A stretch of 64,000 bases of DNA from a virus (lineage: Duplodnaviria > Caudoviricetes). The position numbers and the translations under genes were made by a program. Where the stretch lies: the IMG/VR virus record IMGVR_UViG_3300023194_000121, positions 770 through 64,769 of that record. One strand, given 5' to 3'. Shown in pieces: positions 1 through 64,000 of the stretch (the stretch's first letter is position 1; the number at the start of each line of letters is the position of its first letter). The notes beneath the pieces were generated by a model. The model had not been told where the DNA came from and made no database searches. It saw only the letters and a program-made list of their open reading frames with translations.

Positions 1-353
1 AGAATTTTTGAGCCAGGTTTTATTGATTCGGCGAAACATCCATCGAGAACGGACGCGCGATTCCTTTGAGATTTCAGATCGAGCCGCTTGAATTCAGCTG
101 AGGCCATGTATTCGTGGCCGAGCCACTTGAAGGTGCCTTTGACGGGCGGCGCATCGGCCGGGCTGGTCTCGGCCGCCCCAGTGAGAAGTTCAGCCTTGGC
201 GCGCTCATATTCCGCGTGCCACTCAGCCGAGCCGAGTTCGGCTAGCAGCCGGATCTTCTTTCCCTTGATCCTTACGTAATACCTGGCCGTTTTGTAGCGG
301 TCGACGTCCTTAATCAGGTACTTGAACTTCACTTCGGCCATGGCGGGTCTCAT
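1..353 (-). CDS. int: Tyrosine integrase, N-terminal part (truncated by window edge)
   Basis: Manual translation MRPAMAEVKFKYLIKDVDRYKTARYYVRIKGKKIRL...GSAEWHAEYERA...GTFKWLGHEYMASAEFKRLDLKSQRNRASVLD, typical of alphaproteobacterial phage integrase arm/core-binding region; ATGA overlap with upstream gene; not in the ORF track. Confidence 0.85.
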   Translation of the reverse strand, partial: MRPAMAEVKFKYLIKDVDRYKTARYYVRIKGKKIRLLAELGSAEWHAEYERAKAELLTGAAETSPADAPPVKGTFKWLGHEYMASAEFKRLDLKSQRNRASVLDGCFAESIKPGSKI

Positions 354-610
354 GCGGCGACATCGCTCCAATCGATGTCGGCCTCATCCTGCCCAGCCTT
401 TCCGCGGCGAGGCAACCGCCTGAAAGCGGCCCGCAGTTCCTCCGCATCCCACAAAAGACGGCCAAAAAGCTCATGTGCGCCGGGGAAAAATCCCTTTTCG
501 ACGGCTGCTTTGAACGTGCTTTCGCTTATCCCGAGATAGGCAGATGCCTCCATAGACGAAAGCCCGATCGGGTCGCGGGGGCATTCAATTGAACGGCGCG
601 CGCGGCTCAT
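350..610 (-). CDS. Excisionase-like (AlpA/MerR-type winged HTH) protein
   Basis: GLSSMEASAYLGISESTFKAAVEKGFFP...RLLWDAEEL; directly upstream of integrase. Confidence 0.75.
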   Translation of the reverse strand: MSRARRSIECPRDPIGLSSMEASAYLGISESTFKAAVEKGFFPGAHELFGRLLWDAEELRAAFRRLPRRGKAGQDEADIDWSDVAA

Positions 611-1098
611 GATGCGACCCCAAATCGTTTTGGAAGCGGGTCAAATACTGGATGTCCCCAAGCGATATCGCCAGCGATATGCTCTTCAAGCCATTGCCGA
701 AGTCCTGACCCCAGGGTGAACCATTCGGTTCCTTCAACGCGATATTCTGAAAAAATACCGTGTAGGTAACTTTCGAATTCTCTGTGGCCCTTCATGCAGT
801 AGTATAACTTCAACGCTTCTGGGTTAGCTGTAGCAAATGTATCGAGTCGGCGACGGATGTTTTTTGTGAAACCAATTTTCACGTAATCGCCGACGCCTAC
901 GAAATAGATGAAGGTATGTATTGGCCACTCTGAGGCGATTGTCTCAACGTGTTCTATTATGCGCGGCACGCATTCAATTGGCCGGATGGTTCCATGTTGC
1001 ATGTCGATCTCGATGCCCCAGCCTCCGCCGAGGCGCGACGCTGATTTCAAGGCCCGGTCGATCTCAGTCTGCGTGATCCGAGCAGGGCGGCGGCTCAT
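607..1098 (-). CDS. GIY-YIG/T5orf172-family nuclease domain with small xis-like N-terminal extension
   Basis: IYFVGVGDYVKIGFTKNIRRRL...ANP...E..LH..F..YRV.GTEWF; start moved to ATG 1098 (ATGA overlap). Confidence 0.75.
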   Translation of the reverse strand: MSRRPARITQTEIDRALKSASRLGGGWGIEIDMQHGTIRPIECVPRIIEHVETIASEWPIHTFIYFVGVGDYVKIGFTKNIRRRLDTFATANPEALKLYYCMKGHREFESYLHGIFSEYRVEGTEWFTLGSGLRQWLEEHIAGDIAWGHPVFDPLPKRFGVAS

Positions 1099-1685
1099 GT
1101 CCCAGCCTCGACCGGAAGAGGGGTGGGGAATGGCCATAACTCAATAAAGCGTTCAAGGAACGCCTGCTTGGCCTCTTTTGGCCCCCATTCTGGAAGATCG
1201 ATTTCGATTGGCTTGCGGCCTCGCGTATAATTCCAATCGTCCCTATTTTGCATGAGCTGCAATTGCTCAGTCGCGAGCATGATGATGTCGATCTCTTTAA
1301 CTGCGGGAGATTCATGCAGAGGTAACCCAAAGCGCTTCGCAATCGCGGCTTCGACGTTTTTCTCTAATCTTCGATACTCTGGAAGGAGGTCTTTGAGCGG
1401 CTTCGTTACATCCCCAATGAATGCCTCGGCCGCATCATGCATCAGGCCTTGAAGCGCGTGTTCCGGCGGCACGAGATGGCTTACATGCACGCTATGTTGA
1501 GCAACTGAATAAAACCGTTGGCAATGGCCAGCGAAACGACAGATATTGGACAGGCCATGGGCGATGTCTTCGATTGTGAAAACAGAGTTTCCCGGATCAA
1601 GAAAATCAAAGTAGTTTCCGCTATTGAGCAAGATAGTCGGACCGACAATCCGGCGCACAGTTGCAGAATGTTCAATCTCGCTCAC
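1095..1685 (-). CDS. HD-domain 5'-deoxynucleotidase-like hydrolase (YfbR/YfdR type)
   Basis: IEDIAHGLSNICRFAGH...YSVAQHS...LMHDAAEAFIGD; GTG start at 1685 by GTGA overlap. Confidence 0.85.
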   Translation of the reverse strand: MSEIEHSATVRRIVGPTILLNSGNYFDFLDPGNSVFTIEDIAHGLSNICRFAGHCQRFYSVAQHSVHVSHLVPPEHALQGLMHDAAEAFIGDVTKPLKDLLPEYRRLEKNVEAAIAKRFGLPLHESPAVKEIDIIMLATEQLQLMQNRDDWNYTRGRKPIEIDLPEWGPKEAKQAFLERFIELWPFPTPLPVEAGT

Positions 1686-1921
1686 CCTCTGACCCTCCAA
1701 CATTTACCGGCTCGCCCCATTGCGAAACCGGCCATTGCGATAGTGTTGCACTCTTCTCGTGTTGCGTACCGCGTCGGCAAGCATTGCTCTGGCGCGTAGA
1801 TCGAACAGAGAAGGTAGAAGATTGAGGCGGTCATTTCCGGCAGCGCGTAATTATCGCAAGAATGGCCATGCCGGTCCATGCACCACATAGGAATATCAAC
1901 CAATCTGGCATCATCTCTCAC
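1682..1921 (-). CDS. Hypothetical small Cys-rich protein
   Basis: Translationally coupled by 4-nt overlaps on both sides. Confidence 0.45.
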   Translation of the reverse strand: MRDDARLVDIPMWCMDRHGHSCDNYALPEMTASIFYLLCSIYAPEQCLPTRYATREECNTIAMAGFAMGRAGKCWRVRG

Positions 1922-2268
1922 TCCTTCAGCGCGCGAAGAGCGGCGGCAAACTCATCTGCAAATCGAAGCGCCCCGGCTTCAATCAATATCCGTTCGTGTG
2001 CAGGTGGTAGGCTTTTATAGATCTTTTCGTGCGCGGCCTTAATTGCATCAGCAACCTTCGCCGCTTCTTCCAGCACATCATTGCGGACGGTGGAGATGAC
2101 ATCAAAAGCAGCTACCAAACAACTGCAGGAAGATAGGAAGTCGTCACCTTCAATCAAATTCCCGCAGTTATATAGGTAGCTACATTCTGTACTGATGGCT
2201 ATCTTAGCCCGAATACAGCGAACGAGATCTTCGCCAACAGCTAGCACCTTCTCTCGCGTGTCGGTCAT
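1918..2268 (-). CDS. Hypothetical phage protein
   Basis: ORF in coupled early-left operon; RNDVLEEAAKVAD motif common in such phage proteins. Confidence 0.55.
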   Translation of the reverse strand: MTDTREKVLAVGEDLVRCIRAKIAISTECSYLYNCGNLIEGDDFLSSCSCLVAAFDVISTVRNDVLEEAAKVADAIKAAHEKIYKSLPPAHERILIEAGALRFADEFAAALRALKE

Positions 2269-2353
2269 GGGCGCTCCTTCGCGCACAGTTCTTCAAGCCG
2301 GTCAAGATCAAGCGGCGCGCCAGAGGCTTTGAGTTCAGAGGGGGGTGTGTCGG

Positions 2354-2560
2354 TCATTGGCGGCTTCCTTCGATCATCTTGTCAAATGCGATGGCGTCGA
2401 TTGTCCGGCAAACTGCTTTTGATGCTTCGAAAACCTGCCTCGCTGTGGTCAATGCTTGATCTTCCGATGGGCGCGGTGGCTGCATCACAACCAACATGAA
2501 TGCGCATGCGAAGCAAGAAGACAGAAATGCGAACTTTAACCCGGCTGATATTTCTTGCAT
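2354..2560 (-). CDS. Hypothetical protein with N-terminal hydrophobic segment
   Basis: ORF with GGAGG RBS in the operon. Confidence 0.5.
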   Translation of the reverse strand: MQEISAGLKFAFLSSCFACAFMLVVMQPPRPSEDQALTTARQVFEASKAVCRTIDAIAFDKMIEGSRQ

Positions 2561-2564
2561 GGCC

Positions 2565-3086
2565 TCACTCCGCAGCGTCTTGGCGCGCGTCGAGCACGCC
2601 GTGATAGAATCCGAGACGGTTCAATTTCTCGATGAGCTTGCGGGCTTGCTTGTGGGCCGACGCGTCGACAGCACCAATCGCGGCTTCTTCTTCAAGCGCT
2701 GGCAATAGGAGGTCGAGACCGCGTGACATCGCGCTCTCCGGCGGAAGCACGAGATAGTCGCTATCGGTAAGGATCTTCAGGACGTGGTAGACGATCAGGC
2801 CGAACTTGCAGACGCGCGTTTCCGCTTGCTCGTACTCGCGCATGATTTCATCACGGGTGCGTTCGCAACGCCGCATCAGAGCATGGCGCTTTTTATGGTC
2901 CAGACCGTCGAAGGGTTCGAAATGCGCGGTCCAGAAAAGCTGCTTGGCTTCGATGACGCCGGGCTCGTTCGGATCAGCTGCGCCTGAAATCAGAACGCTG
3001 AGCGCGAGGAAGGGTGGAAGCGCCAGTTCGATGCGTTGGCTGTCGCTAATATAGCTGGTCATTTCGACAACTCGACGGTTAGGCAC
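2565..3086 (-). CDS. Hypothetical phage protein
   Basis: 173-aa ORF, phage-like codon usage, operon context. Confidence 0.6.
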   Translation of the reverse strand: MPNRRVVEMTSYISDSQRIELALPPFLALSVLISGAADPNEPGVIEAKQLFWTAHFEPFDGLDHKKRHALMRRCERTRDEIMREYEQAETRVCKFGLIVYHVLKILTDSDYLVLPPESAMSRGLDLLLPALEEEAAIGAVDASAHKQARKLIEKLNRLGFYHGVLDARQDAAE

Positions 3087-3385
3087 GCGATCTCGGGCCG
3101 GATTTCGCTTTCAAGCATCTTGATCCGCTGCTCGGCGGCTCGCGCTCTGGTCAGAAGCTCTGTGGTCTTGGCCTGCAAGGCATTGCGATGGGCTTCGAGA
3201 AATGCCACACGCTCTAACAATGGTTGGCAAATCTCCCGCTCAATTTCTGCTGAGATGAATGCGACGTACGGTTCATAGACGATGAAGCCGGGCCGCTTGC
3301 CATGGACATCGCCGCGGCCGATTGTCGGGCTTGAGTGCATGCGGAGCGCGCGGATGATGGACCAATAAATGTCGGAGCTTTTCAT
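3059..3385 (-). CDS. Hypothetical protein with C-terminal coiled coil
   Basis: ATGA-coupled to J-domain gene. Confidence 0.55.
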   Translation of the reverse strand: MKSSDIYWSIIRALRMHSSPTIGRGDVHGKRPGFIVYEPYVAFISAEIEREICQPLLERVAFLEAHRNALQAKTTELLTRARAAEQRIKMLESEIRPEIACLTVELSK

Positions 3386-3966
3386 GACCGCTCCTTCAGC
3401 GCTTGATCACGAGCCGCGTTGAGTTCCGCCATCATTGCGTCGGAGCCGCCGGCGTCCGGGTGACGCACGCGGGCGAGACGCCTGAAGGCTTCTTCGATCT
3501 GCTGCCGAGGCGCGTCAGAAGATAGACCGAGGATCTGCCACCATGGTGTTGCGCCCGGCGCCGCTAGTGCCGCAAACCCTTCGAAGGCACGCTCCATCAT
3601 CATCGAGCCGCCGTGGCGCTCAATCGCGCGCATGGCCTCGATCGTCAGAGCGATCGAATGCAGGTTGTGATGGACGGTCTTATAGACGTCGTGCGCCATG
3701 ACGCGCTGACGGCCGTTGATCGTGAAGAATACGGATGCTCCGGGATCGTCGAGCTTATCCTGCGCCTGGTCGGCGTAAGGCAGTCCATCGCGGCGCACGG
3801 CGGCATTGCTCGATATTATCGGCGAGCTGCCTCCGAGAAGGTGGATCTCGCGCACAAGCTTATCGAGCGTCTTCGTCCACGGGGTGTCGAAGCGGGCATC
3901 TTTACGAGCCTGCTTCGCGGTGCGCGGCCAGCCTGCAGGCCATTGGAGGGGATAAGCGGCGGTCAT
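3382..3966 (-). CDS. Phage J-domain (DnaJ-like) protein
   Basis: N-terminal AYPLQWPAGWPRT and C-terminal WWQILGL...AFRRLARVRHPDAGGSDAMMAELNAA with HPD motif. Confidence 0.88.
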   Translation of the reverse strand: MTAAYPLQWPAGWPRTAKQARKDARFDTPWTKTLDKLVREIHLLGGSSPIISSNAAVRRDGLPYADQAQDKLDDPGASVFFTINGRQRVMAHDVYKTVHHNLHSIALTIEAMRAIERHGGSMMMERAFEGFAALAAPGATPWWQILGLSSDAPRQQIEEAFRRLARVRHPDAGGSDAMMAELNAARDQALKERS

Positions 3967-5189
3967 GCCTGTGCCTCCGGGAAGGCGTTGTGCTCAACGC
4001 CGTCGAGTTCGCGGCCTGCGGTGACCTTTCCAAACTTGGATATGATCTCCGCATGCCGATCTTCTGGAAAGCCGGTCACAGCCGCCGAGCCAGTTAGATG
4101 CGTGCCATCACTCGCAATAACCGAGCAGACTGCTTTGCCGGCCGGGTAAAGCTCGCATGGGCCATACTCCCCCCATTGCTTGAATAAAAACGGCACGCCA
4201 GCGGCCGCACATTGATCGCGCAGGGATCGGAACCAGTCGGGATGCGAAGGCCGCGCATGAGGCCCGCTCTCGCCGCCGGCGACGATCCAATCGAGAGTGA
4301 TGCGATCAACACCGATCCACTCAGGGCAACCGTCTAAACCACGCGGACCTTCTTCGCAGTGGTAATACGCTTTATCACGCGGACATTTGCAATTGCTGTA
4401 GCTTTCGCATTCTTGGCAGCCCCAGCTGTGTCCGTCGACTTCAGATTGTTCGGCCGACCCGATTGGCCAATCAAGCCACGGTTCCAAGTCGACAGACCCG
4501 AGCATCGGCTCGATCGAGACCCAACGCAGCGCGGCAGGCGTCGCGAGCAAAAGCGGAATGCGCTTGTCGGCCATCTCCTGATTTTCAGCCGTGACGCCGA
4601 GCCAGACATTCTTCAGCGGCCACGAACGAGCTGCAATAATACGTCGCCAGCCGAACTCAGGCTCACCGCTTTCGAGCCGCAGGCCGACAGGCATTTCTAG
4701 AATCACGGGCGGATCCGGTAACTCTTTACGCGACGGCGCCAGAGCCCAGGTCGCGCCTGCTATCCGCGCCGCCACACCTTCGCCATTCGGATAAGGCCCG
4801 CAAATATATTCTCGCATCCGCTCCGGCCGCTTGGTCAACACCTGAAACGTGTGCTGCGGACAGAGCGCCATAACGGCGAAGATGCGGTCGATCATCTCAT
4901 CGCTGACCCACTCGCCGAACAAATCCGTCATCGAGCAGACGAAGATCTTGCGCGGGCGCGTCCATTTGAGCGGCTGAAGCAGCGTCTTTTCGTCGAGAAA
5001 GACATCGCGCTTGATGTGGCTATCCCGGTAGGCAACACGGTTGCCAAGACGCATGTTCATCGCCTCGGCATAACAGTTAGTGCAGGCGGCGCTCACTTTT
5101 TCACAGTGCCAGCCGACCTTCGCATACATACGCGCGCGGATCGGGTTCCACGAAGCGTCCGTCCATTCGATCTTGGATTTGTCGCTCAT
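3963..5189 (-). CDS. DUF5131 / Gp37Gp68-family protein (radical-SAM-like Cys cluster)
   Basis: SKIEWTDASWNP..., CEKVSAACTNCYAE, FVCSMTDLF, FQVLTKRPERM, WVSIEPMLG, DWIVAGGESGPHARP, FLFKQWGE. Confidence 0.9.
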   Translation of the reverse strand: MSDKSKIEWTDASWNPIRARMYAKVGWHCEKVSAACTNCYAEAMNMRLGNRVAYRDSHIKRDVFLDEKTLLQPLKWTRPRKIFVCSMTDLFGEWVSDEMIDRIFAVMALCPQHTFQVLTKRPERMREYICGPYPNGEGVAARIAGATWALAPSRKELPDPPVILEMPVGLRLESGEPEFGWRRIIAARSWPLKNVWLGVTAENQEMADKRIPLLLATPAALRWVSIEPMLGSVDLEPWLDWPIGSAEQSEVDGHSWGCQECESYSNCKCPRDKAYYHCEEGPRGLDGCPEWIGVDRITLDWIVAGGESGPHARPSHPDWFRSLRDQCAAAGVPFLFKQWGEYGPCELYPAGKAVCSVIASDGTHLTGSAAVTGFPEDRHAEIISKFGKVTAGRELDGVEHNAFPEAQA

Positions 5190-6307
5190 GCCGCGCCTCC
5201 CACAATGGTTAGGCGCTCAGCCGCGCGGGTCACGGCCGTATATCTCCAGCGCCGGGCATCCTCACGGAACACATCGGCTTCATCGAACACGACAACATTG
5301 TCCCACTGCGAGCCCTGCGCCTTGTGGCATGTCAACGCGTAGCCGTAGGTGAACTGGTCGGAGCCCTTGAGCTCGCTATAATGAAGCTGATCGTCGGTGC
5401 CGTTGAAGAACTCACGCCGGACCTTTACCGACGTTGGCTTGGGTTCGTCTTGAACGTCTTCTGGCACGATCTGGAATTTTACCAGGTCAGAAGCGGCTTT
5501 GATCTTTCCATCGATCTTCCAGAGGCTGCCGTTGAGCAGCTTTTTCTCACGATCGTTCTTCAGGCAAACCAGTTTATCGCCGACCTCCGGCTTATCGCTT
5601 TCTCGGCCGAGCAATTCGCGGATGCGGCGGTTGTATTGCTGACGTGTTTTATTGCGACCGACGAGAACCTGATCGCATTTGAGGATATCATCCGGCGTGA
5701 TATCGGCGCGCGGGATAACGCGACAAGCGCCATAGTCACCATGCCGGAGCCTTTCACCTTCTCGGATCTGCATCGACAAGCGAATGATCGGGTTGTCACG
5801 CGCCTGGCGATGGACCTCGGTCAACATGAAATCAGGCTGGCATTCCGTGAAGAAGCCGGTGCCCTTGACCGGCGGCAACTGGGCCGGATCGCCAAGGACC
5901 AGAACCTTGGTGCGAAATGACAGAAGGTCGCGCGCCAACTCTTCGTCGACCATCGAGCATTCGTCGATGATAACGAGATCGGCGTCGGCCACGACGCTGT
6001 TCTCGTTCAAGATGAACTTCGGTTCCCAGCCTTTGTTGTCTTCGTCTAGGCTGTAAATCAGCGAGTGAATCGTCGACGCGCCATCGCAACCCTTGCGGCG
6101 CATGACCAATGCGGCTTTGCCGGTGAACGCGCCATAGAGAACGCGTCCCCGAATATCGCCAGCCAGTTCTTTCGCGAGCGTCGTCTTGCCGGTACCAGCG
6201 AACCCAAACAGCCGGAAGATCTGGCCGCGTCCACCATTCAGCCAACTGCGAACTGACTTGATCGCGGCCTCTTGCTGGCCAGACCACTGGAGATGATCGA
6301 GCGCCAT
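5186..6307 (-). CDS. RecD/Dda-like SF1B ATP-dependent DNA helicase
   Basis: Walker A GFAGTGKTT, IIDECSM, LGDPAQLPPV, LTEVHRQA, YALTCHKAQGSQW, YTAVTRA. Confidence 0.92.
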   Translation of the reverse strand: MALDHLQWSGQQEAAIKSVRSWLNGGRGQIFRLFGFAGTGKTTLAKELAGDIRGRVLYGAFTGKAALVMRRKGCDGASTIHSLIYSLDEDNKGWEPKFILNENSVVADADLVIIDECSMVDEELARDLLSFRTKVLVLGDPAQLPPVKGTGFFTECQPDFMLTEVHRQARDNPIIRLSMQIREGERLRHGDYGACRVIPRADITPDDILKCDQVLVGRNKTRQQYNRRIRELLGRESDKPEVGDKLVCLKNDREKKLLNGSLWKIDGKIKAASDLVKFQIVPEDVQDEPKPTSVKVRREFFNGTDDQLHYSELKGSDQFTYGYALTCHKAQGSQWDNVVVFDEADVFREDARRWRYTAVTRAAERLTIVGGAA

Positions 6308-6708
6308 CAGAAAGCCACCTCGTCATCCGCCAAAGCCGTAAGAGCAAAAGTGACCTGCTCGGGCGGTAGTCCAGTGAGGCTGTATTTGTTTTCTATCGCC
6401 AGGCAGGACGCAAAATCCCCGCTTATCATGTGACGCTGGTATGCTTCGAGATCGGCTCTCGCTTCATCAGGGTCAACATCAACCGCTTCGAGCAAGGAAG
6501 ATTCATCATCGTTGATCTCGGCGAACATCTCGTCCAATTCCTCCGACGAGATCCCTGTGATGATGAATTCGCGCTGGTCAACGGTGAGGTGCGGAAAAGC
6601 ATCCTGAACGAGAGCGCCGTTCTGATAGGCGGCCATTTGCTGTTCTGTGATTGGCAGGTCGAGAGTCCGCTCGATGCCAGATGCCGCAGATTTACGTGTG
6701 ACGAGCAT
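6307..6708 (-). CDS. Hypothetical protein
   Basis: Start placed at ATG 6708; VQDAFPHLTVDQREFIITGIS motif. Confidence 0.6.
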   Translation of the reverse strand: MLVTRKSAASGIERTLDLPITEQQMAAYQNGALVQDAFPHLTVDQREFIITGISSEELDEMFAEINDDESSLLEAVDVDPDEARADLEAYQRHMISGDFASCLAIENKYSLTGLPPEQVTFALTALADDEVAF

Positions 6709-6709
6709 T

Positions 6710-7165
6710 TTAGGAATCCTTGAGCTTGTAGCAGCCGGACATGGTCGTTCGCTGCAGCGGTGGAATCGCATTTTTGTCGACCTTGCCGACGCGATCGGAT
6801 CGCGGCTTTGGCGGGGCCGGATCAAAGCCGCGCGTTTTCAAATCGCCCTTCGGCTTTGTGATGCCGATATCCTTCGCCTGCGCCCGCTTTGCCTTTGCGA
6901 TCGCCGGAACGTCTTGTTTCGTGGTCTTGATCGCGTGACAGCTTGTCGGGGTGCCGGAGCAAAGAAGCTGCCCGTCGGCCGCCGTGAGCTTTTTCGCTTT
7001 CTTGTCCTCGTCAGAACGAAGCGCATCGGCGATGATGTGGTCGATTTGGAAATTTCGACCTTTGATCTTCAGACCGCATTTCTCACAGCGCATCGCGCCA
7101 TTTGAGTCGATTGCGCGGTTGGCAATCTCCATGCTGACCTGACGGGAGAATTCTTGACGGCTCAT
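6710..7165 (-). CDS. HNH endonuclease
   Basis: CEKC...IDHIIADAL...LLC...CHAIKT. Confidence 0.8.
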   Translation of the reverse strand: MSRQEFSRQVSMEIANRAIDSNGAMRCEKCGLKIKGRNFQIDHIIADALRSDEDKKAKKLTAADGQLLCSGTPTSCHAIKTTKQDVPAIAKAKRAQAKDIGITKPKGDLKTRGFDPAPPKPRSDRVGKVDKNAIPPLQRTTMSGCYKLKDS

Positions 7166-7680
7166 GCGGCTTGACCTGCTTCGCGCTCAAGCGAGCCTAT
7201 GGGTAGACCGACCAGATCGTTCAGAATCTTGAAGACCGCGTCTTTGCTCGCCTCAAACTCTTTGCGCCCCATCTCTTTCTGAGATTGCGACCTCGCCGTG
7301 TATTGCAGGACGACGTTGTTCTTCACGAGCACGATCGAGCAATCGTCGATCGGGCGGATGAAGGCGGCGACGCGCTGCGCCTCCGCGTTCGTCAAGGTGA
7401 CGATCGAGCGCTCGTCGCGGAATCCTGCCTTAATCAGGCACTTTTTCCTGAGAGCTTCTGTCGTAGGGAATTGATCGGCAAGATCCTCTGGCAAGTTCTT
7501 CCAGCATTCCTTCAGCACCGCAAAAAAATGCCCGCGTGATTTTTGTGAGACCTCATCGACGGGCTCGAGCTGGTAGCATTCCCCGACCACGAAGGTTTCA
7601 TCAGCACGGTTGGCGAAGCGGGATAAGGGCACCATGCTTTCACCGTCCCAACGAAACACGATAGGTGCGTATCGACTCAT
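7162..7680 (-). CDS. Conserved alphaproteobacterial phage recombination-associated protein (NinB-like)
   Basis: FRWDGESMVP...SRGHFFAVLKECWKNLPE; lies between recT and HNH. Confidence 0.55.
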   Translation of the reverse strand: MSRYAPIVFRWDGESMVPLSRFANRADETFVVGECYQLEPVDEVSQKSRGHFFAVLKECWKNLPEDLADQFPTTEALRKKCLIKAGFRDERSIVTLTNAEAQRVAAFIRPIDDCSIVLVKNNVVLQYTARSQSQKEMGRKEFEASKDAVFKILNDLVGLPIGSLEREAGQAA

Positions 7681-7683
7681 CGC

Positions 7684-9030
7684 TCACCTCGCCTGGTTTT
7701 GGTCGGCTTGCGCAGCTTCCTCGTTCAGGTCGCTGAGGAACTCATCGACGATTTTGCTCGTCGCAAGATCAAGCTTCCCGAGCCACGCTGACAGGCGGCG
7801 GCTGCCTTTGCGCGCCTGCTCCATGCCATCCATGTAGGCCTGCTTCTTTGCGGGATTGACGTCCGGCTTTTGCTCGACAGTCTGCCCGCCACGCACTCGC
7901 TTGCGATGCGTTTCGAATAGATCTTCGGCCTGCTCGCGGACTTTCTTCGGGGCATCGTTGAACCAGGCTTCGGTGGCATCTTCCCAAAGCTGAAGTAGAT
8001 CCTCTTCGGTGCCAGCATTCTCGAAGGCGTCCGAAAGCATGGCCATTTGGTCTGTGAAATTGACTTCTGCTCGGTCCTTGACTGCCCGCGATTCATCGGG
8101 CGCTTTCTGAGCCTTTTGTTCTTTTTTCGACGCGGCCGCCTGAGGCTGTTCTTTGCTCTGCGGATTTTCACGAGACATTTCGCCGGGACCAACTTCATCG
8201 TGATCGATGACGCGTGAGGGGCCCTCGAAAGAGTCGACAAGATCATCCAAACGACCTTGAATGCCGCGCCGTTGCCCCACGGCCGGTTGGATCTGCGCAG
8301 CAGGCTGCTCGTTCTTGTCGCCAAAGCTATAAAGATCGTCATCTTGACGCATGAGGTCGTCTAGATCAGACGACATTGGAAGAACCTTGCTATGCCGATG
8401 AGCTACCGTCTTGCAGCACATCGAGTCTTCCGCGTCATTCCATGGCGTGGACTTTATGTGGCCGCCTTTGAAAGCCTTCCAGCTTTCAGAATATTTGTCT
8501 CGAATTTCATGGATCTTGCGGATCGGCATAACCTCTCGGCTTATTGATCCATCTTTCAGAATTGCAATCGAATAAGCCGCAATGATCGGTCCCGGCTCGT
8601 CCAGCGTTGGCTTGTGATGAATGTAAGGATCGTCACCCTTTGCATAATCGAAGAAGTCATTGGCGTAGACGACGCTGACATTCCAATCTGAAATATCGCC
8701 GGAGTTGCGCGCCTTCTTACGGATGCCTGCGATCATTGGCTGATAGGCGGCATCCTTGGTTCTTTCTTTCCAGTTTTTGCGAACGACGATCGCAGCCTCT
8801 CGGCCGTCCGGGAGCAAACCATCCTGTGCGCATTTCATGATGGAGTTGAAAAGGGACTTCCGGCTGCATTCGAGCAGCTCTGGATTGTTCTGGGCGGCCG
8901 TCATGGCTACCCGCGCAAAACGAGCGGGAGGAATATGTTTCGGGAGCGCCGCTGCGAACTGGGAGTCCATCTGGGACAGTTGAACCCGAAACTCATCGAT
9001 AGGCGTCAAGGCCCTTTCAACGCTGCCCAT
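7684..9030 (-). CDS. recT: RecT-family ssDNA annealing protein with long acidic C-terminal extension
   Basis: FAAALPKHIPPARFARVAMTA..NNP.LL.C...SL..SIM.CAQDGLLPDGREAAIV...M..KTV. Confidence 0.9.
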   Translation of the reverse strand: MGSVERALTPIDEFRVQLSQMDSQFAAALPKHIPPARFARVAMTAAQNNPELLECSRKSLFNSIMKCAQDGLLPDGREAAIVVRKNWKERTKDAAYQPMIAGIRKKARNSGDISDWNVSVVYANDFFDYAKGDDPYIHHKPTLDEPGPIIAAYSIAILKDGSISREVMPIRKIHEIRDKYSESWKAFKGGHIKSTPWNDAEDSMCCKTVAHRHSKVLPMSSDLDDLMRQDDDLYSFGDKNEQPAAQIQPAVGQRRGIQGRLDDLVDSFEGPSRVIDHDEVGPGEMSRENPQSKEQPQAAASKKEQKAQKAPDESRAVKDRAEVNFTDQMAMLSDAFENAGTEEDLLQLWEDATEAWFNDAPKKVREQAEDLFETHRKRVRGGQTVEQKPDVNPAKKQAYMDGMEQARKGSRRLSAWLGKLDLATSKIVDEFLSDLNEEAAQADQNQAR

Positions 9031-9033
9031 GGC

Positions 9034-10020
9034 TTATCCTTTCGCTTTCAGAAATCTGAGGACGCGATACGAGGTAGGCTCGACGACAAAGCCTTTGCGG
9101 CTCTGCGTCTTCCACGTGACGCGCTGTCGGTCGGCAAGATAGGCGATCGATGCGCTTCCGATCTTTGCCTTGAACTCGTTTTCGATTTCGGTGCGGCGCT
9201 TTTCGTCGGCCTTCATCCGCTCTTTCAGAACGGCGAGTTCCTCGGCCAGTCCCGGCAGCATGTTGTCGGTCGAGAGATCAACTTCGCTACCGTCGTCGGC
9301 GCCATACATGCGCGAGATCAGCTTGCCGTCTTTGACATAATCAAACTCCGGCGGGGTTTTGGTCTCGACTCGCTTCCAAAACGTCGCGACTTTCGCGCGG
9401 AGAATGTTCATCAGCTCGGCGTGAATCGGGATCTCAATGATTGGAAGATCGAGACCGAAGCCAACTACGAGCGGCGTAACAACGGCCCAGGAAGCGCCAG
9501 TCAGATGAGCCTCAATGATCGCCTGTATCACGATCCAGATAGGAGGTTCTGGAGCCGCGAATTCATCATCGCTTTTCCATTTGCGGCGAAAGATGCTCGG
9601 CTCTACCGTTTTTATCTGGACAATACCGAAGCCTTTGCGCTCAGGATCGATTGCAAATGCGTCTGGCGTCGCGCCAATGCGAGCTTCACTGTCACGGAAG
9701 TAATGCTGCCCACGTTCAACGCGCCAGGTCGGGCGCAACTCGGATAGAAGTTGCAAAGCAACCGGTTCCAGCAGACGGCCGCGCCGCATCGGCGCCGTTT
9801 CTTCGGCATCTTCCGTGATGAGACCGCTCTTAAGGGCCCAGAGACCATAAGCGGTCTGGTATTCATGGATACCAAGCAGAGCACCGGCGACAGATGCCGT
9901 AACATCGGACTGACGGAGCCCGAGCCACTGGCTGCGATCTTTGATCAGATGGCGCTCGATGCCGTGACGGCGGGTTGCCGTTGCGGAAAGCGCTTCGGCT
10001 GAAAGAAGTGTCTCGCTCAT
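9034..10020 (-). CDS. YqaJ/lambda-exonuclease-family 5'-3' exonuclease
   Basis: WLGLRQSDVTASVAGALLG...MRRGRLLE...IGATPD...QIKT; adjacent to recT. Confidence 0.9.
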   Translation of the reverse strand: MSETLLSAEALSATATRRHGIERHLIKDRSQWLGLRQSDVTASVAGALLGIHEYQTAYGLWALKSGLITEDAEETAPMRRGRLLEPVALQLLSELRPTWRVERGQHYFRDSEARIGATPDAFAIDPERKGFGIVQIKTVEPSIFRRKWKSDDEFAAPEPPIWIVIQAIIEAHLTGASWAVVTPLVVGFGLDLPIIEIPIHAELMNILRAKVATFWKRVETKTPPEFDYVKDGKLISRMYGADDGSEVDLSTDNMLPGLAEELAVLKERMKADEKRRTEIENEFKAKIGSASIAYLADRQRVTWKTQSRKGFVVEPTSYRVLRFLKAKG

Positions 10021-10166
10021 GGCATCCTCGCGAGTTGAACGGCGCTGGCCCGGTGTTGCGTACAAGCGGTGTCAGGTGGAAGGACTGCCATCACGAACAT
10101 CGCGCCACTAAATGCGGTGAGGCCGATGGCTGCGCAGGCCGTGAGAAAAATCGCTGCTAATTTCAT
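10017..10166 (-). CDS. Small hydrophobic hypothetical protein
   Basis: MKLAAIFLTACAAIGLTAFSGAMFVMAVLP; ATGA overlaps. Confidence 0.45.
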   Translation of the reverse strand: MKLAAIFLTACAAIGLTAFSGAMFVMAVLPPDTACTQHRASAVQLARMP

Positions 10167-10303
10167 CGTGCCCTCGCGATGTGAGTCTGATGAGGCTTCA
10201 CCGGGTCGGGCGTGGACCAAGCGACGATTGCGGTGACAAAGAGCATCGGTGCCGCAAGCGCGCAGAGATCGCCGATGATGATGCGGACGAACGCCATCGA
10301 CAT
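10163..10303 (-). CDS. Small hydrophobic hypothetical protein
   Basis: Manual translation MSMAFVRIIIGDLCALAAPMLFVTAIVAWSTPDP; overlaps neighbours. Confidence 0.4.
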   Translation of the reverse strand: MSMAFVRIIIGDLCALAAPMLFVTAIVAWSTPDPVKPHQTHIARAR

Positions 10304-10713
10304 CACTCCGCGGCAATCGCGTAAGCAGGGTTTCGAAGCAGTGTGGGTTTCATCACGGCGTCACACGCGTCCATGATGAGTTCGAGTTGAACTTCGAGCG
10401 TGTTCTGGTGGGTGGGTAGCGCAGCGATGGCTTCCTGAGCGAGCTCATCGATTGCGTTTTCGTCTGCCGCAAATTGCGCTTCGGTGGTCGCCGCGCGGCG
10501 CTGTTGGAAAAGTGCAAATTCGCGGCGCTCTTGAGCCGAGTCCCAAACATCGAAGATCGTTTCGCCGAGGCATTCGAGCCAGGTCATGGGCTCTTTCCAA
10601 GCCTGCGAGCGGAAGAAGCGATCGGCCGCCATGCGCGGAACCCGGAAACTGATCTCGGCGAGGTTGAACTCGGTGCCGTCGAGCGTGTCTGGCTGGGAAA
10701 TGCGGGGAAGCAT
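10303..10713 (-). CDS. Hypothetical protein, first gene downstream of PL
   Basis: 136-aa ORF with GAGG RBS. Confidence 0.6.
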   Translation of the reverse strand: MLPRISQPDTLDGTEFNLAEISFRVPRMAADRFFRSQAWKEPMTWLECLGETIFDVWDSAQERREFALFQQRRAATTEAQFAADENAIDELAQEAIAALPTHQNTLEVQLELIMDACDAVMKPTLLRNPAYAIAAE

Positions 10714-10746
10714 CGGCTTGTCCTCATTCGTTGATGAGGGGAAGTT

Positions 10747-10775
10747 ACATTACATGTCACGTAACTATCCGTCAA
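10747..10775 (-). promoter_or_regulatory. PL promoter: TTGACG-N17-TAATGT
   Basis: -35 at 10775-10770, -10 at 10752-10747, bracketed by operators. Confidence 0.8.
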
Positions 10776-10799
10776 GCACAAAATCACATGTCATGTTAC
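10749..10799. promoter_or_regulatory. OL operators: ATTACATGTCACGTAAC (10749-10765) and ATCACATGTCATGTTAC (10783-10799)
   Basis: 17-bp near-palindromes matching the three OR sites. Confidence 0.85.
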
Positions 10800-10830
10800 A
10801 ATCTTTGGACTCGACTCCTATTTCAAATGA

Positions 10831-10845
10831 GAACAGATTGAGAAC
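10831..10845 (+). promoter_or_regulatory. Alphaproteobacterial LexA (SOS) box GAAC-N7-GAAC
   Basis: GAACAGATTGAGAAC 20 nt upstream of ATG 10866; tandem GACTC-GACTC at 10808-10817. Confidence 0.8.
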
Positions 10846-10865
10846 ATAAGAGCGGAGTTGCGTTT

Positions 10866-11198
10866 ATGGATTTTTCAAACCCGATTGCATTTCGCAGCCT
10901 TCTTGAGCTGGAAAGACTTGATGCTCGATGCAGCGAATGCGGGAACTTGGCAAATATCAGCCGCGAGGAAGTTTTGAAAATTTACGAAGGAGGAATTCGC
11001 TCATTCGGTGCGCTCACCCCTCACGCATTCTGTCCGGTCTGCCGATCATACGGACATGTTGGATACCGCATGGTGCTGCGAGCGGTATGGGCGGACGGGT
11101 ATGCTGCCAATGACATAATTATCTGTCCGCCACGGCTTCATGAAAGATTGGAAAGAAAGCGCCGGCCTCCGCGCAGGATATTTTGCGAGGCCGTTTAA
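10866..11198 (+). CDS. Zn-ribbon (CxxC...CxxC) protein, LexA-boxed; candidate antirepressor
   Basis: C22xxC25 and C56xxC59; sits between OL and cI, convergent with cI. Confidence 0.7.
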   Translation: MDFSNPIAFRSLLELERLDARCSECGNLANISREEVLKIYEGGIRSFGALTPHAFCPVCRSYGHVGYRMVLRAVWADGYAANDIIICPPRLHERLERKRRPPRRIFCEAV

Positions 11199-11208
11199 TT
11201 GCCCGTTT

Positions 11209-11589
11209 CTATTTTTTTGCTGCTGATTTCTGAGCGCGCAATTTTGCGCTTTCCGAGGTCTTTGCAGCAGCCTCTTCCTGAGCTTTGAATGCTCCCACTA
11301 TTTCCTTGGCTTTAATTTGGTTCTCGGGCGATAGATCGAAAATAGACCAATCCTCGGCCTTAGTCGGATCTCGAAGCAGGAGGTCAGCTGGCCGGCACCT
11401 TAGGGCGCGGGCGATCGCTTCCAATGACTTCTGGGTATAAACCTGCTTTCCAGCTTCAATCCGCGAGATGCTCTGCTTAGTCGTGTTCGACAGTTCCGCG
11501 AGCTTTTCCTGTGTGATGCCACGAAACTCCCGCCATTCAGCGATGAAAGTTCTCTCGAGCGGTTCGTCAGATTGGATCTTGCCTGGCAT
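11209..11589 (-). CDS. cI: Prophage repressor, XRE HTH, no S24 autopeptidase domain
   Basis: IAEWREFRGITQEKLAELSNTTKQSISRIEAGK; divergent from cro; only 126 aa. Confidence 0.88.
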   Translation of the reverse strand: MPGKIQSDEPLERTFIAEWREFRGITQEKLAELSNTTKQSISRIEAGKQVYTQKSLEAIARALRCRPADLLLRDPTKAEDWSIFDLSPENQIKAKEIVGAFKAQEEAAAKTSESAKLRAQKSAAKK

Positions 11590-11624
11590 GGCCTGATGTT
11601 ACTTGGTATGTGACTAAATTTCAG
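11589..11624 (-). promoter_or_regulatory. PRM-like promoter giving leaderless cI mRNA: weak -35 CTGAAA, -10 TAACAT, ATG 6 nt downstream
   Basis: -10 at 11601-11596, -35 at 11624-11619 adjacent to the middle operator; no RBS before cI. Confidence 0.55.
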
Positions 11625-11674
11625 CCACATGTCATGTTACTTTTGTCTTGACGAGAGGTCACATGACACGTAAC
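11598..11674. promoter_or_regulatory. OR operators: GTTACTTGGTATGTGAC (11598-11614), GCCACATGTCATGTTAC (11624-11640), GTCACATGACACGTAAC (11658-11674)
   Basis: Three 17-bp near-palindromic repeats in the cI-cro intergenic region. Confidence 0.85.
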
Positions 11675-11676
11675 TT
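11648..11676 (+). promoter_or_regulatory. PR promoter: TTGACG-N17-TAACTT
   Basis: Same -35 hexamer and spacing as PL. Confidence 0.8.
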
Positions 11677-11684
11677 GTGTGCTC

Positions 11685-11915
11685 ATGACTCATCCTCTCA
11701 CGGCATATCGCACCGAGCACAACGTCTCGTTGCAAGATCTCGCTAAGGCGGCGGGCACAACGCGTCAAACAGTGTGGCGCATCGAAAAGGGCTGCCAAGA
11801 ACCGTCATTTGCAATTCTGAGGAAGCTCTCTGCCGCGACAAACGGAGCGGTATCGGTTGAAGCATTAGCTGCGGCGACGATTTCGTCTGTCTCAAACGCA
11901 TCGGAGGCTTCATGA
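11685..11915 (+). CDS. cro: Cro-like HTH regulator
   Basis: HPLTAYRTEHNVSLQDLAKAAGTTRQTVWRIEKG; divergent from cI. Confidence 0.85.
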   Translation: MTHPLTAYRTEHNVSLQDLAKAAGTTRQTVWRIEKGCQEPSFAILRKLSAATNGAVSVEALAAATISSVSNASEAS

Positions 11916-12115
11916 CTTCCGTCGTCATCCCTTTCGGCCGTAAGCCGACACAGCCGCCTTGTGAGTGCGCGGCAACGCAGAGCGATTTCGCCAGCATGTA
12001 TGCGGGCTTCTTCGCGGTCGCTGTGCGCACCGGCTTGATGCCGATTGAGGAACTGAAGGGCATCGCTGCTGGCGCGCAGTCTGTCATCGATCTGATGAAG
12101 TCGGAGGCGCCATGA
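11912..12115 (+). CDS. Hypothetical protein
   Basis: ATGA-coupled to cro. Confidence 0.55.
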   Translation: MTSVVIPFGRKPTQPPCECAATQSDFASMYAGFFAVAVRTGLMPIEELKGIAAGAQSVIDLMKSEAP

Positions 12116-12681
12116 TTTTAGACTTCCTCAATCATGGTGAGAACCTCGTCTTCGGCCCCGGCGATAACGCTGAGAACGGCAAGCCTCTCGGCGTCGGAAA
12201 AGCTCAGTTCGTTCATCCTGTGATCGATCACAAGCCAAACCTCTTGCAGTCTACGCAGCGCCAATGCCGGGGCGAAAGCTCCGACCGATACAGCGAAGAG
12301 TTCAAAGAGCCACACCATCATGTCGGCCCGATCGGTTCGCGTCATTCCGGCACCTGCAATCCGTTCGTCGTCAGTGATGACGATGTTGTCGGGTTCTTCT
12401 TCAGGAATGGCGGGCTTACAGGCTTCTGCCTCGCCATGTCTTTCCTTGTCTTCGTCGGCTTCAGCATAGGTTTGCTGTTGCCTCGATAGTTCACGCCTTT
12501 TCGGTTGGCGTGAATGGCGGCGCGGTCCTCGCCACCCTTAACCCAGGGGATCGCGCCGCCGCAGTTGGTTTTGATGACGCATCGGTTGCCGCCGAGAACG
12601 TCGTGGTTGTGTGTGTTGTGTAGGTCGTCGTTGCCAACTCCCCCTCCCATGTCGCGATCAATGACATGGAAAGTGTTCGGA

Positions 12682-13128
12682 ATGTCGATCAGAGAGTTGT
12701 GCCACTTTTGTTCTGAAGTGGAGAGTGAGGAAGTCGTGAGTGATCTAGTCGCTATCCAGGCAAGACGAATGGTTCTTGAAGCCGCGATGCCAATTCCAGC
12801 GGGCGAAACCGTCAAAGGTCAACTGAGACGGGCGGCTCGATCACTTGGTTATCGCGATGGCGACTGGCGCATCCGCACGGCTTGGTATGGACACGCCGGC
12901 GCTTGGTCAGCATCGGCATTCATTGATTTGAAGCGCGCCTATCTCCGGATGAAGGAGAAGCGGGCGAGAACAGAGCAGGGCGTGGATGAACAACACGGCA
13001 GCGAAGATATCGCCAAACGCATCGCCATCATCGAGCAGTGGGCTCTCTCGACAGATCCGGACTTTTTTAGGGACGCGCTTAAAGGCCTCCGCGCTGCGAC
13101 ACGTGAAGGCGACGACACGTCGGTTTGA
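12682..13128 (+). CDS. Putative CII-like transcriptional regulator
   Basis: AMPIPAGETVKGQLRRAARSLG...WRIRTAWYG, typical of genes downstream of cro in Rhizobiales prophages; start uncertain. Confidence 0.5.
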   Translation: MSIRELCHFCSEVESEEVVSDLVAIQARRMVLEAAMPIPAGETVKGQLRRAARSLGYRDGDWRIRTAWYGHAGAWSASAFIDLKRAYLRMKEKRARTEQGVDEQHGSEDIAKRIAIIEQWALSTDPDFFRDALKGLRAATREGDDTSV

Positions 13129-13172
13129 GTGGATGGCGAAAATTGCACCGTGGATGACGAAAGGACTTGTCG

Positions 13173-13469
13173 ATGAGTGAGGGTTATTCACGGCAGGATG
13201 AACAGCGTCATTCGGGTCCGACCGACATTGCCGACAGCGGTGTTGCATCTGAGGAGTTGAAACAATTCGTCGAGCGCGTCGAGCGTTTGCAGGAGGAGCG
13301 CAAGGCCATCAGCGATGACATCAAGGAAGTCTATGCCGAGATGAAGGGCAGGGGCTTCGATACGAAAGCGGTGCGCTACATCGTTCGTATCCGGCAGCAG
13401 GACCACGCTGAAAGGATGGAGATGGAGGCGATCCTCGATCTCTACATGACTGCTCTTGGAATGGTGTAA
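13173..13469 (+). CDS. gapR: GapR (DUF2312) nucleoid-associated protein homolog
   Basis: GVASEELKQFVERVERLQEERKAISDDIKEVYAEMKGRGFDTKAVRYIVRIR...EMEAILDLYMTALGM. Confidence 0.92.
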   Translation: MSEGYSRQDEQRHSGPTDIADSGVASEELKQFVERVERLQEERKAISDDIKEVYAEMKGRGFDTKAVRYIVRIRQQDHAERMEMEAILDLYMTALGMV

Positions 13470-13518
13470 TGGCATGCCGATTGCTATCGCACGCGCCCCT
13501 GCGCGAGGGGTGGGCTCA

Positions 13519-13980
13519 ATGACCTCTGATGCTACGCACGTGCGCACGCACGAGAACTCTATATCCTTCTTCGTCCCTGGCGATCCGGTGCCCTTCGCGA
13601 GAACTGGCGCCAATGGCGCTCAGCGTTTCACACCGAAGAAACAGCGCAACGGAATGGCCGTCGCTCGGCTCTGCGCCGAACGCGCCATGATCGAGGCTGG
13701 TCGGAAGCCGATAGAAGGTCCGGTGCAACTCACCGTGCGTGCAATCTTCGTGATCCCGGCGTCATGGCCAAAGAAGAAGCAGGCGGCGGCGCATTGGAAA
13801 TGCTCGAAGCCTGATCTCGATAATATCGTGAAGCTGATCAAAGACGCTGTGAAATCGGTCGTCTGGATCGACGACGCCCAGGTCTCGAAGCTTGATGCCG
13901 AGAAGATCTACACTCACGCGCTGCCTGTAGGGGTGAGCGTCACTGTCGAAGAACTGCAGACAGAAGGCCACATGCTATGA
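13519..13980 (+). CDS. rusA: RusA-family Holliday junction resolvase
   Basis: FFVPGDPVP..., KPDLDNIVKLIKDAV..VVWIDDAQV. Confidence 0.88.
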   Translation: MTSDATHVRTHENSISFFVPGDPVPFARTGANGAQRFTPKKQRNGMAVARLCAERAMIEAGRKPIEGPVQLTVRAIFVIPASWPKKKQAAAHWKCSKPDLDNIVKLIKDAVKSVVWIDDAQVSKLDAEKIYTHALPVGVSVTVEELQTEGHML

Positions 13981-14591
13981 GCGGCTGGGACGACACACGC
14001 GTCAATCTGCTTAAGAAGCTCTGGGCCGACGGTTTATCCGCTTCTCAGATCGCGTGCGAATTGGCGGGCGGCGTCACGCGCAATGCGGTCGTTGGCAAAT
14101 TGCATCGCCTCGGGCTCAGGATGGATGTCAAACCACGCAAGCCGGAGCCGAAACCTACCAAATCAAAGTTACCCTCGCTCGCTATTGCTCGCACGGCCCG
14201 GGACGACGGGGTGCGCATACAAGCCGCCAATTCCGGAGCGCAAAAAGAGCGTGTCGCAAGCCGCTCGGCGAGGGAGGACACTGCAGCGGGATTGGCGGAA
14301 GTCGTTACGGTGCCGGACGAGGCACAACATGAGCACGCGACGCTCGCCCCGTCCGGCCCGAACGTCGATATTCTTGGTCTGGCCTCGACGAACTGTCATT
14401 GGCCTCTGGGTGCCGTGCATGACCGGCCTCCATATCGGTTCTGCGGCGCGCCTACAGAGCCCGACAAGCCCTATTGCGAGCATCACGCCAAGATGGCGCG
14501 GTCTGGCGAGCAGGGCAGGCGCATGGCGCCGAAGTCTGATCCGGCAAAACGCGAACTGTTGCGGATCACGCTGGCGGAGGTCGCCGGATGA
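13977..14591 (+). CDS. gcrA: GcrA-family cell-cycle regulator homolog
   Basis: WDDTRVNLLKKLWADGLSASQIACELAGGVTRNAVVGKLHRLGL and C-terminal CHWPLG...FCG...PYCEHH. Confidence 0.92.
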   Translation: MSGWDDTRVNLLKKLWADGLSASQIACELAGGVTRNAVVGKLHRLGLRMDVKPRKPEPKPTKSKLPSLAIARTARDDGVRIQAANSGAQKERVASRSAREDTAAGLAEVVTVPDEAQHEHATLAPSGPNVDILGLASTNCHWPLGAVHDRPPYRFCGAPTEPDKPYCEHHAKMARSGEQGRRMAPKSDPAKRELLRITLAEVAG

Positions 14592-15160
14592 CGGTTGTCG
14601 CCTCCAATTTCGCTCGCAAGGCAAATGAGCTTTACGAGACAGAGCAATGGGCAACCGAGGCCTTGCTTCGCCATGTCGGTGTTGAAGGTAAGCGTGTCTG
14701 GGAGCCAGCAGCCGGGAACCACAAGATCGCCGACGTGCTTCGCGAGCGCGGCGCTGAGGTTATCACGTCTGACATTGTCGAATACGACCGTCATCATGAT
14801 GCTGGTTGCGATTTTCTCGCTCCGCGCTTCAAGCATTTGATCCCGCCGCATGATGACATCATCACGAACCCTCCGTACGGCAAGGGCAACCATGATGCGG
14901 TGAAATTCGCCCGGCTAGCGCTTGAGCGGTGTGACGGCTTTGTCGCGCTGCTTCTGACTGCGAAGTTCGATTTCGGCAAGACTCGCGCGGATCTGTTCCG
15001 CGACAACGCGCGCTTCTACGCGAAGATCGCGCTTGTTGACCGCATCCAATGGTTCCCCGGTGATACGTCAGGAACGGAAGACCACGCTTGGTATGTGTGG
15101 GGACCGCGCGCGCTCGCACCTTATTGTCCGAAGCTTGTTTGGGAGGGCCGCAAGCCATGA
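14588..15160 (+). CDS. Small amino-methyltransferase (N6-adenine DNA MTase-like)
   Basis: LYET..WATEALL, WEPAAG (SAM motif I), DFL, IITNPPY. Confidence 0.82.
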   Translation: MTVVASNFARKANELYETEQWATEALLRHVGVEGKRVWEPAAGNHKIADVLRERGAEVITSDIVEYDRHHDAGCDFLAPRFKHLIPPHDDIITNPPYGKGNHDAVKFARLALERCDGFVALLLTAKFDFGKTRADLFRDNARFYAKIALVDRIQWFPGDTSGTEDHAWYVWGPRALAPYCPKLVWEGRKP

Positions 15161-15573
15161 CCACACGCGAAATCCTTCCGAACCGCCGACAGCAGGAATC
15201 GTTCGACTTCGTTTATTCCGACCACTGCTTTACGGGAGCTGTTGGCCTGCATCCGGATGGCAGGATCGGCGAAGTCTTCCTCTCCTGCGAGAAGACAACA
15301 AGCCTAATGGAATCTCTCGGCCGCGACGGTGCCATCCTGATCTCGCTCGCGATCCAACACGGTTGCCCGATCGAGACGATGTGCGGTGCCATCACGCGCG
15401 GCGAGAATGATGCGCCGGCAACGGTGATTGGCGGACTTCTCGATCAACTGAGGGCCGTCGCGGAGGCGCGCAAGCCTGATGATCCGCCTGAAGAGCAGGG
15501 CGAGCCAGTTGATTCCGGCCCGGTACCGCAAGGCGGTTCGGGCGGTGAGAGTGCAGAGGTGGCAGCCGAATGA
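15157..15573 (+). CDS. Stand-alone TSCPD domain (class II ribonucleotide reductase C-terminal-like)
   Basis: LPNRR...DGRIGEVFL...RDGAILISLAIQHG. Confidence 0.7.
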   Translation: MTTREILPNRRQQESFDFVYSDHCFTGAVGLHPDGRIGEVFLSCEKTTSLMESLGRDGAILISLAIQHGCPIETMCGAITRGENDAPATVIGGLLDQLRAVAEARKPDDPPEEQGEPVDSGPVPQGGSGGESAEVAAE

Positions 15574-15773
15574 GCAAGCTCCCTCTCGATCGGCAGCGCC
15601 GCGACCTGAAAACAATCCGAAGCGTCATCGACGGCAGCGCGCCGACGCCGAAACGCGGCGAGCGCGACATCCTGCTCGACGGGATTGCTGCGATCGAAGA
15701 GACGCTCGCCTGGTGCGAGGAAAATCGCGAAACTGTCATCGCGTGGCAGCGGGAAAAGAGGGGCGCGAATTGA
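15570..15773 (+). CDS. Hypothetical protein
   Basis: Coupled ORF; IAAIEETLAWCEENRE. Confidence 0.55.
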   Translation: MSKLPLDRQRRDLKTIRSVIDGSAPTPKRGERDILLDGIAAIEETLAWCEENRETVIAWQREKRGAN

Positions 15774-17218
15774 GCGCGCTTCCCGTCCGTCGGCAGACCA
15801 TCGCCGAAATGACGCGTGGCCGCTCTGATGCGCTTGCTCTTTTTGGCCGGGCGCACCAGGCGCTCAAGGAGGCCTACGCGCTTCTGTCAGAGGCATGGCA
15901 CACGGTGCCCGGCGCGGGCCGGCAAGATACGTCATACAATCGCGGCGATAAGGAAAAGGCCGCGGCGCTTCTGCCTGTCGTGACAGTTCCGACGGAAGAC
16001 GACTTCCTTGCCTCCGCACGTTATCTGGTCGATCGCCAGTGCTGGGCGCATATCGTAAGCATGACAGATCTCGAACGTCTGATGGATAAAAAAGCGAAGG
16101 ATGAGTTTCGCCAGCAGCTCATGACCGACGCGCCAGAATTTACGACCGGCAACGTCACGGCGACGCTCGAACGGTTCATGCTCGATGCGGATACGATCTT
16201 CAAGCGTGGTCTTGCTGAAGCCTTCTCAAACCTCGACCGCCGCTTCCGGAGCCATGACGGATGGAAGATTGGCTCGCGCATCATCCTGAATCGCGCTTTT
16301 GACGAGCATGGTTCATGGAGTTTCTACAGCAACAAGCGCGACACGTTGCAGGACATCGAGCGCGTTTTCTTTTTGCTCGATAAAGATGAGAAAGGCGAAT
16401 CTAAGCCAGTCCCGCCGCAATATGCTGGCATCGTTGGCGCGATTGACGAGAGTCGCAACGGGCGCGGCTGGTGCGCAAAGCAGAGCGAGTCTGAAAGCGA
16501 TTACTTCATCGCGCGCGCCTTCTTGAACGGCAATTTGCATATCTGGTTCAAGCGTGACGACCTTCTCGAAAAGGTGAACCGCTTGCTCGGAGAATACTAC
16601 GGCGCTCCAATTCCGGAAGAGCGCGCGGCCGATGAGGACACTGGCCTGAATGATCCAAAGACGACGCTGGCGAAGAACTACGGGTTTTTCGCGTCTCCGG
16701 ACGAGGTTGCTGATCGGGTTATTGGGTACGCCAATCTCAGACAGACCGGTTCTAACGCTGAGCCCCTTCTTGTCCTCGAACCAAGTGCAGGAACAGGAAA
16801 CCTTGCACGCCGATGTGTCGAGCAAGGTTCAGTTGTTCGGTGCTGCGAAATTCATCCAGAACGCGCAGCTCAATTGCGGGCTCAGGAAATTTACGTCCTC
16901 ACGGCTGATTTCTTAACGGTCGGCCCATCTCGAACTTACGACCGTGTTGTAATGAATCCGCCGTTTGACCGCGAGCGCGACATCGACCATGTCATGCACG
17001 CGTTCAAGTTCCTAAAGCCAGGCGGCAGGCTTGTTTCTGTCATGTCGGCCGGAACGGAGTTTCGCGAGACGAAGAAATCAGCGGCGTTTCGCAAGTTCGT
17101 CGAGGAAAGAAACGGAACCTTTGTCGACCTACCGCCGCGGTCTTTCGCCAGCGTCGGTACCAACTGCAACACGGTCATTCTCATCATCAATGAGGATGGT
17201 AGGAGGTCGAGTTGGTGA
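15770..17218 (+). CDS. DUF4942-domain SAM-dependent DNA methyltransferase
   Basis: FLNGNLHIWFKRDDLLEKVNRLL (DUF4942), VLEPSAGTGNL, VVMNPPF; TTG start with TTGA overlap. Confidence 0.85.
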   Translation: MSALPVRRQTIAEMTRGRSDALALFGRAHQALKEAYALLSEAWHTVPGAGRQDTSYNRGDKEKAAALLPVVTVPTEDDFLASARYLVDRQCWAHIVSMTDLERLMDKKAKDEFRQQLMTDAPEFTTGNVTATLERFMLDADTIFKRGLAEAFSNLDRRFRSHDGWKIGSRIILNRAFDEHGSWSFYSNKRDTLQDIERVFFLLDKDEKGESKPVPPQYAGIVGAIDESRNGRGWCAKQSESESDYFIARAFLNGNLHIWFKRDDLLEKVNRLLGEYYGAPIPEERAADEDTGLNDPKTTLAKNYGFFASPDEVADRVIGYANLRQTGSNAEPLLVLEPSAGTGNLARRCVEQGSVVRCCEIHPERAAQLRAQEIYVLTADFLTVGPSRTYDRVVMNPPFDRERDIDHVMHAFKFLKPGGRLVSVMSAGTEFRETKKSAAFRKFVEERNGTFVDLPPRSFASVGTNCNTVILIINEDGRRSSW

Positions 17219-18690
17219 GCAACGTCGTCCCTATCACTGCCACCGTGCCGCCGCAGGAACCGCTGCCTCAGTCTATTGAGGCCGAACAAGCTCTTTTAGG
17301 GGCTTTGCTCCTCAACAATGCCATCTTCGGCCAGATCTCGTCGATGATCGAGGCCGAGCACTTCGCGGAAGAATTGCACGCGCGAATTTTCGATTGCGCG
17401 GCGCAACTGATCAAGGGCGGCCGCAACGCATCGCCGGTGACCATGCTCGGATATCTCGGTGATGCCGATCTCGGTCAAGGCATGAGCTTACGCCAATACC
17501 TGGCGAGGCTATGCGCCGAAGCAACGACCATCATCGCCGCCCCGTCTTATGCGTTGACCATCCGCGAACTCGCCGATCGCCGGGCCATGATCATCACGGC
17601 GCAGGCCTTGATCGAGCAGGCCATGCGCTCGGGCCCGTCCGTGCAGCCATCCAGCCTCGCCAGCGAAGCGATGACGGCATTGCATGCGATTGCTGTGAGC
17701 GATTCCAGAGGCGATACCCGGCGCGATCCGGGCGACAGTGCAGCAGCTCTTATCGATCGGGCCCGCCGCATCATGGCAAAGGAGATTGTCGACGACGGTG
17801 TCCCAACAGGGCTGGACGATCTCGACCGTGATACTGGTGGTTTCCAGCCCGGCACGCTGTGGGTTGTCGGCGGCAGGCCAGGTCAGGGAAAAACCGTCCT
17901 TGCCACCGGGTTCGCCCTGAAGGTGGCGCGCCGCGGCGCCCGCGATCTGCGTGACGGCAGGCCCGCAGCTGGCGCCATGCTTTTCGAGCTCGAGGTTCCG
18001 GAAAACCAGACGACGGCACGCCTGCTTGCCGATCTCGCCTATCGGGCCCGGCGCCCGATCCAGTTCGGCAGGATCATGAAGGGCGATATCGATGACGAAG
18101 ATCTGTGGTCTCTCGAAGATGCCCAGAAGCGGTTGGCTGAAATGCCGCTGGCGATCGACATCGCTTCCCGTCTTTCCGTTGCCGAGATCGCTCTTCGGAT
18201 CCGATCCGAAAAGGAACGGATGAAGCGTCGCGGCGTCCGGCTCGGGGTCGTCTTCATCGATTATCTGAAATTCGTCAAAGCCACGGATCGTTACCGTGGG
18301 CAGCGCGTCTATGAAGTCGGCGAGATCAGTGGTGCCCTGAAGCAGCTTGCCAAGGACGAACACATCTGCATCGTCTTGCTCGCCCAGCTCAACCGTCTTG
18401 TCGCCGCGCATGATCGCAAGGACAAACGTCCAACGCTCGTCGATCTTCGCGAGTCCGGCGACCTTGAGGCGGATGCCGACGTCGTCGCCTTCATCCATCG
18501 CGAAGCCTATTACATCAAGCAGTCGCCGGAATATCGAAACAACAACATCGAAGCCCAGCAGGCCTTCATCGATGCTGAACACGAAGGCGAAATCATTCTC
18601 GGAAAGACGCGCGCTGGCCCGACCAACACCGTGAAGATCTGGTGCGATATCGGTTGCTCGACGTTCGCTGCGCAGGCGAGGGGGAGTTAA
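17215..18690 (+). CDS. dnaB: DnaB-like replicative helicase
   Basis: PQSIEAEQALLGALL, GVPTGLDDLD, GGRPGQGKT, FIDYL, LAQLNR, DLRESGDLEADAD. Confidence 0.95.
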   Translation: MSNVVPITATVPPQEPLPQSIEAEQALLGALLLNNAIFGQISSMIEAEHFAEELHARIFDCAAQLIKGGRNASPVTMLGYLGDADLGQGMSLRQYLARLCAEATTIIAAPSYALTIRELADRRAMIITAQALIEQAMRSGPSVQPSSLASEAMTALHAIAVSDSRGDTRRDPGDSAAALIDRARRIMAKEIVDDGVPTGLDDLDRDTGGFQPGTLWVVGGRPGQGKTVLATGFALKVARRGARDLRDGRPAAGAMLFELEVPENQTTARLLADLAYRARRPIQFGRIMKGDIDDEDLWSLEDAQKRLAEMPLAIDIASRLSVAEIALRIRSEKERMKRRGVRLGVVFIDYLKFVKATDRYRGQRVYEVGEISGALKQLAKDEHICIVLLAQLNRLVAAHDRKDKRPTLVDLRESGDLEADADVVAFIHREAYYIKQSPEYRNNNIEAQQAFIDAEHEGEIILGKTRAGPTNTVKIWCDIGCSTFAAQARGS

Positions 18691-19856
18691 TGGTCGAGCT
18701 ACCAGTCCCTTTCCTCCCGGCCGAAGTCGATCTCCGCGATTTTCCGTTCTTGCCGCTCGACGTCGTCAGGCTTCGGGACAGCGAGCTCGCCGCGTCTGTA
18801 TCTGGTGAAGAGTTCCGCGCCGCCGTGCTGTTATGGTGCGCATCATGGCATCAGATCCCGGCCGGATCATTGCCCGATGATGATGTCCAGCTATCCACGC
18901 TCGCCGGGTTCGGCCGCGTCGTCAAAGAATGGAAGCGGCACCGCAAAGGCGCTCTTCATGGCTGGATCAAGTGTTCGGATGGCAGGCTGTATCATTGCGT
19001 CGTCGCCGAAAAGGCGCGCGAAGCCTGGAATGAAAAGCTGGCGCAGAGATGGCGTACCGAATGCGCCCGGATCCGGAAGCATAACGAAAGGCATCAGGAC
19101 AAACTGTCGACACCAACACTTGAGGAGTGGTTGTCACAGAGACAGCCGCAACAAGTCACACGTGACAATGAGGAGAAGTCACACGGACACGAAGCGAATA
19201 GTCACACGGACAAAGATGAGATGTCACGCGGAAGTCCTGCGAACATTGGATCCAAGGGACAGGGACAGGGACAGGGACAGGGATTAATAGATAATTCCCA
19301 GCAGTGCAGCCCTACGATCCCAGATCCGGGCGGCGCGGTGCGGGCCGAGTACGATTTGCTGGAACATCGCCTCCGAGAGGCTGCTGGCCTCGTCGGGCAC
19401 CCCGCACCAGGGCTGCTCGTCACCGGCCCGATCTCGGATCTGATCGAGGAGGGCTTTGATCTGGATCGCCACATCCTGCCTGTTCTGCGGGCCAAGGCGG
19501 TGTCCAAAAAGTTCGGAAGATCATGGGGTTTTTACACCGAAGCCATTCGTGAAGCGCGTCAGAAATCGGGGTCTGTCACGACGCAACCGGTGCCGTCCGG
19601 GAGCGATCCGCGGCTGATCGAGGGCCATCCGCAGGAACTCATTTTCGATCTCGGCGGCGGCCGCACCATGCCGCTTCGCAACCTCGCCAAATGGATCCCG
19701 ATCCATCGGAAACGCCCCGATCTCTGGGATGCGCCGAGCCCGCCACCAGGCAAGCCCGGATGCAAGATCCCGGATGAGTTTCTGCCCGAGGACCTCAGGC
19801 AATCAAATCAGAACGTGAGCAAAAATGAGCAGATTTTGAGTGGATTTGAGCGGTGA
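18690..19856 (+). CDS. DUF1376 (YdaU-like) replication initiator
   Basis: DFPFLPLDVVRLRDS...LWCASWHQ.PAGSLPDDD..L..LAG; GQGQGQGQG linker; internal iterons. Confidence 0.82.
   Translation: MVELPVPFLPAEVDLRDFPFLPLDVVRLRDSELAASVSGEEFRAAVLLWCASWHQIPAGSLPDDDVQLSTLAGFGRVVKEWKRHRKGALHGWIKCSDGRLYHCVVAEKAREAWNEKLAQRWRTECARIRKHNERHQDKLSTPTLEEWLSQRQPQQVTRDNEEKSHGHEANSHTDKDEMSRGSPANIGSKGQGQGQGQGLIDNSQQCSPTIPDPGGAVRAEYDLLEHRLREAAGLVGHPAPGLLVTGPISDLIEEGFDLDRHILPVLRAKAVSKKFGRSWGFYTEAIREARQKSGSVTTQPVPSGSDPRLIEGHPQELIFDLGGGRTMPLRNLAKWIPIHRKRPDLWDAPSPPPGKPGCKIPDEFLPEDLRQSNQNVSKNEQILSGFER
19133..19245 (+). repeat. Candidate iterons (replication origin): GTCACACGGACA-like repeats at 19133, 19155, 19178, 19201, 19223
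   Basis: Five degenerate direct repeats spaced 22-23 bp inside the initiator gene. Confidence 0.7.
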
Positions 19857-20008
19857 GCGCGATTTTTCGGATGTTGTGGGTGCGGGCTCATCTGCGCTGT
19901 CATCGCTGCAGATCGGAGCGGGTTTCGTCGATGACCGCGGTGCGCGGTCACGGAAACTGGCGTGTAGTTGTTGTTAAAATTCCGAAGCGGAGGAAGTGGG
20001 GACGATGA
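19853..20008 (+). CDS. Small basic hypothetical protein (51 aa)
   Basis: Manual translation; GTGA and ATGA overlaps with both neighbours. Confidence 0.4.
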   Translation: MSAIFRMLWVRAHLRCHRCRSERVSSMTAVRGHGNWRVVVVKIPKRRKWGR

Positions 20009-20658
20009 TCGAGGTGTTCGATATCAGCGATGATGTAAAGCGGATCATTGAGGAATCGCGCGCTCAGTTTATGCCTGTCGTTGAACAGGCCTACACGATC
20101 GGGCCGAGGAAGTGGTTCGTCATTCAGACCAACCCGAAATGTGAGAACAAGGCCTCCGATAGGGTCGAGCGTCTCAATTTCAGCTCCTACATGCCGAAGC
20201 AAAAGCTCTGGGGGAAGCGTAACCGGTTTACGCGGAAAATGCCGAAGCTGACCCGTCCTCTCATGCCGGGCTATCTTTTCCTGGAATTGCCAGCAGAGGG
20301 GGCCTTCGATGCGGTCAGGCTCTGTGATGGCGTCTACCGCTTCGTGACGGCTGGCGGCGCGCCTGCAGCGATCCCTGTGACATGGGTGGACGATCTGCGG
20401 GCCAGGGAAAGGCGCGGAGAGTTCAACGCGACAAAGCAGAGGGGAAATAAATCCCGCCATATCGTCAGAAACGATAGATCGCCGTTCCCGGAATGGGTTT
20501 TTCCTGGCGCTGTTGTGCGGATAGCCGATGGGCCGTTTGCTTCGTTTCTCGGGAAGATCCTTGAAGCGCACAAGGAAAATAGGGTTCTTGTCGAGGCGCT
20601 TATTTTTGGCCGGGCCACGCCGATCGAACTAGAAGTTGCTCAGGTCGAAAAAATGTGA
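20005..20658 (+). CDS. NusG-paralog transcription antitermination factor (NGN + KOW)
   Basis: WFVIQTNPKCE...RPLMPGYLFL...DGVYRFV; PGAVVRIADGPFASFLGKI...LIFGRATPIELEVAQVEK; occupies the lambda Q position. Confidence 0.9.
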   Translation: MIEVFDISDDVKRIIEESRAQFMPVVEQAYTIGPRKWFVIQTNPKCENKASDRVERLNFSSYMPKQKLWGKRNRFTRKMPKLTRPLMPGYLFLELPAEGAFDAVRLCDGVYRFVTAGGAPAAIPVTWVDDLRARERRGEFNATKQRGNKSRHIVRNDRSPFPEWVFPGAVVRIADGPFASFLGKILEAHKENRVLVEALIFGRATPIELEVAQVEKM

Positions 20659-20833
20659 TAGCCACGGTCTTGGCTGCTGACATGCGTCGGCGGAAATGCT
20701 GAAATGTCGCCCCTAAATTGCTAGGGTAATATTCCGGGTATAAACCGGCCGAGGCGCACTGAGTAAGCCCGCAACTCGAAGCTCAGCGGGGTTGAGCGTG
20801 CGAGTGAAAATGCGAAGCGTTGGCTAGAGTCAT

Positions 20834-20866
20834 GCCCGGAACCGAAAGGTGCCGGGCTTTTCTTTT
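20834..20866 (+). terminator. Intrinsic terminator at the start of the late region
   Basis: GCCCGG-A-ACC-GAAA-GGT-G-CCGGGC followed by TTTTCTTTT. Confidence 0.8.
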
Positions 20867-20867
20867 C

Positions 20868-21071
20868 CTAAGCAATGCCGTGCTGCGGAGTATTGAACAG
20901 TAGCTTCGCTCCGATGAAATCGCCCTTGTACAAGATCCGCTCTCCTTGTGAAGGCGATGAGACCGAAACGGTATATGTTTCACGATAGAAGTGCCGGATT
21001 GTGAGAATGTGGCCGTTGCTTTCTCTAGACCATGTGGCTTGCTCGAGATCGGATGTAGTCAAGCTTGGCAT
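20868..21071 (-). CDS. Small hypothetical protein (antisense moron)
   Basis: 67-aa AT-richer ORF with GAGG RBS between two terminators. Confidence 0.4.
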   Translation of the reverse strand: MPSLTTSDLEQATWSRESNGHILTIRHFYRETYTVSVSSPSQGERILYKGDFIGAKLLFNTPQHGIA

Positions 21072-21182
21072 TGTTTATTCCTCTCTGAGTTAAGTAGATC
21101 ACCAGAGAAGCATCTCTTTTGAGTCCCGAGATAATATCAAGTGGTGATATAGCTTAGCTTCAAATTATATCGCCGTTCGGAA

Positions 21183-21215
21183 GCCCGGAGCCACAAGCTG
21201 CCGGGCATTTTTATT
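21183..21215 (+). terminator. Intrinsic terminator
   Basis: GCCCGG-AGC...GCT-G-CCGGGC followed by ATTTTTATT. Confidence 0.65.
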
Positions 21216-21287
21216 ATGTTCGTCATTCTGACCAAGCGCCGCTGGCAAGACCTGCTCGCGAACATCTTCAACATGGAGAAACGTATC

Positions 21288-21545
21288 ATGGCATCTCTCG
21301 ATGACCTCAAGGCCGCCGTTGCCGCCGAAACCACTCTCGTCGCCGGCGTCGGCACGCTGATCACTCAGCTTCAGGCGAAGGCCACTGCCGTTCCCGGTCT
21401 CACCGACGATCAGCAGGCCGAGATCAATTCCATCTTCGCCGAAGTGACGGCCGACTCCGCATCGCTGACGTCGGCGCTCACCGCTGGCACCCCGGCGGCT
21501 CCCGTTGCTCCGGACGCGAGCGGATCCGCGCCGTCGGCGGCATAA
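21288..21545 (+). CDS. Small Ala-rich helical phage protein
   Basis: MASLDDLKAAVAAETTLVAGVGTLITQLQ; GGAG RBS. Confidence 0.65.
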   Translation: MASLDDLKAAVAAETTLVAGVGTLITQLQAKATAVPGLTDDQQAEINSIFAEVTADSASLTSALTAGTPAAPVAPDASGSAPSAA

Positions 21546-21575
21546 TGACCTGTACTGAGTTTGTTTGTAGGAACG

Positions 21576-21604
21576 AAAGCCGCCCGTTGAGGCGGCTTTT
21601 TTTG
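21576..21604 (+). terminator. Intrinsic terminator (near-identical to 27424-27448)
   Basis: AAAGCCGCC-CGTTGA-GGCGGCTTT followed by T run. Confidence 0.85.
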
Positions 21605-21613
21605 TTCATAGGG

Positions 21614-21688
21614 TGCGGGGTAGAGCAGGGGTAGCTCGGATGGCTCATAACCATCAGGTCGGAGGTTCAAATCCTCCCTCCGCAACCA
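21614..21688 (+). tRNA. tRNA-Met(CAT), initiator-derived body with atypical identity elements
   Basis: Cloverleaf TGCGGGG/CTCCGCA, D-stem GAGC/GCTC, anticodon arm GATGG-CTCATAA-CCATC, T-arm GGAGG-TTCAAAT-CCTCC, encoded CCA. Confidence 0.92.
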
Positions 21689-21717
21689 GTTTCACAACAA
21701 GAAGAAGGAAGATACCG

Positions 21718-21954
21718 ATGAAGGTACGAGCAAAGTTTGTGTGTTACGGCATCAATCACCTGCATCAAAGCGACCCGAACGCGGTCTGCGCGACGATCAC
21801 GCTGCAGCCTGTGTATGGGGATGGAAGCGACAATGCGCAGTGGTCGAAGTGGACGCCACAGGGCAAGATTGAGATGATGATCACAAATCCTGCGGCAATT
21901 GAAGGGTTCGAACTCGGCAAGTCCTATTTCGTCGACTTCACGCCTGCTGAATAG
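21718..21954 (+). CDS. Conserved small phage protein
   Basis: MKVRAKFVC...L.PVY....N..WSKWTPQGKIEMMITNPAA...FELGKSYFVDFTPAE. Confidence 0.75.
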   Translation: MKVRAKFVCYGINHLHQSDPNAVCATITLQPVYGDGSDNAQWSKWTPQGKIEMMITNPAAIEGFELGKSYFVDFTPAE

Positions 21955-21967
21955 AATACAAGCGGAA

Positions 21968-22345
21968 GCATCGCGATCCGTGACGTTGATGAAAGCAAGC
22001 CGACGTAGCGACCGGCTAAGCGATGCCAAGCGGGGAGGATAGCCCCGCAACCAGTTCCTGATGCCGGGTTCGCCCCGGCTAGGCGCACACTAACTTTCCT
22101 GTTCAGGTGTGTGGCTGAAGAGCAGACAAACAGGCGCGCAACGCTCGTCCGTCGATGGCTACAAGCGCGATAATTCGCCCGAATGGACAACGAAGCAATG
22201 TCACCGGCTGGGGACGCCCAGCTTTGACGGCCTCAAGAGGTTTCGGCCCGCGCGAGCGATAAGCCCGGAAAAGTCTCAGAAGCGCGTGACGGTGACAGTA
22301 GGATTAAGGCGGGTAGCGCCGCTGGCGTAGGTTACGCCCGGCACG
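21968..22345 (+). ncRNA. Candidate structured non-coding RNA
   Basis: At least eight helices, including long-range perfect 7- and 8-bp stems and a possible pseudoknot; no credible ORF. Confidence 0.5.
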
Positions 22346-22351
22346 CGATTA

Positions 22352-22564
22352 TTACTGCGGCCCGTCATAGCTCCTGATCCCAAGGGCTATCGCGGCACAG
22401 GCAAGCTCTACCGGCTTCGGGATATCGATTGGCGTCTTGTCCGCCTTCCTGAAACCAGAGTCATACATCTCGATCGTACTCTTTGAGACGCCGAGAGCTT
22501 CGCCCGCTGCGACCTGGGAAAACCCCATGTGCTTGCGCCAGGCTTTGAACTGCTCGCTGGTCAT
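22352..22564 (-). CDS. Small XRE-family HTH protein
   Basis: MTSEQFKAWRKHMGFSQVAAGEALGVSKSTIEMYDSG. Confidence 0.8.
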   Translation of the reverse strand: MTSEQFKAWRKHMGFSQVAAGEALGVSKSTIEMYDSGFRKADKTPIDIPKPVELACAAIALGIRSYDGPQ

Positions 22565-22678
22565 GCTATATATTCTCTCAAGGGGTGACGCTTATTCGCT
22601 CCGGTGCGAGGAGCCCTAGGTGGCGGGGCAGAGCCACAACAGAATCCACCTTAATCATGGCAAAGCTGGTCTTATCCA

Positions 22679-22879
22679 ATGCCCGAGCTGAAGAACCGCA
22701 TCACAGTCGAGATGGCTGGTACTCCGCATGTCACCGTCAAAGCCATCATCAAGTCGACAGATGACGCCATCGAAGTGGTCAACGCCATCCTGCGCGCCAA
22801 TGAGATGCTCTTCGATAAAGACATCGTTTTCGATAGCGGTGAGGAAGAGCGCGCCTCGAAAATCGGAAAAGCTGCATAG
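22679..22879 (+). CDS. Hypothetical protein
   Basis: 66-aa ORF immediately before terS. Confidence 0.5.
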   Translation: MPELKNRITVEMAGTPHVTVKAIIKSTDDAIEVVNAILRANEMLFDKDIVFDSGEEERASKIGKAA

Positions 22880-22882
22880 TGT

Positions 22883-23434
22883 ATGCCGGTCCTAACCAAC
22901 CGAAAATATGAGCTTGTCGCCCAAGGTCTCGCCGAGGGTCTCACCGAGTCTGACGCCTATGAGCGGGCTGGCTATAAACGCCACGACGGGAATGCCGGGC
23001 GTTGTGCCCGAGATCCACGCGTGCAAGCGCGCGTCGCTGAGATCCTCGCCGAAGGCGCTGAAAAGGCCGGTGTCACGGTTCAGCGTATCGTCGACGAGCT
23101 GGCCAAGATCGCTTTCGCTGACATCAGGAAAGCGGTGAAGTGGCGCGGCCATCTCACCCGAGAGTCTGACAACCCGGACGGCGGCGATGTTCTTGTCATC
23201 AAGGAGATCGTCACCAATCATGTTGCCCTCGTCGACGGCGACGAGATCGATGATGATACTGCGGCTGCCATCTCTGAGATCTCGCAGAACCAGAGCGGCG
23301 GAGTGAAGCTTAAGATGCACGATAAGCTTTCGGCACTCGAAAAACTTGGCAAGCATCTCGGGATGTTCAAGGATCAGGCGCCGCAGGTGACCGTCAATTT
23401 TGTCGAGCGCGATAAGTTTGATCGCGAGGTCTGA
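22883..23434 (+). CDS. terS: Terminase small subunit
   Basis: AYERAGY...P.VQARVAEI...VTVQRIVDELAKIAFADIR...KLKMHDKLSALEKLGKHLGMF. Confidence 0.9.
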   Translation: MPVLTNRKYELVAQGLAEGLTESDAYERAGYKRHDGNAGRCARDPRVQARVAEILAEGAEKAGVTVQRIVDELAKIAFADIRKAVKWRGHLTRESDNPDGGDVLVIKEIVTNHVALVDGDEIDDDTAAAISEISQNQSGGVKLKMHDKLSALEKLGKHLGMFKDQAPQVTVNFVERDKFDREV

Positions 23435-24756
23435 TGACCATCGCATTCAGTAAAGGGCAGAATGTCGCCCGCGAAATGATGGCGGGACCTCAGCGCTTTT
23501 CCGGCCTTGTTGGTGGAACGCGTTCGGGCAAAACGTTTCTGATCGTCCGGGCAATTGTGCATCGAGCGCTGCGAGGGCCGGGATCGCGCCATGCGATGAT
23601 GCGTTTCCGTAATAATGCGGCACGGTCATCACTGGCGCTCGATACATTGCCGACGGTCATGAAGGTTTGCTTCCCCGGCGTCTCGTTGGTTGAGAAGCGG
23701 CAGGACGGCTATTTCGAAGTCGGTAACGATGGCGCGCAGATCTGGATCGGCGGCCTTGATGACAAGGACAGGGTCGAAAAAATCCTCGGCCTCGAGTTTG
23801 TGACGATGTTCCTCAACGAGGCGTCGCAGATCCCGTATTCATCGGCTCTCGTTGCATTCACCCGTCTCGCGCAAGTGGTGCCTGGCCTGAAGCAGCGCGG
23901 CTTTGTCGATCTCAACCCAGTCGGTCGCGGACACTGGACCAATGTTCTCTTCGGCGAGAAGCGCGATCCCATCTCGAAGCGGCCGCTCGCTGATCCTGAG
24001 AATTATTCGCGGGCCTTTCTCAACCCGAAGGATAACGCGCACAATCTCTCGAAAGAATTTCTGGCAAGCCTGCAAAATCTCCCGGAACGCCAGCGTAAGC
24101 GCTTCTATGACGGTGTCTATGTCGATGAGGTCGATGGTGCACTTTGGACATACGAGTTGCTCGAAGGGACGCGATGCGAGCCGGAAGATATTCCGGAGAG
24201 CAAGCGCGCGGCCGTTGTTGTTGCGGTCGATCCATCAGGTGCCAGCAGCAAGGAAGATGAAAGCGCGGACGAGATCGGCATCATCGTTGCTGCGCGCGGC
24301 CAGGATGGGCATGGCTATATTCTGGATGATCGCAGCGTGCGGGCCGCGCCGGCACAATGGGCAAGGCGGGCTGTGACGGCTTATCACGAGTTCAATGCAG
24401 ATTGCATCGTAGCTGAATCGAATTTCGGTGGCGCAATGGTTGAGGCGGTCATCAAGGCGGCCGATCGCCATGTTCCGGTGCGTTTGGTGACGGCGAGCCG
24501 GGGCAAGGCGGTGCGTGCCGAGCCAATATCGACACGATATGCTCAGAAAGAGGTCCACCATGTCGGCCGGTTTCCGACTTTGGAAGATCAGCTCGTTGCT
24601 TTCTCGAGCAATGGCTACACCGGAGCGGGCAGCCCCGATCATGCTGATGCGGCGGTCTGGGCGCTGACCCATTTGTTCGGGGTTACACCGCCTCTGCAGA
24701 TCCCTGACGCAGTTCTGAATAGATTCTCACAACCCGCTCAGGCGCGGCGCTGGTAA
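23434..24756 (+). CDS. terL: Terminase large subunit
   Basis: Walker A GGTRSGKT, LNEASQ, VVAVDPS, AESNFGG, PDHADAAVWA. Confidence 0.93.
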   Translation: MTIAFSKGQNVAREMMAGPQRFSGLVGGTRSGKTFLIVRAIVHRALRGPGSRHAMMRFRNNAARSSLALDTLPTVMKVCFPGVSLVEKRQDGYFEVGNDGAQIWIGGLDDKDRVEKILGLEFVTMFLNEASQIPYSSALVAFTRLAQVVPGLKQRGFVDLNPVGRGHWTNVLFGEKRDPISKRPLADPENYSRAFLNPKDNAHNLSKEFLASLQNLPERQRKRFYDGVYVDEVDGALWTYELLEGTRCEPEDIPESKRAAVVVAVDPSGASSKEDESADEIGIIVAARGQDGHGYILDDRSVRAAPAQWARRAVTAYHEFNADCIVAESNFGGAMVEAVIKAADRHVPVRLVTASRGKAVRAEPISTRYAQKEVHHVGRFPTLEDQLVAFSSNGYTGAGSPDHADAAVWALTHLFGVTPPLQIPDAVLNRFSQPAQARRW

Positions 24757-24759
24757 GCA

Positions 24760-26331
24760 ATGAGCGTTTCGAAGGCCATCAAACGCTGGCTGCCAAAGAT
24801 CGGCGATATCGTGCTCGCGCGCGCGAAGGCCAAATCGCTGGTTGAGCCCGCGAATATCTTTGCGCCTGCTCAACATCCGCCGGGCGTTACCCCGCCGAAG
24901 GGCGCCAAGCTCGCGATGGATGAATATCCGTCTTCGACCGCCGGATGGGCATATAGCAACATTGGCGCAAATCTCATCGAGGAAGGCCAAGGGTTCCTCG
25001 GCTATGCAGTCTTGGCGCAACTGTCTCAGCGCGCCGAATATCGCAGCATGGTCGAAATCCTGGCCATGTACATGACGAAGGAATGGATCAATCTCAAGAC
25101 CAGCGGGAATGAAAGCAAGTCGGACAAGATCGCGACTATCGCTTCTGAGCTTGAACACCTGAAGATCAAGAAGGCGTTCCAGACGGTCGCCGAACAGGAC
25201 GGCTATTTTGGTCGAGGCCATCTCTATCTCGACTTGGGTGAAACGACAGAAGAGGAACGAAAGAAATCGATCCTCGACTCCAACGGGAAGGTCAGCGCAG
25301 CGAAAGTCGGCCGAGGCAGCTTTAAGCGCGTCAAGGCCATCGAAGCGGTCTGGGCTTATCCGATCCGCTACAATTCGACCGATCCGTTTGCCGCCGACTG
25401 GTACAAGCCGCAGGCCTGGTATGTCATGGGCAAAGAGGTTCACGTCTCTCGCTTCCTGACGTTTATCGGGCGCGAGGTCTCCGACCTTCTGAAGCCAGCC
25501 TATTCGTTCGGCGGGCTGTCGTTGACACAAATGGCGCTGCCCTACGTAGACAACTGGCTGCGCACCAGGCAGAGCGTTTCTGACATCGTCCATGCCTTTT
25601 CCGTGATGGTGCTATCGACCAATCTTTCGGAGGCGTTGCAGGCTGACGGCGAGCAGCTGTTTCGCAGAGTCGATCTTTTCAATGGCGTCCGCGATAACAA
25701 GGGCGTTCTTGTTCTCGATAAGGAAACTGAGGCTTTCCAGAACGTTTCGGCGCCGTTGAGTGGCCTTGATACGCTGTTATCCCAAAGCCAGGAACAGCTC
25801 TGTTCGGTTGCCGGCACCCCAGTCATCATCTTGCTGGGACTGTCTCCGCACGGGCTCAATGCTTCGTCTGAAGGTGAAATCAGAGCCTTCTTCGACAGGA
25901 TCAAAAGCCGTCAGGAGAGCTTGTTTCGAGATCCTCTCGAACGGCTCATCGATATCATCCAGCTTTCGAAGTTTGGTGAGGTCGATCCCGACATAACGTT
26001 CGACTTCGTCGATCTTTGGTCACTGGATGAAAAGGGCAGGGTTGATGTCGAAAAGACCAAGGCTGATATGGCTCAGGTCTTGATTGATGCCGGTGTAATC
26101 GCGCCGGAGGAGGAACGGTCCCGCCTCGCAAAAGATCCAGATTCCTTCTACCACGGTCTCGATATCGACGACGCGCCAGACCTGAAGGAAGAAGAGGAAG
26201 AGGGCTTGGAACCGCACGGCGGTCACGCCGCCGGGGCTGGCAACGACATTGAAGGCGATGATATAGGTGAGCTCTTCGATCGCTTGAGAACACCGTCACA
26301 TGACCGAGAAAAAGCCGGAGCTGAAGCCTGA
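24760..26331 (+). CDS. Portal protein (DUF1073 family)
   Basis: LAQLSQRAEYRSMVE...WLRTRQSVSDIV...LLGLSPHGLNASSEGEIRAFFD; follows terL. Confidence 0.88.
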   Translation: MSVSKAIKRWLPKIGDIVLARAKAKSLVEPANIFAPAQHPPGVTPPKGAKLAMDEYPSSTAGWAYSNIGANLIEEGQGFLGYAVLAQLSQRAEYRSMVEILAMYMTKEWINLKTSGNESKSDKIATIASELEHLKIKKAFQTVAEQDGYFGRGHLYLDLGETTEEERKKSILDSNGKVSAAKVGRGSFKRVKAIEAVWAYPIRYNSTDPFAADWYKPQAWYVMGKEVHVSRFLTFIGREVSDLLKPAYSFGGLSLTQMALPYVDNWLRTRQSVSDIVHAFSVMVLSTNLSEALQADGEQLFRRVDLFNGVRDNKGVLVLDKETEAFQNVSAPLSGLDTLLSQSQEQLCSVAGTPVIILLGLSPHGLNASSEGEIRAFFDRIKSRQESLFRDPLERLIDIIQLSKFGEVDPDITFDFVDLWSLDEKGRVDVEKTKADMAQVLIDAGVIAPEEERSRLAKDPDSFYHGLDIDDAPDLKEEEEEGLEPHGGHAAGAGNDIEGDDIGELFDRLRTPSHDREKAGAEA

Positions 26332-26611
26332 GGATTTTGAGCCTGAGCCTGATGCTGTCTATCGGGAGCGCATCTTGTTCTGGCTCAGACAGGAAGCAGC
26401 GGCGGCGCAGACCGCAACTGGAAAAGCGCTTGACGAGATCGGCGATGGCATCGGCATGCCGCGCAATCTCGAATTCAAAAACCAAGACGAAGATGGTGAG
26501 GATGACGATCTTGATGACGACGAAGACAACAGTCTCATCAGCTTCGGGCCGCGTGAACTGCGCGCCTTTCTGAGATTGCAGAAGGAAGATGGCGGTCGCA
26601 AAAAAGGGTAA
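26300..26611 (+). CDS. Acidic hypothetical protein
   Basis: ORF between portal and head morphogenesis gene. Confidence 0.5.
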   Translation: MTEKKPELKPEDFEPEPDAVYRERILFWLRQEAAAAQTATGKALDEIGDGIGMPRNLEFKNQDEDGEDDDLDDDEDNSLISFGPRELRAFLRLQKEDGGRKKG

Positions 26612-27395
26612 GGTGCTTCGGCCCGTGCACCCAAATGCCGGGTTGGAAATGCTTTTCCGCAACAAGCTGACTTCTCTCATCGAAGAGATGCACAACAGCG
26701 TACTTTACTGGCTTGGAGCGGCTTACAAGCGAAACGAGCCACTGATTGCCCAAGACGAGACGCCCGCAGGACTGCTGCGCAAGCTCATCCGACGGCTGGT
26801 CCGCCGCTGGCAGAAACGCTTCAATGATATGGCGCCGGAACTCGCCACTTATTTCTCGCAGTCCGTCAAGGATCGTTCAGACGCCGCGTTGAAAAGCATC
26901 CTGAAGAAAGGTGGCCTCGCCGTCGAGTTTAAAATGACGGGTCCGATGCGCGACGTCATGAACGCGACGATCGGCGAGCAGGTCGGCCTGATCAAATCGA
27001 TCCCGGCGCAATATCTCGGCAAGGTTGAAGGCATCGTGATGCGTGGCGTCCAAACCGGGCGCGATCTCGGTCAGATCTCGAAGGACCTGCAGGAGCAGCT
27101 TGGTGTCACGAAGCGCCGCGCCGCGTTTATTGCGAAGGACCAAAGCAACAAAGCGACGGCCTCGATGACGCGCGTCCGGCAGATCGAGATTGCAGGGCCT
27201 GAAGCTGAGGCTGTCTGGGTGCATAGTGGTGGCGGAAAGCATCCGCGACCGACCCATCTGAAGGCGGGAAGGGACAAGACAAAATATTCGGTTAAAGAAG
27301 GCTGGTACGATCAGGCGGAGGGACGCCATGTGCTGCCCGGAGAACTGATCAACTGCCGGTGCGTGAGCGGGTTGTTCGTGCCGGGATTCACTTGA
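26589..27395 (+). CDS. Head morphogenesis protein (Mu gpF / SPP1 gp7-like)
   Basis: RAAFIAKDQSNKA...WVHSGGG..PRPTH...PGELINCRC. Confidence 0.88.
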   Translation: MAVAKKGKVLRPVHPNAGLEMLFRNKLTSLIEEMHNSVLYWLGAAYKRNEPLIAQDETPAGLLRKLIRRLVRRWQKRFNDMAPELATYFSQSVKDRSDAALKSILKKGGLAVEFKMTGPMRDVMNATIGEQVGLIKSIPAQYLGKVEGIVMRGVQTGRDLGQISKDLQEQLGVTKRRAAFIAKDQSNKATASMTRVRQIEIAGPEAEAVWVHSGGGKHPRPTHLKAGRDKTKYSVKEGWYDQAEGRHVLPGELINCRCVSGLFVPGFT

Positions 27396-27423
27396 GCGTT
27401 TTTTCGAAAATCTTGTTCCGATG

Positions 27424-27448
27424 AGCCGCCCATTGAGGCGGCTTTTTT
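27424..27448 (+). terminator. Intrinsic terminator inside the head operon
   Basis: AGCCGCC-CATTGA-GGCGGCT followed by TTTTT. Confidence 0.85.
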
Positions 27449-27449
27449 C

Positions 27450-28853
27450 ATGGGAAACAGAATGTTGCACAATCAGGTGTTGGCTCTGGATCGCTCGGCG
27501 GTCGAAGAGTCGATCCGACGCAAGGATGAAGACGGTCATTTGCACGTCCGCCTGACGCCGATCTCAAAAGCCAATGTCTGCGGTTATTTCGGACGCGAGA
27601 TCCCGGACTGGCAGGAACTCGGTCTGGATGCCGATCGCATCTATCAGCTCTATCGCGATCCGGAAGAGCTTGAGAAGGCGGTTTCGAGCTTCAATGGAAA
27701 GCCTCTGCTCTTCGGGCATAACCCCGTCAGTGCAGATGCGCATGACCATGAACGCACGGTTGGTTCCGTAACATCACCAGTCTGGGAAGCGCCTTACATC
27801 AAGGCGGCTTTAGACATCTGGTCCGGCCCGGCCATCAAGGCAATTGAATCCGGTGACCAGAAGGAGTTGTCGAGTGGTTACCGATACCGCGCAGACATGA
27901 CGCCGGGCACAACGCCCGATGGTGTCCGTTTCGATGGCGTGATGCGAGACATCATTGCCAATCACGTAGCTCTCGTCCCGGAAGGCCGGGCAGGGAAGGA
28001 TGTTGTCGTTGGCGACAGCGCGCTCCGCAAACTAGAGGATATATTTTCCATGCCCAAGCAGACTCTTGCGGGCGCGGCGGCTTTCGGCGCGCTCATGACT
28101 TACCTGCGTCCGAAAATGGCGGCGGACGCCAAAATCGATCTGACGCCGATCCTTGCCGATCTCACGAAGAAGAATTTTGCGACCAAGAAGCCTGTTGTGA
28201 TCGACGGGCTGAAGAAGGCTTTGACCGGGAAGCTGGCGCAGGACGCGGACCTCGAAGGTATCGCTGATGTGCTCGAGGCCGTTGCACCTCTCCTTCAAGA
28301 GGAGATGGACGAAACGGTTGTCGCCGCCGATGACGAGGATGCAGACCTCAAGGCCGCTCTCAAAGCCAAGGGATATTCCGACGAAGAGATTGCAAAGATC
28401 TGTTCGAAGGTGAACTCCGCTCCGGCCGCCGACGAAGACGATCCCGAGAAAAAGGAGATGGCCGACAAGCTCAAGGCCATGGATGCCAAGCTGCGGGAAG
28501 CGACCAAGGGCATGGTGACGACAGATGCCATGGATGCATCGATTAAGGCTGCGGTTGAGGCGGCGCGGAAAAACGAGCGCGAGATCAGCGAAGCCCTTCG
28601 GGAAGTCGCTAAGAGCCGCGTCGGCGAGTTGCATGGTGCTTTCGATAGCGCGCCTGATGTCTACAAGGCCGCGGCTAAGCAGCTCGGCGCCAATGTCGAC
28701 GACGTCCATCCATCGGCCTTCAAGGTCATCTGGGAAACCGTTTCGAAGTCCACGGCGCGGCCCGAGGCCTCGCCCGCCATCGTCGCTCAGGATGCGGCGG
28801 CGAAGAAGGACTACGAGACGCGTTTCCCTCACGCCAATCGCCTGAAGCACTAA
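27450..28853 (+). CDS. DUF2213 capsid maturation/scaffold protein
   Basis: DEDGHLHV..TPISKANV..Y.GREIP...ELSSGYRY...NHVALVPEGRAG.DVVVGDS. Confidence 0.9.
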   Translation: MGNRMLHNQVLALDRSAVEESIRRKDEDGHLHVRLTPISKANVCGYFGREIPDWQELGLDADRIYQLYRDPEELEKAVSSFNGKPLLFGHNPVSADAHDHERTVGSVTSPVWEAPYIKAALDIWSGPAIKAIESGDQKELSSGYRYRADMTPGTTPDGVRFDGVMRDIIANHVALVPEGRAGKDVVVGDSALRKLEDIFSMPKQTLAGAAAFGALMTYLRPKMAADAKIDLTPILADLTKKNFATKKPVVIDGLKKALTGKLAQDADLEGIADVLEAVAPLLQEEMDETVVAADDEDADLKAALKAKGYSDEEIAKICSKVNSAPAADEDDPEKKEMADKLKAMDAKLREATKGMVTTDAMDASIKAAVEAARKNEREISEALREVAKSRVGELHGAFDSAPDVYKAAAKQLGANVDDVHPSAFKVIWETVSKSTARPEASPAIVAQDAAAKKDYETRFPHANRLKH

Positions 28854-28866
28854 GGAGGCAACTGCG

Positions 28867-29364
28867 ATGCCGTTTCAGCAAACCGTCAACATCACGCAGG
28901 CCCCCGCCGTCGAAGGCCAGCTCGCCAGCGTTTCAACGTCGCGACATTCGGTTGTCACGCCTGCCGAAGGTACCTGGGTTGCGGGTACCGGCGGCGTTGT
29001 TCTTGGCCGCTTCGTCTGGCCGGATACGACCAATGGTACGACCCTGCTCAATGCCGGCACCGGCGCGCCGCGTGGCATCGTCGCCAATGTCCTCGATGCC
29101 CTGATCACCACGTATCTCGGCGAAGCCGGCATGGCGATCCCGGCGGGCATGCCGGTCGGCAACGTCTTCGATGAGTGCGACATCTGGGTGAAAAATACCG
29201 GATCTGGCGCCGTCACCGTCGGCATGAAGGCCTTCGCCAGCAACACGACTGGGCAGGTCCAGTTCGCGGCAGCAGGCTCAACCGTCGCCGGTTACACGGA
29301 ATCGCCTTTCTTCGCAGACTCGCCCGGCGGCGCTGGCGAGCTCATCAAAATTTCCACGCGTTAA
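28867..29364 (+). CDS. Capsid decoration/cement protein
   Basis: MPFQQTVN...APAVEG; position just before major capsid gene. Confidence 0.7.
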   Translation: MPFQQTVNITQAPAVEGQLASVSTSRHSVVTPAEGTWVAGTGGVVLGRFVWPDTTNGTTLLNAGTGAPRGIVANVLDALITTYLGEAGMAIPAGMPVGNVFDECDIWVKNTGSGAVTVGMKAFASNTTGQVQFAAAGSTVAGYTESPFFADSPGGAGELIKISTR

Positions 29365-29391
29365 TCGCTGGGCTCGAAAGGAGACCAATCT

Positions 29392-30435
29392 ATGCCTTTG
29401 CGCAATCCTGACTTTGCCCGGCACGAACGTGACTGGGGTATCCACATCATGGCCAATGATTATTTGCCCGATGAATATAAGGGCAACTTCTCGATGGCGA
29501 TGGACGCGCAGCCGGCGCTGATCTCGACGGCGAGCGGCGGTATTCCGTTCTGGATGACGAACTATGTCGATCCGGAAGTGATCCGCGTCTTGCAGGCTCC
29601 GAACGCTGGCGCTGAAATCCTTGGCGAACGCAAAGTCGGCGACTGGACGACGCAGACGGCAACCTTCGTCCTGAGTGAAAATGTCGGCCAGGTTGCCAGC
29701 TATGGCGACACCAGCACGAATGGCCGTTCCGATGCCAACGTCAATTTCCCGCAGCGCCAGTCGTATCTTTTCCAGACGGTCATCGAATATGGTGACCTTC
29801 AGGTCGAGCGCGCCGGCGAAGCGCGCCTCTCATGGGTTTCGGAGGTGCAGACCTCGGCCGCCATGACGATCGAGAAGTTCCGCGACTACACCTATCACTT
29901 CGGTGTCACCGGCCTTCAGAACTACGGCATGCTGAATGATCCGGCGCTATCGACTGCGCTTACGCCGGCGACGAAATCGGCGGGCGGTACGGCGTGGATC
30001 GTTTCCGGCCATATCAATGCGACGGCTCTTGAAGTCTTTGCCGATATTCAGGCGTTGTATGTCCAGCTCCTTTCCCAGACCAATGGTCGTGTCGAAATGA
30101 CGGATCCGATGACGCTGGCGCTCCCCGTGGCATCGCAGCTCGCGTTGACGGACACGTCGACCTACAACGTCAACGTCATGGACATGCTGGCAAAGAACTT
30201 CCCGCGGCTCAAGGTCAAGGCCGACCCACGCTATGCCACGGCGTCCGGCAACGTGGTCCAGCTCATTGCCGACAAGTTTGATGGCAAGGATGCTGCCTTT
30301 TGCGCCTTCAATGAAAAGCTGCGCGATCACGCCCCGCGCCGTCGCCTCTCTTCGTGGGAGCAGAAGAAAACGGGTGGTACCTGGGGCGCGATCATTCGCT
30401 ACCCGGCCGCAATTTCTCAGATGCTCGGAGTCTAA
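29392..30435 (+). CDS. Major capsid protein (DUF2184 family)
   Basis: AMDAQPALI...YVDPEVIRVL.AP...GDWTT...QNYGMLNDPAL...KKTGGTWGAIIRYP. Confidence 0.9.
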   Translation: MPLRNPDFARHERDWGIHIMANDYLPDEYKGNFSMAMDAQPALISTASGGIPFWMTNYVDPEVIRVLQAPNAGAEILGERKVGDWTTQTATFVLSENVGQVASYGDTSTNGRSDANVNFPQRQSYLFQTVIEYGDLQVERAGEARLSWVSEVQTSAAMTIEKFRDYTYHFGVTGLQNYGMLNDPALSTALTPATKSAGGTAWIVSGHINATALEVFADIQALYVQLLSQTNGRVEMTDPMTLALPVASQLALTDTSTYNVNVMDMLAKNFPRLKVKADPRYATASGNVVQLIADKFDGKDAAFCAFNEKLRDHAPRRRLSSWEQKKTGGTWGAIIRYPAAISQMLGV

Positions 30436-30439
30436 AGCA

Positions 30440-30871
30440 ATGGCAGCAAGCCAGACAATCATCACGGTCGGTTGCAAATATCCGCATGGCCTCCGGATCT
30501 TCGAGGAGAAGCCGGTCAAGGTCGTGCGCGAGATGCGTGGCGGTTCGCGCGAAGTGACGGAATGGCACAAGACCGGAAAGTTCGTCGATCTCAAAGGCAC
30601 GGCTTATCACGTCGATCAGCCTCGCCCGATTCTTTCGCCCGACGGCTATGCGGTGACGACTGGCGTCGACGCCGAGTTCTTCAACGCCTGGATGGAAGCG
30701 CACAAGAACGACGACTTCGTCACCAGCGGGGCCATCGCCAAGATCGATCAGAATAGCAGAGTTGAAGGTGCTGCCAGAGATATGAGGGGCCAGAAGACGG
30801 GCTTTGAGCCTATAGATCCGAAAAACCTTCCGCCTGAATTCAGCGGCAAGGTCGAGACGGCAGAGGTTTAA
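30440..30871 (+). CDS. Conserved head-associated hypothetical protein
   Basis: ITVGCKYPHGL...GYAVTTGVDAEFFNAW...KTGFEPIDP. Confidence 0.75.
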   Translation: MAASQTIITVGCKYPHGLRIFEEKPVKVVREMRGGSREVTEWHKTGKFVDLKGTAYHVDQPRPILSPDGYAVTTGVDAEFFNAWMEAHKNDDFVTSGAIAKIDQNSRVEGAARDMRGQKTGFEPIDPKNLPPEFSGKVETAEV

Positions 30872-31305
30872 TGGCAGATCCCGTCACCTTTGTTTACGCC
30901 GACTGGATCGCTGCCTATCCGGAATTTTCAACCATTCCGGAGGCTACGGCTCAAGGCTATTTCGACATGGCGACGGGGTTTCTGCGCAATGATGGGACCA
31001 GTCCGGTCTCATCGACCGCTACGCAGACGACGCTGCTTTATCTGTTGACCGCGCATATCGCGAAGCTGTTCGCTACCGTCAACGGTCAGCCCGCGAGCGA
31101 TCTGGTCGGTCGTATCTTATCGGCAACTGAAGGCAGCGTCTCAGTATCGGTTGATCTGCCGCAGTTGCCGCAATCGGCCGCTTGGTTCTCGCAGACGAAA
31201 TACGGGCTCATGTTCTGGCAGATGACGGCAGCCTATAGGACGGCGCGTTATAGGCCAGGGCCGCAGCGCATGTTCAACCCTATGGGGATGTTTTGGCGGC
31301 GGTAA
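30871..31305 (+). CDS. Head-tail adaptor (DUF4054)
   Basis: F.A.YPEF...LYLLTAHIAKL...GRI.SATEGSVSVS...WFSQTKYG..FWQ.TA.YRT. Confidence 0.85.
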   Translation: MADPVTFVYADWIAAYPEFSTIPEATAQGYFDMATGFLRNDGTSPVSSTATQTTLLYLLTAHIAKLFATVNGQPASDLVGRILSATEGSVSVSVDLPQLPQSAAWFSQTKYGLMFWQMTAAYRTARYRPGPQRMFNPMGMFWRR

Positions 31306-31748
31306 CGATCAAGGGTGGCGACAAGCTCGCGGCGCGCCTCTCGGATATTGCCAAGGCTTTGTCGAGCCCGGTACGTCTCAAGGTCGGGTTCATGGAGAAC
31401 GCGACATATCCCGACGGCACATCGGTCGCGCTCGTCGCCGCAGTTCAAGAGTTTGGATCTCCGGCGAACAATATTCCGCCGCGGCCGTTTTTCCGTAACA
31501 TGGTTGCTGAGAAATCCGGGGAGTGGCCCGATGCCATCGCTGCATTGCTGAAGGCGCATAATTACGACGCGGCTGCGGTACTCAATCTCACCGGCGGCGC
31601 GATCTCAGGGCAGCTTCAGGCGAGCATCGCAAGCTTTGACAGCGTTCCGTTGAAGCCTTCGACGGTCAAGGCAAAGGGCTTCGATAAGCAGCTTGTCGAC
31701 ACCGGCAACATGATGAAAAGTGTCACCTTCATTGTCGACGGCGGTTAA
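31293..31748 (+). CDS. Neck/tail-completion protein
   Basis: LKVGFMENATYPDGTSVA.VAAVQEFG...IPPRPFFR...LVDTGNM. Confidence 0.8.
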   Translation: MAAVTIKGGDKLAARLSDIAKALSSPVRLKVGFMENATYPDGTSVALVAAVQEFGSPANNIPPRPFFRNMVAEKSGEWPDAIAALLKAHNYDAAAVLNLTGGAISGQLQASIASFDSVPLKPSTVKAKGFDKQLVDTGNMMKSVTFIVDGG

Positions 31749-31759
31749 GTGAGTAGGCG

Positions 31760-32131
31760 ATGAATCTGCACGGTATCGTTTCCAATGCAATCGCGACGGT
31801 CAATCCATTCAGGCAAGTCGTGATCTCGATCAATACGGGGGCGACGACTGATGCCAGTGGCAAGAGGCAGCCGACGTATGCCGATCCGCAGCCCGCAATG
31901 GGTCAGATCCAGGCATTGACGCAGAATGACATCTTTCAGCTCGAGGGGATGAATATCCAGGGTGTCCATTCGAAGATGTACATTCAGGGCAACATCAGCG
32001 GCCTAGTCCGCGTCGATCGGAAGGGTGGCGATATCGTGCAGACCTCTGATGGCAAGATGTGGATGGTAAGCGCTGTCTTGGAGTCGTGGCCGGACTGGTG
32101 CGCGGTCGCGCTCATCCTGCAAGATAATTGA
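31760..32131 (+). CDS. Head-closure protein
   Basis: MNLHGIVSNAIATVNP...QIQAL...GGDIV...W.V..VLESWPDW. Confidence 0.78.
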   Translation: MNLHGIVSNAIATVNPFRQVVISINTGATTDASGKRQPTYADPQPAMGQIQALTQNDIFQLEGMNIQGVHSKMYIQGNISGLVRVDRKGGDIVQTSDGKMWMVSAVLESWPDWCAVALILQDN

Positions 32132-32841
32132 TGGCTGCTTTAACCGTTTCTCCAACGCAGATCGAGATCCAGATCGTTCTGCGTAGCTTCCTTTTATCCA
32201 TCTTGCCATCAGGGGTCGAAGTCGTCGAAGGCAACGACAATGATGTAGCCGAGCCCAGTGGAAGCGCTTTCGTCATCATGACGACGCTGCGGCGCGAGCG
32301 CTTGGCGACGAACATAGGCGCTCTGATGGACACAACGTTCATCGGGGTGATCGCGGATACAGTGCTGACGGTATCAGAGATGGAAACCGGCGCAATCTAT
32401 GTTGGAGATCAGATTTTCGGCGTCAGCCTTGCGCGGCCGACGACGATCACTTCAGAGAATGAGGACGGCACTTATGTCGTCTCGCCGGGCCAGACGATCG
32501 CTTCTCAGCCGATGTCTGCTGGCAAGCAGCTCATCACGCAGAAAACGAAGGTAACAATTCAGCTCGATTTCCACAGTGCCGATGTTTCGACATCCGCCGA
32601 CATGGCGCAGGTCGTATCGACGCTCCTGCGAGATCCTTATGCCATCGAGCAGTTCAAGGCCTCGGGCTACGATGTGACTCCGCTCTACGCGGATGATCCT
32701 CGCCAAATGGCATTCTCCAATACCGAAAACCAGTTTGAGACGCGATACCTCGTGGAGGCCGTGTTTCAGGTCAATCAGACCGTCATTGTCCCGCAAGAAT
32801 TCATGTCAACGGCGGTTCCGGCCGTAACGAGGGTCTCCTGA
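32131..32841 (+). CDS. Tail terminator/neck protein with inserted beta-rich module
   Basis: Position before sheath; PLYADDPRQM.F.N.E.QFE.RY. Confidence 0.7.
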   Translation: MAALTVSPTQIEIQIVLRSFLLSILPSGVEVVEGNDNDVAEPSGSAFVIMTTLRRERLATNIGALMDTTFIGVIADTVLTVSEMETGAIYVGDQIFGVSLARPTTITSENEDGTYVVSPGQTIASQPMSAGKQLITQKTKVTIQLDFHSADVSTSADMAQVVSTLLRDPYAIEQFKASGYDVTPLYADDPRQMAFSNTENQFETRYLVEAVFQVNQTVIVPQEFMSTAVPAVTRVS

Positions 32842-34592
32842 TGAGCACTATCCCCGCCTCGCTATTCGTTTCGGCATCTTCGAGCGTCATTTCCGCCGGC
32901 GGCAGCCAGTTGCAGATGAATGGCCTCATGCTGACCGAAAGCCCACGCGTGCCGATCGGCACGGTCCAATCCTTTTCGGGAAAGACAGCGGTTTCCTCCT
33001 ATTTCGGCGCATCGTCGGATGAAGCCAGATATGCGGCCATCTATTTTGCTGGCTTTGCCGGTGCCGACAAGCTGCCAGGTGCCCTGTTATTTGCGCAGTA
33101 TCCGGCGACCGCCGTCGCGGCCTATCTCCGTGGCGGCGCGCTTGGGCTGACACTCGCGCAGCTCAAAGCGTTGAGCGGTTCTCTGACGATCGAGGTCGAC
33201 GGGGCATCTTTCACCACGGCGAGCCTTTCTCTGTCTGCGGCGACGAGCTTCTCGAACGCGGCCTCCATTATGCAGACCGCGCTCGACACCACGCTGGCGA
33301 CGGAAGCGACATTCACCGGCGCGATCTCGGGAAACACGCTCACTGTTTCGTCCGTCGCGTCCGGCTCTATCGAAGTTGGGCAGACGCTTGCCGGGACAGG
33401 CGTCACGGCTGGGACGAAAATTACGGCCGAAGGCACGGGAACCGGCGGGACGGGCACATACACCGTCAGCGCCTCGCAGACCGTGGCCAGCGAAAGCATG
33501 ACGGCAATAGTCTCTGCTCTCACGGTTTCTTACGACTCAGTGTCCGGCGCATTCATCGTCACATCCGGGTCTTCCGGTACCGAATCCACGATTGGTTTCG
33601 CGACTGGCGCGCTCGCTGCCAATCTTTCCCTGACCTCGGCGATGGGCGCTGTCATTTCGCAGGGCGCTGCGGCTGCGGCCGATCCAGGCTCTTTCATGGA
33701 CGGACTGATCGAGGTCAATCAGAACTGGTTCGCCTTTATGACGATCTTCGATCCCGACGGTGGTTCAGGCTTCACCGAGAAGGAGGCCTTCGCGGCGTGG
33801 ACAAACGCCCAGGGCAACCGGTTTGCCTATGCGTGCTGGGATACTGATGAAAGCCCGCGCGCGTCGTCTTCAGCTACCGACTGTCTCGGATATGCGATCA
33901 CAGAGGCGAACTATTCCGGCACGGTTTTGGTCTCAACTCTCACCGATGCGAGCTTCGCGGCCTTTGCACTGGCATTCCCGGCGAGCCTCGACTTCGGCAA
34001 GAAGAACGGCCGGGCAACGCTCGCCTATACATCGCAGACCGGATTGGTTGCAGACGTCACGACGTCACTTGCAGCAACAAATCTCGGTGGCAATCCTCAG
34101 TCCGAAGGCGACTTCGGAAACGGCTACAATTATTACGGCGCGATCGGGACAGGTTTCAGCACGTTCGTCAATTTCCAGCGCGGCTTCGTTTCCGGGCCGT
34201 TCCAGTGGTTCGACAGCTACGTCAACCAGTGCTGGATCACGACAAGCCTGCAATCAGCGATCCTTGCATTCTTCGCGGCCGTCAAATCCGACCCCTACAA
34301 TCGCGCCGGCTATGACATGGTCGAGGAAGTGCTGTCTGGCATCATGGATCAAGCCGTGAATTTCGGTGCCGCGCGCGAGGGCGTCTCGTTGAGCGCAGCT
34401 CAGATCGCCGAGGTCAATAACCAGGCAGGTATCGCTATCGATGCGACGCTTTCCGCGCAGGGCTATTACATCCAGATCCAGGATGCATCGGCAACCGTCA
34501 GGGCGTCACGCGGATCGCCGCCTGTCAACGTCTGGTACATGGACGGTGAATCCATCCAAGCCCTCACCATCGGCAGCTACCTGGTCCAGTAA
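32841..34592 (+). CDS. Tail sheath protein (DUF3383)
   Basis: TIPAS.FV....VI.AGG, NWFAFMTIFDP, GPFQWFDSYVNQ, PYNRAGY, RGSPP...WYMDG.SIQ. Confidence 0.9.
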   Translation: MSTIPASLFVSASSSVISAGGSQLQMNGLMLTESPRVPIGTVQSFSGKTAVSSYFGASSDEARYAAIYFAGFAGADKLPGALLFAQYPATAVAAYLRGGALGLTLAQLKALSGSLTIEVDGASFTTASLSLSAATSFSNAASIMQTALDTTLATEATFTGAISGNTLTVSSVASGSIEVGQTLAGTGVTAGTKITAEGTGTGGTGTYTVSASQTVASESMTAIVSALTVSYDSVSGAFIVTSGSSGTESTIGFATGALAANLSLTSAMGAVISQGAAAAADPGSFMDGLIEVNQNWFAFMTIFDPDGGSGFTEKEAFAAWTNAQGNRFAYACWDTDESPRASSSATDCLGYAITEANYSGTVLVSTLTDASFAAFALAFPASLDFGKKNGRATLAYTSQTGLVADVTTSLAATNLGGNPQSEGDFGNGYNYYGAIGTGFSTFVNFQRGFVSGPFQWFDSYVNQCWITTSLQSAILAFFAAVKSDPYNRAGYDMVEEVLSGIMDQAVNFGAAREGVSLSAAQIAEVNNQAGIAIDATLSAQGYYIQIQDASATVRASRGSPPVNVWYMDGESIQALTIGSYLVQ

Positions 34593-34606
34593 AGGGAAAT
34601 TGAACG

Positions 34607-35038
34607 ATGACCGATATTACTGGCGCCAATTCGCTTTTCACCATCACTGTTGCGGATTTGTTTTCGTCGCCGTTCCAGTTGCAGGGATATGCAGCTGACG
34701 ATGCCTTTGCCACGGATGCAATGACGATCGCTGAAACGCTGATGGGCGTCGACGGCATTCTTTCCGGCGGCTTCGTCAATGTCGAAACCCATCAGACGAT
34801 TTCGTTGCAGGCCGACTCTCCATCGATCACCTATTTCGATCAATGGTTCTCGGCACAGAAGAGCAATCAGGAAGTCTACCCGGCCAGCGCGACGATCACG
34901 ATGCCGGCCGTCGGGCTGAAATACACTCTGAAGAACGGCTTCCTCACGACATACGCGCCGATGGCAGGTGTGAAGAAGCTGCTTCAGCCGCGCCAATTCA
35001 GCATCACGTGGAATTCAGTGAACTGGGCGAACGTCTGA
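34607..35038 (+). CDS. Tail tube protein
   Basis: ITGANS.FTI....LQGYAADDAF...MGVDG.LSGG...LQADSPS; follows sheath. Confidence 0.8.
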   Translation: MTDITGANSLFTITVADLFSSPFQLQGYAADDAFATDAMTIAETLMGVDGILSGGFVNVETHQTISLQADSPSITYFDQWFSAQKSNQEVYPASATITMPAVGLKYTLKNGFLTTYAPMAGVKKLLQPRQFSITWNSVNWANV

Positions 35039-35562
35039 TGCGCAAAGACGCAACATTCACAGCGGAAGACGGCCGCGATAAAGGCAAGATCTTCAAGCTC
35101 ACCGAAATGCCCGCTACGAAGGCCGAGAAATGGGCGCTTCGCGCTCTTTCGGCTGCGGCGCGTCACGGTGTCGATGTCGGTCATATCGAAAGCGGCGGAA
35201 TGGCGTCCTTAGCAATCGTCGGCATACAAGCAATCGTTGCGGTTCCATTCGACGAAGCAGAGCCTCTTCTCGATGAGCTTTTCGAATGTGTGCAAATCGT
35301 TCGCGATCCTCGTCATCCGAACACTTCATTTCAGATCCTCGACGAAGATATCGAAGAAGTGATCACAAGGCTCAAAATCCGCAGGGAGGTCGTAAAGCTC
35401 CATGTGGATTTTTCCGCTCCCGCCGCCCTGTCGAAATCGGACAACCAATCAGACCAGGCGGTGGGAACTTCATCGACTACGTCAACGTCCCGCCCCTCAT
35501 TGGGGCAGCAATCTCAGCGGGTGCGGCCACGCTCCACGAGCTCCAAACAATCTACTCGGTAG
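35038..35562 (+). CDS. Tail assembly chaperone; probable -1 frameshift extension to 35645
   Basis: GRDKGKIFKLTEMPATKAEKWALRAL...L..LR.EV.KLHVDF; slippery GGATTTTTC at 35406-35414. Confidence 0.75.
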   Translation: MRKDATFTAEDGRDKGKIFKLTEMPATKAEKWALRALSAAARHGVDVGHIESGGMASLAIVGIQAIVAVPFDEAEPLLDELFECVQIVRDPRHPNTSFQILDEDIEEVITRLKIRREVVKLHVDFSAPAALSKSDNQSDQAVGTSSTTSTSRPSLGQQSQRVRPRSTSSKQSTR

Positions 35563-35684
35563 AGGATTGCTACGATCTTCTGGAGATCGTCATTGTCGAT
35601 CGGCATAATGCCAATATGGTGAGAAAGAAGTCAGGAAGGCGGTGAGCCTCCTTAGCGTGGCTCAGGGCACAGCACGGGCAGCGG

Positions 35685-36110
35685 TTACGGCTGGATGATC
35701 TTCAAATCTCGAACTTCTTGCGCATTAAGATCATACGTGCAGACAACCATGACATGGGCATATGCGCCAAACTGATTTTGAAATTGAGCATCCGTGTCTG
35801 TTAGCGTCACGACGCCGGTAGTTTTAAAGTCTGCTCTAGCATTGCGGTTTGCAAAATAGATCGTTGACCATTTCGGCTCGCCATACTTCGCTAAAGAATT
35901 AGCCCTTTCTCTGCACATATATTGTGGGCTTAAAAGGTTAGTATTGTGGGCGGATAAATCGTCAATATCTTTGCAAAGCTTCCAATTTGTTTTGCATGTG
36001 GGATGCGCAGATTCTGCCTCTTGTGCATCTCGGTCATTATTGTGGGCTGAATAAATCCAAATTCCTATTAACCCCACAACCAGAAGCTTCACCCAACTGC
36101 TGGATTTCAT
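35685..36110 (-). CDS. Antisense moron: membrane-anchored extracytoplasmic protein
   Basis: AT-rich, N-terminal TM (KLLVVGLIGIWIY), Cys pairs; inserted between chaperone and tape measure. Confidence 0.7.
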   Translation of the reverse strand: MKSSSWVKLLVVGLIGIWIYSAHNNDRDAQEAESAHPTCKTNWKLCKDIDDLSAHNTNLLSPQYMCRERANSLAKYGEPKWSTIYFANRNARADFKTTGVVTLTDTDAQFQNQFGAYAHVMVVCTYDLNAQEVRDLKIIQP

Positions 36111-36134
36111 TTTCCGCCCCTATGGAATAGCTAA

Positions 36135-37928
36135 ATGCCCACGCTAATCGACAGCCTCATCATCGAACTCGGTCTCGATCCGACGAAGTTCGAAGAGGGC
36201 CAGAAGAAGGCGGCCGCCGGACTTGTCAAGACGAAGGACGCGGCGACCAAGGCCGGGAAAGAGATCGAGGAAGGCAATAAGAAAGCCGCCGAGAGTTTTG
36301 GGGCCGTAAAAAGCGAAGCCTTAAGCTTACTTGCGGTCTTTATAGGCGGAGCTGGGGTCAAGGCCTTTTTGTCCGATGTGTCGAAGGTCGCCGCTGAAAC
36401 CGGCCGAATGGGCACGATGCTTGGCCAGCCGTCGCAAAACCTATCGGCTTTCGGCATGGCCGTTGAGCGTTTTGGTGGATCGTCCAGGAATGCCGTCGGC
36501 AATATCTCTCAGCTAACTGATATGCTTGAGGGACTGAAGGCTGAAGGCAAAATGCCTCCTCAGTCTATGTTCATGATGTTCCAGAACGCTGGCATGAACT
36601 TCGACATGCAGAAAGACGCGGTTTCGCAAACGTATGAAATTGCGACTGCCCTGCAGAAGATTTTTCAAAACAATCCGGTTCGGGCCGGATATTGGGCGCG
36701 GCAGCTCGGTCTTGATCCAGGCACCTATCAGCTCATGGTCAAAATGGGTCCGGGGCTCAGGACCTATGTCGATAATCTGAAGCGCCTCGCACCGTCCGAT
36801 CGTGATGTGCAGGTTTCTCAGGATTTTTGGAGCGCTTGGGCCGGGACAGGGCAGGAGGTCAGCTTTCTCGGGACGAAGATCGCCTCCGATCTTTTGCCGC
36901 CGCTCACGGCTCTGCTGAAGGATATTGAGCCCGTCATCCATTCGATGGGCGAATGGGCCGAAAAAAACCCCGAGGTTGTCAAAGGGATCGCCGCCTTGGT
37001 GGCTCTTCTCACGGCGGCGGGTGTTGCCAAGAGCATCGCCAACGTGCTGGCGCTTGCTGGCGCTCTGCGAGGTCTCGCTGGGGCTACGGCGGCGGCAGAA
37101 GCAGCAGGCGCCGCGGCGACCACCGGCGGCCTTGCTGGTTTGCTCGCCATGGCCGGGCGCTTTGGTCTGCTCGGAGCCGCTGGATACGCCCTCTATGAGA
37201 CGGTCCGTCCCCAACCAGCAGGCGACGGTGAGGACGAGGCCGCGCGGCAAAGGCGTTTTGGTCAGGGGAACCTGGCACGCGGCATGATCGGGTTGCGCAG
37301 CGCTTCCGGAGGGATTGCGGCGCGTGACGCGGCGGCTCTCATCCGAAAGGTCGGCGGGACGGAACAGGAAGCTGTGATGCTAGGCGCGATCGCTGCTGGT
37401 GAATCTGGTGGCAATGCAAGGGCACACAACGCGAACGCTGCGACCGGCGATAATTCCTATGGCCTCTGGCAGATTAATATGATCGGCGGCCTCGAACGGG
37501 AGCGCCTGGCAAAATACGGTCTCAAAGACAAAACCGATCTCTATGATCCGGAGACAAATGCGCGCGTCGCATTGGCGATGGCGCGGGCGGCTGGCGGATA
37601 TAGAGATTGGTCTGTATTCAAATCCGGGGCCTACCTTCCGTATGTGAATGCAGCACGTGATGGCGCGACAGGAGCCGCTCGCACGACAAGAGACGCCGTT
37701 CTGCCTCCTATGCCATCCGTCAATGTTCCCGCGTATAGCGCTGCCACGGCGGCTGATGCTGCTGCCACAACGAACAATGACAATCGGTCCTATCGTCCGA
37801 TGACGGTTCATGTCGGCGGCGTGAATGTCCATGCACCGGGTGCCGATGCCAATGGTGTGGCAAATGGCATCGATCGCGCTTTGACGGACTCGCTTTACAT
37901 ATCGCAGCTTGATTCAGGCCCGCAATAA
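36135..37928 (+). CDS. Tape measure protein with C-terminal lytic transglycosylase-like domain
   Basis: MPTLIDSLIIELGLD; AIAAGESGG...DNSYGLWQINM...LYDPETNARVA. Confidence 0.88.
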   Translation: MPTLIDSLIIELGLDPTKFEEGQKKAAAGLVKTKDAATKAGKEIEEGNKKAAESFGAVKSEALSLLAVFIGGAGVKAFLSDVSKVAAETGRMGTMLGQPSQNLSAFGMAVERFGGSSRNAVGNISQLTDMLEGLKAEGKMPPQSMFMMFQNAGMNFDMQKDAVSQTYEIATALQKIFQNNPVRAGYWARQLGLDPGTYQLMVKMGPGLRTYVDNLKRLAPSDRDVQVSQDFWSAWAGTGQEVSFLGTKIASDLLPPLTALLKDIEPVIHSMGEWAEKNPEVVKGIAALVALLTAAGVAKSIANVLALAGALRGLAGATAAAEAAGAAATTGGLAGLLAMAGRFGLLGAAGYALYETVRPQPAGDGEDEAARQRRFGQGNLARGMIGLRSASGGIAARDAAALIRKVGGTEQEAVMLGAIAAGESGGNARAHNANAATGDNSYGLWQINMIGGLERERLAKYGLKDKTDLYDPETNARVALAMARAAGGYRDWSVFKSGAYLPYVNAARDGATGAARTTRDAVLPPMPSVNVPAYSAATAADAAATTNNDNRSYRPMTVHVGGVNVHAPGADANGVANGIDRALTDSLYISQLDSGPQ

Positions 37929-38597
37929 ATGCCTTACGATGTTCCGGATGTCGACGGCGTCCCCGCGATTAGTTTCGCCGCTGAAGCGCTCGGTGAAGTC
38001 GTCACCTTCCTCACGAATGATGCCGTTTCATCCGGATCGCTTGTTCAAGAATGGGGTATCTATTCAGATAGCGTACCGACCATAAGTGCGGACTCTGTCG
38101 TTGATGCCTCCTATCGGCAAGACTGGAATATTTCGGATTATCCAATCGAGGCCGGATCGTTTGCGAGCTACAATAAAGTGAGGGTGCCGTTCGATGCGCG
38201 TGTCCGCTTTGCTTCGGGCGGCACATTGTCAAACAGAGAGGCACTGCTCAGTTCAATCGCGGCTATTGCTGATGACACAAATCTGTACGATGTCGTGACC
38301 CCAGAAGCGACGTACACGAACAGCAACATCGTTCACTACGAGTATCGTCGCTCTTCCAAAAATGGGCTTGGTCTAATGACGGTGGACATCTGGCTCCGTC
38401 AAATCATGCAGACTGCGAGCACTTCTTACAGCAGCACGGCAGCTCCGAGCGGGGCATCTCAAACGAATGACGGCACCGTGCAAACGACGACGCCGACGAC
38501 CACACAGCAAAATGCTGTAACGAACGGCGCGCCCGTTGGAACTGGCGATGTTCAGTATCGTACCATCACAGTTCATGGAGCCGGAAACTCGAATTAA
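37929..38597 (+). CDS. Baseplate/tail-tube initiator protein
   Basis: WNISDYPIEAGSFASYNKV..P; follows tape measure. Confidence 0.75.
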   Translation: MPYDVPDVDGVPAISFAAEALGEVVTFLTNDAVSSGSLVQEWGIYSDSVPTISADSVVDASYRQDWNISDYPIEAGSFASYNKVRVPFDARVRFASGGTLSNREALLSSIAAIADDTNLYDVVTPEATYTNSNIVHYEYRRSSKNGLGLMTVDIWLRQIMQTASTSYSSTAAPSGASQTNDGTVQTTTPTTTQQNAVTNGAPVGTGDVQYRTITVHGAGNSN

Positions 38598-38914
38598 TGC
38601 AGACGATCCCGTTGAATGCAACAGCGTCACAGACGCTGTCAGTGGTGCTCGATAACCAATATGTTCAGATTGACGTTTTTCAAAAAGCGTTCGGCCTCTA
38701 CATGAACGTTTATCTGGACAATGTTCTTGTGATCGCGGGTGTCGTCTGCGAAAATCTGAACACGATCGTGAAATCAGCCTACCGAGGATTATCTGGGGAT
38801 CTCGTGTTTCTTGATAATCAGGGTTCCGACGATCCGGTCTATAGCGGCCTCGGCAGCCGTTTCAGCCTTGTCTATCTCTCTGCTTCCGATCTAGCTGCGC
38901 TTGCCAATCCATGA
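38597..38914 (+). CDS. Baseplate plug protein
   Basis: MQTIPL.A..SQTLSVVL..Q...F.G.L.FLD.QG..DP.YSGLGSRF.LVY. Confidence 0.75.
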   Translation: MQTIPLNATASQTLSVVLDNQYVQIDVFQKAFGLYMNVYLDNVLVIAGVVCENLNTIVKSAYRGLSGDLVFLDNQGSDDPVYSGLGSRFSLVYLSASDLAALANP

Positions 38915-39777
38915 CCTTCTCAGAAAAGAAGATCAGCCTTACGATCAGCCTTGCCAATGGCTCCTTTGATAATGGAGCCAACAGCGCGACGCTCGAAGGC
39001 TATCGGGTTTCAAGTACGATCAAAGTGCCCGGTGGGGAAACGCAAGGAGCCATGGAATGCTCTGTTTTCGGTATGTCCGAAAGCTTGATGAACAGACTCT
39101 CGACTGTCGGTACACAATTCAACGCGCTCAGAAATAATACGATCACGCTCTCAGCTGGCGACGACGCCTCCGGCATGGCGACCGTGTTTCAGGGAACGCT
39201 ATTTTCCGCCTTCGTTGATGGGCAGTCGCAGCCGCAGGTTGCCTTTCGCATTTTGGCGACACCGGCATATTTTGAGAACGTGAAACCAGTCGCCTCGACA
39301 AGCGTCGATGGGAGTGCCGATGTTGCCATGATGATTAAACAGCTCGCGACATCGGCGGGTTTCCAATTCGAGAATAATGGTGTCTCAGCAAAGCTCGCAT
39401 CTCATTATGAATCTGGTTCAGCATTGCAGCAGATCGGGAATATCGCAAATGCAGCCGGAATTGCTTGGTGCTGTGAAAATAACGTGATTGCGATCTGGGA
39501 AAGAGGAAAAAGCCGTGGAACCGATACGATCGATGTATCGCCTCAGACCGGCATGGTGGGCTATCCGCTATTTAATCAAGCCCAGATCATCGTGAAGACC
39601 TTGTTCAATCCAGCGATCAAATATGGCCGCGCCATAAAGGTGGCGAGCGAGCTGAAGCCAGCGGTTGGCACATGGAACATCAATAATCTGACTCATGAGC
39701 TCGATGCGCGGATGCCGAACGGACGTTGGTTCACGACGATCGAAGCCTTGACTGCAAGCCCGGCACCGAAATCATGA
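38911..39777 (+). CDS. Baseplate hub protein
   Basis: MTFSEKKI..., SPQTGMVGYP, LFNPAIKYG. Confidence 0.8.
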   Translation: MTFSEKKISLTISLANGSFDNGANSATLEGYRVSSTIKVPGGETQGAMECSVFGMSESLMNRLSTVGTQFNALRNNTITLSAGDDASGMATVFQGTLFSAFVDGQSQPQVAFRILATPAYFENVKPVASTSVDGSADVAMMIKQLATSAGFQFENNGVSAKLASHYESGSALQQIGNIANAAGIAWCCENNVIAIWERGKSRGTDTIDVSPQTGMVGYPLFNQAQIIVKTLFNPAIKYGRAIKVASELKPAVGTWNINNLTHELDARMPNGRWFTTIEALTASPAPKS

Positions 39778-40454
39778 CAGATCAATATTATGGACAGCGC
39801 CAGGCACAGACGAATGGTTCGGATGTTTCGCGCAGCAAGTTTCTTGCACGCCAGGAGACTGGTCGCGTCCGCACCATGATCCCGGTCAAAGTCATCGCCG
39901 TCAAAGGCGGTGGCGTCGGCGCGCCGCCGACCGTGAACGTGAAGCCCTTGGTCAATCAGATCGACGGGCAGGGCAATTCGACCGAGCACGGAACGGTCTT
40001 CAATATCCCGGTGAGCCGCTTGCAGGGTGGTGGTAACGCAATCATCAATGATCCGGCCGTAGGCGACGTCGGTTACATCATGGTCGCCGATCGTGATATC
40101 TCATCGGTCAAGGCGAATGCAGGGCAGCAATCAAACCCCGGCTCATACCGGCGGTTCAACTTTGCTGACGGTGTCTATGTCGGCGCTATCCTGAATTCCG
40201 GCACGCCGGATCAATATGTCCACTTCACCAGCGATGGCATCGAGATATCCGACAAGAACGGGAATAAGATCACGATGACTTCTTCCGGGATCAATATTAC
40301 GGCTCCGGCCGGCGTAAATCTCAACGGCCTTGTCATCGATCAGAACGGAAAAGCGACGGGCCCGGCCGATATTATCGCAAATGGTATCAGCCTCGACACG
40401 CACGTTCACGGCGGGGTTCAGCCGGGCCCGGCAACAACTGGCGAGCCTGAATAA
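39774..40454 (+). CDS. Baseplate spike (Gp138/gpV-like)
   Basis: LQGG.NAII.DP.VGD.G....DRDISSVK...PGS.RRF...DG.Y; C-terminal SLDTHVHGGVQPG. Confidence 0.85.
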   Translation: MTDQYYGQRQAQTNGSDVSRSKFLARQETGRVRTMIPVKVIAVKGGGVGAPPTVNVKPLVNQIDGQGNSTEHGTVFNIPVSRLQGGGNAIINDPAVGDVGYIMVADRDISSVKANAGQQSNPGSYRRFNFADGVYVGAILNSGTPDQYVHFTSDGIEISDKNGNKITMTSSGINITAPAGVNLNGLVIDQNGKATGPADIIANGISLDTHVHGGVQPGPATTGEPE

Positions 40455-40456
40455 GA

Positions 40457-40810
40457 ATGGGGAGCACGCTTCTTCTCGATCGTTCTACATGGGATCTTGT
40501 GCTCGATATTAATAACAATATCGCTGTTGCAACGGAGCCGTATGCGCTCGCGCAAGATGCAGCCTCTTCATGCAAAGTCTTCAAAGGTGAGTGTTATTAC
40601 GACACGACGCGCGGAATTCCATACATCGACGTGATCTTCGGCAAGAATGTGCCTCTCTCGTTGATCAAGTCGTATCTGGCCAATGAATCCCTTCGGATCA
40701 GCGGCATCGTGACCGCAAACGCCTATATCAGCTCCTTGAGCGATCGCGATCTTGGCGCGCAGGTGCAGATTACGGATGCAAACGGCACGGCATTGGCGGT
40801 GAATATCTGA
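40457..40810 (+). CDS. Baseplate wedge gp25-like protein
   Basis: TLLLD..TWDL.LD...NIAVA..PYALAQD.A...F.GEC.YDTT.GIPY. Confidence 0.8.
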   Translation: MGSTLLLDRSTWDLVLDINNNIAVATEPYALAQDAASSCKVFKGECYYDTTRGIPYIDVIFGKNVPLSLIKSYLANESLRISGIVTANAYISSLSDRDLGAQVQITDANGTALAVNI

Positions 40811-42216
40811 TGGCGACAAACGTTCCGCCGATCACCTTCTCGGATACGGGCGTCACGACCCCGGCCGAAAGTGCGATCTATACCGGTGTCATCGAAGATC
40901 TGAACGCAGCCTTCTCGACAAGCTTCGACACGGATGGCGCCACGCCTCAAGGCCAGATGGCAACGAGTTTCGCGGCCATCATCGGCAACATCTATGATAC
41001 CTTTCTTGACTTCGTGAACCAGGTCGACCCGACTTATTCGTCGGGCCGATTTCAGGATGCCCTCGGGCGGCTCTATCTGCTCGAGCGAAACCCGGCCACA
41101 GCGACAACCCTGCAAATCATTTGCACTGGCGCGGCCGATGTTCCGATTCCGACCACGGCTCTCTTGCAGGATGCGTCCGGGAATATCTATCAATGCTCGG
41201 AGGCTGGAACCATTGGATCCGGGGGGACCGTTACCGTGCCGTTCGCCTGCCAGACGACGGGCGTTGTCCCGGTCCCCGATGCTGTAACCATCTATAGCGC
41301 GATTGCTGGATGGGATGCGGTCTCGATTGCCTCAGGAGTGATAGGGCAGGCTCAGGAGAGCCGATACGCCTTCGAGCAGCGGAGATCTGCTGCCGTTGCG
41401 AAAAACGGCGTAGGGTTCGTTTCTGCGATCCGTGGGGCCGTTCTCGCGATCGAGGGTGTCATCGATGCCTATGTCGTCCAGAATAATACCAATGCGGCCA
41501 AGGAAATCGGTGGCTACACGCTGATCGCCAATTCGATCTATATCGCAGTCGAAGGCGGCACGGATGCCGATGTCGCCGAAGCGATCTTCACGAAGCTTCC
41601 GCCGGGCTGTTCAATGAACGGCAATACGACGGTCAGCGTCGAGGATAACAACTCCGGCTATGTCGAACCTTATCCGTCCTACGACATCACCTTCGAGCGC
41701 CCGGCATCGCTGCGCGCCGCATTCGCGGTCACGATCGTCAGCGGTACCGATGTTCCATCCGATGCCGCGAGCGAGATTCAGACCGCAATCGTATCGGCTT
41801 TCAGCGGGGGCGATGGCGGCAGCGCTGTCTCTATCGGCGGTTCGCTCTACGCGACCCGTTATGTCGGACCCATCCTCGCTCTTGGTTCCTGGGCAAAGGT
41901 GATCTCGATCAAGGTCGGGTCCATCAATGATCCCGCCGCGACATTCACGGGCTCAATCGCTGGCACGACGTTGACGGTTTCAGCGGTGGCGTCCGGGGCG
42001 ATCGCGGTTGGCGCTTTCGTGATGGACGCCGCGGGCACGATCATAGCCGGAACGAAGATCATTTCGGGTTCCTCTGGCACCTATACGATCAATAATGCGC
42101 AAACGGTCGCTTCAGAAACCATGTTCGCGGTCGTGGCGGCGGATGACTTCGTGACCGTCGATATCGACCAGTATCCGACGATCTCGGCCGCTGACATTGC
42201 TGTTATTGAGGACTGA
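40810..42216 (+). CDS. Baseplate J/gp47-family protein
   Basis: TPQGQMA...VDP..SSGRFQDALGR.Y.L.R..A..T; ESR..FE.RR. Confidence 0.88.
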   Translation: MATNVPPITFSDTGVTTPAESAIYTGVIEDLNAAFSTSFDTDGATPQGQMATSFAAIIGNIYDTFLDFVNQVDPTYSSGRFQDALGRLYLLERNPATATTLQIICTGAADVPIPTTALLQDASGNIYQCSEAGTIGSGGTVTVPFACQTTGVVPVPDAVTIYSAIAGWDAVSIASGVIGQAQESRYAFEQRRSAAVAKNGVGFVSAIRGAVLAIEGVIDAYVVQNNTNAAKEIGGYTLIANSIYIAVEGGTDADVAEAIFTKLPPGCSMNGNTTVSVEDNNSGYVEPYPSYDITFERPASLRAAFAVTIVSGTDVPSDAASEIQTAIVSAFSGGDGGSAVSIGGSLYATRYVGPILALGSWAKVISIKVGSINDPAATFTGSIAGTTLTVSAVASGAIAVGAFVMDAAGTIIAGTKIISGSSGTYTINNAQTVASETMFAVVAADDFVTVDIDQYPTISAADIAVIED

Positions 42217-42225
42217 CGTTCCTTC

Positions 42226-42837
42226 ATGACTGATACGGGGCCTGCTTACCCGCACACGGCAACTGGGTTTGATCCTTGGAAGACTGTGCTTTCGCAATAT
42301 GCGAACAGCCCGGCCCTTACAGGGATCATCATGAGCTTCTTTTCGGCGGTCGATCTGACAGAGCCGCTTGATGAGTTCTATGCCGATGTCTGGGATCTTG
42401 AAACCGCGATCGGCTTCGGCCTCGATATCTGGGGGCGCATTCTTGGCGTCGGCCGGGTTCTTGAACTGGCTGATGGAGAGTTTCTTGGCTTGGCCCAGCA
42501 ATCGCCGACGGTGCTCAATTTCGGCTACGGCATTTTCTATTCCGGCCAGGGCGGTCTCGTCTCGAATTACACGATGACTGATGAGGAATATCGCTCGGCA
42601 CTATTCGCCAAGGCCTATGCGAACATCTCCGACGGTTCGATCAGGTCTATCAACAACATCCTGCTCACTTTGTTTCCGGGGAGTGGCAACTCGTATGTCA
42701 GAAGCAATGGTGCCATGAACCTGACGCTCGTTTTCGAATTCACGCCGACGAACATTCAAGCAGCGATCCTGACGCAGCTTGATATTTTGCCGCTTCCTGC
42801 TGGGGTCGCAGCTTCTTACGAATGGAGCGCTGCATAA
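42226..42837 (+). CDS. Baseplate wedge protein (DUF2612)
   Basis: TVLSQYANSP...WDL.TA.GFGLDIWGRI.GV.R...KA.ANI.DGSI..IN.IL..LFP. Confidence 0.88.
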   Translation: MTDTGPAYPHTATGFDPWKTVLSQYANSPALTGIIMSFFSAVDLTEPLDEFYADVWDLETAIGFGLDIWGRILGVGRVLELADGEFLGLAQQSPTVLNFGYGIFYSGQGGLVSNYTMTDEEYRSALFAKAYANISDGSIRSINNILLTLFPGSGNSYVRSNGAMNLTLVFEFTPTNIQAAILTQLDILPLPAGVAASYEWSAA

Positions 42838-43544
42838 TGCAGGCCTCAGATATCCCGTCGAAATTTCCGAAGGCCTTTGGAGAGGATGCATCAACTGGCT
42901 ATATTCGTACCGTTCCGGAAACGACGACTGACGCGGCCGCAGCATCCCTGACGTTAGGTTTCCCGCCGGAAACATTTCTGAAGATTGGTGACGGCGGCTC
43001 GCCGCCTGATGGCCGCGATGTGAACGGCATCCTCTATCAGATCTCGGCATGGACGAAATGGCTGAATGCTGGCGGCCCGGTTCCCTACGATAGCACCTTT
43101 CAGACGAACATTACCGGATATCCGAAAGGCGCTTTCGTAAAATCTGCGACAACCGACAATCTGTATTGGCTCTCGACCGTCGATGGAAACACGACGAACC
43201 CGGATACTGGCGGGGCCGGGTGGGTTTGCTTCAGCCCTCTGGGGGTGACACGGATCGTCACGGCAAGCGGTGCGTTCACGACGACGCTTGCAGATGAAAC
43301 GATCGGCTTGAACCGGACAACTTCTGTTGCCGCATCGAGCACGACGCTGCCGGCGTCGCCTGTTGGCAAGAAGTTCAGGTTTGTCGATCTCGCCGCGAAT
43401 TTCAATGCATTTCCGGTGACGATCACCGCTCCGGCCGGGCAGACATTCCCCGAAGGGCTGACGGCGGTCACCGCGAACGTGAACAGGCAGACCCTCGAAG
43501 TCCAATATTTTGGCAGCAACATATGGAGCGTGAAGCTGCAGTAG
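42837..43544 (+). CDS. Short tail-fibre proximal/attachment protein
   Basis: IP.KF...F...GFPP.TF.....GG.PPDGRDVNGILY.IS...GYPKGA...W.S..D.NTTNPD. Confidence 0.75.
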   Translation: MQASDIPSKFPKAFGEDASTGYIRTVPETTTDAAAASLTLGFPPETFLKIGDGGSPPDGRDVNGILYQISAWTKWLNAGGPVPYDSTFQTNITGYPKGAFVKSATTDNLYWLSTVDGNTTNPDTGGAGWVCFSPLGVTRIVTASGAFTTTLADETIGLNRTTSVAASSTTLPASPVGKKFRFVDLAANFNAFPVTITAPAGQTFPEGLTAVTANVNRQTLEVQYFGSNIWSVKLQ

Positions 43545-43569
43545 CAGCGGGCTTCATCGTCAGGAGATC

Positions 43570-43902
43570 ATGACAATGCGGAATAAAAAGTTCGCGGGCT
43601 CGCTCGCGGCTGGCGGAGCTTTGCTTCTTATTGGCGGTGCCATCATCGGCTTCAGCTCGGTAAAAGCACCGCGATGGGCAATCGACAAATGCGAGAATTT
43701 CGGCGGCTTAGGTCGCTTCGAGCATAACGCATCGACGCTCGTTGTTCAGTCGATGTGCAAGGACAATCATTCTGTCGACATGAATGGTGGCCGCGAATGT
43801 GAGGCCCATGGCGGTAACGCGATGATCTTCTCTTTCATGTCGCCGGCCGATGTCGCCCTTTGTCGTGACGGCTCCCGCTATTCGACGGCCCTGCATAACT
43901 GA
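43570..43902 (+). CDS. Small Cys-containing exported hypothetical protein
   Basis: N-terminal hydrophobic segment, four Cys. Confidence 0.55.
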   Translation: MTMRNKKFAGSLAAGGALLLIGGAIIGFSSVKAPRWAIDKCENFGGLGRFEHNASTLVVQSMCKDNHSVDMNGGRECEAHGGNAMIFSFMSPADVALCRDGSRYSTALHN

Positions 43903-43913
43903 GGCTCGCCTTG

Positions 43914-44969
43914 ATGAAAAAAATCAGCGTCAAGGTTCTCAGCCTTCTTTGCGTTTTTGTCGGGTTTTTCGCGGCGCCACCGCAAGGCATGGCGCAGTTC
44001 GCTTCGCAGGCGACATGGGGCGGCACCAGCACCGGCACGGCCAATGCGCAGGTCGTGAGTATCGCGAACGTCGGGTCGATGAGCGATCTTGTCGGCGTCA
44101 CGATCTCGTTTATTCCAGGAGCTGGCCTCACGAACTCGGGAGCCACGACTTTCCAGATCGGAGCTCTTGCTGCACAGCCGGTCCGGAAGGTTGGGTACGG
44201 TGTCCTTGCGGCGCTGACCGGCGGCGAACTGGTCGCCGGGGCGCCCGCTTCGGCGCTCTGGGATGGTACCGAGTGGGTTTTGCAGACGAACTACGCTGGG
44301 CCGGACGCCGTAGGCACATTGAAGACGACGGCCTCGGCTACGGCAGATGCGGGCTATCTCCTCGCCTATGGCCAATGTGTCAGCCAGACGACCTATGCCG
44401 CGCTCTACGCGGCGCTCGGGACCACCTATGGCACGGGCTGCTCTGCTGGACAGTTTCCGGTTCCGGACATGCGCGGGCGCGCGGCCTTCGGCAAGGACAA
44501 CATGGGTGGTACGGCGGCGAACCGCATAACGTCGGCCGGGGGGCTCTACAACGGGACGGTTCTCGGTGCGGCGGGCGGCGTCCAGAGCACCATTGTCAGC
44601 CAGACTAACCTCGCGTCCTTCAACCTGACGACCTACGATCCGGGACACTCTCACGGCATCAACCGAGACGCGCAGGGCATCAACGATCCGGGACACACCC
44701 ACACCTATCAGATCCCGAATACGGGCGGCGTGACCCCGACCGGCAACGGCGGCTCGATCAACTCGTGGACTGTCGGTGCCTTCAACACTACAAATACCGG
44801 ATCGGCGACGACGAGCATCACGGTCTGCCAGATCGGCGAGGGGTGTAACGCGGGCGGCATCGCCATCGCGACTGCGTATACCGGCATAATCGTACAGTCC
44901 GGGGGTAGCAACGTGCCCCTCCCGACGCTGAGCCCATCCATCATCGTCAACTATGAGATCAAATATTAA
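43914..44969 (+). CDS. Tail-collar-domain fibre protein with predicted signal peptide
   Basis: Collar motif GYLLAYGQCVSQTTYAALYAALGTTYG...FPVPDMRGRAAFG; N-term MKKISVKVLSLLCVFVGFFAAPPQGMA. Confidence 0.8.
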   Translation: MKKISVKVLSLLCVFVGFFAAPPQGMAQFASQATWGGTSTGTANAQVVSIANVGSMSDLVGVTISFIPGAGLTNSGATTFQIGALAAQPVRKVGYGVLAALTGGELVAGAPASALWDGTEWVLQTNYAGPDAVGTLKTTASATADAGYLLAYGQCVSQTTYAALYAALGTTYGTGCSAGQFPVPDMRGRAAFGKDNMGGTAANRITSAGGLYNGTVLGAAGGVQSTIVSQTNLASFNLTTYDPGHSHGINRDAQGINDPGHTHTYQIPNTGGVTPTGNGGSINSWTVGAFNTTNTGSATTSITVCQIGEGCNAGGIAIATAYTGIIVQSGGSNVPLPTLSPSIIVNYEIKY

Positions 44970-44979
44970 GAGGATTTCC

Positions 44980-45171
44980 ATGTTCGTCATCAAGTTCGCG
45001 CTCGTCTCATCGCTATTCGCAGGCGGCGTCGCAGCCACTTCGACGCAGACCTATCAGTCGCTCGCCGCTTGCAACGCAGCGGCGCTTGCCGCAGGGGGCT
45101 CCCAACAACCGCAGGGACCGGTCTATACGATGAGCTGCGTCTCAGCGCCAGCTGTGCCAGCCCAACAGTAG
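44980..45171 (+). CDS. Small exported hypothetical protein
   Basis: GAGG RBS; MFVIKFALVSSLFAGGVAA signal-like. Confidence 0.5.
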   Translation: MFVIKFALVSSLFAGGVAATSTQTYQSLAACNAAALAAGGSQQPQGPVYTMSCVSAPAVPAQQ

Positions 45172-45212
45172 GATAACCAGCAATCAGCCGAAAAAGTCAG
45201 ATGAAATTGCCG

Positions 45213-45232
45213 CCGCCTTCGGGCGGTTTTTT
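45213..45232 (+). terminator. Intrinsic terminator (identical to 49363-49382)
   Basis: CCGCC-TTCG-GGCGG followed by TTTTTT. Confidence 0.85.
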
Positions 45233-45247
45233 CTTTGGAGAAAGTGA

Positions 45248-46597
45248 ATGAAAAAGCTCCTTAACGCTGCTTTTGCTGTCCTTCTTGGTGGTGTTTCTCC
45301 GGCTGTGGCGCAATCACCGGATTTTGCCAACCTGCTTCAAAGATGGGGACCATCGACAACTCGTCCCAGCTGCGCGGTGGCAAAGAATACGGGCGTTTAT
45401 TATTTCGATACCACGCTTGGCTATCCGGTTTTCTGCAGCGGCGTCACGGGCCAGTGGGTCGGCGGAACGAACGCATATCCATTTACTTCCGACGGCAGCG
45501 GCGGGGTGCAGCTCAGCGGGTATCCCGTCAATTTCATCGCGGCGGTCACTCAGAATATGAGTGGAACCAATACCGTCATGCAAGACAATGTGTCTGTCGA
45601 CGCAAGTGCCGCGGGTTCATTGCCGGGCGGCGCAGTTGTCGCACATAATTGTCGCGCCACAGTAAATGGAAGTGGAGCTGAGGCGGTTGGTGCAATCCAT
45701 GCGGTTGGCTGCAAAGGCGATGTGTTTTACACCGGCTCGGGTCAATATCAGCGCTTGATCGGTGCGGAAGGCGCTGTTCAGATCACGGGCACTGGAACCG
45801 TTTCGGATAACGTGGGCGTGCTCGGTTATATGCCGAGCAATTCTGGCACAATGACCCGCTTTTACGGGTTCACGACAGACGCAGCACAGAACACGGGTAC
45901 GATTGGGACATGGGCGGACTATGTTTCTCCGCTTCTCGCTCCAAGCGGCGGGGGCACGATTACGACGAAATATTCGCTTCTCAACCAGGATCCAAACAAG
46001 CTGATTTGGACGCAAGGACGCGTTCTTTACGGGCCGACTGCAACGCAGGCAGAGCTCGCTCCGCCACCGCGCGTCTTGCAGCGCACTGGTCGATACTATT
46101 ATGGCATTCAGCCGAGCCAAGTTTCGGCTAACATGAACACGCTTTCCACGAACATGTGGTACGCGCCGTTCTATGTCAGCCAGCAGACGACTTATACGAA
46201 GATCGGCTGCAACGTTGTCACGGCCAATGCGAGCGCAGCCATAAAGCTTGCAATTTATGGAAGCAATCTTGGGCAGCCGGCCAATGCACCTCTCGCGACA
46301 TCCGTGTCGCTTGATGCTTCGACGACTGGCGACAAGGAAGACACGACACTTTCCGTCACTCTGAATCCGGGCTTCTATTTCCTCGCGATCACGAGCAATG
46401 ATAACACCATCACTGTCGCGACCTATCTGGAGAACAGCGCACTTTCGATCTTTGGCACGTCGACATCTGGAGGAACAGATGTAACGCCATACAGTGCCGG
46501 AGCGAACGGAATGACGGCATTTCCATCGAGTCCAGCGCTTTCGTATGCCGCTCTTGGCGGTGCGGGCAATGCACCGAAGATCTGGTTGCGGCGCTAA
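45248..46597 (+). CDS. Putative tail spike/adhesin with predicted signal peptide
   Basis: MKKLLNAAFAVLLGGVSPAVA; RPS...GVYYFDTTLGYPVF...G.WV virion-type motif; Gly/Thr/Ser-rich. Confidence 0.6.
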   Translation: MKKLLNAAFAVLLGGVSPAVAQSPDFANLLQRWGPSTTRPSCAVAKNTGVYYFDTTLGYPVFCSGVTGQWVGGTNAYPFTSDGSGGVQLSGYPVNFIAAVTQNMSGTNTVMQDNVSVDASAAGSLPGGAVVAHNCRATVNGSGAEAVGAIHAVGCKGDVFYTGSGQYQRLIGAEGAVQITGTGTVSDNVGVLGYMPSNSGTMTRFYGFTTDAAQNTGTIGTWADYVSPLLAPSGGGTITTKYSLLNQDPNKLIWTQGRVLYGPTATQAELAPPPRVLQRTGRYYYGIQPSQVSANMNTLSTNMWYAPFYVSQQTTYTKIGCNVVTANASAAIKLAIYGSNLGQPANAPLATSVSLDASTTGDKEDTTLSVTLNPGFYFLAITSNDNTITVATYLENSALSIFGTSTSGGTDVTPYSAGANGMTAFPSSPALSYAALGGAGNAPKIWLRR

Positions 46598-46610
46598 ACT
46601 ATTATCGACG

Positions 46611-46633
46611 AAAAGCCGCTGTGCGGCTTTTCT
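46611..46633. terminator. Bidirectional intrinsic terminator
   Basis: AAAAGCCGC-TGT-GCGGCTTTT between convergent genes. Confidence 0.8.
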
Positions 46634-46741
46634 ATAGAAGTATGCGAATGGAATCGCCGATTGATTTATGGTTGGCTGCAAAGTTACCCATTTCTAGGGG
46701 TGCACGGACCGTCTAGAAAGGGGGTAATCTAGTGCTTTATT

Positions 46742-47182
46742 TCAAACTAAATTTAGCTCGATCATTTTTGAAAGAAAAGCTATCACAGTATTTGTATCGT
46801 CCAACGGACGCGGCCAACTGAAGCCGTCAAGGCAGTGTTCTTCGTCTTTCACATACACCGTGAACCCTTCGCCGTCGGCGATGACAAGATAGGGCTGGCT
46901 GGCATAATTGCCTCTTTTACAAACTAAGGCTTTTACAATCCGTCCCGCCGCAGGGTGACTGGATTTATCAGTCACCTTGGTATGCATGTCATGCGGCTTT
47001 ATTGCTTCATTCAGTTGATTTAAAGCGGGCTCAAATGTGCTCTTCCACCAGTTTGATGCTGTCTCAAATGCCTTTTGTTGTACGATTGTCTGTGCCTGCA
47101 ATTTTTCTTGCTCAACACGTCGAGTTCTTATGATCTGTTCGACTCTATCGTTTGCAACTTTAATAAATGGATTTTCAGTCAT
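46742..47182 (-). CDS. AT-rich antisense moron, hypothetical protein
   Basis: 146-aa ORF with AAAGGA RBS between tail and lysis genes. Confidence 0.7.
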   Translation of the reverse strand: MTENPFIKVANDRVEQIIRTRRVEQEKLQAQTIVQQKAFETASNWWKSTFEPALNQLNEAIKPHDMHTKVTDKSSHPAAGRIVKALVCKRGNYASQPYLVIADGEGFTVYVKDEEHCLDGFSWPRPLDDTNTVIAFLSKMIELNLV

Positions 47183-47420
47183 AAAAAATATCCTTTGCGG
47201 CTAAATGTCCGAGGTCCCCCAATGGGCATGCGTTAGATAAACTATAAATTTGTTTGAGCCGTCAAAAAATACTTTTTTTCGATAACAGCGAGTGAAGTAC
47301 GTCAGTACCGTGAGACGTATGGAACACAGGGTAAGACTTTTCTGATTAGGGAAAAGCGTTTCCGAACGAGAAAACATCTACGCTGCAGCTCCTAGAGCGG
47401 CTTTTTCTTTGGAGCAAACG

Positions 47421-48215
47421 ATGACAGACCTTGCGGCCTTGCGGTCAGCAAATGCGGTCCGCTGGATGGATGCGAAGCTCACGCGGGAGAAGGACTTCCA
47501 TGCACCGGCGATGAAGGCTGTGGCGAACAAGCAGACCTATCGCGAGATCGAAGCGCATACCGGCGTGCCTTGGGCCTTCACGGCACTCACGCATTATCGG
47601 GAAACATCGCAGGATTTCTCCCGATCAATCGCGCAGGGTGATCCATGGAACAAGCGCTCAATCCACGTGCCGGCCGGACGCGGCCCGTTCTCTTCCTTCG
47701 TTGACGCAGCGATCGACGCTTTCGTGAGCTGCTCGCCCTATGCGGCGCGCAATAAGGATTGGTCGATCGCAGGCATGCTGACTTTGCTCGAGCGATATAA
47801 CGGGCTTGGCTATGCCAATCGCAATCTTCCGTCGCCCTACATCTGGGCTGGTACCGACCAGTATCACAAAGGCAAATACGTCGCCGACGGCAGGTTCGAT
47901 CCGAATGTCGTCGACCAGCAGCTCGGGTGTGCTGGCCTGCTACTGGCGATGTCATCGCTCGATCCGACGATCACGCTCGGCACAACCGGGCCAGTCGCCG
48001 TCGATATCCCGAAGGATGGCGAGTGGCTGCAGAACGCGTTGAACAAGCTCGGTGCGACGCCGGTGCTTCAGGTCGATGGCATTGTCGGTCAGGCGACGCG
48101 GCTCGCCGTGAAGGCTTACCAGATGCGTAAGGGGCTCGCCGCCGACGGCGCGGCTGGCGCTCTGACACTCGCAGCCATTGACGCCGATCTTAAGGCCTTA
48201 CCGGCCGCCGCGTAA
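47421..48215 (+). CDS. Endolysin: lysozyme-like domain plus C-terminal peptidoglycan-binding domain
   Basis: YREIEAHTGVPW...HYRE...LERYNGLGY...SPYIWAGT..Y..GKYVADG; WLQNALNKLG...VDGIVG..TR.AVKAYQ..GLAADG. Confidence 0.88.
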   Translation: MTDLAALRSANAVRWMDAKLTREKDFHAPAMKAVANKQTYREIEAHTGVPWAFTALTHYRETSQDFSRSIAQGDPWNKRSIHVPAGRGPFSSFVDAAIDAFVSCSPYAARNKDWSIAGMLTLLERYNGLGYANRNLPSPYIWAGTDQYHKGKYVADGRFDPNVVDQQLGCAGLLLAMSSLDPTITLGTTGPVAVDIPKDGEWLQNALNKLGATPVLQVDGIVGQATRLAVKAYQMRKGLAADGAAGALTLAAIDADLKALPAAA

Positions 48216-48247
48216 GAAGACGCCAATTACTCAATAGGAGGAGAGCT

Positions 48248-48598
48248 ATGACTCAAGATCAAGTCGATGCCTACATTCGAACGGCCTGCACGATGATCGG
48301 TGGCATTCTGATGACAAGCGCGGGATGGACATCAGAACAGGTCGCCAGCCTGACGACCGGCGTGCTCGGTGTGTCCGGGCTCATTTTCCTTGGCATCAGC
48401 CTTTACGGCTCATGGAAGGCGCATTCGAGCGCAGGCATCGCCAAAGCGGCCGAGCGGAGCGTAAGCCCGATCGACAAGGCCAAGATCGCAGCATCCTTGC
48501 CCAATACGACCGTCGTCACGACGCCTGAGATTGCTGGCACGACGCCAGAGGCGAACATCGTCTCCAATGAGACGCACGTTGTTCAGGGGCTCGCATGA
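48248..48598 (+). CDS. Putative holin (two TM segments)
   Basis: IRTACTMIGGILMTSAGW and GVLGVSGLIFLGISLYGSW; follows endolysin. Confidence 0.6.
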   Translation: MTQDQVDAYIRTACTMIGGILMTSAGWTSEQVASLTTGVLGVSGLIFLGISLYGSWKAHSSAGIAKAAERSVSPIDKAKIAASLPNTTVVTTPEIAGTTPEANIVSNETHVVQGLA

Positions 48599-48861
48599 TC
48601 AACGTCTTCTCCATCCTCGATATCGCCGAAAGCTTCTTCGAGTACGAAGGCTTCAAGCAGGTCTTCAAAGATGGCCGCACGCTTTATGGCGTCTATACGG
48701 CCATCGTGAACGCCAAGAAGTTTTCGCCATCTGCAATGGTTAAAGACAACACGCTTTGGCCGGTCATCGAAGCCGTGAACCGCGCGACCTCTGCCATGCT
48801 AAAAATGCGCGACGACCCGACCAAAAAGCAGGAAATCGAGACCGAACTCTCCAAGGTCTGA
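48595..48861 (+). CDS. Hypothetical protein in lysis cassette
   Basis: ATGA-coupled 88-aa ORF. Confidence 0.55.
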   Translation: MINVFSILDIAESFFEYEGFKQVFKDGRTLYGVYTAIVNAKKFSPSAMVKDNTLWPVIEAVNRATSAMLKMRDDPTKKQEIETELSKV

Positions 48862-48920
48862 TCTTCCAAAGGTTCCCGCGTCGGCCGGGTTTGCCCGACA
48901 CCTTTCGAAAGGACATCAAC

Positions 48921-49334
48921 GTGAAAACCAACGCCAAGATCTTTGGCCTCGGCCTCTCTGTGCTCGCTGCGGGTTCGCTCGCCGCCTGCACCACGGAACA
49001 GGAACAGTCCGTTCTCAACACGCTGAACACGCTCTGCAGCGCGGCGCCGACCTTTGTAACGGTCGTTTCCTCACTCACAGGCGCCTCGGCTTTTGCTGGC
49101 ACACTCGGCACGGGCGCCGGCGTCGCTTGCGATCAAGGCGTCAAGCTCGTTCAGGACGCCATTGATGCGATCACTGCTGCCGGCGGTACCGCATCTGTCA
49201 GCGTCACTTCTTCCGATCCGAGCGCCGCGAAGTCGTTGAAGAAAATGGCCGCCAAATATGGCGTCCCGGTCAAGACGGCGGGCAAGACGATCACCTTCCA
49301 GGTGCCTCCGAGCACTGGGCTCTTCGGGCTCTGA
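48921..49334 (+). CDS. Lipoprotein (spanin candidate)
   Basis: GTG start with AAGGA RBS; lipobox LAAC at residues 20-23. Confidence 0.65.
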   Translation: MKTNAKIFGLGLSVLAAGSLAACTTEQEQSVLNTLNTLCSAAPTFVTVVSSLTGASAFAGTLGTGAGVACDQGVKLVQDAIDAITAAGGTASVSVTSSDPSAAKSLKKMAAKYGVPVKTAGKTITFQVPPSTGLFGL

Positions 49335-49362
49335 CGCTCTGAAACACTGCCGCTGAAACGCT

Positions 49363-49382
49363 CCGCCTTCGGGCGGTTTTTT
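49363..49382 (+). terminator. Intrinsic terminator
   Basis: CCGCC-TTCG-GGCGG-TTTTTT. Confidence 0.85.
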
Positions 49383-49405
49383 ATTGCCTGAAGGAACACC
49401 CGAAC

Positions 49406-50164
49406 ATGGACCATAGCCAGATGAAATTGGGGAAATGCTCTGTCCGTCACGATCCTCGTGTCAGGGCTATGGTCTCCTATCTTCCCTCAACCCTTGGGGC
49501 TCCGCCTGATCTCGTGAACTGGGCACATGGCATCAAGGATTGGGGCATGATGCGCAACGACGAGATCGGTGACTGCACGGCGGCGGCCGTCGCGCATCTC
49601 GAGCAGGCGCATACAGTCAACACCCGCACTGAATGGACGGCGGCAGATGTGCAGGTCGTCCAGTTCTACTCGGACACGACTGGCTACGATCCGAAAGACC
49701 CGTCGACGGATCAGGGTGGCGTGGAGGTCGACGTCCTGACCTATTGGCTGAAACACGATTTCTGCAAGCGCAAGATCGTCGGCTTTTCCGCGATCAACCC
49801 TTCCCGATTGGATGCGGTAAAACATGGCATCCATTTATTCGGCGGCCTCTATACCGGCGTTCAGCTTCCCCTCAGCGCTCAAGATCAAGATGTCTGGGAT
49901 GTGCCGCCGCGCGGCGCCTTCGGTGATGGCAAGCCGGGATCGTGGGGCGGCCACGCCATCTATTGCGTTGCCTATGACAAGGACGGCGTCACCTGCGTGA
50001 CTTGGGGCGCGCTGAAGCGCATGACCTGGCGTTTCTGGCAAACCTACATGGACGAGGCCTATGCCGTCTTGACCGGCGCGTGGATCGATAACAAGGGCGT
50101 CAGCACGTCCGGCTTTGATCTCAAAACCCTCGAGCAGCACATGCAGGAGCTTCGCGCGGCATGA
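49406..50164 (+). CDS. Papain-fold (C1-like) cysteine peptidase
   Basis: N..IGDCTAAAVAH (catalytic Cys), GGHAIYCVAYD (catalytic His), VTWG. Confidence 0.78.
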   Translation: MDHSQMKLGKCSVRHDPRVRAMVSYLPSTLGAPPDLVNWAHGIKDWGMMRNDEIGDCTAAAVAHLEQAHTVNTRTEWTAADVQVVQFYSDTTGYDPKDPSTDQGGVEVDVLTYWLKHDFCKRKIVGFSAINPSRLDAVKHGIHLFGGLYTGVQLPLSAQDQDVWDVPPRGAFGDGKPGSWGGHAIYCVAYDKDGVTCVTWGALKRMTWRFWQTYMDEAYAVLTGAWIDNKGVSTSGFDLKTLEQHMQELRAA

Positions 50165-50541
50165 GCTGGCCACGGTCCGAGTTCTGGGCGTGGTGGGGCG
50201 TCGGGGCGCTGTTGGCATTTGCTGTCTTCGCCCTGGCAACCACAAAGGCCTTCCCGGCCGAGCGCTGCATGGCGTCTTGGTATGGCGCCGAAAGCGGCCG
50301 GCGCACCGCCTCTGGAGAACGCTTCGATCCTCGCGGCATGACCGCTGCGCATCGCACAGCGCCATTCGGTTCGATCATAGGGGTCAGAGCCTATGGCCGC
50401 GAGATCCGCGTGCGCATCAACGATCGAGGGCCCTTCGTGAAAGGCCGCTGCATCGATCTTGCCGAAGGCGCCGCCGAAGCTCTTGGCATCAAGGCACGTG
50501 GAACGGCGCTGGTCCAAATCGAAAGGATCGCAGTCCAATGA
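50161..50541 (+). CDS. rlpA: RlpA-like DPBB lytic transglycosylase with signal/TM segment
   Basis: ASWYG...TASGERFDP..MTAAHRT.PFGS...VRINDRGPFVKGRCIDL. Confidence 0.9.
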   Translation: MSWPRSEFWAWWGVGALLAFAVFALATTKAFPAERCMASWYGAESGRRTASGERFDPRGMTAAHRTAPFGSIIGVRAYGREIRVRINDRGPFVKGRCIDLAEGAAEALGIKARGTALVQIERIAVQ

Positions 50542-50726
50542 GCGGTATCAGTTTGATCCCGGCGATCGTCTATGTCTGCCTGTCGCTGCAGGGCAGGGAA
50601 GCCATGGCCTGCGGCGAATTTACGGCCTCCGAGCCGCCGCGCCGCGTCATGGTGTTCGAGCAAGCCTGCGGTTTTCACGCATGGCCCTATGGCAGCACCT
50701 ACGTCGATTGTGGGCAGAAGTCATGA
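50538..50726 (+). CDS. Small Cys-rich hypothetical protein
   Basis: Coupled by ATGA overlaps. Confidence 0.45.
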   Translation: MSGISLIPAIVYVCLSLQGREAMACGEFTASEPPRRVMVFEQACGFHAWPYGSTYVDCGQKS

Positions 50727-51115
50727 CGACAGACAATGAACGGCTCGCAAAACTTGAAGCGCACCTCGAACATTTCAGCGAACGGATGTCGACACTCGAT
50801 GATATTGCGAAAGCCACTCACCGCAATACGGCCTTGCTGGAGGGCATTTCCGGGCGTCTCGCATCAGGAGATGGCGCGCTCGCGGATCATGATACGCAGC
50901 TCAGCGATATCTTCAGGCGGCTGGGTGCTGTCGAGAACCGGGTGAAGGATCTCGATGGCAATGAGACCTGGCCTTCATGGGTGCGAATTCAGGAGTTCTT
51001 TCTCCGGTTTAAATGGATGATCTGGATCATCGGTACTTTTTGGACGATTGTTTCTGCAATTATCGGAGCGATAACGGCCTTGGTTGGCTTACCGTTCTGG
51101 CACGGCAAGCCATGA
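50723..51115 (+). CDS. Coiled-coil protein with C-terminal TM helix
   Basis: ERLAKLEAHLEH...; WMIWIIGTFWTIVSAIIGAITALVGL. Confidence 0.6.
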   Translation: MTTDNERLAKLEAHLEHFSERMSTLDDIAKATHRNTALLEGISGRLASGDGALADHDTQLSDIFRRLGAVENRVKDLDGNETWPSWVRIQEFFLRFKWMIWIIGTFWTIVSAIIGAITALVGLPFWHGKP

Positions 51116-51140
51116 AGCTTTTAGAGGGAGGATTTGCTAG

Positions 51141-53054
51141 TTAATGAAATATCCTTAAATCTGCTCCGCGACTCTCGATAGAGGATGCAAGACCTTCTAC
51201 AGTGAAATATGGATCAGATCCGATAGAAGCGTTGTAAGCCGCTTCGCCATCTAAAACAATTTTAGCCAAACGGTTGTTTTCGGCTGCTTTTAAAAGCACT
51301 GCGGGATCGTCAACATCCAAGTATGGCCGCATCTTAGCCATTGCATGTTCATAAATTATTTTATACGGCTTGTAGTGATAGTGCACAAACGTGAAAGACG
51401 TATCGATCCGTTCTTCGCTATTTATAAGCGATGCATAGTGAAAACCGTGATCCATTTCTTTGAAAGTTCCAGCTCTAATAATGCTCTTCCTGTGTGGGTA
51501 TTTACGAAAGGCGTCCCGCTTGCCCAAGACGTTTGTAAAACAATAGTTCATGCCCAGTAAATTCTGTTGTTGGTCCACTTTATAAGAATCAAGCATATTT
51601 GATATTTTCAAAGCATCAGTTGTTGGACCGTCCGGTGTGTCCAGCGCCAAAAATTCATCACAATCGATGGGAATGAAAAAGTCGTATCTATCCGTCGTTT
51701 GTAGATCTCGGATTCTTTCACCTATCAAAACGCCTTTCCTGCGGAAATCTATTCCAGATTGTGCAGACCAGTAAACGTTAAGTCCGAGTTTCGCTTGCTG
51801 CTTCAAAAACGCGATTACATTTGGATCCGTTGATCCATTGTCCCAAAGATATATATTTTCTAAACCGAAAAGATTTGAGTGATACGCTATCCACGAGGGG
51901 AGTAGATCGCTCTCATTCTTTTGCATTATCATGCATGCAACACGTGACGTCGAGGCAGCCAGTATTGCTGGAACACATTTGGTCGGTTCGCTATCTACCT
52001 TCGATCGTTCAGATAAACCAGCGATCTTCGTGCGTGTCATCCCCAGCTGAGAAAGCCAAGATATCTCTTCATCCAAGCCAGCTGTGATTTCTCGAATTAT
52101 CTTGCTGGGGCGGTCCGACAGAACAATGCTTGATCCACTTATTAAATCAATATCTTTGCTGTCATCTGTATCCACGATCACATTGAGATTTTTAGAGAAT
52201 GAAGGCAAAAAGTGGTGAGTAGCAAAATTATGATTAGCTGCAAGTTCTGAAGCTAGACGTCTGTCCCAGGTTATTCCCGTTCTAACTTTTTCAGCTGGTG
52301 CTCCCGCGTATATGCAGTTTGCAAGTAATTTGCCTTGAGCAACCGAACCTTGGCCAATGATTGTGTCCGAGCCAACTTCTGTGCCCTTATTAAGAGTCAC
52401 TGAACGCGAGACCCACACGTGAGGGTGCAGAACCACAGAACGTGGTGGATTTATCCGTTTTCCTGATTCAGCATCGTAGATACCATGTGAATCACTGGTT
52501 CGCATAAAAACATTGGTCGACAGCATAGCGTCGCTGCCGATGATAATGTTCGAGTTTTCTTGTACGCAAAAATTACAGCCACTTTGAGTCGTTGTACCAG
52601 GACCCAACACTGTGTAGGCTGATTGGCCATACGTATGAACGAATAATCCTTCAAGTCGGCTGCTAAAACCGGCCACAAATATATTGTCGAGGCCATGGCA
52701 GGCTATGTTTGTGTCCTTGATATCGCAATCGCTACCAAAAAAAACGAATGCTGGTTTCTGCCCAGAAATCGAAGTGCGCAAAAATTTGCAACCAGCTGCT
52801 ACGAAAACACGAGCTTCTGGATTGCTAATTATTAAGCCTTCAACCTCGCCATTCTTCACCTCAGTATATGAAGTTAGAGGCTCTAGTCGGGCAGGAACAG
52901 AATTATTCTCGGCAAAAATAGAAAGCAGTTGCGCATAAATATAACGCAACCTGTGATCGGTCTTTTGTGCGAGGATTTGATCCATGAGCATAGGAAAAGA
53001 TGTCTTAATTGTCTCTTCGACAGACATCCGTCGCGGTTTCTCAGATGCAGCCAT
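51141..53054 (-). CDS. Fusion of left-handed beta-helix O-acetyltransferase-like domain and GT-A glycosyltransferase (GT2/GT92-like)
   Basis: IIIGSDAMLSTNVFMRTSDSH...VVLHPHVWVSRSVTLNKG..VGSDTIIG..SV; CMIMQKNE..LL..WI.YH..LFG...YLWDNGSTD...IPIDCDEF. Confidence 0.8.
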   Translation of the reverse strand: MAASEKPRRMSVEETIKTSFPMLMDQILAQKTDHRLRYIYAQLLSIFAENNSVPARLEPLTSYTEVKNGEVEGLIISNPEARVFVAAGCKFLRTSISGQKPAFVFFGSDCDIKDTNIACHGLDNIFVAGFSSRLEGLFVHTYGQSAYTVLGPGTTTQSGCNFCVQENSNIIIGSDAMLSTNVFMRTSDSHGIYDAESGKRINPPRSVVLHPHVWVSRSVTLNKGTEVGSDTIIGQGSVAQGKLLANCIYAGAPAEKVRTGITWDRRLASELAANHNFATHHFLPSFSKNLNVIVDTDDSKDIDLISGSSIVLSDRPSKIIREITAGLDEEISWLSQLGMTRTKIAGLSERSKVDSEPTKCVPAILAASTSRVACMIMQKNESDLLPSWIAYHSNLFGLENIYLWDNGSTDPNVIAFLKQQAKLGLNVYWSAQSGIDFRRKGVLIGERIRDLQTTDRYDFFIPIDCDEFLALDTPDGPTTDALKISNMLDSYKVDQQQNLLGMNYCFTNVLGKRDAFRKYPHRKSIIRAGTFKEMDHGFHYASLINSEERIDTSFTFVHYHYKPYKIIYEHAMAKMRPYLDVDDPAVLLKAAENNRLAKIVLDGEAAYNASIGSDPYFTVEGLASSIESRGADLRIFH

Positions 53055-53061
53055 TTCTTTC

Positions 53062-54249
53062 CTACCGTACTTCAATGCGCCAGCGAACCAGATCACGTTT
53101 TTTATGATCACGAACACAATCATCGAAATCAAAACGTGTCATATACAGATCGAATGAATTTTTCGCGTGATCAAAAGTGTGTCCATCATCGTTCGATATC
53201 ACCGATGGATACGAATAGAACTTACCACAACCGGGCTTGCCATATGGAGCGGCGGCCTGCATCAGGAAAGATCTATTGTTCCAATGAACAAGATCTTTTG
53301 AAAGGCTATAATAAATTCCTTCTTCAGCGCCTGTGCCTTCTTGAAAAACAGCGACCCAAGAATCTAAATCCTCAACCCAAATAATCGCCCGAATTGGGCT
53401 GTGGAAAATGTCTGGACCAATAATCGTGCATGACTGATTCGTTATCGAACTGAAATCTGCGTTGAACCCTTCTCCGGATAGAGCAAGCCACTTCGTCAGT
53501 TCGGGATTTTGAGCCTTAAATAAGCAATTTCCCGATTTTATACCTGCAGTATTTTCAGCGTATATAATGACATATGAGGCTCCGCTGTAGGCAACTATGT
53601 TGCTCGTCGTAAAGAAACCAGTCCTCTTAGTGAGGTTACGATCATAGGGTTGCTGGGGGACAGCAATAGTTCGATCGGTACGTGATTTCAGGTGGAACGG
53701 GCCATTTTTGGGAGCGGTAGCCAGTAGAATAGAACTATACCAACACGCTCCTCGCTCGGTGGAGCTACACATTCCTTTATGACGCTGACCATTGTAATCG
53801 TGGGAAGCTAATCCAACAATTTGATGTTGTGCATTAAGAGCTATTGCTTGGACCCAATACATGTCGTCAAATGCATTTGGATCAGCATTCTCACTTCCCA
53901 TAGCTTTGAGCTGGCATTGAGGACGCAGAGTAGAAAGCGTTGCGCCCATCAAAGGGATGTTTCGATTGTTGGTTGCAAGAAAATAAACTCCTCCTCCATC
54001 TAAGCGAAGAGCTCGGGCCGGAGCATCTGGGACTGACATCGTGTGACAAGGATCACCATCGATGAAGACCTGCTCTTCCGAAGCGACAGCAAGATGTTGC
54101 TGGGGAGTTTTCATTTGCTCAGCACTCACCGAAGTTGAGATCGCCTGCATGAAACTGAAGGTGACGAGCATCAGATGATGATGGACATAGTTTGTGAGCA
54201 AATTAAAACAATAGTCTCTGATTGCTCGAGGTAGTTTAGGCATGGTCAC
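53062..54249 (-). CDS. Putative exported beta-propeller glycoside-hydrolase-like protein
   Basis: AT-rich; PDAPARA..., YYSLSKDLVHW (Asp-box-like), YSYPS; start uncertain. Confidence 0.5.
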   Translation of the reverse strand: MTMPKLPRAIRDYCFNLLTNYVHHHLMLVTFSFMQAISTSVSAEQMKTPQQHLAVASEEQVFIDGDPCHTMSVPDAPARALRLDGGGVYFLATNNRNIPLMGATLSTLRPQCQLKAMGSENADPNAFDDMYWVQAIALNAQHQIVGLASHDYNGQRHKGMCSSTERGACWYSSILLATAPKNGPFHLKSRTDRTIAVPQQPYDRNLTKRTGFFTTSNIVAYSGASYVIIYAENTAGIKSGNCLFKAQNPELTKWLALSGEGFNADFSSITNQSCTIIGPDIFHSPIRAIIWVEDLDSWVAVFQEGTGAEEGIYYSLSKDLVHWNNRSFLMQAAAPYGKPGCGKFYSYPSVISNDDGHTFDHAKNSFDLYMTRFDFDDCVRDHKKRDLVRWRIEVR

Positions 54250-54341
54250 ATCCCTGATGGTGCCGTCGATATGTTAATTGACAAAGCTATTCCAGAACTG
54301 GGGCACAAGTTAGGATTTGGCCATGATAGAATGGGAACGAG

Positions 54342-55499
54342 CTACACTGATTTCAAAATCATATTTGACAGCTGACTAAGCTGAGGTGAGATTTCTATTT
54401 CGGCAGATTTAAAGAGTTGGAGGTAGTTTCCAAGCAGCTCTCTCCGCTTGTTCCGAAACTCTTCCGCGTCAAACGAAAAATAATCTCTGATATTGTTGGC
54501 AGTGATACCTTTGATCTCCGAGTAATTGCGAACTGGAATACCCATCGTTTCGCACATCTCCCGCGTACGGCTGTCGTGTGCGATGACGGCCGCTGGTACG
54601 CCGGCCTGAATTGCTAGCATTGCGCCGTGGAATCTCGTCCCTACTACAAAATCAAAACGTCGCAAAAAATCCAACCAAGCTCTCGCGTCGTAGATCGCAT
54701 AAGCATATTTGCGGCACCAAGTTTTGAATTCTTCCATTGACTTGTTCGGTGCTACGAAATTCTTGCACAAATCTAATGTTTTTGGATCGATTTTATCGAA
54801 TTCATCGCGGGCTAATCTGAGCATTTCGAGCCCATGCTGAACGATATAAGCGCCGCCGGTAACGGTGACGATGTCTGCCAAATCTTGCTCAATTTTGGAT
54901 AACTCCGGTGGTCCGTAGGGGATTCCAGCGGCAACGGCGATTACTTTCGGAGCAAGCTTATATTTTCTTTCCAACACATCTGGCAGATCTAATCGGTAGT
55001 TAATGAAGTTTGAGGGGCAGCCACTGACGATGCTTGAGTGAGGATAGCCTAGTTTTTCGATTTGACTTTTTGTGAACGCTCCACGCACCCCCAAATTGGG
55101 GGCATCGGAAGGCGAAGATGCGGCCAAGACTTGAAGCCAGTTTTTTGTTCCGTCGGTAAGCTCAATATCTGGGGATAGGATAGTCGACTGTGCCCCTAAA
55201 CCGATACCAATTACCGGCAGTTGAAATTCTTTTAGCTTACGCGCTAAAGAACCCAAATCGGTATGCTTTCCGAGCTGGTTCGCGAGAGGCAATACGAGAA
55301 TGTCGCCCATCGATCTTAATTGTTCGGGTGACGCGTTCCATTCAACGATCGGTACGTTAGCTTTAAGATGCGAGACGATAGCATACTGAAATGCGAGGTT
55401 ACCTGAGTTACCGCCGGTTTCGTCAAAAAGGCTTTTAGAGTCTTTCAGATAAACATCTTTAATATAGGGGTTACCCCCTATCACAATCGCTTTGCGCAT
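54342..55499 (-). CDS. Polysaccharide pyruvyl transferase family protein
   Basis: GNSGNLAFQYA...IGLGAQ...LGVRG.FT...GCPS...DFVVGTRFHGAMLAIQAGVPA..IAHDSRTRE. Confidence 0.88.
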   Translation of the reverse strand: MRKAIVIGGNPYIKDVYLKDSKSLFDETGGNSGNLAFQYAIVSHLKANVPIVEWNASPEQLRSMGDILVLPLANQLGKHTDLGSLARKLKEFQLPVIGIGLGAQSTILSPDIELTDGTKNWLQVLAASSPSDAPNLGVRGAFTKSQIEKLGYPHSSIVSGCPSNFINYRLDLPDVLERKYKLAPKVIAVAAGIPYGPPELSKIEQDLADIVTVTGGAYIVQHGLEMLRLARDEFDKIDPKTLDLCKNFVAPNKSMEEFKTWCRKYAYAIYDARAWLDFLRRFDFVVGTRFHGAMLAIQAGVPAAVIAHDSRTREMCETMGIPVRNYSEIKGITANNIRDYFSFDAEEFRNKRRELLGNYLQLFKSAEIEISPQLSQLSNMILKSV

Positions 55500-55885
55500 C
55501 CGTTGTATTCCTTCGGGAACGGTCAAACTGCTCGATTGGGAGTTGATTGCCACAGCATCTCGTGGTCGTCTATATCTTCAAATACCCAACTTCTGCCAGG
55601 CTTAACGAGATCGAGACGCAATCCGCTATGGTCCTGATTCCTTTACAGGAGGCTCCTGTCCTTTTTGCAACGGCCTGTTCTTTAGCATTAGTCTCGCCAA
55701 AGCATGAGCATGAACTTCAGCGACTTAATCGTTGGTGAATTCTGTTGATCGAAACGCTAGTGCGGCGAGTGAGGAGCCCATAAGGCATTTGTATTTGTTT
55801 ATGAACTATAAGGGTAATTTGGGCAAAAAATCGCGGTCTAAGTCCAATTATTGCAGTTTTGCTCGCCATCCTGTCAGGATAAACG

Positions 55886-56227
55886 ATGTCCAATTTTCGT
55901 TCGCAGAAAGTATACCTGAATATTACAGACAGGTTCTGCAAGACAGCAAATAGATATCTTCTCCTATTTAGCGTTTCTGTGTGTTTAATAATTCTTCTTT
56001 ATTTCTTTTACCAGGGTGCTGGAATTATAAAAACTCAGCGAGTATCTTTAATTCGTGACTTAAAATCTAATGTAATGCTTTACCATAAAAACTGTGAATA
56101 TAATCATTACTTCACCGTCATAGATTTAATAAGTATTCAAGGGTTTGATGACTTTAAAATGGCTGAAAAATTAGAATGCCCGAGATTTTATAATCAAAAT
56201 CAAGAGTGGATGTCGCCAACTGAGTAG
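55886..56227 (+). CDS. AT-rich membrane-anchored hypothetical protein
   Basis: TM LLLFSVSVCLIILLYFFY; divergent from glycan genes. Confidence 0.45.
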   Translation: MSNFRSQKVYLNITDRFCKTANRYLLLFSVSVCLIILLYFFYQGAGIIKTQRVSLIRDLKSNVMLYHKNCEYNHYFTVIDLISIQGFDDFKMAEKLECPRFYNQNQEWMSPTE

Positions 56228-56236
56228 CGTATAGCT

Positions 56237-56656
56237 GTGGCTGTAATTCTGGGAGGAAGGGCTGAGGTGGCCGAAATTCAGAAAGACGAAATAAAGTTCG
56301 ACGGTCGCATTGACGGTTTTGTCCCGCCCGCGGAGTTTAGCGGATGGGTCACCAAACAAGTAAACGGAAATCTTGTCAAAAATGCTTGTGTCGAAATAAA
56401 TAACTCAAGTCTCCTAGCGGTTGTGTTTCCATCCTTTAAGCGTCTGGACGTTTCTAATGACCCAAATATTTACACGGGTTTTTCGATCGACTTGGAGCGT
56501 CTAATATCTCTGCACGAGATCCGGTCTGTAATGGAATTCGTTGAAGGCACTTGTAGATTCGTTGCCGCTGACGTCAATGGTCAGCGAATGGTGCTCAAAA
56601 TTGTTCCTCGTGCAGAAGAGAAAATTAGAGCGTGGTTTGCGAGCACCAAAGCGTGA
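56237..56656 (+). CDS. Hypothetical protein resembling Ig-like accessory domains of rhizobial glycosyltransferases
   Basis: GRIDG....FSGW...VEI...R.DV......GFSIDL. Confidence 0.45.
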   Translation: MAVILGGRAEVAEIQKDEIKFDGRIDGFVPPAEFSGWVTKQVNGNLVKNACVEINNSSLLAVVFPSFKRLDVSNDPNIYTGFSIDLERLISLHEIRSVMEFVEGTCRFVAADVNGQRMVLKIVPRAEEKIRAWFASTKA

Positions 56657-56677
56657 ATGCATCTGCTTTTTTGCACT

Positions 56678-56857
56678 TCAGATATCGAAATCTGATGCTT
56701 CTTCTTTGATTTGAGCAAGTAACATTAATAGTGCTTGTTTTTCCTTTTCAGTTAAAGAGATTGGCTGACCGGGCTCATAACGCTGTAAGAAGGTCTCGAG
56801 CGTGGTCGCTGCTTCTAATGTATCAATTAAGCTGAGGGCTACTTTTCGAGTTTCCAT
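56678..56857 (-). CDS. Small hypothetical protein
   Basis: METRKVALSLIDTLEAA; GGAG upstream. Confidence 0.45.
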   Translation of the reverse strand: METRKVALSLIDTLEAATTLETFLQRYEPGQPISLTEKEKQALLMLLAQIKEEASDFDI

Positions 56858-57289
56858 TCGGTTTTCTCCATGACGGCTGGGCACCAGCCGTCCATTAATG
56901 TGGGGATTTAGTCAAGCATACGGCACTTGTCTTTTGATCCGATTTTTTCAAAAATAAGCCCGAGAAGAGCGTTTTCGTGGCCAGGCTTGAGGGGGGCGAT
57001 GTTACGAAGCAAAGGGCGCAGGAAGTTGAACGAGGCCGTTATGAGCAGTTTGATGGAAATCGAAGAAGCGATAGGGAACGCAATTCGTGGAATATTTGAA
57101 TCAAAATCAATGGCGTGCCCTGAGCCGGACATCTTGCGGAAAGCTGCGCGCGCGGCGATGGCCGAAATTGGCCCTCTGAAAGGGACAGCTAACTCTGTCG
57201 GCACAAATGCTGAGCGTTCTGGCGAACTCGCCACCTGGTCTGGATGGGAGACGTTCAAAGGGTAATTCCTGAGCACATCGAATTGATTA

Positions 57290-57757
57290 TCATGCGCTAG
57301 GGTTTTCTATAATAACTGTGCCCGTGACGCCGTCATAGGTCAGTGCGAAATCGCGAAGGAACGTCCTTCCGAGGATTGCTTGGTGGAACGCTGGATTGCC
57401 AGCCTGAAGACGTACACCAGCGAACAGACCAGTTATCACGTGATAAAGAGCCGGAACATGCATTTGGGCTATGTACATGTTGACTTCTTGATTTCCGTTA
57501 GTTCCTGCAATTTGACGACGATCTGCAATTGGCAAGCCCAGCGAAATAGCTAAACTATCATCGATACATGATTCTATGCTCCCGGTATCAATTAGCGCAC
57601 AAACTTCCGTAGGAAGATTTGGCACTTCGTAGCGGCGGCTATCGTCATAATTAGGGTCGAATCCGACGTTAACAAAAATGGTTGGACCGTTTAGAAGAAG
57701 ACGATCCCTTCCCTTGGCGATTTCGCCATCTTCAAAACCACATAGCGCTTTACGCAT
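57290..57757 (-). CDS. Retroviral-like (clan AA) aspartic protease
   Basis: ALIDTGSIESCIDDSLAISLGL and ILGRTFL. Confidence 0.85.
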   Translation of the reverse strand: MRKALCGFEDGEIAKGRDRLLLNGPTIFVNVGFDPNYDDSRRYEVPNLPTEVCALIDTGSIESCIDDSLAISLGLPIADRRQIAGTNGNQEVNMYIAQMHVPALYHVITGLFAGVRLQAGNPAFHQAILGRTFLRDFALTYDGVTGTVIIENPSA

Positions 57758-57950
57758 TTGCTTCAACTTGGATTAGATGTTGGGGTCGAGATCTCTACCA
57801 GAGTGCTACTCGAGATGCCATCCGATGCCATGAGCTTGAATGTGCGTTATCCCTGAATTCGTGGCAGGAGCTCTTAGCCTCCCGGAGGATCAAGTGGGAT
57901 CTTCACGGAAGGGTGTGAAATAGCGACGAATATCAATGACTGTGTGTTGC

Positions 57951-58160
57951 TCATTGTGCGCGGGAGCCGAATGGCCAAAGCCAAATATTGAAAAGCGATC
58001 TCACTGCGAGCGCTAAAAGCATATAAAGTACGGCACCGATTAGCCAACAGCCAATGGACATTCCCGCCATTTCTTCCACGCCGACATTGGGGGTCAGCCC
58101 AAGCAATCTCGTGATTCCGTAGCCAAAAATAGCGGCCACCCAAGCTAGCAAGAATGCCAT
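57951..58160 (-). CDS. Small two-TM membrane protein
   Basis: Two hydrophobic helices. Confidence 0.45.
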   Translation of the reverse strand: MAFLLAWVAAIFGYGITRLLGLTPNVGVEEMAGMSIGCWLIGAVLYMLLALAVRSLFNIWLWPFGSRAQ

Positions 58161-58292
58161 CAAGTCGCCTGTACGAGCTCTCACGTGCTGCTCCCTATTT
58201 TTCCAGCCCGGCGAACGCCACTTTCCCCGAGCGCCCGCCGGCAGTATACAGCCGCTTTGATACGCAGCTCAACGCCATCTTCATGTCGATAA

Positions 58293-58532
58293 TTAGCACG
58301 GCCGATCTGTTTTTTTCAGCGCCTCAAAGAAATAAGCCGGAGCGACATCCAAAATCTTGGCAAACTGCATCAAGAGACCGGCGTCGACATGTTTGTCTCC
58401 GCTTTCATAGGCTGCGAGATCCTCTGTTGAGATCAGGAGCTTTTCTGCCAACTGCTCGACGCTCCAGCGCAGCGTCAGCCTGCGCGAAGAAATTTGGCAG
58501 CCCACGGCCTCATCAATAGCATTTTTCTTCAA
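58293..58532 (-). CDS. XRE-family HTH regulator
   Basis: IDEAVGCQISSRRLTL..S.EQLAEKL...YESG..HVDAG.L..FAKILDV.PAYFF. Confidence 0.85.
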   Translation of the reverse strand: MKKNAIDEAVGCQISSRRLTLRWSVEQLAEKLLISTEDLAAYESGDKHVDAGLLMQFAKILDVAPAYFFEALKKTDRPC

Positions 58533-58864
58533 AAGGCTCTCCCTAAGCCTTTATGTGCTACCTAAAGCTATACTACAGGTACAGGAGCTTCGACTGTTAA
58601 ACTTGCTAGACGATAGCCGGTAACAGTCCATTTTGTTTTAAATTTCGAGGTAAATTTATGGGATTGCTGAGGAGTAGGCGGATTTCCCTTGTGAATGGCA
58701 GGATGGCTTAAAGCAAAGGTTTTTTAATCGAATTCTTAGCAACTGATTGCTTGGCTAAATGACTTAGCTATTTGTTCGAGCAACGCGGATCATGATGGGC
58801 CGCCGCTGCTTCGCTGGTCTGGACGCGCGAATGCGTCGGACGACGAGTCTGGCGAGAAAGCGGG

Positions 58865-59041
58865 ATGGCAAACGCAGACGCGGTTGAAGTGCTTGCATAT
58901 GTTGCAATGATGGCCGACGAACTCAGGGCACTCGCAGGCGCGGTTGCTTCAGAAAAGCTTCTGTCATTGTTGGAGGCATCCGGTGATGCAGCGCGAGAGC
59001 AAATTGAACAGATCACATCAAGCGGTTCAAAAAGCGAATAG
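58865..59041 (+). CDS. Small helical Rhizobiales-type hypothetical protein (paralog 1)
   Basis: Manual translation MANADAVEVLAYVAMMADELRALAGAVASEKLLSLLEAS; not in ORF track. Confidence 0.55.
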   Translation: MANADAVEVLAYVAMMADELRALAGAVASEKLLSLLEASGDAAREQIEQITSSGSKSE

Positions 59042-59073
59042 CCGGATTCAAAGCAATATTATGAGACGTCAAT

Positions 59074-59361
59074 ATGCCTGATCGTGATGAATGTGTGGAG
59101 ACTAGCCTGCGACCGGTCTCTGCCAGTGACGCCTTAGAATATATAGGGGACATGACCCGCGAGCTTGCGCAGCTCGCCGAACCAACCAAACTTCCCATGC
59201 TCGTTTATCATCTACAGGCTGCTCGCGATATTTGCTTAAGGGCGCGAGAGCAGGAAATCATCGACAAGATGCAGCTTCTACATGACGAAGCCTTCGTGGT
59301 CTTGCCGAGCATATTGCATCAAGCGCTTTTCGACGATTCTCCGGACGATACTCAATCTTGA
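59074..59361 (+). CDS. Small helical Rhizobiales-type hypothetical protein (paralog 2)
   Basis: DALEYIGDMTRELAQLA...MLVYHLQAA. Confidence 0.55.
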   Translation: MPDRDECVETSLRPVSASDALEYIGDMTRELAQLAEPTKLPMLVYHLQAARDICLRAREQEIIDKMQLLHDEAFVVLPSILHQALFDDSPDDTQS

Positions 59362-60295
59362 GATTGCAGCCCGGCAAAGCTCGAATGCCGCAGCATCCCG
59401 TTTCGGTGAGATCGCGGAAGGCGACATTCGCCTTGAGCAGCGGCTGGCACCATCTGGCGCCCTTAATCCGCAAGCCAACGATCGGTGCCCTGCTAATTTC
59501 GATGCTGTCAATCGCGCGTTTGAGATCGGCCGCGACGCGTTCTGAAAAGCCGGTCCCGACGGAGCCGCGATAAGTCAGGCCGACGCCTTCCTCACTCGCA
59601 ACATGCAGCGCGCCAAGGCCGCCGTGCTTGCCGGGCTGATAGCCGATGATGGTGTAGGCCTGATGCTTGATGCATTTGACCTTGAACCAGTCCTGCACGC
59701 GGCCTGAGCGATACGGGCGGTCTCGCCGCTTCGAGACTATTCCCTCGAGCTCATGCTCGCAGGCTATGGCAAAGACGCGCGGACCAGGCGCATGAAGCTC
59801 TTCGCTGAAACGGATTGCATCCGGTGCGCCGGCGATGATTCCTTCGAGCACCATGCGCCGAGTATCGAGCTGCCAGTCCCTGATATCGAGCCCGTCGAAG
59901 AAGAGCAGATCGAAGACGAAAACGACCGCTTCATGCGCGCCGCTGGCCTTCAGCGCGGCCTGCAGAAGCCCGAAGCGGGAGCGGCCGCGATCGTCGAGCA
60001 CGACAGCTTCGCCATCGATAACGGCATTGCGCACGGGTAGCCCGGCGGCGGCCGTCGCGATCGCCGGAAAGCGCTTCGTGAAATTGAGGCCAGTGCTGGA
60101 ATAGATCGTGACCTTGCCGTCCTCGATCGCAATCGAGATGCGGTATCCGTCCCATTTGATCTCATGCTGCCATTCTGGACCCGTCGGCGGCTTGGTGACG
60201 GTCGTCGGCTTGCTCGGCGCAATCCAGCCCGGCAGCGGAGCGTTGAATTCAACGGTCGGGGTTAGAGGTACGTTTACGTTATTTGTTTTCGCCAT
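59352..60295 (-). pseudogene. ligD: LigD-type ATP-dependent DNA ligase domain with a 1-bp frameshift near the C-terminus
   Basis: EIKWDGYR (motif I), IDGEAVV, FVFDLLF, EGIVSKR..PYRSGR..DW.KVK; motif GMLRHSSFAGL lies in another frame after 59401-59403. Confidence 0.75.
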
Positions 60296-60335
60296 CACGA
60301 AGTGTGTGCAACGCAGTTTCCAAGGAACATGTAGC

Positions 60336-60599
60336 CTACTTTACGGCTCCAGGATCGTCATTGCAGATGAGGACGTCCGGTTTAACGCCTAATGCTGTTG
60401 CGATTCTATAACATAAGGCAGCGTCGACGCGTTCCGATCCACTTTCAAAATCGAGCATTTCTTGCTCACTCACGCCGATCATTTCGGCCAGATGCTTGGC
60501 CGTCAGAGTGAGTTCTTCGCGGCGCTTTCTTATGCGCTCCCCGACAGCAACATCTAATGAATTCGGCAAAAGGCTTTCTCCCAAAAGCCCATATCTCAA
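60336..60599 (-). CDS. XRE-family HTH regulator (paralog of 58293-58532)
   Basis: LDVAVGERIRKRREEL.LT...LAEMIGVS.Q...FESG.ERVDA..CYRIATALGV. Confidence 0.85.
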   Translation of the reverse strand: MRYGLLGESLLPNSLDVAVGERIRKRREELTLTAKHLAEMIGVSEQEMLDFESGSERVDAALCYRIATALGVKPDVLICNDDPGAVK

Positions 60600-60846
60600 C
60601 TATAGCTATACCATATCAAGCTTGATATCGAAACGCGGTATTCAAAATGTGTCATTTTTACTGTTGATTTATTTCATTTTTTTGCGAATGTATCGATCTG
60701 ATGTGTACTCGGCATTTTGGTTATGCAAAATGCCAAACATCATAACGGGTTATATTGTTCTGTTACCAAATACTAATGAAGCAATTTTTAGATATTTTAA
60801 TTGATGTACGTTTTTGTAATCGGTTGAGTTTTATGGGGGGATAGTT

Positions 60847-61095
60847 GTGGCAAGTGACAGACCGCCTATAGTCAAAAATATAATAGATGAAACCGTCTAC
60901 AAGAAGCTTGAATACATTGAATCTATGCTCAAGGGTTTGGGCAAGATCATTGATGGAGATGATGACGAGGTCTTTTTTCATCTGAAAGCTGCGGAGCGCG
61001 CGTGTTCAGAGCGCATCTTCAACTTTGAGCGAGACGTGTTATCTGAAATCTCGAGGAGCGATCCGCCTACAGCCGAGCTTGGTGAAGCCGGATAA
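60847..61095 (+). CDS. Hypothetical protein
   Basis: 82-aa ORF with GGGGGA RBS. Confidence 0.45.
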   Translation: MASDRPPIVKNIIDETVYKKLEYIESMLKGLGKIIDGDDDEVFFHLKAAERACSERIFNFERDVLSEISRSDPPTAELGEAG

Positions 61096-61158
61096 TTTTG
61101 TAGGATTGCAATTTTTGGTTGTACTTCGTAGCCTTTCGGTGCTGCACGGGAGGCGTCG

Positions 61159-61602
61159 ATGCACGGAACATTCGCTGGGGAAGACGGGTCGAAAATAAAA
61201 AACCTCTTCGACCTCGATGAGCTTAGTCGTCTCATACATATTGTTCGCGTCGTGCAATTGGGTGCGCGGTACGCTACATGTGACGATGAATTACAAGATC
61301 TCGCTCATGGGGCAGATTATGTATGCATATATCTGTCGCATAAAATCGAAGAAATCGATAATGGCCAGTCGTCCGATGGCCCTTTAAACGCTAAACGGTT
61401 GCTCACTCTGCTCAAGACAATCGCTGATCTTCTTGTGTGCTTTGGTGCCTTGGTCGAGGGCGATGTTGTGGTCAGATACGCAGAGGCCGTCGACGGGCTT
61501 TTCCGCACGATAATTTCTCAAATGAAATCTCTTGAGCTTATTTTAAATCAGAATTCAGATGCGATCGAGGGGGAGATGACTGACGGATTTACCCTGGTCT
61601 AA
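61159..61602 (+). CDS. Hypothetical helical protein
   Basis: 147-aa ORF with GGAGG RBS. Confidence 0.55.
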   Translation: MHGTFAGEDGSKIKNLFDLDELSRLIHIVRVVQLGARYATCDDELQDLAHGADYVCIYLSHKIEEIDNGQSSDGPLNAKRLLTLLKTIADLLVCFGALVEGDVVVRYAEAVDGLFRTIISQMKSLELILNQNSDAIEGEMTDGFTLV

Positions 61603-61870
61603 CTGTCGAGGCGACGATGGTTATGACCTCCAACCAATTGTCGGTAGAGAGTAGATCTTTGTAATCGTCGAGGACCGTAAAGCGAGAAATCATGCCGCCA
61701 AATTCGCGATCAGCGTGGTCCGGATAATCGATATAAACCGTGAGATTGTTAGGTGTGAGCCAACACGGACAAGTGTCATTGTGCCAACTGATATCTCGCC
61801 AGTCCCTCGGAATGGATGGAATTGTGCCAGCGGGATAGTCCGGAAATTCAGATTCATAATCTAATTTCAT
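61589..61870 (-). CDS. Hypothetical phage protein
   Basis: WRDISWHNDTCPCW...TVYIDYPD..DRE; start placed at ATG 61870. Confidence 0.55.
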   Translation of the reverse strand: MKLDYESEFPDYPAGTIPSIPRDWRDISWHNDTCPCWLTPNNLTVYIDYPDHADREFGGMISRFTVLDDYKDLLSTDNWLEVITIVASTVRPG

Positions 61871-62014
61871 GTCATTTAACCTTACGCCGCGCGCGATGAT
61901 GCTCGGATCATCATCACCTTCGCCGGTCTTGTTCAACCGCTTTGAGACCGCTGCGATTAGCCTGCATACGGGCCTTCTCTTATCCCCGATATCCACGCCT
62001 CGCATCGGCTATCC

Positions 62015-62398
62015 TCAGCGCTTTTGATCATCCTTCGACCGTTCCGCGATCGTCCGGATTCCCTGCCTCAAGGTAAGATGAGCACGGGGACGCTGGATGC
62101 AGGCTTCATCAAAGGCCGCACGGGCAATAATCCCATGACTTGATCGGGCCAAGACTTCTTCAATCCCGCCTTTGTCATTCCAGACTTCGACCTGATAGCC
62201 TCCCCATTCATCGCGGGGGCCATCCACGAGATCGGCATAAAGTCGCAGAGCTTGGACGATCATCCGTGTGCTTTGCTCGGTTAGAATGATGCGCTTGCCC
62301 GGCGGATGAGCTTCAAGGCGCGCGGCGAGATATCTGACGTCATTCATCGTCATGGTCTTCAAAGAGACGAAGCGTTGCACATACTGGCCTTTGGCCAT
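62015..62398 (-). CDS. Conserved small Rhizobiales protein, second gene of a LexA-boxed operon
   Basis: YQVEVWNDKGGIEEVLA...IARAAFDEA...RP...LTLRQGIRTIA; 1-nt overlap with Zn-ribbon gene. Confidence 0.7.
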   Translation of the reverse strand: MAKGQYVQRFVSLKTMTMNDVRYLAARLEAHPPGKRIILTEQSTRMIVQALRLYADLVDGPRDEWGGYQVEVWNDKGGIEEVLARSSHGIIARAAFDEACIQRPRAHLTLRQGIRTIAERSKDDQKR

Positions 62399-62688
62399 CA
62401 GAATCGCCCGTCGGCCATGATCCGATCGCCCTGGACATAGATGCGGCGTTCGAGCGGATACGGGTCGAGCAGCGTCTCATAGCCGATCATGACGTCGGTC
62501 TCTGTCCGGCGACCGCAATCCAGACATTGCAGGCGCCGAAGTGTGGAGGTCAGCCGCTCGGACTGCGGGCGGCGGTCCAGAAAGATGCGGCCGTTACGGC
62601 GGCAGATCAGGCATGTCACGAGCAGATATTGCCAGCCGTTTTCCGTGGCCTCGGCCACCGTCTGTGGAGGCTCATTGAGGGATCGCAT
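62398..62688 (-). CDS. Zn-ribbon (CxxC...CxxC) protein, LexA-boxed
   Basis: C26xxC29 and C55xxC58. Confidence 0.7.
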   Translation of the reverse strand: MRSLNEPPQTVAEATENGWQYLLVTCLICRRNGRIFLDRRPQSERLTSTLRRLQCLDCGRRTETDVMIGYETLLDPYPLERRIYVQGDRIMADGRF

Positions 62689-62701
62689 AGTCGCGCTCTT
62701 T

Positions 62702-62716
62702 GTTCCGACTTTGTTC
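62702..62716 (-). promoter_or_regulatory. Alphaproteobacterial LexA box (GTTC-N7-GTTC on + strand)
   Basis: GTTCCGACTTTGTTC 13 nt upstream of ATG 62688; tandem GAGTC-GAATC at 62738-62747. Confidence 0.8.
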
Positions 62717-62855
62717 TTATGCCGGAACGCGGATCGAGAGTCGAATCTGGATTGGAAAAGTGGGACACTCCGCTAATGGTGCCCTCTGGACACGACTGGT
62801 TTTAAAGGAGTAGAGAAAGTGTCCAACAGCGTTATTTCAGGCTCTTTATCTAGAA

Positions 62856-62870
62856 CCTCCTCTCCTGCCA
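62856..62870 (+). other. Candidate attR core resembling a tRNA 3' end (possibly Trp): CCTCCTCTCCTGCCA
   Basis: Ends in acceptor-like CTCTCCT-G-CCA; preceded by three GGACAC repeats and followed by a hairpin. Confidence 0.35.
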
Positions 62871-62911
62871 GATCTGATCCTTAAGGCGAAATCCTCTGAG
62901 GCGTCTTTTGA

Positions 62912-64000
62912 TCAGTCTCGCACAGCGCTTACAGCGGGCTCGATGGAAGATATTTGATTCATCGCGCTTCGCGTTTTCGCCATACCGATAATGGTTTTGC
63001 TCAGCCTTATGATCGGTCTCTCGATAAGAAGATGGACCAGAACTCCGCCGAGCAGTGCGCAGATAATCAAGATTACTTTTCCCGCGGAAGCGTCAACCCA
63101 ATCTTGATGTCCTGTTCTCACCATCTTCAGCCAAATACTTTCTATGATTATGATATGGAATAGATAAATCGTATAGCTCGCGCTGCCGAGTAATACGCAT
63201 AGTTTCCATCTAAAGAATTTTAATTGCTCGAATGTCAGCAAACCCATGATGAGCAGCGCTGATGCAATTCCCCACGAAAGAACTCGGTTTGGCGGATTGA
63301 AGTAATTTTGCAGAAAGACAGCCGCCGACAATCCCAGACATGCAATCCCCAACCGTTTCGAAAGCGGTCCGCAAGCCCTATAAAACTCGCAGGCAGCAAG
63401 CCCAAAAGCGAATTCCAAAACGAGGTTATTGAGAAAGAGAATGCCGCCGCCCCAAGATGGCGGGACTGTCAGACTAGCCAACGCTGCCATGATGAAGAGC
63501 GCATATCGTCGGCAGGCCTCTGGCTTGGTGAAGAGAAGCAGTGCGGCAAAGATCAAATAAAACGACATCTCATAGACGAGCGTCCAAGCGGGGAAATAAA
63601 TCGGAGTCCATGCACCGCTATCGGGAAGAAAAAAGAGAGATCGAAGAAACCAGTACAGGCTAATTCTATCGTCACCCCAATCGTAGATCCTTACTAGGCT
63701 ATAGACGCCTGTCGAAATCCAATACATGGGCACGATACGAAGAATTCGCTTCAGCAGAAATTGCCCGCTGGTTTCGTTTGGTGGCAGCGAGTAACCAATT
63801 ACAAATCCGCTAATGCAGAAAAAGATATCTACTCCTGCACCACCCAGATTAAACGTCTGAAGGGGGAAACCATGTTGGACAGTCACGCCGAAGGCTGCGA
63901 CAAACCGTAAAAAGTGGATCGAATAAAGCAACGCTTTGCCCCTTCGTTGGGGCGCTATTTTTCGCGTTACGTTAGGTAATGCAAGCTGTAGCGCAACCAT
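62912..64000 (-). CDS. Acyltransferase family 3 (OafA-like) integral membrane O-acyltransferase; 5' end may extend beyond window; probably host
   Basis: SIHFLRFVAAFGVTVQH...GVDIFFCISGFVI...FLLKRILRIVPMYW...WTLVYEMSFY...LGSASYTIYLFH...IERP. Confidence 0.9.
   Translation of the reverse strand: MVALQLALPNVTRKIAPQRRGKALLYSIHFLRFVAAFGVTVQHGFPLQTFNLGGAGVDIFFCISGFVIGYSLPPNETSGQFLLKRILRIVPMYWISTGVYSLVRIYDWGDDRISLYWFLRSLFFLPDSGAWTPIYFPAWTLVYEMSFYLIFAALLLFTKPEACRRYALFIMAALASLTVPPSWGGGILFLNNLVLEFAFGLAACEFYRACGPLSKRLGIACLGLSAAVFLQNYFNPPNRVLSWGIASALLIMGLLTFEQLKFFRWKLCVLLGSASYTIYLFHIIIIESIWLKMVRTGHQDWVDASAGKVILIICALLGGVLVHLLIERPIIRLSKTIIGMAKTRSAMNQISSIEPAVSAVRD

What the first reader, a model, noticed from the sequence alone, without database searches (positions are those of the whole stretch)
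10808..11589. SOS-inducible Zn-ribbon gene inside the immunity region: candidate new antirepressor for a non-cleavable repressor
Seen: CI is only 126 aa with no LexA-like peptidase domain, so it cannot self-cleave via RecA. Between OL and cI (the lambda rexAB slot) is a 110-aa CxxC-N30-CxxC protein with a perfect alphaproteobacterial LexA box (GAAC-AGATTGA-GAAC, 10831-10845) 20 nt upstream of its ATG. Established: phages with non-cleavable repressors (coliphage 186 Tum, N15 AntC, Gifsy/Fels-2 antirepressors) are induced by LexA-controlled antirepressors. Inference: this Zn-ribbon protein is the induction trigger and may be an unrecognised antirepressor class. Its convergent transcript ends 10 bp from the cI 3' end with no obvious terminator, so antisense interference may add to the effect.
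Basis: partly seen in the sequence, partly recalled or inferred. Interest (0 to 1): 0.82.

Follow-up and report, generated by a model that had tools for sequence, protein, structure and literature searches.

The report
SOS-gated zinc protein gene beside repressor
A prophage of an alphaproteobacterium carries, tail-to-tail with its repressor gene, a small zinc-binding protein gene that is very probably switched on by DNA damage; its relatives are ordinary damage-response genes on bacterial chromosomes, so it looks more like damage-response cargo than the proposed new trigger that wakes the prophage.

Summary
A 110-aa CxxC-N30-CxxC ORF (10866-11198) lies between OL and a 126-aa HTH-only cI, with GAAC-N7-GAAC at 10831-10845, 20 nt before its ATG. 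The gene is real: six distant homologs exist, the best at E 8.5e-20.

The box is the best LexA-type site in the window (18.6 bits; reached in 10 of 400 random windows). It belongs to a conserved cassette, GGACTCGACTCC plus a LexA box, found in 31 other viral contigs. SOS control is therefore well supported.

The antirepressor reading is not supported by the comparisons:
- A cassette-driven phage protein (L270) links ORF110's family to an unnamed chromosomal family (hhalign about 95% both ways).
- That family has a perfect LexA box in 17 of 23 alphaproteobacterial loci, among non-phage neighbours.
- The nearest cI relatives have no such gene beside them.
- Analogous cassette-driven Cys4 genes sit beside S24-type repressors.
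- A hairpin (-16 kcal/mol) between the convergent genes argues against free antisense read-through.

Best reading (0.45): a phage-borne member of an SOS-regulon zinc-protein superfamily. The antirepressor role stays possible (about 0.22), because the provirus shows no other known SOS sensor. This scan has noted LexA-boxed zinc-ribbon genes in other alphaproteobacterial prophages before.

The parts
10807..10818 (+). Conserved promoter element GGACTCGACTCC, holding two adjacent GANTC (CcrM-type) sites
   Evidence: It is identical in L200. It recurs with a LexA box 5-30 nt downstream in 31 viral contigs. It is one of only two GANTCGANTC sites in the window.
10831..10845 (+). LexA (SOS) box GAAC-AGATTGA-GAAC, with the flanks GA...AT
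   Evidence: It is the best PWM site in the window at 18.6 bits, a score reached in 10 of 400 random windows. In sampled alphaproteobacteria, 27 of 29 lexA genes carry the same direct repeat with A at -1 and +15.
10866..11198 (+). ORF110, a small Cys4 zinc-binding protein with a basic C-terminal tail
   Evidence: It has six homologs, best E 8.5e-20, conserved from Met1. The AF2 model scores pLDDT about 85 for residues 10-80. It is linked to the chromosomal SOS family through L270.
11163..11193 (.). GC-rich hairpin at the 3' end of ORF110, a plausible bidirectional terminator between ORF110 and cI
   Evidence: RNA folding gives -16.2 kcal/mol on the plus strand and -15.8 on the minus strand. 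A U-rich stretch follows on both strands.
11209..11589 (-). cI-type repressor, 126 aa, HTH only
   Evidence: Pfam HTH_3 at 6.6e-12 with no peptidase domain. No S24 domain is found in six frames of the record.
10744..10799 (.). OL: two operators (10752-65 and 10786-99) overlapping the leftward promoter TTGACG-17-TAATGT
   Evidence: Repeat family D1 with 34-bp spacing, mirrored at OR. The promoter was read from the sequence.
11598..11678 (.). OR: operators (11627-40 and 11661-74, with a weak third at 11598-611) and the rightward promoter TTGACG-17-TAACTT
   Evidence: for the operators. The promoter was read from the sequence.
11679..11915 (+). Cro-like HTH protein
   Evidence: Pfam HTH_3 at 6.9e-10.
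62398..62747 (-). Second unit of the same design: GATTCGACTC (62747-38), LexA box (62716-02), and a 96-aa Cys4 ORF (62688-62398) that heads a three-gene operon
   Evidence: Its box is the second-best PWM site at 15.7 bits. It holds the only other GANTCGANTC in the window. The ORFs are listed. No family or homolog was found.

Best explanation
ORF110 is a real gene repressed by host LexA. After DNA damage, RecA-stimulated LexA cleavage should free the operator at 10831-10845, which lies in the promoter cassette GGACTCGACTCC...GAAC-N7-GAAC, and the 110-aa protein is then made. This regulatory step is inferred from strong sequence evidence. It was not measured.

The protein is a phage-borne, divergent member of an unnamed superfamily of roughly 80-110-aa Cys4 proteins. 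On alphaproteobacterial chromosomes these are stand-alone members of the LexA regulon.

Its most likely role is therefore that of its chromosomal relatives: a small zinc-stabilised binding protein acting on a conserved host target during the SOS response. On this reading the phage carries it as SOS-switched cargo in the variable slot behind cI, and it is not the factor that inactivates cI. The host target is unknown.
For: Gene reality:
- Homologs reach E 8.5e-20 and are conserved from the first Met.

LexA control:
- The box is the top-scoring site in the window.
- Its flanks match real lexA and recA boxes.
- The cassette is conserved in 31 viral contigs, where about 5 chance matches would be expected from the pattern's information content (my estimate).

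Superfamily membership:
- L270, a cassette-driven 92-aa phage protein, matches the ORF110 family at 95.5% (E 1.5e-8) and the chromosomal family at 95.4% (E 2e-8).
- The direct comparison between the two families gives 51%, E 1.5e-4, with both Cys pairs and the Trp in register.

The chromosomal family:
- It was hit in 22 of the other 400 alphaproteobacterial genomes sampled.
- 17 of 23 loci have a perfect LexA box; in 15 of the 17 the next in-frame start codon lies 5-38 nt downstream.
- Its neighbours are a CoA-transferase, DUF2794 (twice) and PAS_5, not phage genes.
- It was not found in IMG/VR.

The slot is variable:
- cI relatives at 48%, 44% and 34% identity carry other genes behind cI and no LexA box.
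Against: - The provirus has no other recognisable SOS sensor: no S24, M78/ImmA, ANT or DinI domain. If it is SOS-inducible, one of its two LexA-boxed units should be the trigger.
- The same cassette drives ImmA-type proteases in 10 other viruses, which suggests it often feeds the phage switch.
- ORF110's family has a conserved Pro-rich, basic C-terminal tail that the chromosomal family lacks. This is compatible with a new function.
- The function of the chromosomal family is itself unknown.
Confidence: 0.45

Rival explanations
1. ORF110 is the SOS-induced antirepressor. It binds the non-cleavable 126-aa CI and so induces the prophage. It would be a host SOS zinc protein recruited to this new job.
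For: - It has a strong LexA box.
- cI lacks a peptidase domain, and no S24, M78, ANT or DinI domain is found anywhere in the record.
- It lies inside the immunity region, tail-to-tail with cI.
- The tail-to-tail design 'SOS cassette, small gene, then repressor' recurs in L200, L253 and L259 with unrelated small proteins.
- The same cassette drives ImmA-type anti-repressor proteases elsewhere.
- The family has its own specific C-terminal tail.
- From established knowledge of coliphage 186, not tested here: Tum carries a DinI-like part, which is a precedent for recruiting an SOS protein as an antirepressor.
Against: - It shows no similarity to any known antirepressor or solved fold.
- Its homologs are chromosomal SOS genes, and L270 lies away from any HTH gene.
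- Analogous genes lie beside S24-type repressors.
- The gene is not co-inherited with this cI lineage.
- A second LexA-boxed operon in the same provirus is an equally good candidate.
Confidence: 0.22
2. What matters is the SOS promoter itself. Once derepressed, transcription from it runs convergently into cI and lowers cI expression by transcriptional interference or antisense RNA. The encoded protein would be secondary.
For: - The convergent geometry with only a 10-nt gap.
- The arrangement 'cassette pointing at the 3' end of an HTH repressor gene' recurs in L200, L253 and L259 although the small proteins differ.
Against: - A -16 kcal/mol hairpin with a U-rich tail sits exactly between the genes.
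- The ORF is conserved as a protein.
- Most cassettes (the M78, 411-aa and L270 classes) do not face a repressor gene.
Confidence: 0.08
3. ORF110 is a phage regulator of another kind, for example a zinc-finger transcription factor or a modulator of RecA or LexA. It would act early after damage but not on CI.
For: - It is small, Cys4, and has a basic tail.
- The phage encodes its own GcrA homolog and methyltransferases, and the promoter carries tandem GANTC sites.
Against: - It matches no DNA-binding zinc-finger family, and no structural match was found.
- Chromosomal relatives argue for a host-directed role.
Confidence: 0.12
4. The box is a chance match and the gene is not under LexA control.
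For: - The bare pattern GAAC-N7-GAAC occurs as often as chance predicts: 2 observed against 1.97 expected.
- The spacer AGATTGA is far from the lexA-type spacer cAAAcTA.
Against: - The PWM rank and the shuffles.
- Both of the top two sites lie 13-20 nt before Cys4 ORFs.
- The cassette is conserved across viruses.
- Relatives carry LexA boxes in 17 of 23 loci.
Confidence: 0.04

Closest known systems
LexA-repressed antirepressors of phages with non-cleavable repressors (coliphage 186 Tum, N15 AntC, Gifsy GfoA/GfhA; PMC3121763, and reviewed in PMC9437464)
   Same: A host LexA operator sits on the promoter of a small phage gene, in a prophage whose repressor has no S24 self-cleavage domain.
   Different: - There is no sequence or fold similarity, and no ANT or DinI domain in the record.
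- Its relatives are chromosomal SOS genes.
- Action on CI is untested.
Alphaproteobacterial SOS box GTTC-N7-GTTC / GAAC-N7-GAAC (Caulobacter LexA regulon; 10.1101/2025.01.26.634973)
   Same: A direct repeat with 7-nt spacing, with flanks like those before lexA and recA in the sampled alphaproteobacteria.
   Different: - The spacer composition differs from the lexA-type spacer.
- The host of this provirus, and so its own LexA, is not at hand.
Unnamed chromosomal family of ~90-aa Cys4 proteins (motifs FCWCNRCGH ... RCSGCGSKDVATRPxWP), not in Pfam or NCBIfam
   Same: - It shares the two CxxC pairs, about 30 residues apart, and the Trp after the second pair.
- It has a LexA box just upstream.
- It is linked by profile comparison through L270.
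   Different: - ORF110's family has its own N-terminal NPxAFRSLLEL motif and a Pro-rich, basic tail.
- ORF110's box is in the opposite orientation.
- The ORF110 family is phage-borne and very rare, with six singletons among about 15 billion proteins.
ImmA/IrrE (Peptidase_M78) plus HTH repressor modules
   Same: In 10 other viral contigs the same promoter-operator cassette drives an M78-type protease followed by a short HTH protein. The cassette is therefore an SOS input used by these phages.
   Different: ORF110 has no HExxH motif and no protease fold. This provirus has no M78 domain.
ZnR1/ZnR2 zinc-chelating proteins of SRAP-Ku-DinB neighbourhoods (Aravind, Anand and Iyer 2013, PMC3765255)
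   Same: Small, uncharacterised Zn-chelating proteins tied to SOS and repair genes in alphaproteobacteria.
   Different: The relationship was not tested. The 30 SRAP loci sampled here had no such neighbour, and the published alignments were not usable as a query.
The accessory ('moron') slot next to the repressor gene, such as lambda rexAB
   Same: The position is the same, and the content varies among related phages.
   Different: rexAB is co-transcribed with cI in the lysogen. ORF110 is convergent to cI and LexA-repressed.

Membership tests
LexA-controlled phage antirepressor (Tum/AntC/GfoA kind) | Host LexA operator on the gene's promoter | tested here: met
   It is the best PWM site in the window, 20 nt before the ATG, in a conserved cassette.
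LexA-controlled phage antirepressor (Tum/AntC/GfoA kind) | The cognate repressor lacks a self-cleavage domain | tested here: met
   cI is 126 aa and matches HTH_3 only. No S24 domain is found in six frames.
LexA-controlled phage antirepressor (Tum/AntC/GfoA kind) | Homology to a known antirepressor family (ANT, or the DinI-like part of Tum) | tested here: not met
   No match in Pfam or PHROGs. No ANT or DinI domain in the record.
LexA-controlled phage antirepressor (Tum/AntC/GfoA kind) | Relatives are confined to immunity regions, beside non-cleavable repressors | tested here: not met
   - The chromosomal relatives have non-phage neighbours.
- L270 has no nearby HTH gene.
- In L200 and L253 the analogous genes lie beside S24-type repressors.
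- The context of the six closest homologs could not be fetched.
LexA-controlled phage antirepressor (Tum/AntC/GfoA kind) | Binds and inactivates the repressor, and is needed for SOS induction | not testable with these tools
   This needs binding and genetic assays. No complex prediction tool was available.
Alphaproteobacterial LexA regulon | GAAC-N7-GAAC direct repeat with typical flanks, close to the promoter or start codon | tested here: met
Alphaproteobacterial LexA regulon | LexA binding and damage-dependent induction | not testable with these tools
   This needs an EMSA and expression data. The host genome is not held.
Unnamed LexA-regulated Cys4 superfamily (chromosomal FCWCNRCGH family and phage relatives) | Profile-level homology | tested here: met
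   The direct comparison gives 51%, E 1.5e-4. Through L270 it gives 95.5% and 95.4%.
Unnamed LexA-regulated Cys4 superfamily (chromosomal FCWCNRCGH family and phage relatives) | Two CxxC pairs about 30 residues apart, an aromatic residue after the second pair, and a LexA box upstream | tested here: met
Zn-ribbon / treble-clef fold | Structural match to a solved zinc-finger fold | tested here: inconclusive
   In the AF2 model C22/C25 lie in the turn between two strands and C56/C59 at the start of a helix. No match was found in PDB or BFVD; the best VIA Z-score was 3.6.
ZnR1/ZnR2 (PMC3765255) | Sequence match to the published ZnR alignments, or an SRAP/Ku neighbourhood | not tested
   No usable query sequence was available. 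The sampled SRAP loci lacked such genes.

The most novel reading that the evidence does not exclude
ORF110's rare family is a host SOS zinc protein that phages have recruited as a new class of antirepressor. It would be made from a portable LexA-gated promoter cassette and would bind the short HTH repressor, perhaps through the family-specific basic tail. This would be the first induction mechanism defined for a temperate phage of alphaproteobacteria, so far as the literature I could search shows.
Probability: 0.22. Interest if true: 0.75.

Novelty: new variant of a known kind. Interest (0 to 1): 0.45.

Why it matters
I found no paper that defines how a temperate phage of alphaproteobacteria senses DNA damage.

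This locus shows a portable SOS promoter-operator cassette that these phages place in front of very different genes: ImmA-type proteases, a 411-aa protein, and small zinc proteins.

It also ties the phage genes to an unnamed family of small zinc proteins that appears to be a widespread, undescribed member of the alphaproteobacterial LexA regulon.

Finding what this family does would add a new SOS effector. Testing ORF110 against its cI would show whether phages have turned that effector into an induction switch.

Tried and rejected
**Close homologs with genomic context**
- The word-based protein search found none. The profile version returned only the four known members.
The contigs of the six homologs, all from Logan or ENA, could therefore not be read.
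- A degenerate-motif DNA scan gave only three spurious hits in JGI metagenomes and none in IMG/VR.

**Similar DNA or protein in phage records**
- None.

**Fold assignment**
- Foldseek against PDB and BFVD, and VIA-align wide, gave nothing above noise.

**The ZnR1/ZnR2 lead**
- The 30 SRAP loci sampled had no adjacent Cys4 gene or LexA box.

**Homology between ORF110, ORF96 and the L200 protein**
- Not detectable.

**Promoter and terminator scans**
- No sigma-70 consensus promoter was found near the box, so the -35 and -10 elements remain unassigned.

**Other points**
- GC3 was not informative about coding.
- The ImmA-like proteases gave no PDB sequence hit. They were confirmed with Pfam M78 instead.
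- Genomes flagged as unpublished (G043, G243) were left out of the box counts.

Full report
**What is there**

The window is an IMG/VR provirus record. Its integrase lies at the far left. A GcrA homolog places the host among the Alphaproteobacteria.

The region 7.7-12 kb is a lambda-like switch:
- RecT, a YqaJ exonuclease and a 136-aa ORF run leftward.
- Two operators of the type ACATGTCAYGTWAC, 34 bp apart, lie at OL (10752-65, 10786-99). A mirrored pair lies at OR (11627-40, 11661-74).
- The repressor is a 126-aa HTH_3 protein at 11209-11589 on the minus strand.
- An HTH cro runs rightward from 11679.
- Read from the sequence, PL is TTGACG-17-TAATGT and PR is TTGACG-17-TAACTT. Each overlaps its proximal operator.

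Between OL and cI lies ORF110 (10866-11198, plus strand). It has CxxC-N30-CxxC, a GGAG 8 nt before the ATG, and GAAC-AGATTGA-GAAC at 10831-10845, 20 nt before the ATG.

**Is the gene real?**

The exact protein is absent from the 15-billion-protein collection, so gene callers missed it. A word-based search also found nothing.

An exhaustive phmmer search found six relatives, with E-values from 8.5e-20 to 7e-4. They are conserved from the first Met through both Cys pairs to a Trp, and most of them end in a Pro-rich linker and a basic tail. One relative, P0003, is a tandem duplication of the module. All six are singletons from Logan or ENA assemblies. The gene is therefore real and the family is very rare.

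AlphaFold2 gives pLDDT of about 85 for residues 10-80. C22/C25 lie in the turn between two strands and C56/C59 at the start of a helix. No solved or viral predicted structure matches.

**Is the LexA box real?**

The bare pattern occurs twice in the window, against 1.97 expected by chance. I therefore collected real boxes.
- 27 of 29 lexA genes in sampled alphaproteobacteria carry the repeat upstream. So do 11 of 30 recA genes.
- These boxes have A at -1 and +15 and an A-rich spacer.

A PWM built from these 39 sites ranks the ORF110 box first in the window at 18.6 bits. The only other perfect box (62702-62716, minus strand) ranks second at 15.7 bits. Sites of at least 18.6 bits appeared in 10 of 400 random windows. 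Two sites of at least 15.7 bits appeared in 4 of 400.

Both boxes lie 13-20 nt before a small Cys4 ORF. Each is preceded by one of the only two GANTCGANTC sites in the window.

**A portable SOS cassette**

A scan of IMG/VR for the box plus its downstream AAGAGCG found L200. L200 also shares the 13-mer GGACTCGACTCCT and ATGAGAACAG with the ORF110 promoter.

A second scan, for GGACTCGACTCC followed by a LexA box within 5-30 nt, found 31 contigs. From the pattern's information content I would expect about five chance matches. The first gene downstream of the cassette falls into these classes:

| First gene after the cassette | Contigs |
|---|---|
| HExxH protein followed by a short HTH protein | 10 |
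| 411-aa protein | 8 |
| Small Cys4 protein of diverse sequence | 5, plus this window |
| Other, or none | 8 |

Pfam Peptidase_M78 (the ImmA/IrrE family) matched in 5 of 5 records tested from the first class.

The cassette is thus a general SOS promoter-operator unit of alphaproteobacterial phages. This strongly supports LexA control of ORF110.

**What the relatives say about function**

A profile of the ORF110 family hit one weak relative in 401 alphaproteobacterial genomes. That gene has GTTC-N7-GTTC 18 nt before its ATG, in a chromosomal setting with MarR, Vsr and a restriction-enzyme-like gene.

Searching with that protein found 23 loci in 23 of 401 genomes, the query's own locus among them. 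Seventeen have a perfect LexA box upstream, and in 15 of these the next in-frame start codon lies 5-38 nt downstream. Most belong to a tight family with the motifs FCWCNRCGH and RCSGCGSKDVATRPxWP. This family:
- is absent from Pfam and NCBIfam;
- has ordinary chromosomal neighbours: a CoA-transferase, DUF2794 twice, and PAS_5;
- was not found in IMG/VR.

The direct profile-profile comparison between the two families is only suggestive: 51%, E 1.5e-4, with both Cys pairs and the Trp in register. The cassette-driven 92-aa protein of L270 bridges them. It matches the ORF110 family at 95.5% (E 1.5e-8) and the chromosomal family at 95.4% (E 2e-8).

ORF110 is therefore a divergent, phage-borne member of a superfamily whose chromosomal members are stand-alone SOS genes.

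**Tests of the antirepressor idea**

In favour:
- cI has no peptidase domain.
- The whole record shows no S24, M78, ANT or DinI domain in any frame.
- The two LexA-boxed units are therefore the only visible SOS inputs.
- The design 'SOS cassette, small gene, tail-to-tail with an HTH repressor' recurs in L200, L253 and L259.

Against:
- The closest cI relatives have other genes behind cI and no Cys4 gene or LexA box there. These are a 46.7-kb prophage in G391 (48% identity), L160 (44%), and L161/L162 (34%).
- In L200 the adjacent repressor is 265 aa. It has an S24-like C-terminal part (22.7 bits, just under the cut-off) and a GDSM motif.
- The record that holds L253 has a weak S24 match in a frame the size of the adjacent 284-aa HTH protein.
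- L270 has no HTH gene within about 3 kb, and its provirus encodes an S24 protein.
- The chromosomal relatives cannot be phage antirepressors.

**The antisense idea**

A hairpin at 11163-11193 (-16.2 kcal/mol) overlaps the end of ORF110. It is followed by GUUUAAUU on the plus strand and by a U-rich stretch on the minus strand. It is a plausible bidirectional terminator, so 'no obvious terminator' is not right. Free read-through into cI is less likely, though not excluded.

**Verdict**

| Reading | Confidence |
|---|---|
| ORF110 is under SOS (LexA) control | about 0.85 |
| SOS-switched cargo of the host-type zinc-protein family (best reading) | 0.45 |
| Another kind of phage regulator | 0.12 |
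| Promoter-driven interference with cI | 0.08 |
| Chance box, no LexA control | 0.04 |

The literature searched describes LexA-controlled antirepressors as a known kind (PMC3121763, PMC9437464). I found no zinc-binding antirepressor and no paper on this protein family.

This scan has repeatedly noted LexA-boxed zinc-ribbon genes in other alphaproteobacterial prophages, with verdicts split between 'trigger' and 'cargo'. My data favour cargo for this one.

Noticed in passing
window 61589-62747 (-): A second LexA-boxed unit has the same design: tandem GANTC sites, GAAC-N7-GAAC, then AAAGAGCG. It drives a 96-aa Cys4 ORF and two further ORFs of 127 and 138 aa with no family match. It is an equally good candidate for the SOS trigger. 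An ATP-dependent DNA ligase gene lies nearby at 59258-60298.
   Followed up: partly
L249, L260, L262, L265, L267, L268, L269, L272, L273, L275 (IMG/VR loci): In ten viral contigs the same cassette, GGACTCGACTCC plus a LexA box, drives a Peptidase_M78 (ImmA/IrrE-like, HExxH) gene. A ~95-aa HTH gene follows directly on the same strand. This looks like a LexA-gated protease-repressor module in alphaproteobacterial phages.
   Followed up: partly
L250, L255, L256, L258, L263, L264, L274, L276: In eight viral contigs the cassette drives a conserved 411-aa protein of unknown function that begins MGSDLKKFVNPKF.
   Followed up: no
L137-L159 (alphaproteobacterial genomes): An unnamed chromosomal family of ~90-aa Cys4 proteins (motifs FCWCNRCGH ... 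ATRPxWP) has a perfect GTTC-N7-GTTC box in 17 of 23 loci. It is often next to a DUF2794 gene. It appears to be an undescribed, widespread member of the LexA regulon.
   Followed up: partly
window 13977-17218: The phage encodes a GcrA homolog (13977-14591) and at least two DNA methyltransferase-like genes (14588-15160 and 15479-17218). Both LexA-boxed promoters carry tandem GANTC sites, so methylation- or GcrA-dependent control of them is possible.
   Followed up: no
window 11643-11690: The -10 element of PR ends about 8 nt before the cro ATG at 11685, so the cro mRNA may be leaderless or nearly so.
   Followed up: no
L069-L072 (G391:C1:1012023 and 1058770): The prophage that holds the closest cI relative is bounded by direct repeats about 46.7 kb apart, which look like a tRNA-type att site. 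It contains no perfect LexA box, and a 95-aa membrane protein sits in the slot behind cI.
   Followed up: partly
L056 near 1851 and L064 near 1328: Two unrelated genomes share the identical LexA box GTTCATGACTTGTTC about 150-170 nt upstream of HTH proteins of 220-260 aa. This may be a conserved SOS-controlled regulator.
   Followed up: no
protein P0003: One relative of ORF110 is a 189-aa tandem duplication of the Cys4 module. This hints that the module may work as a dimer.
   Followed up: no
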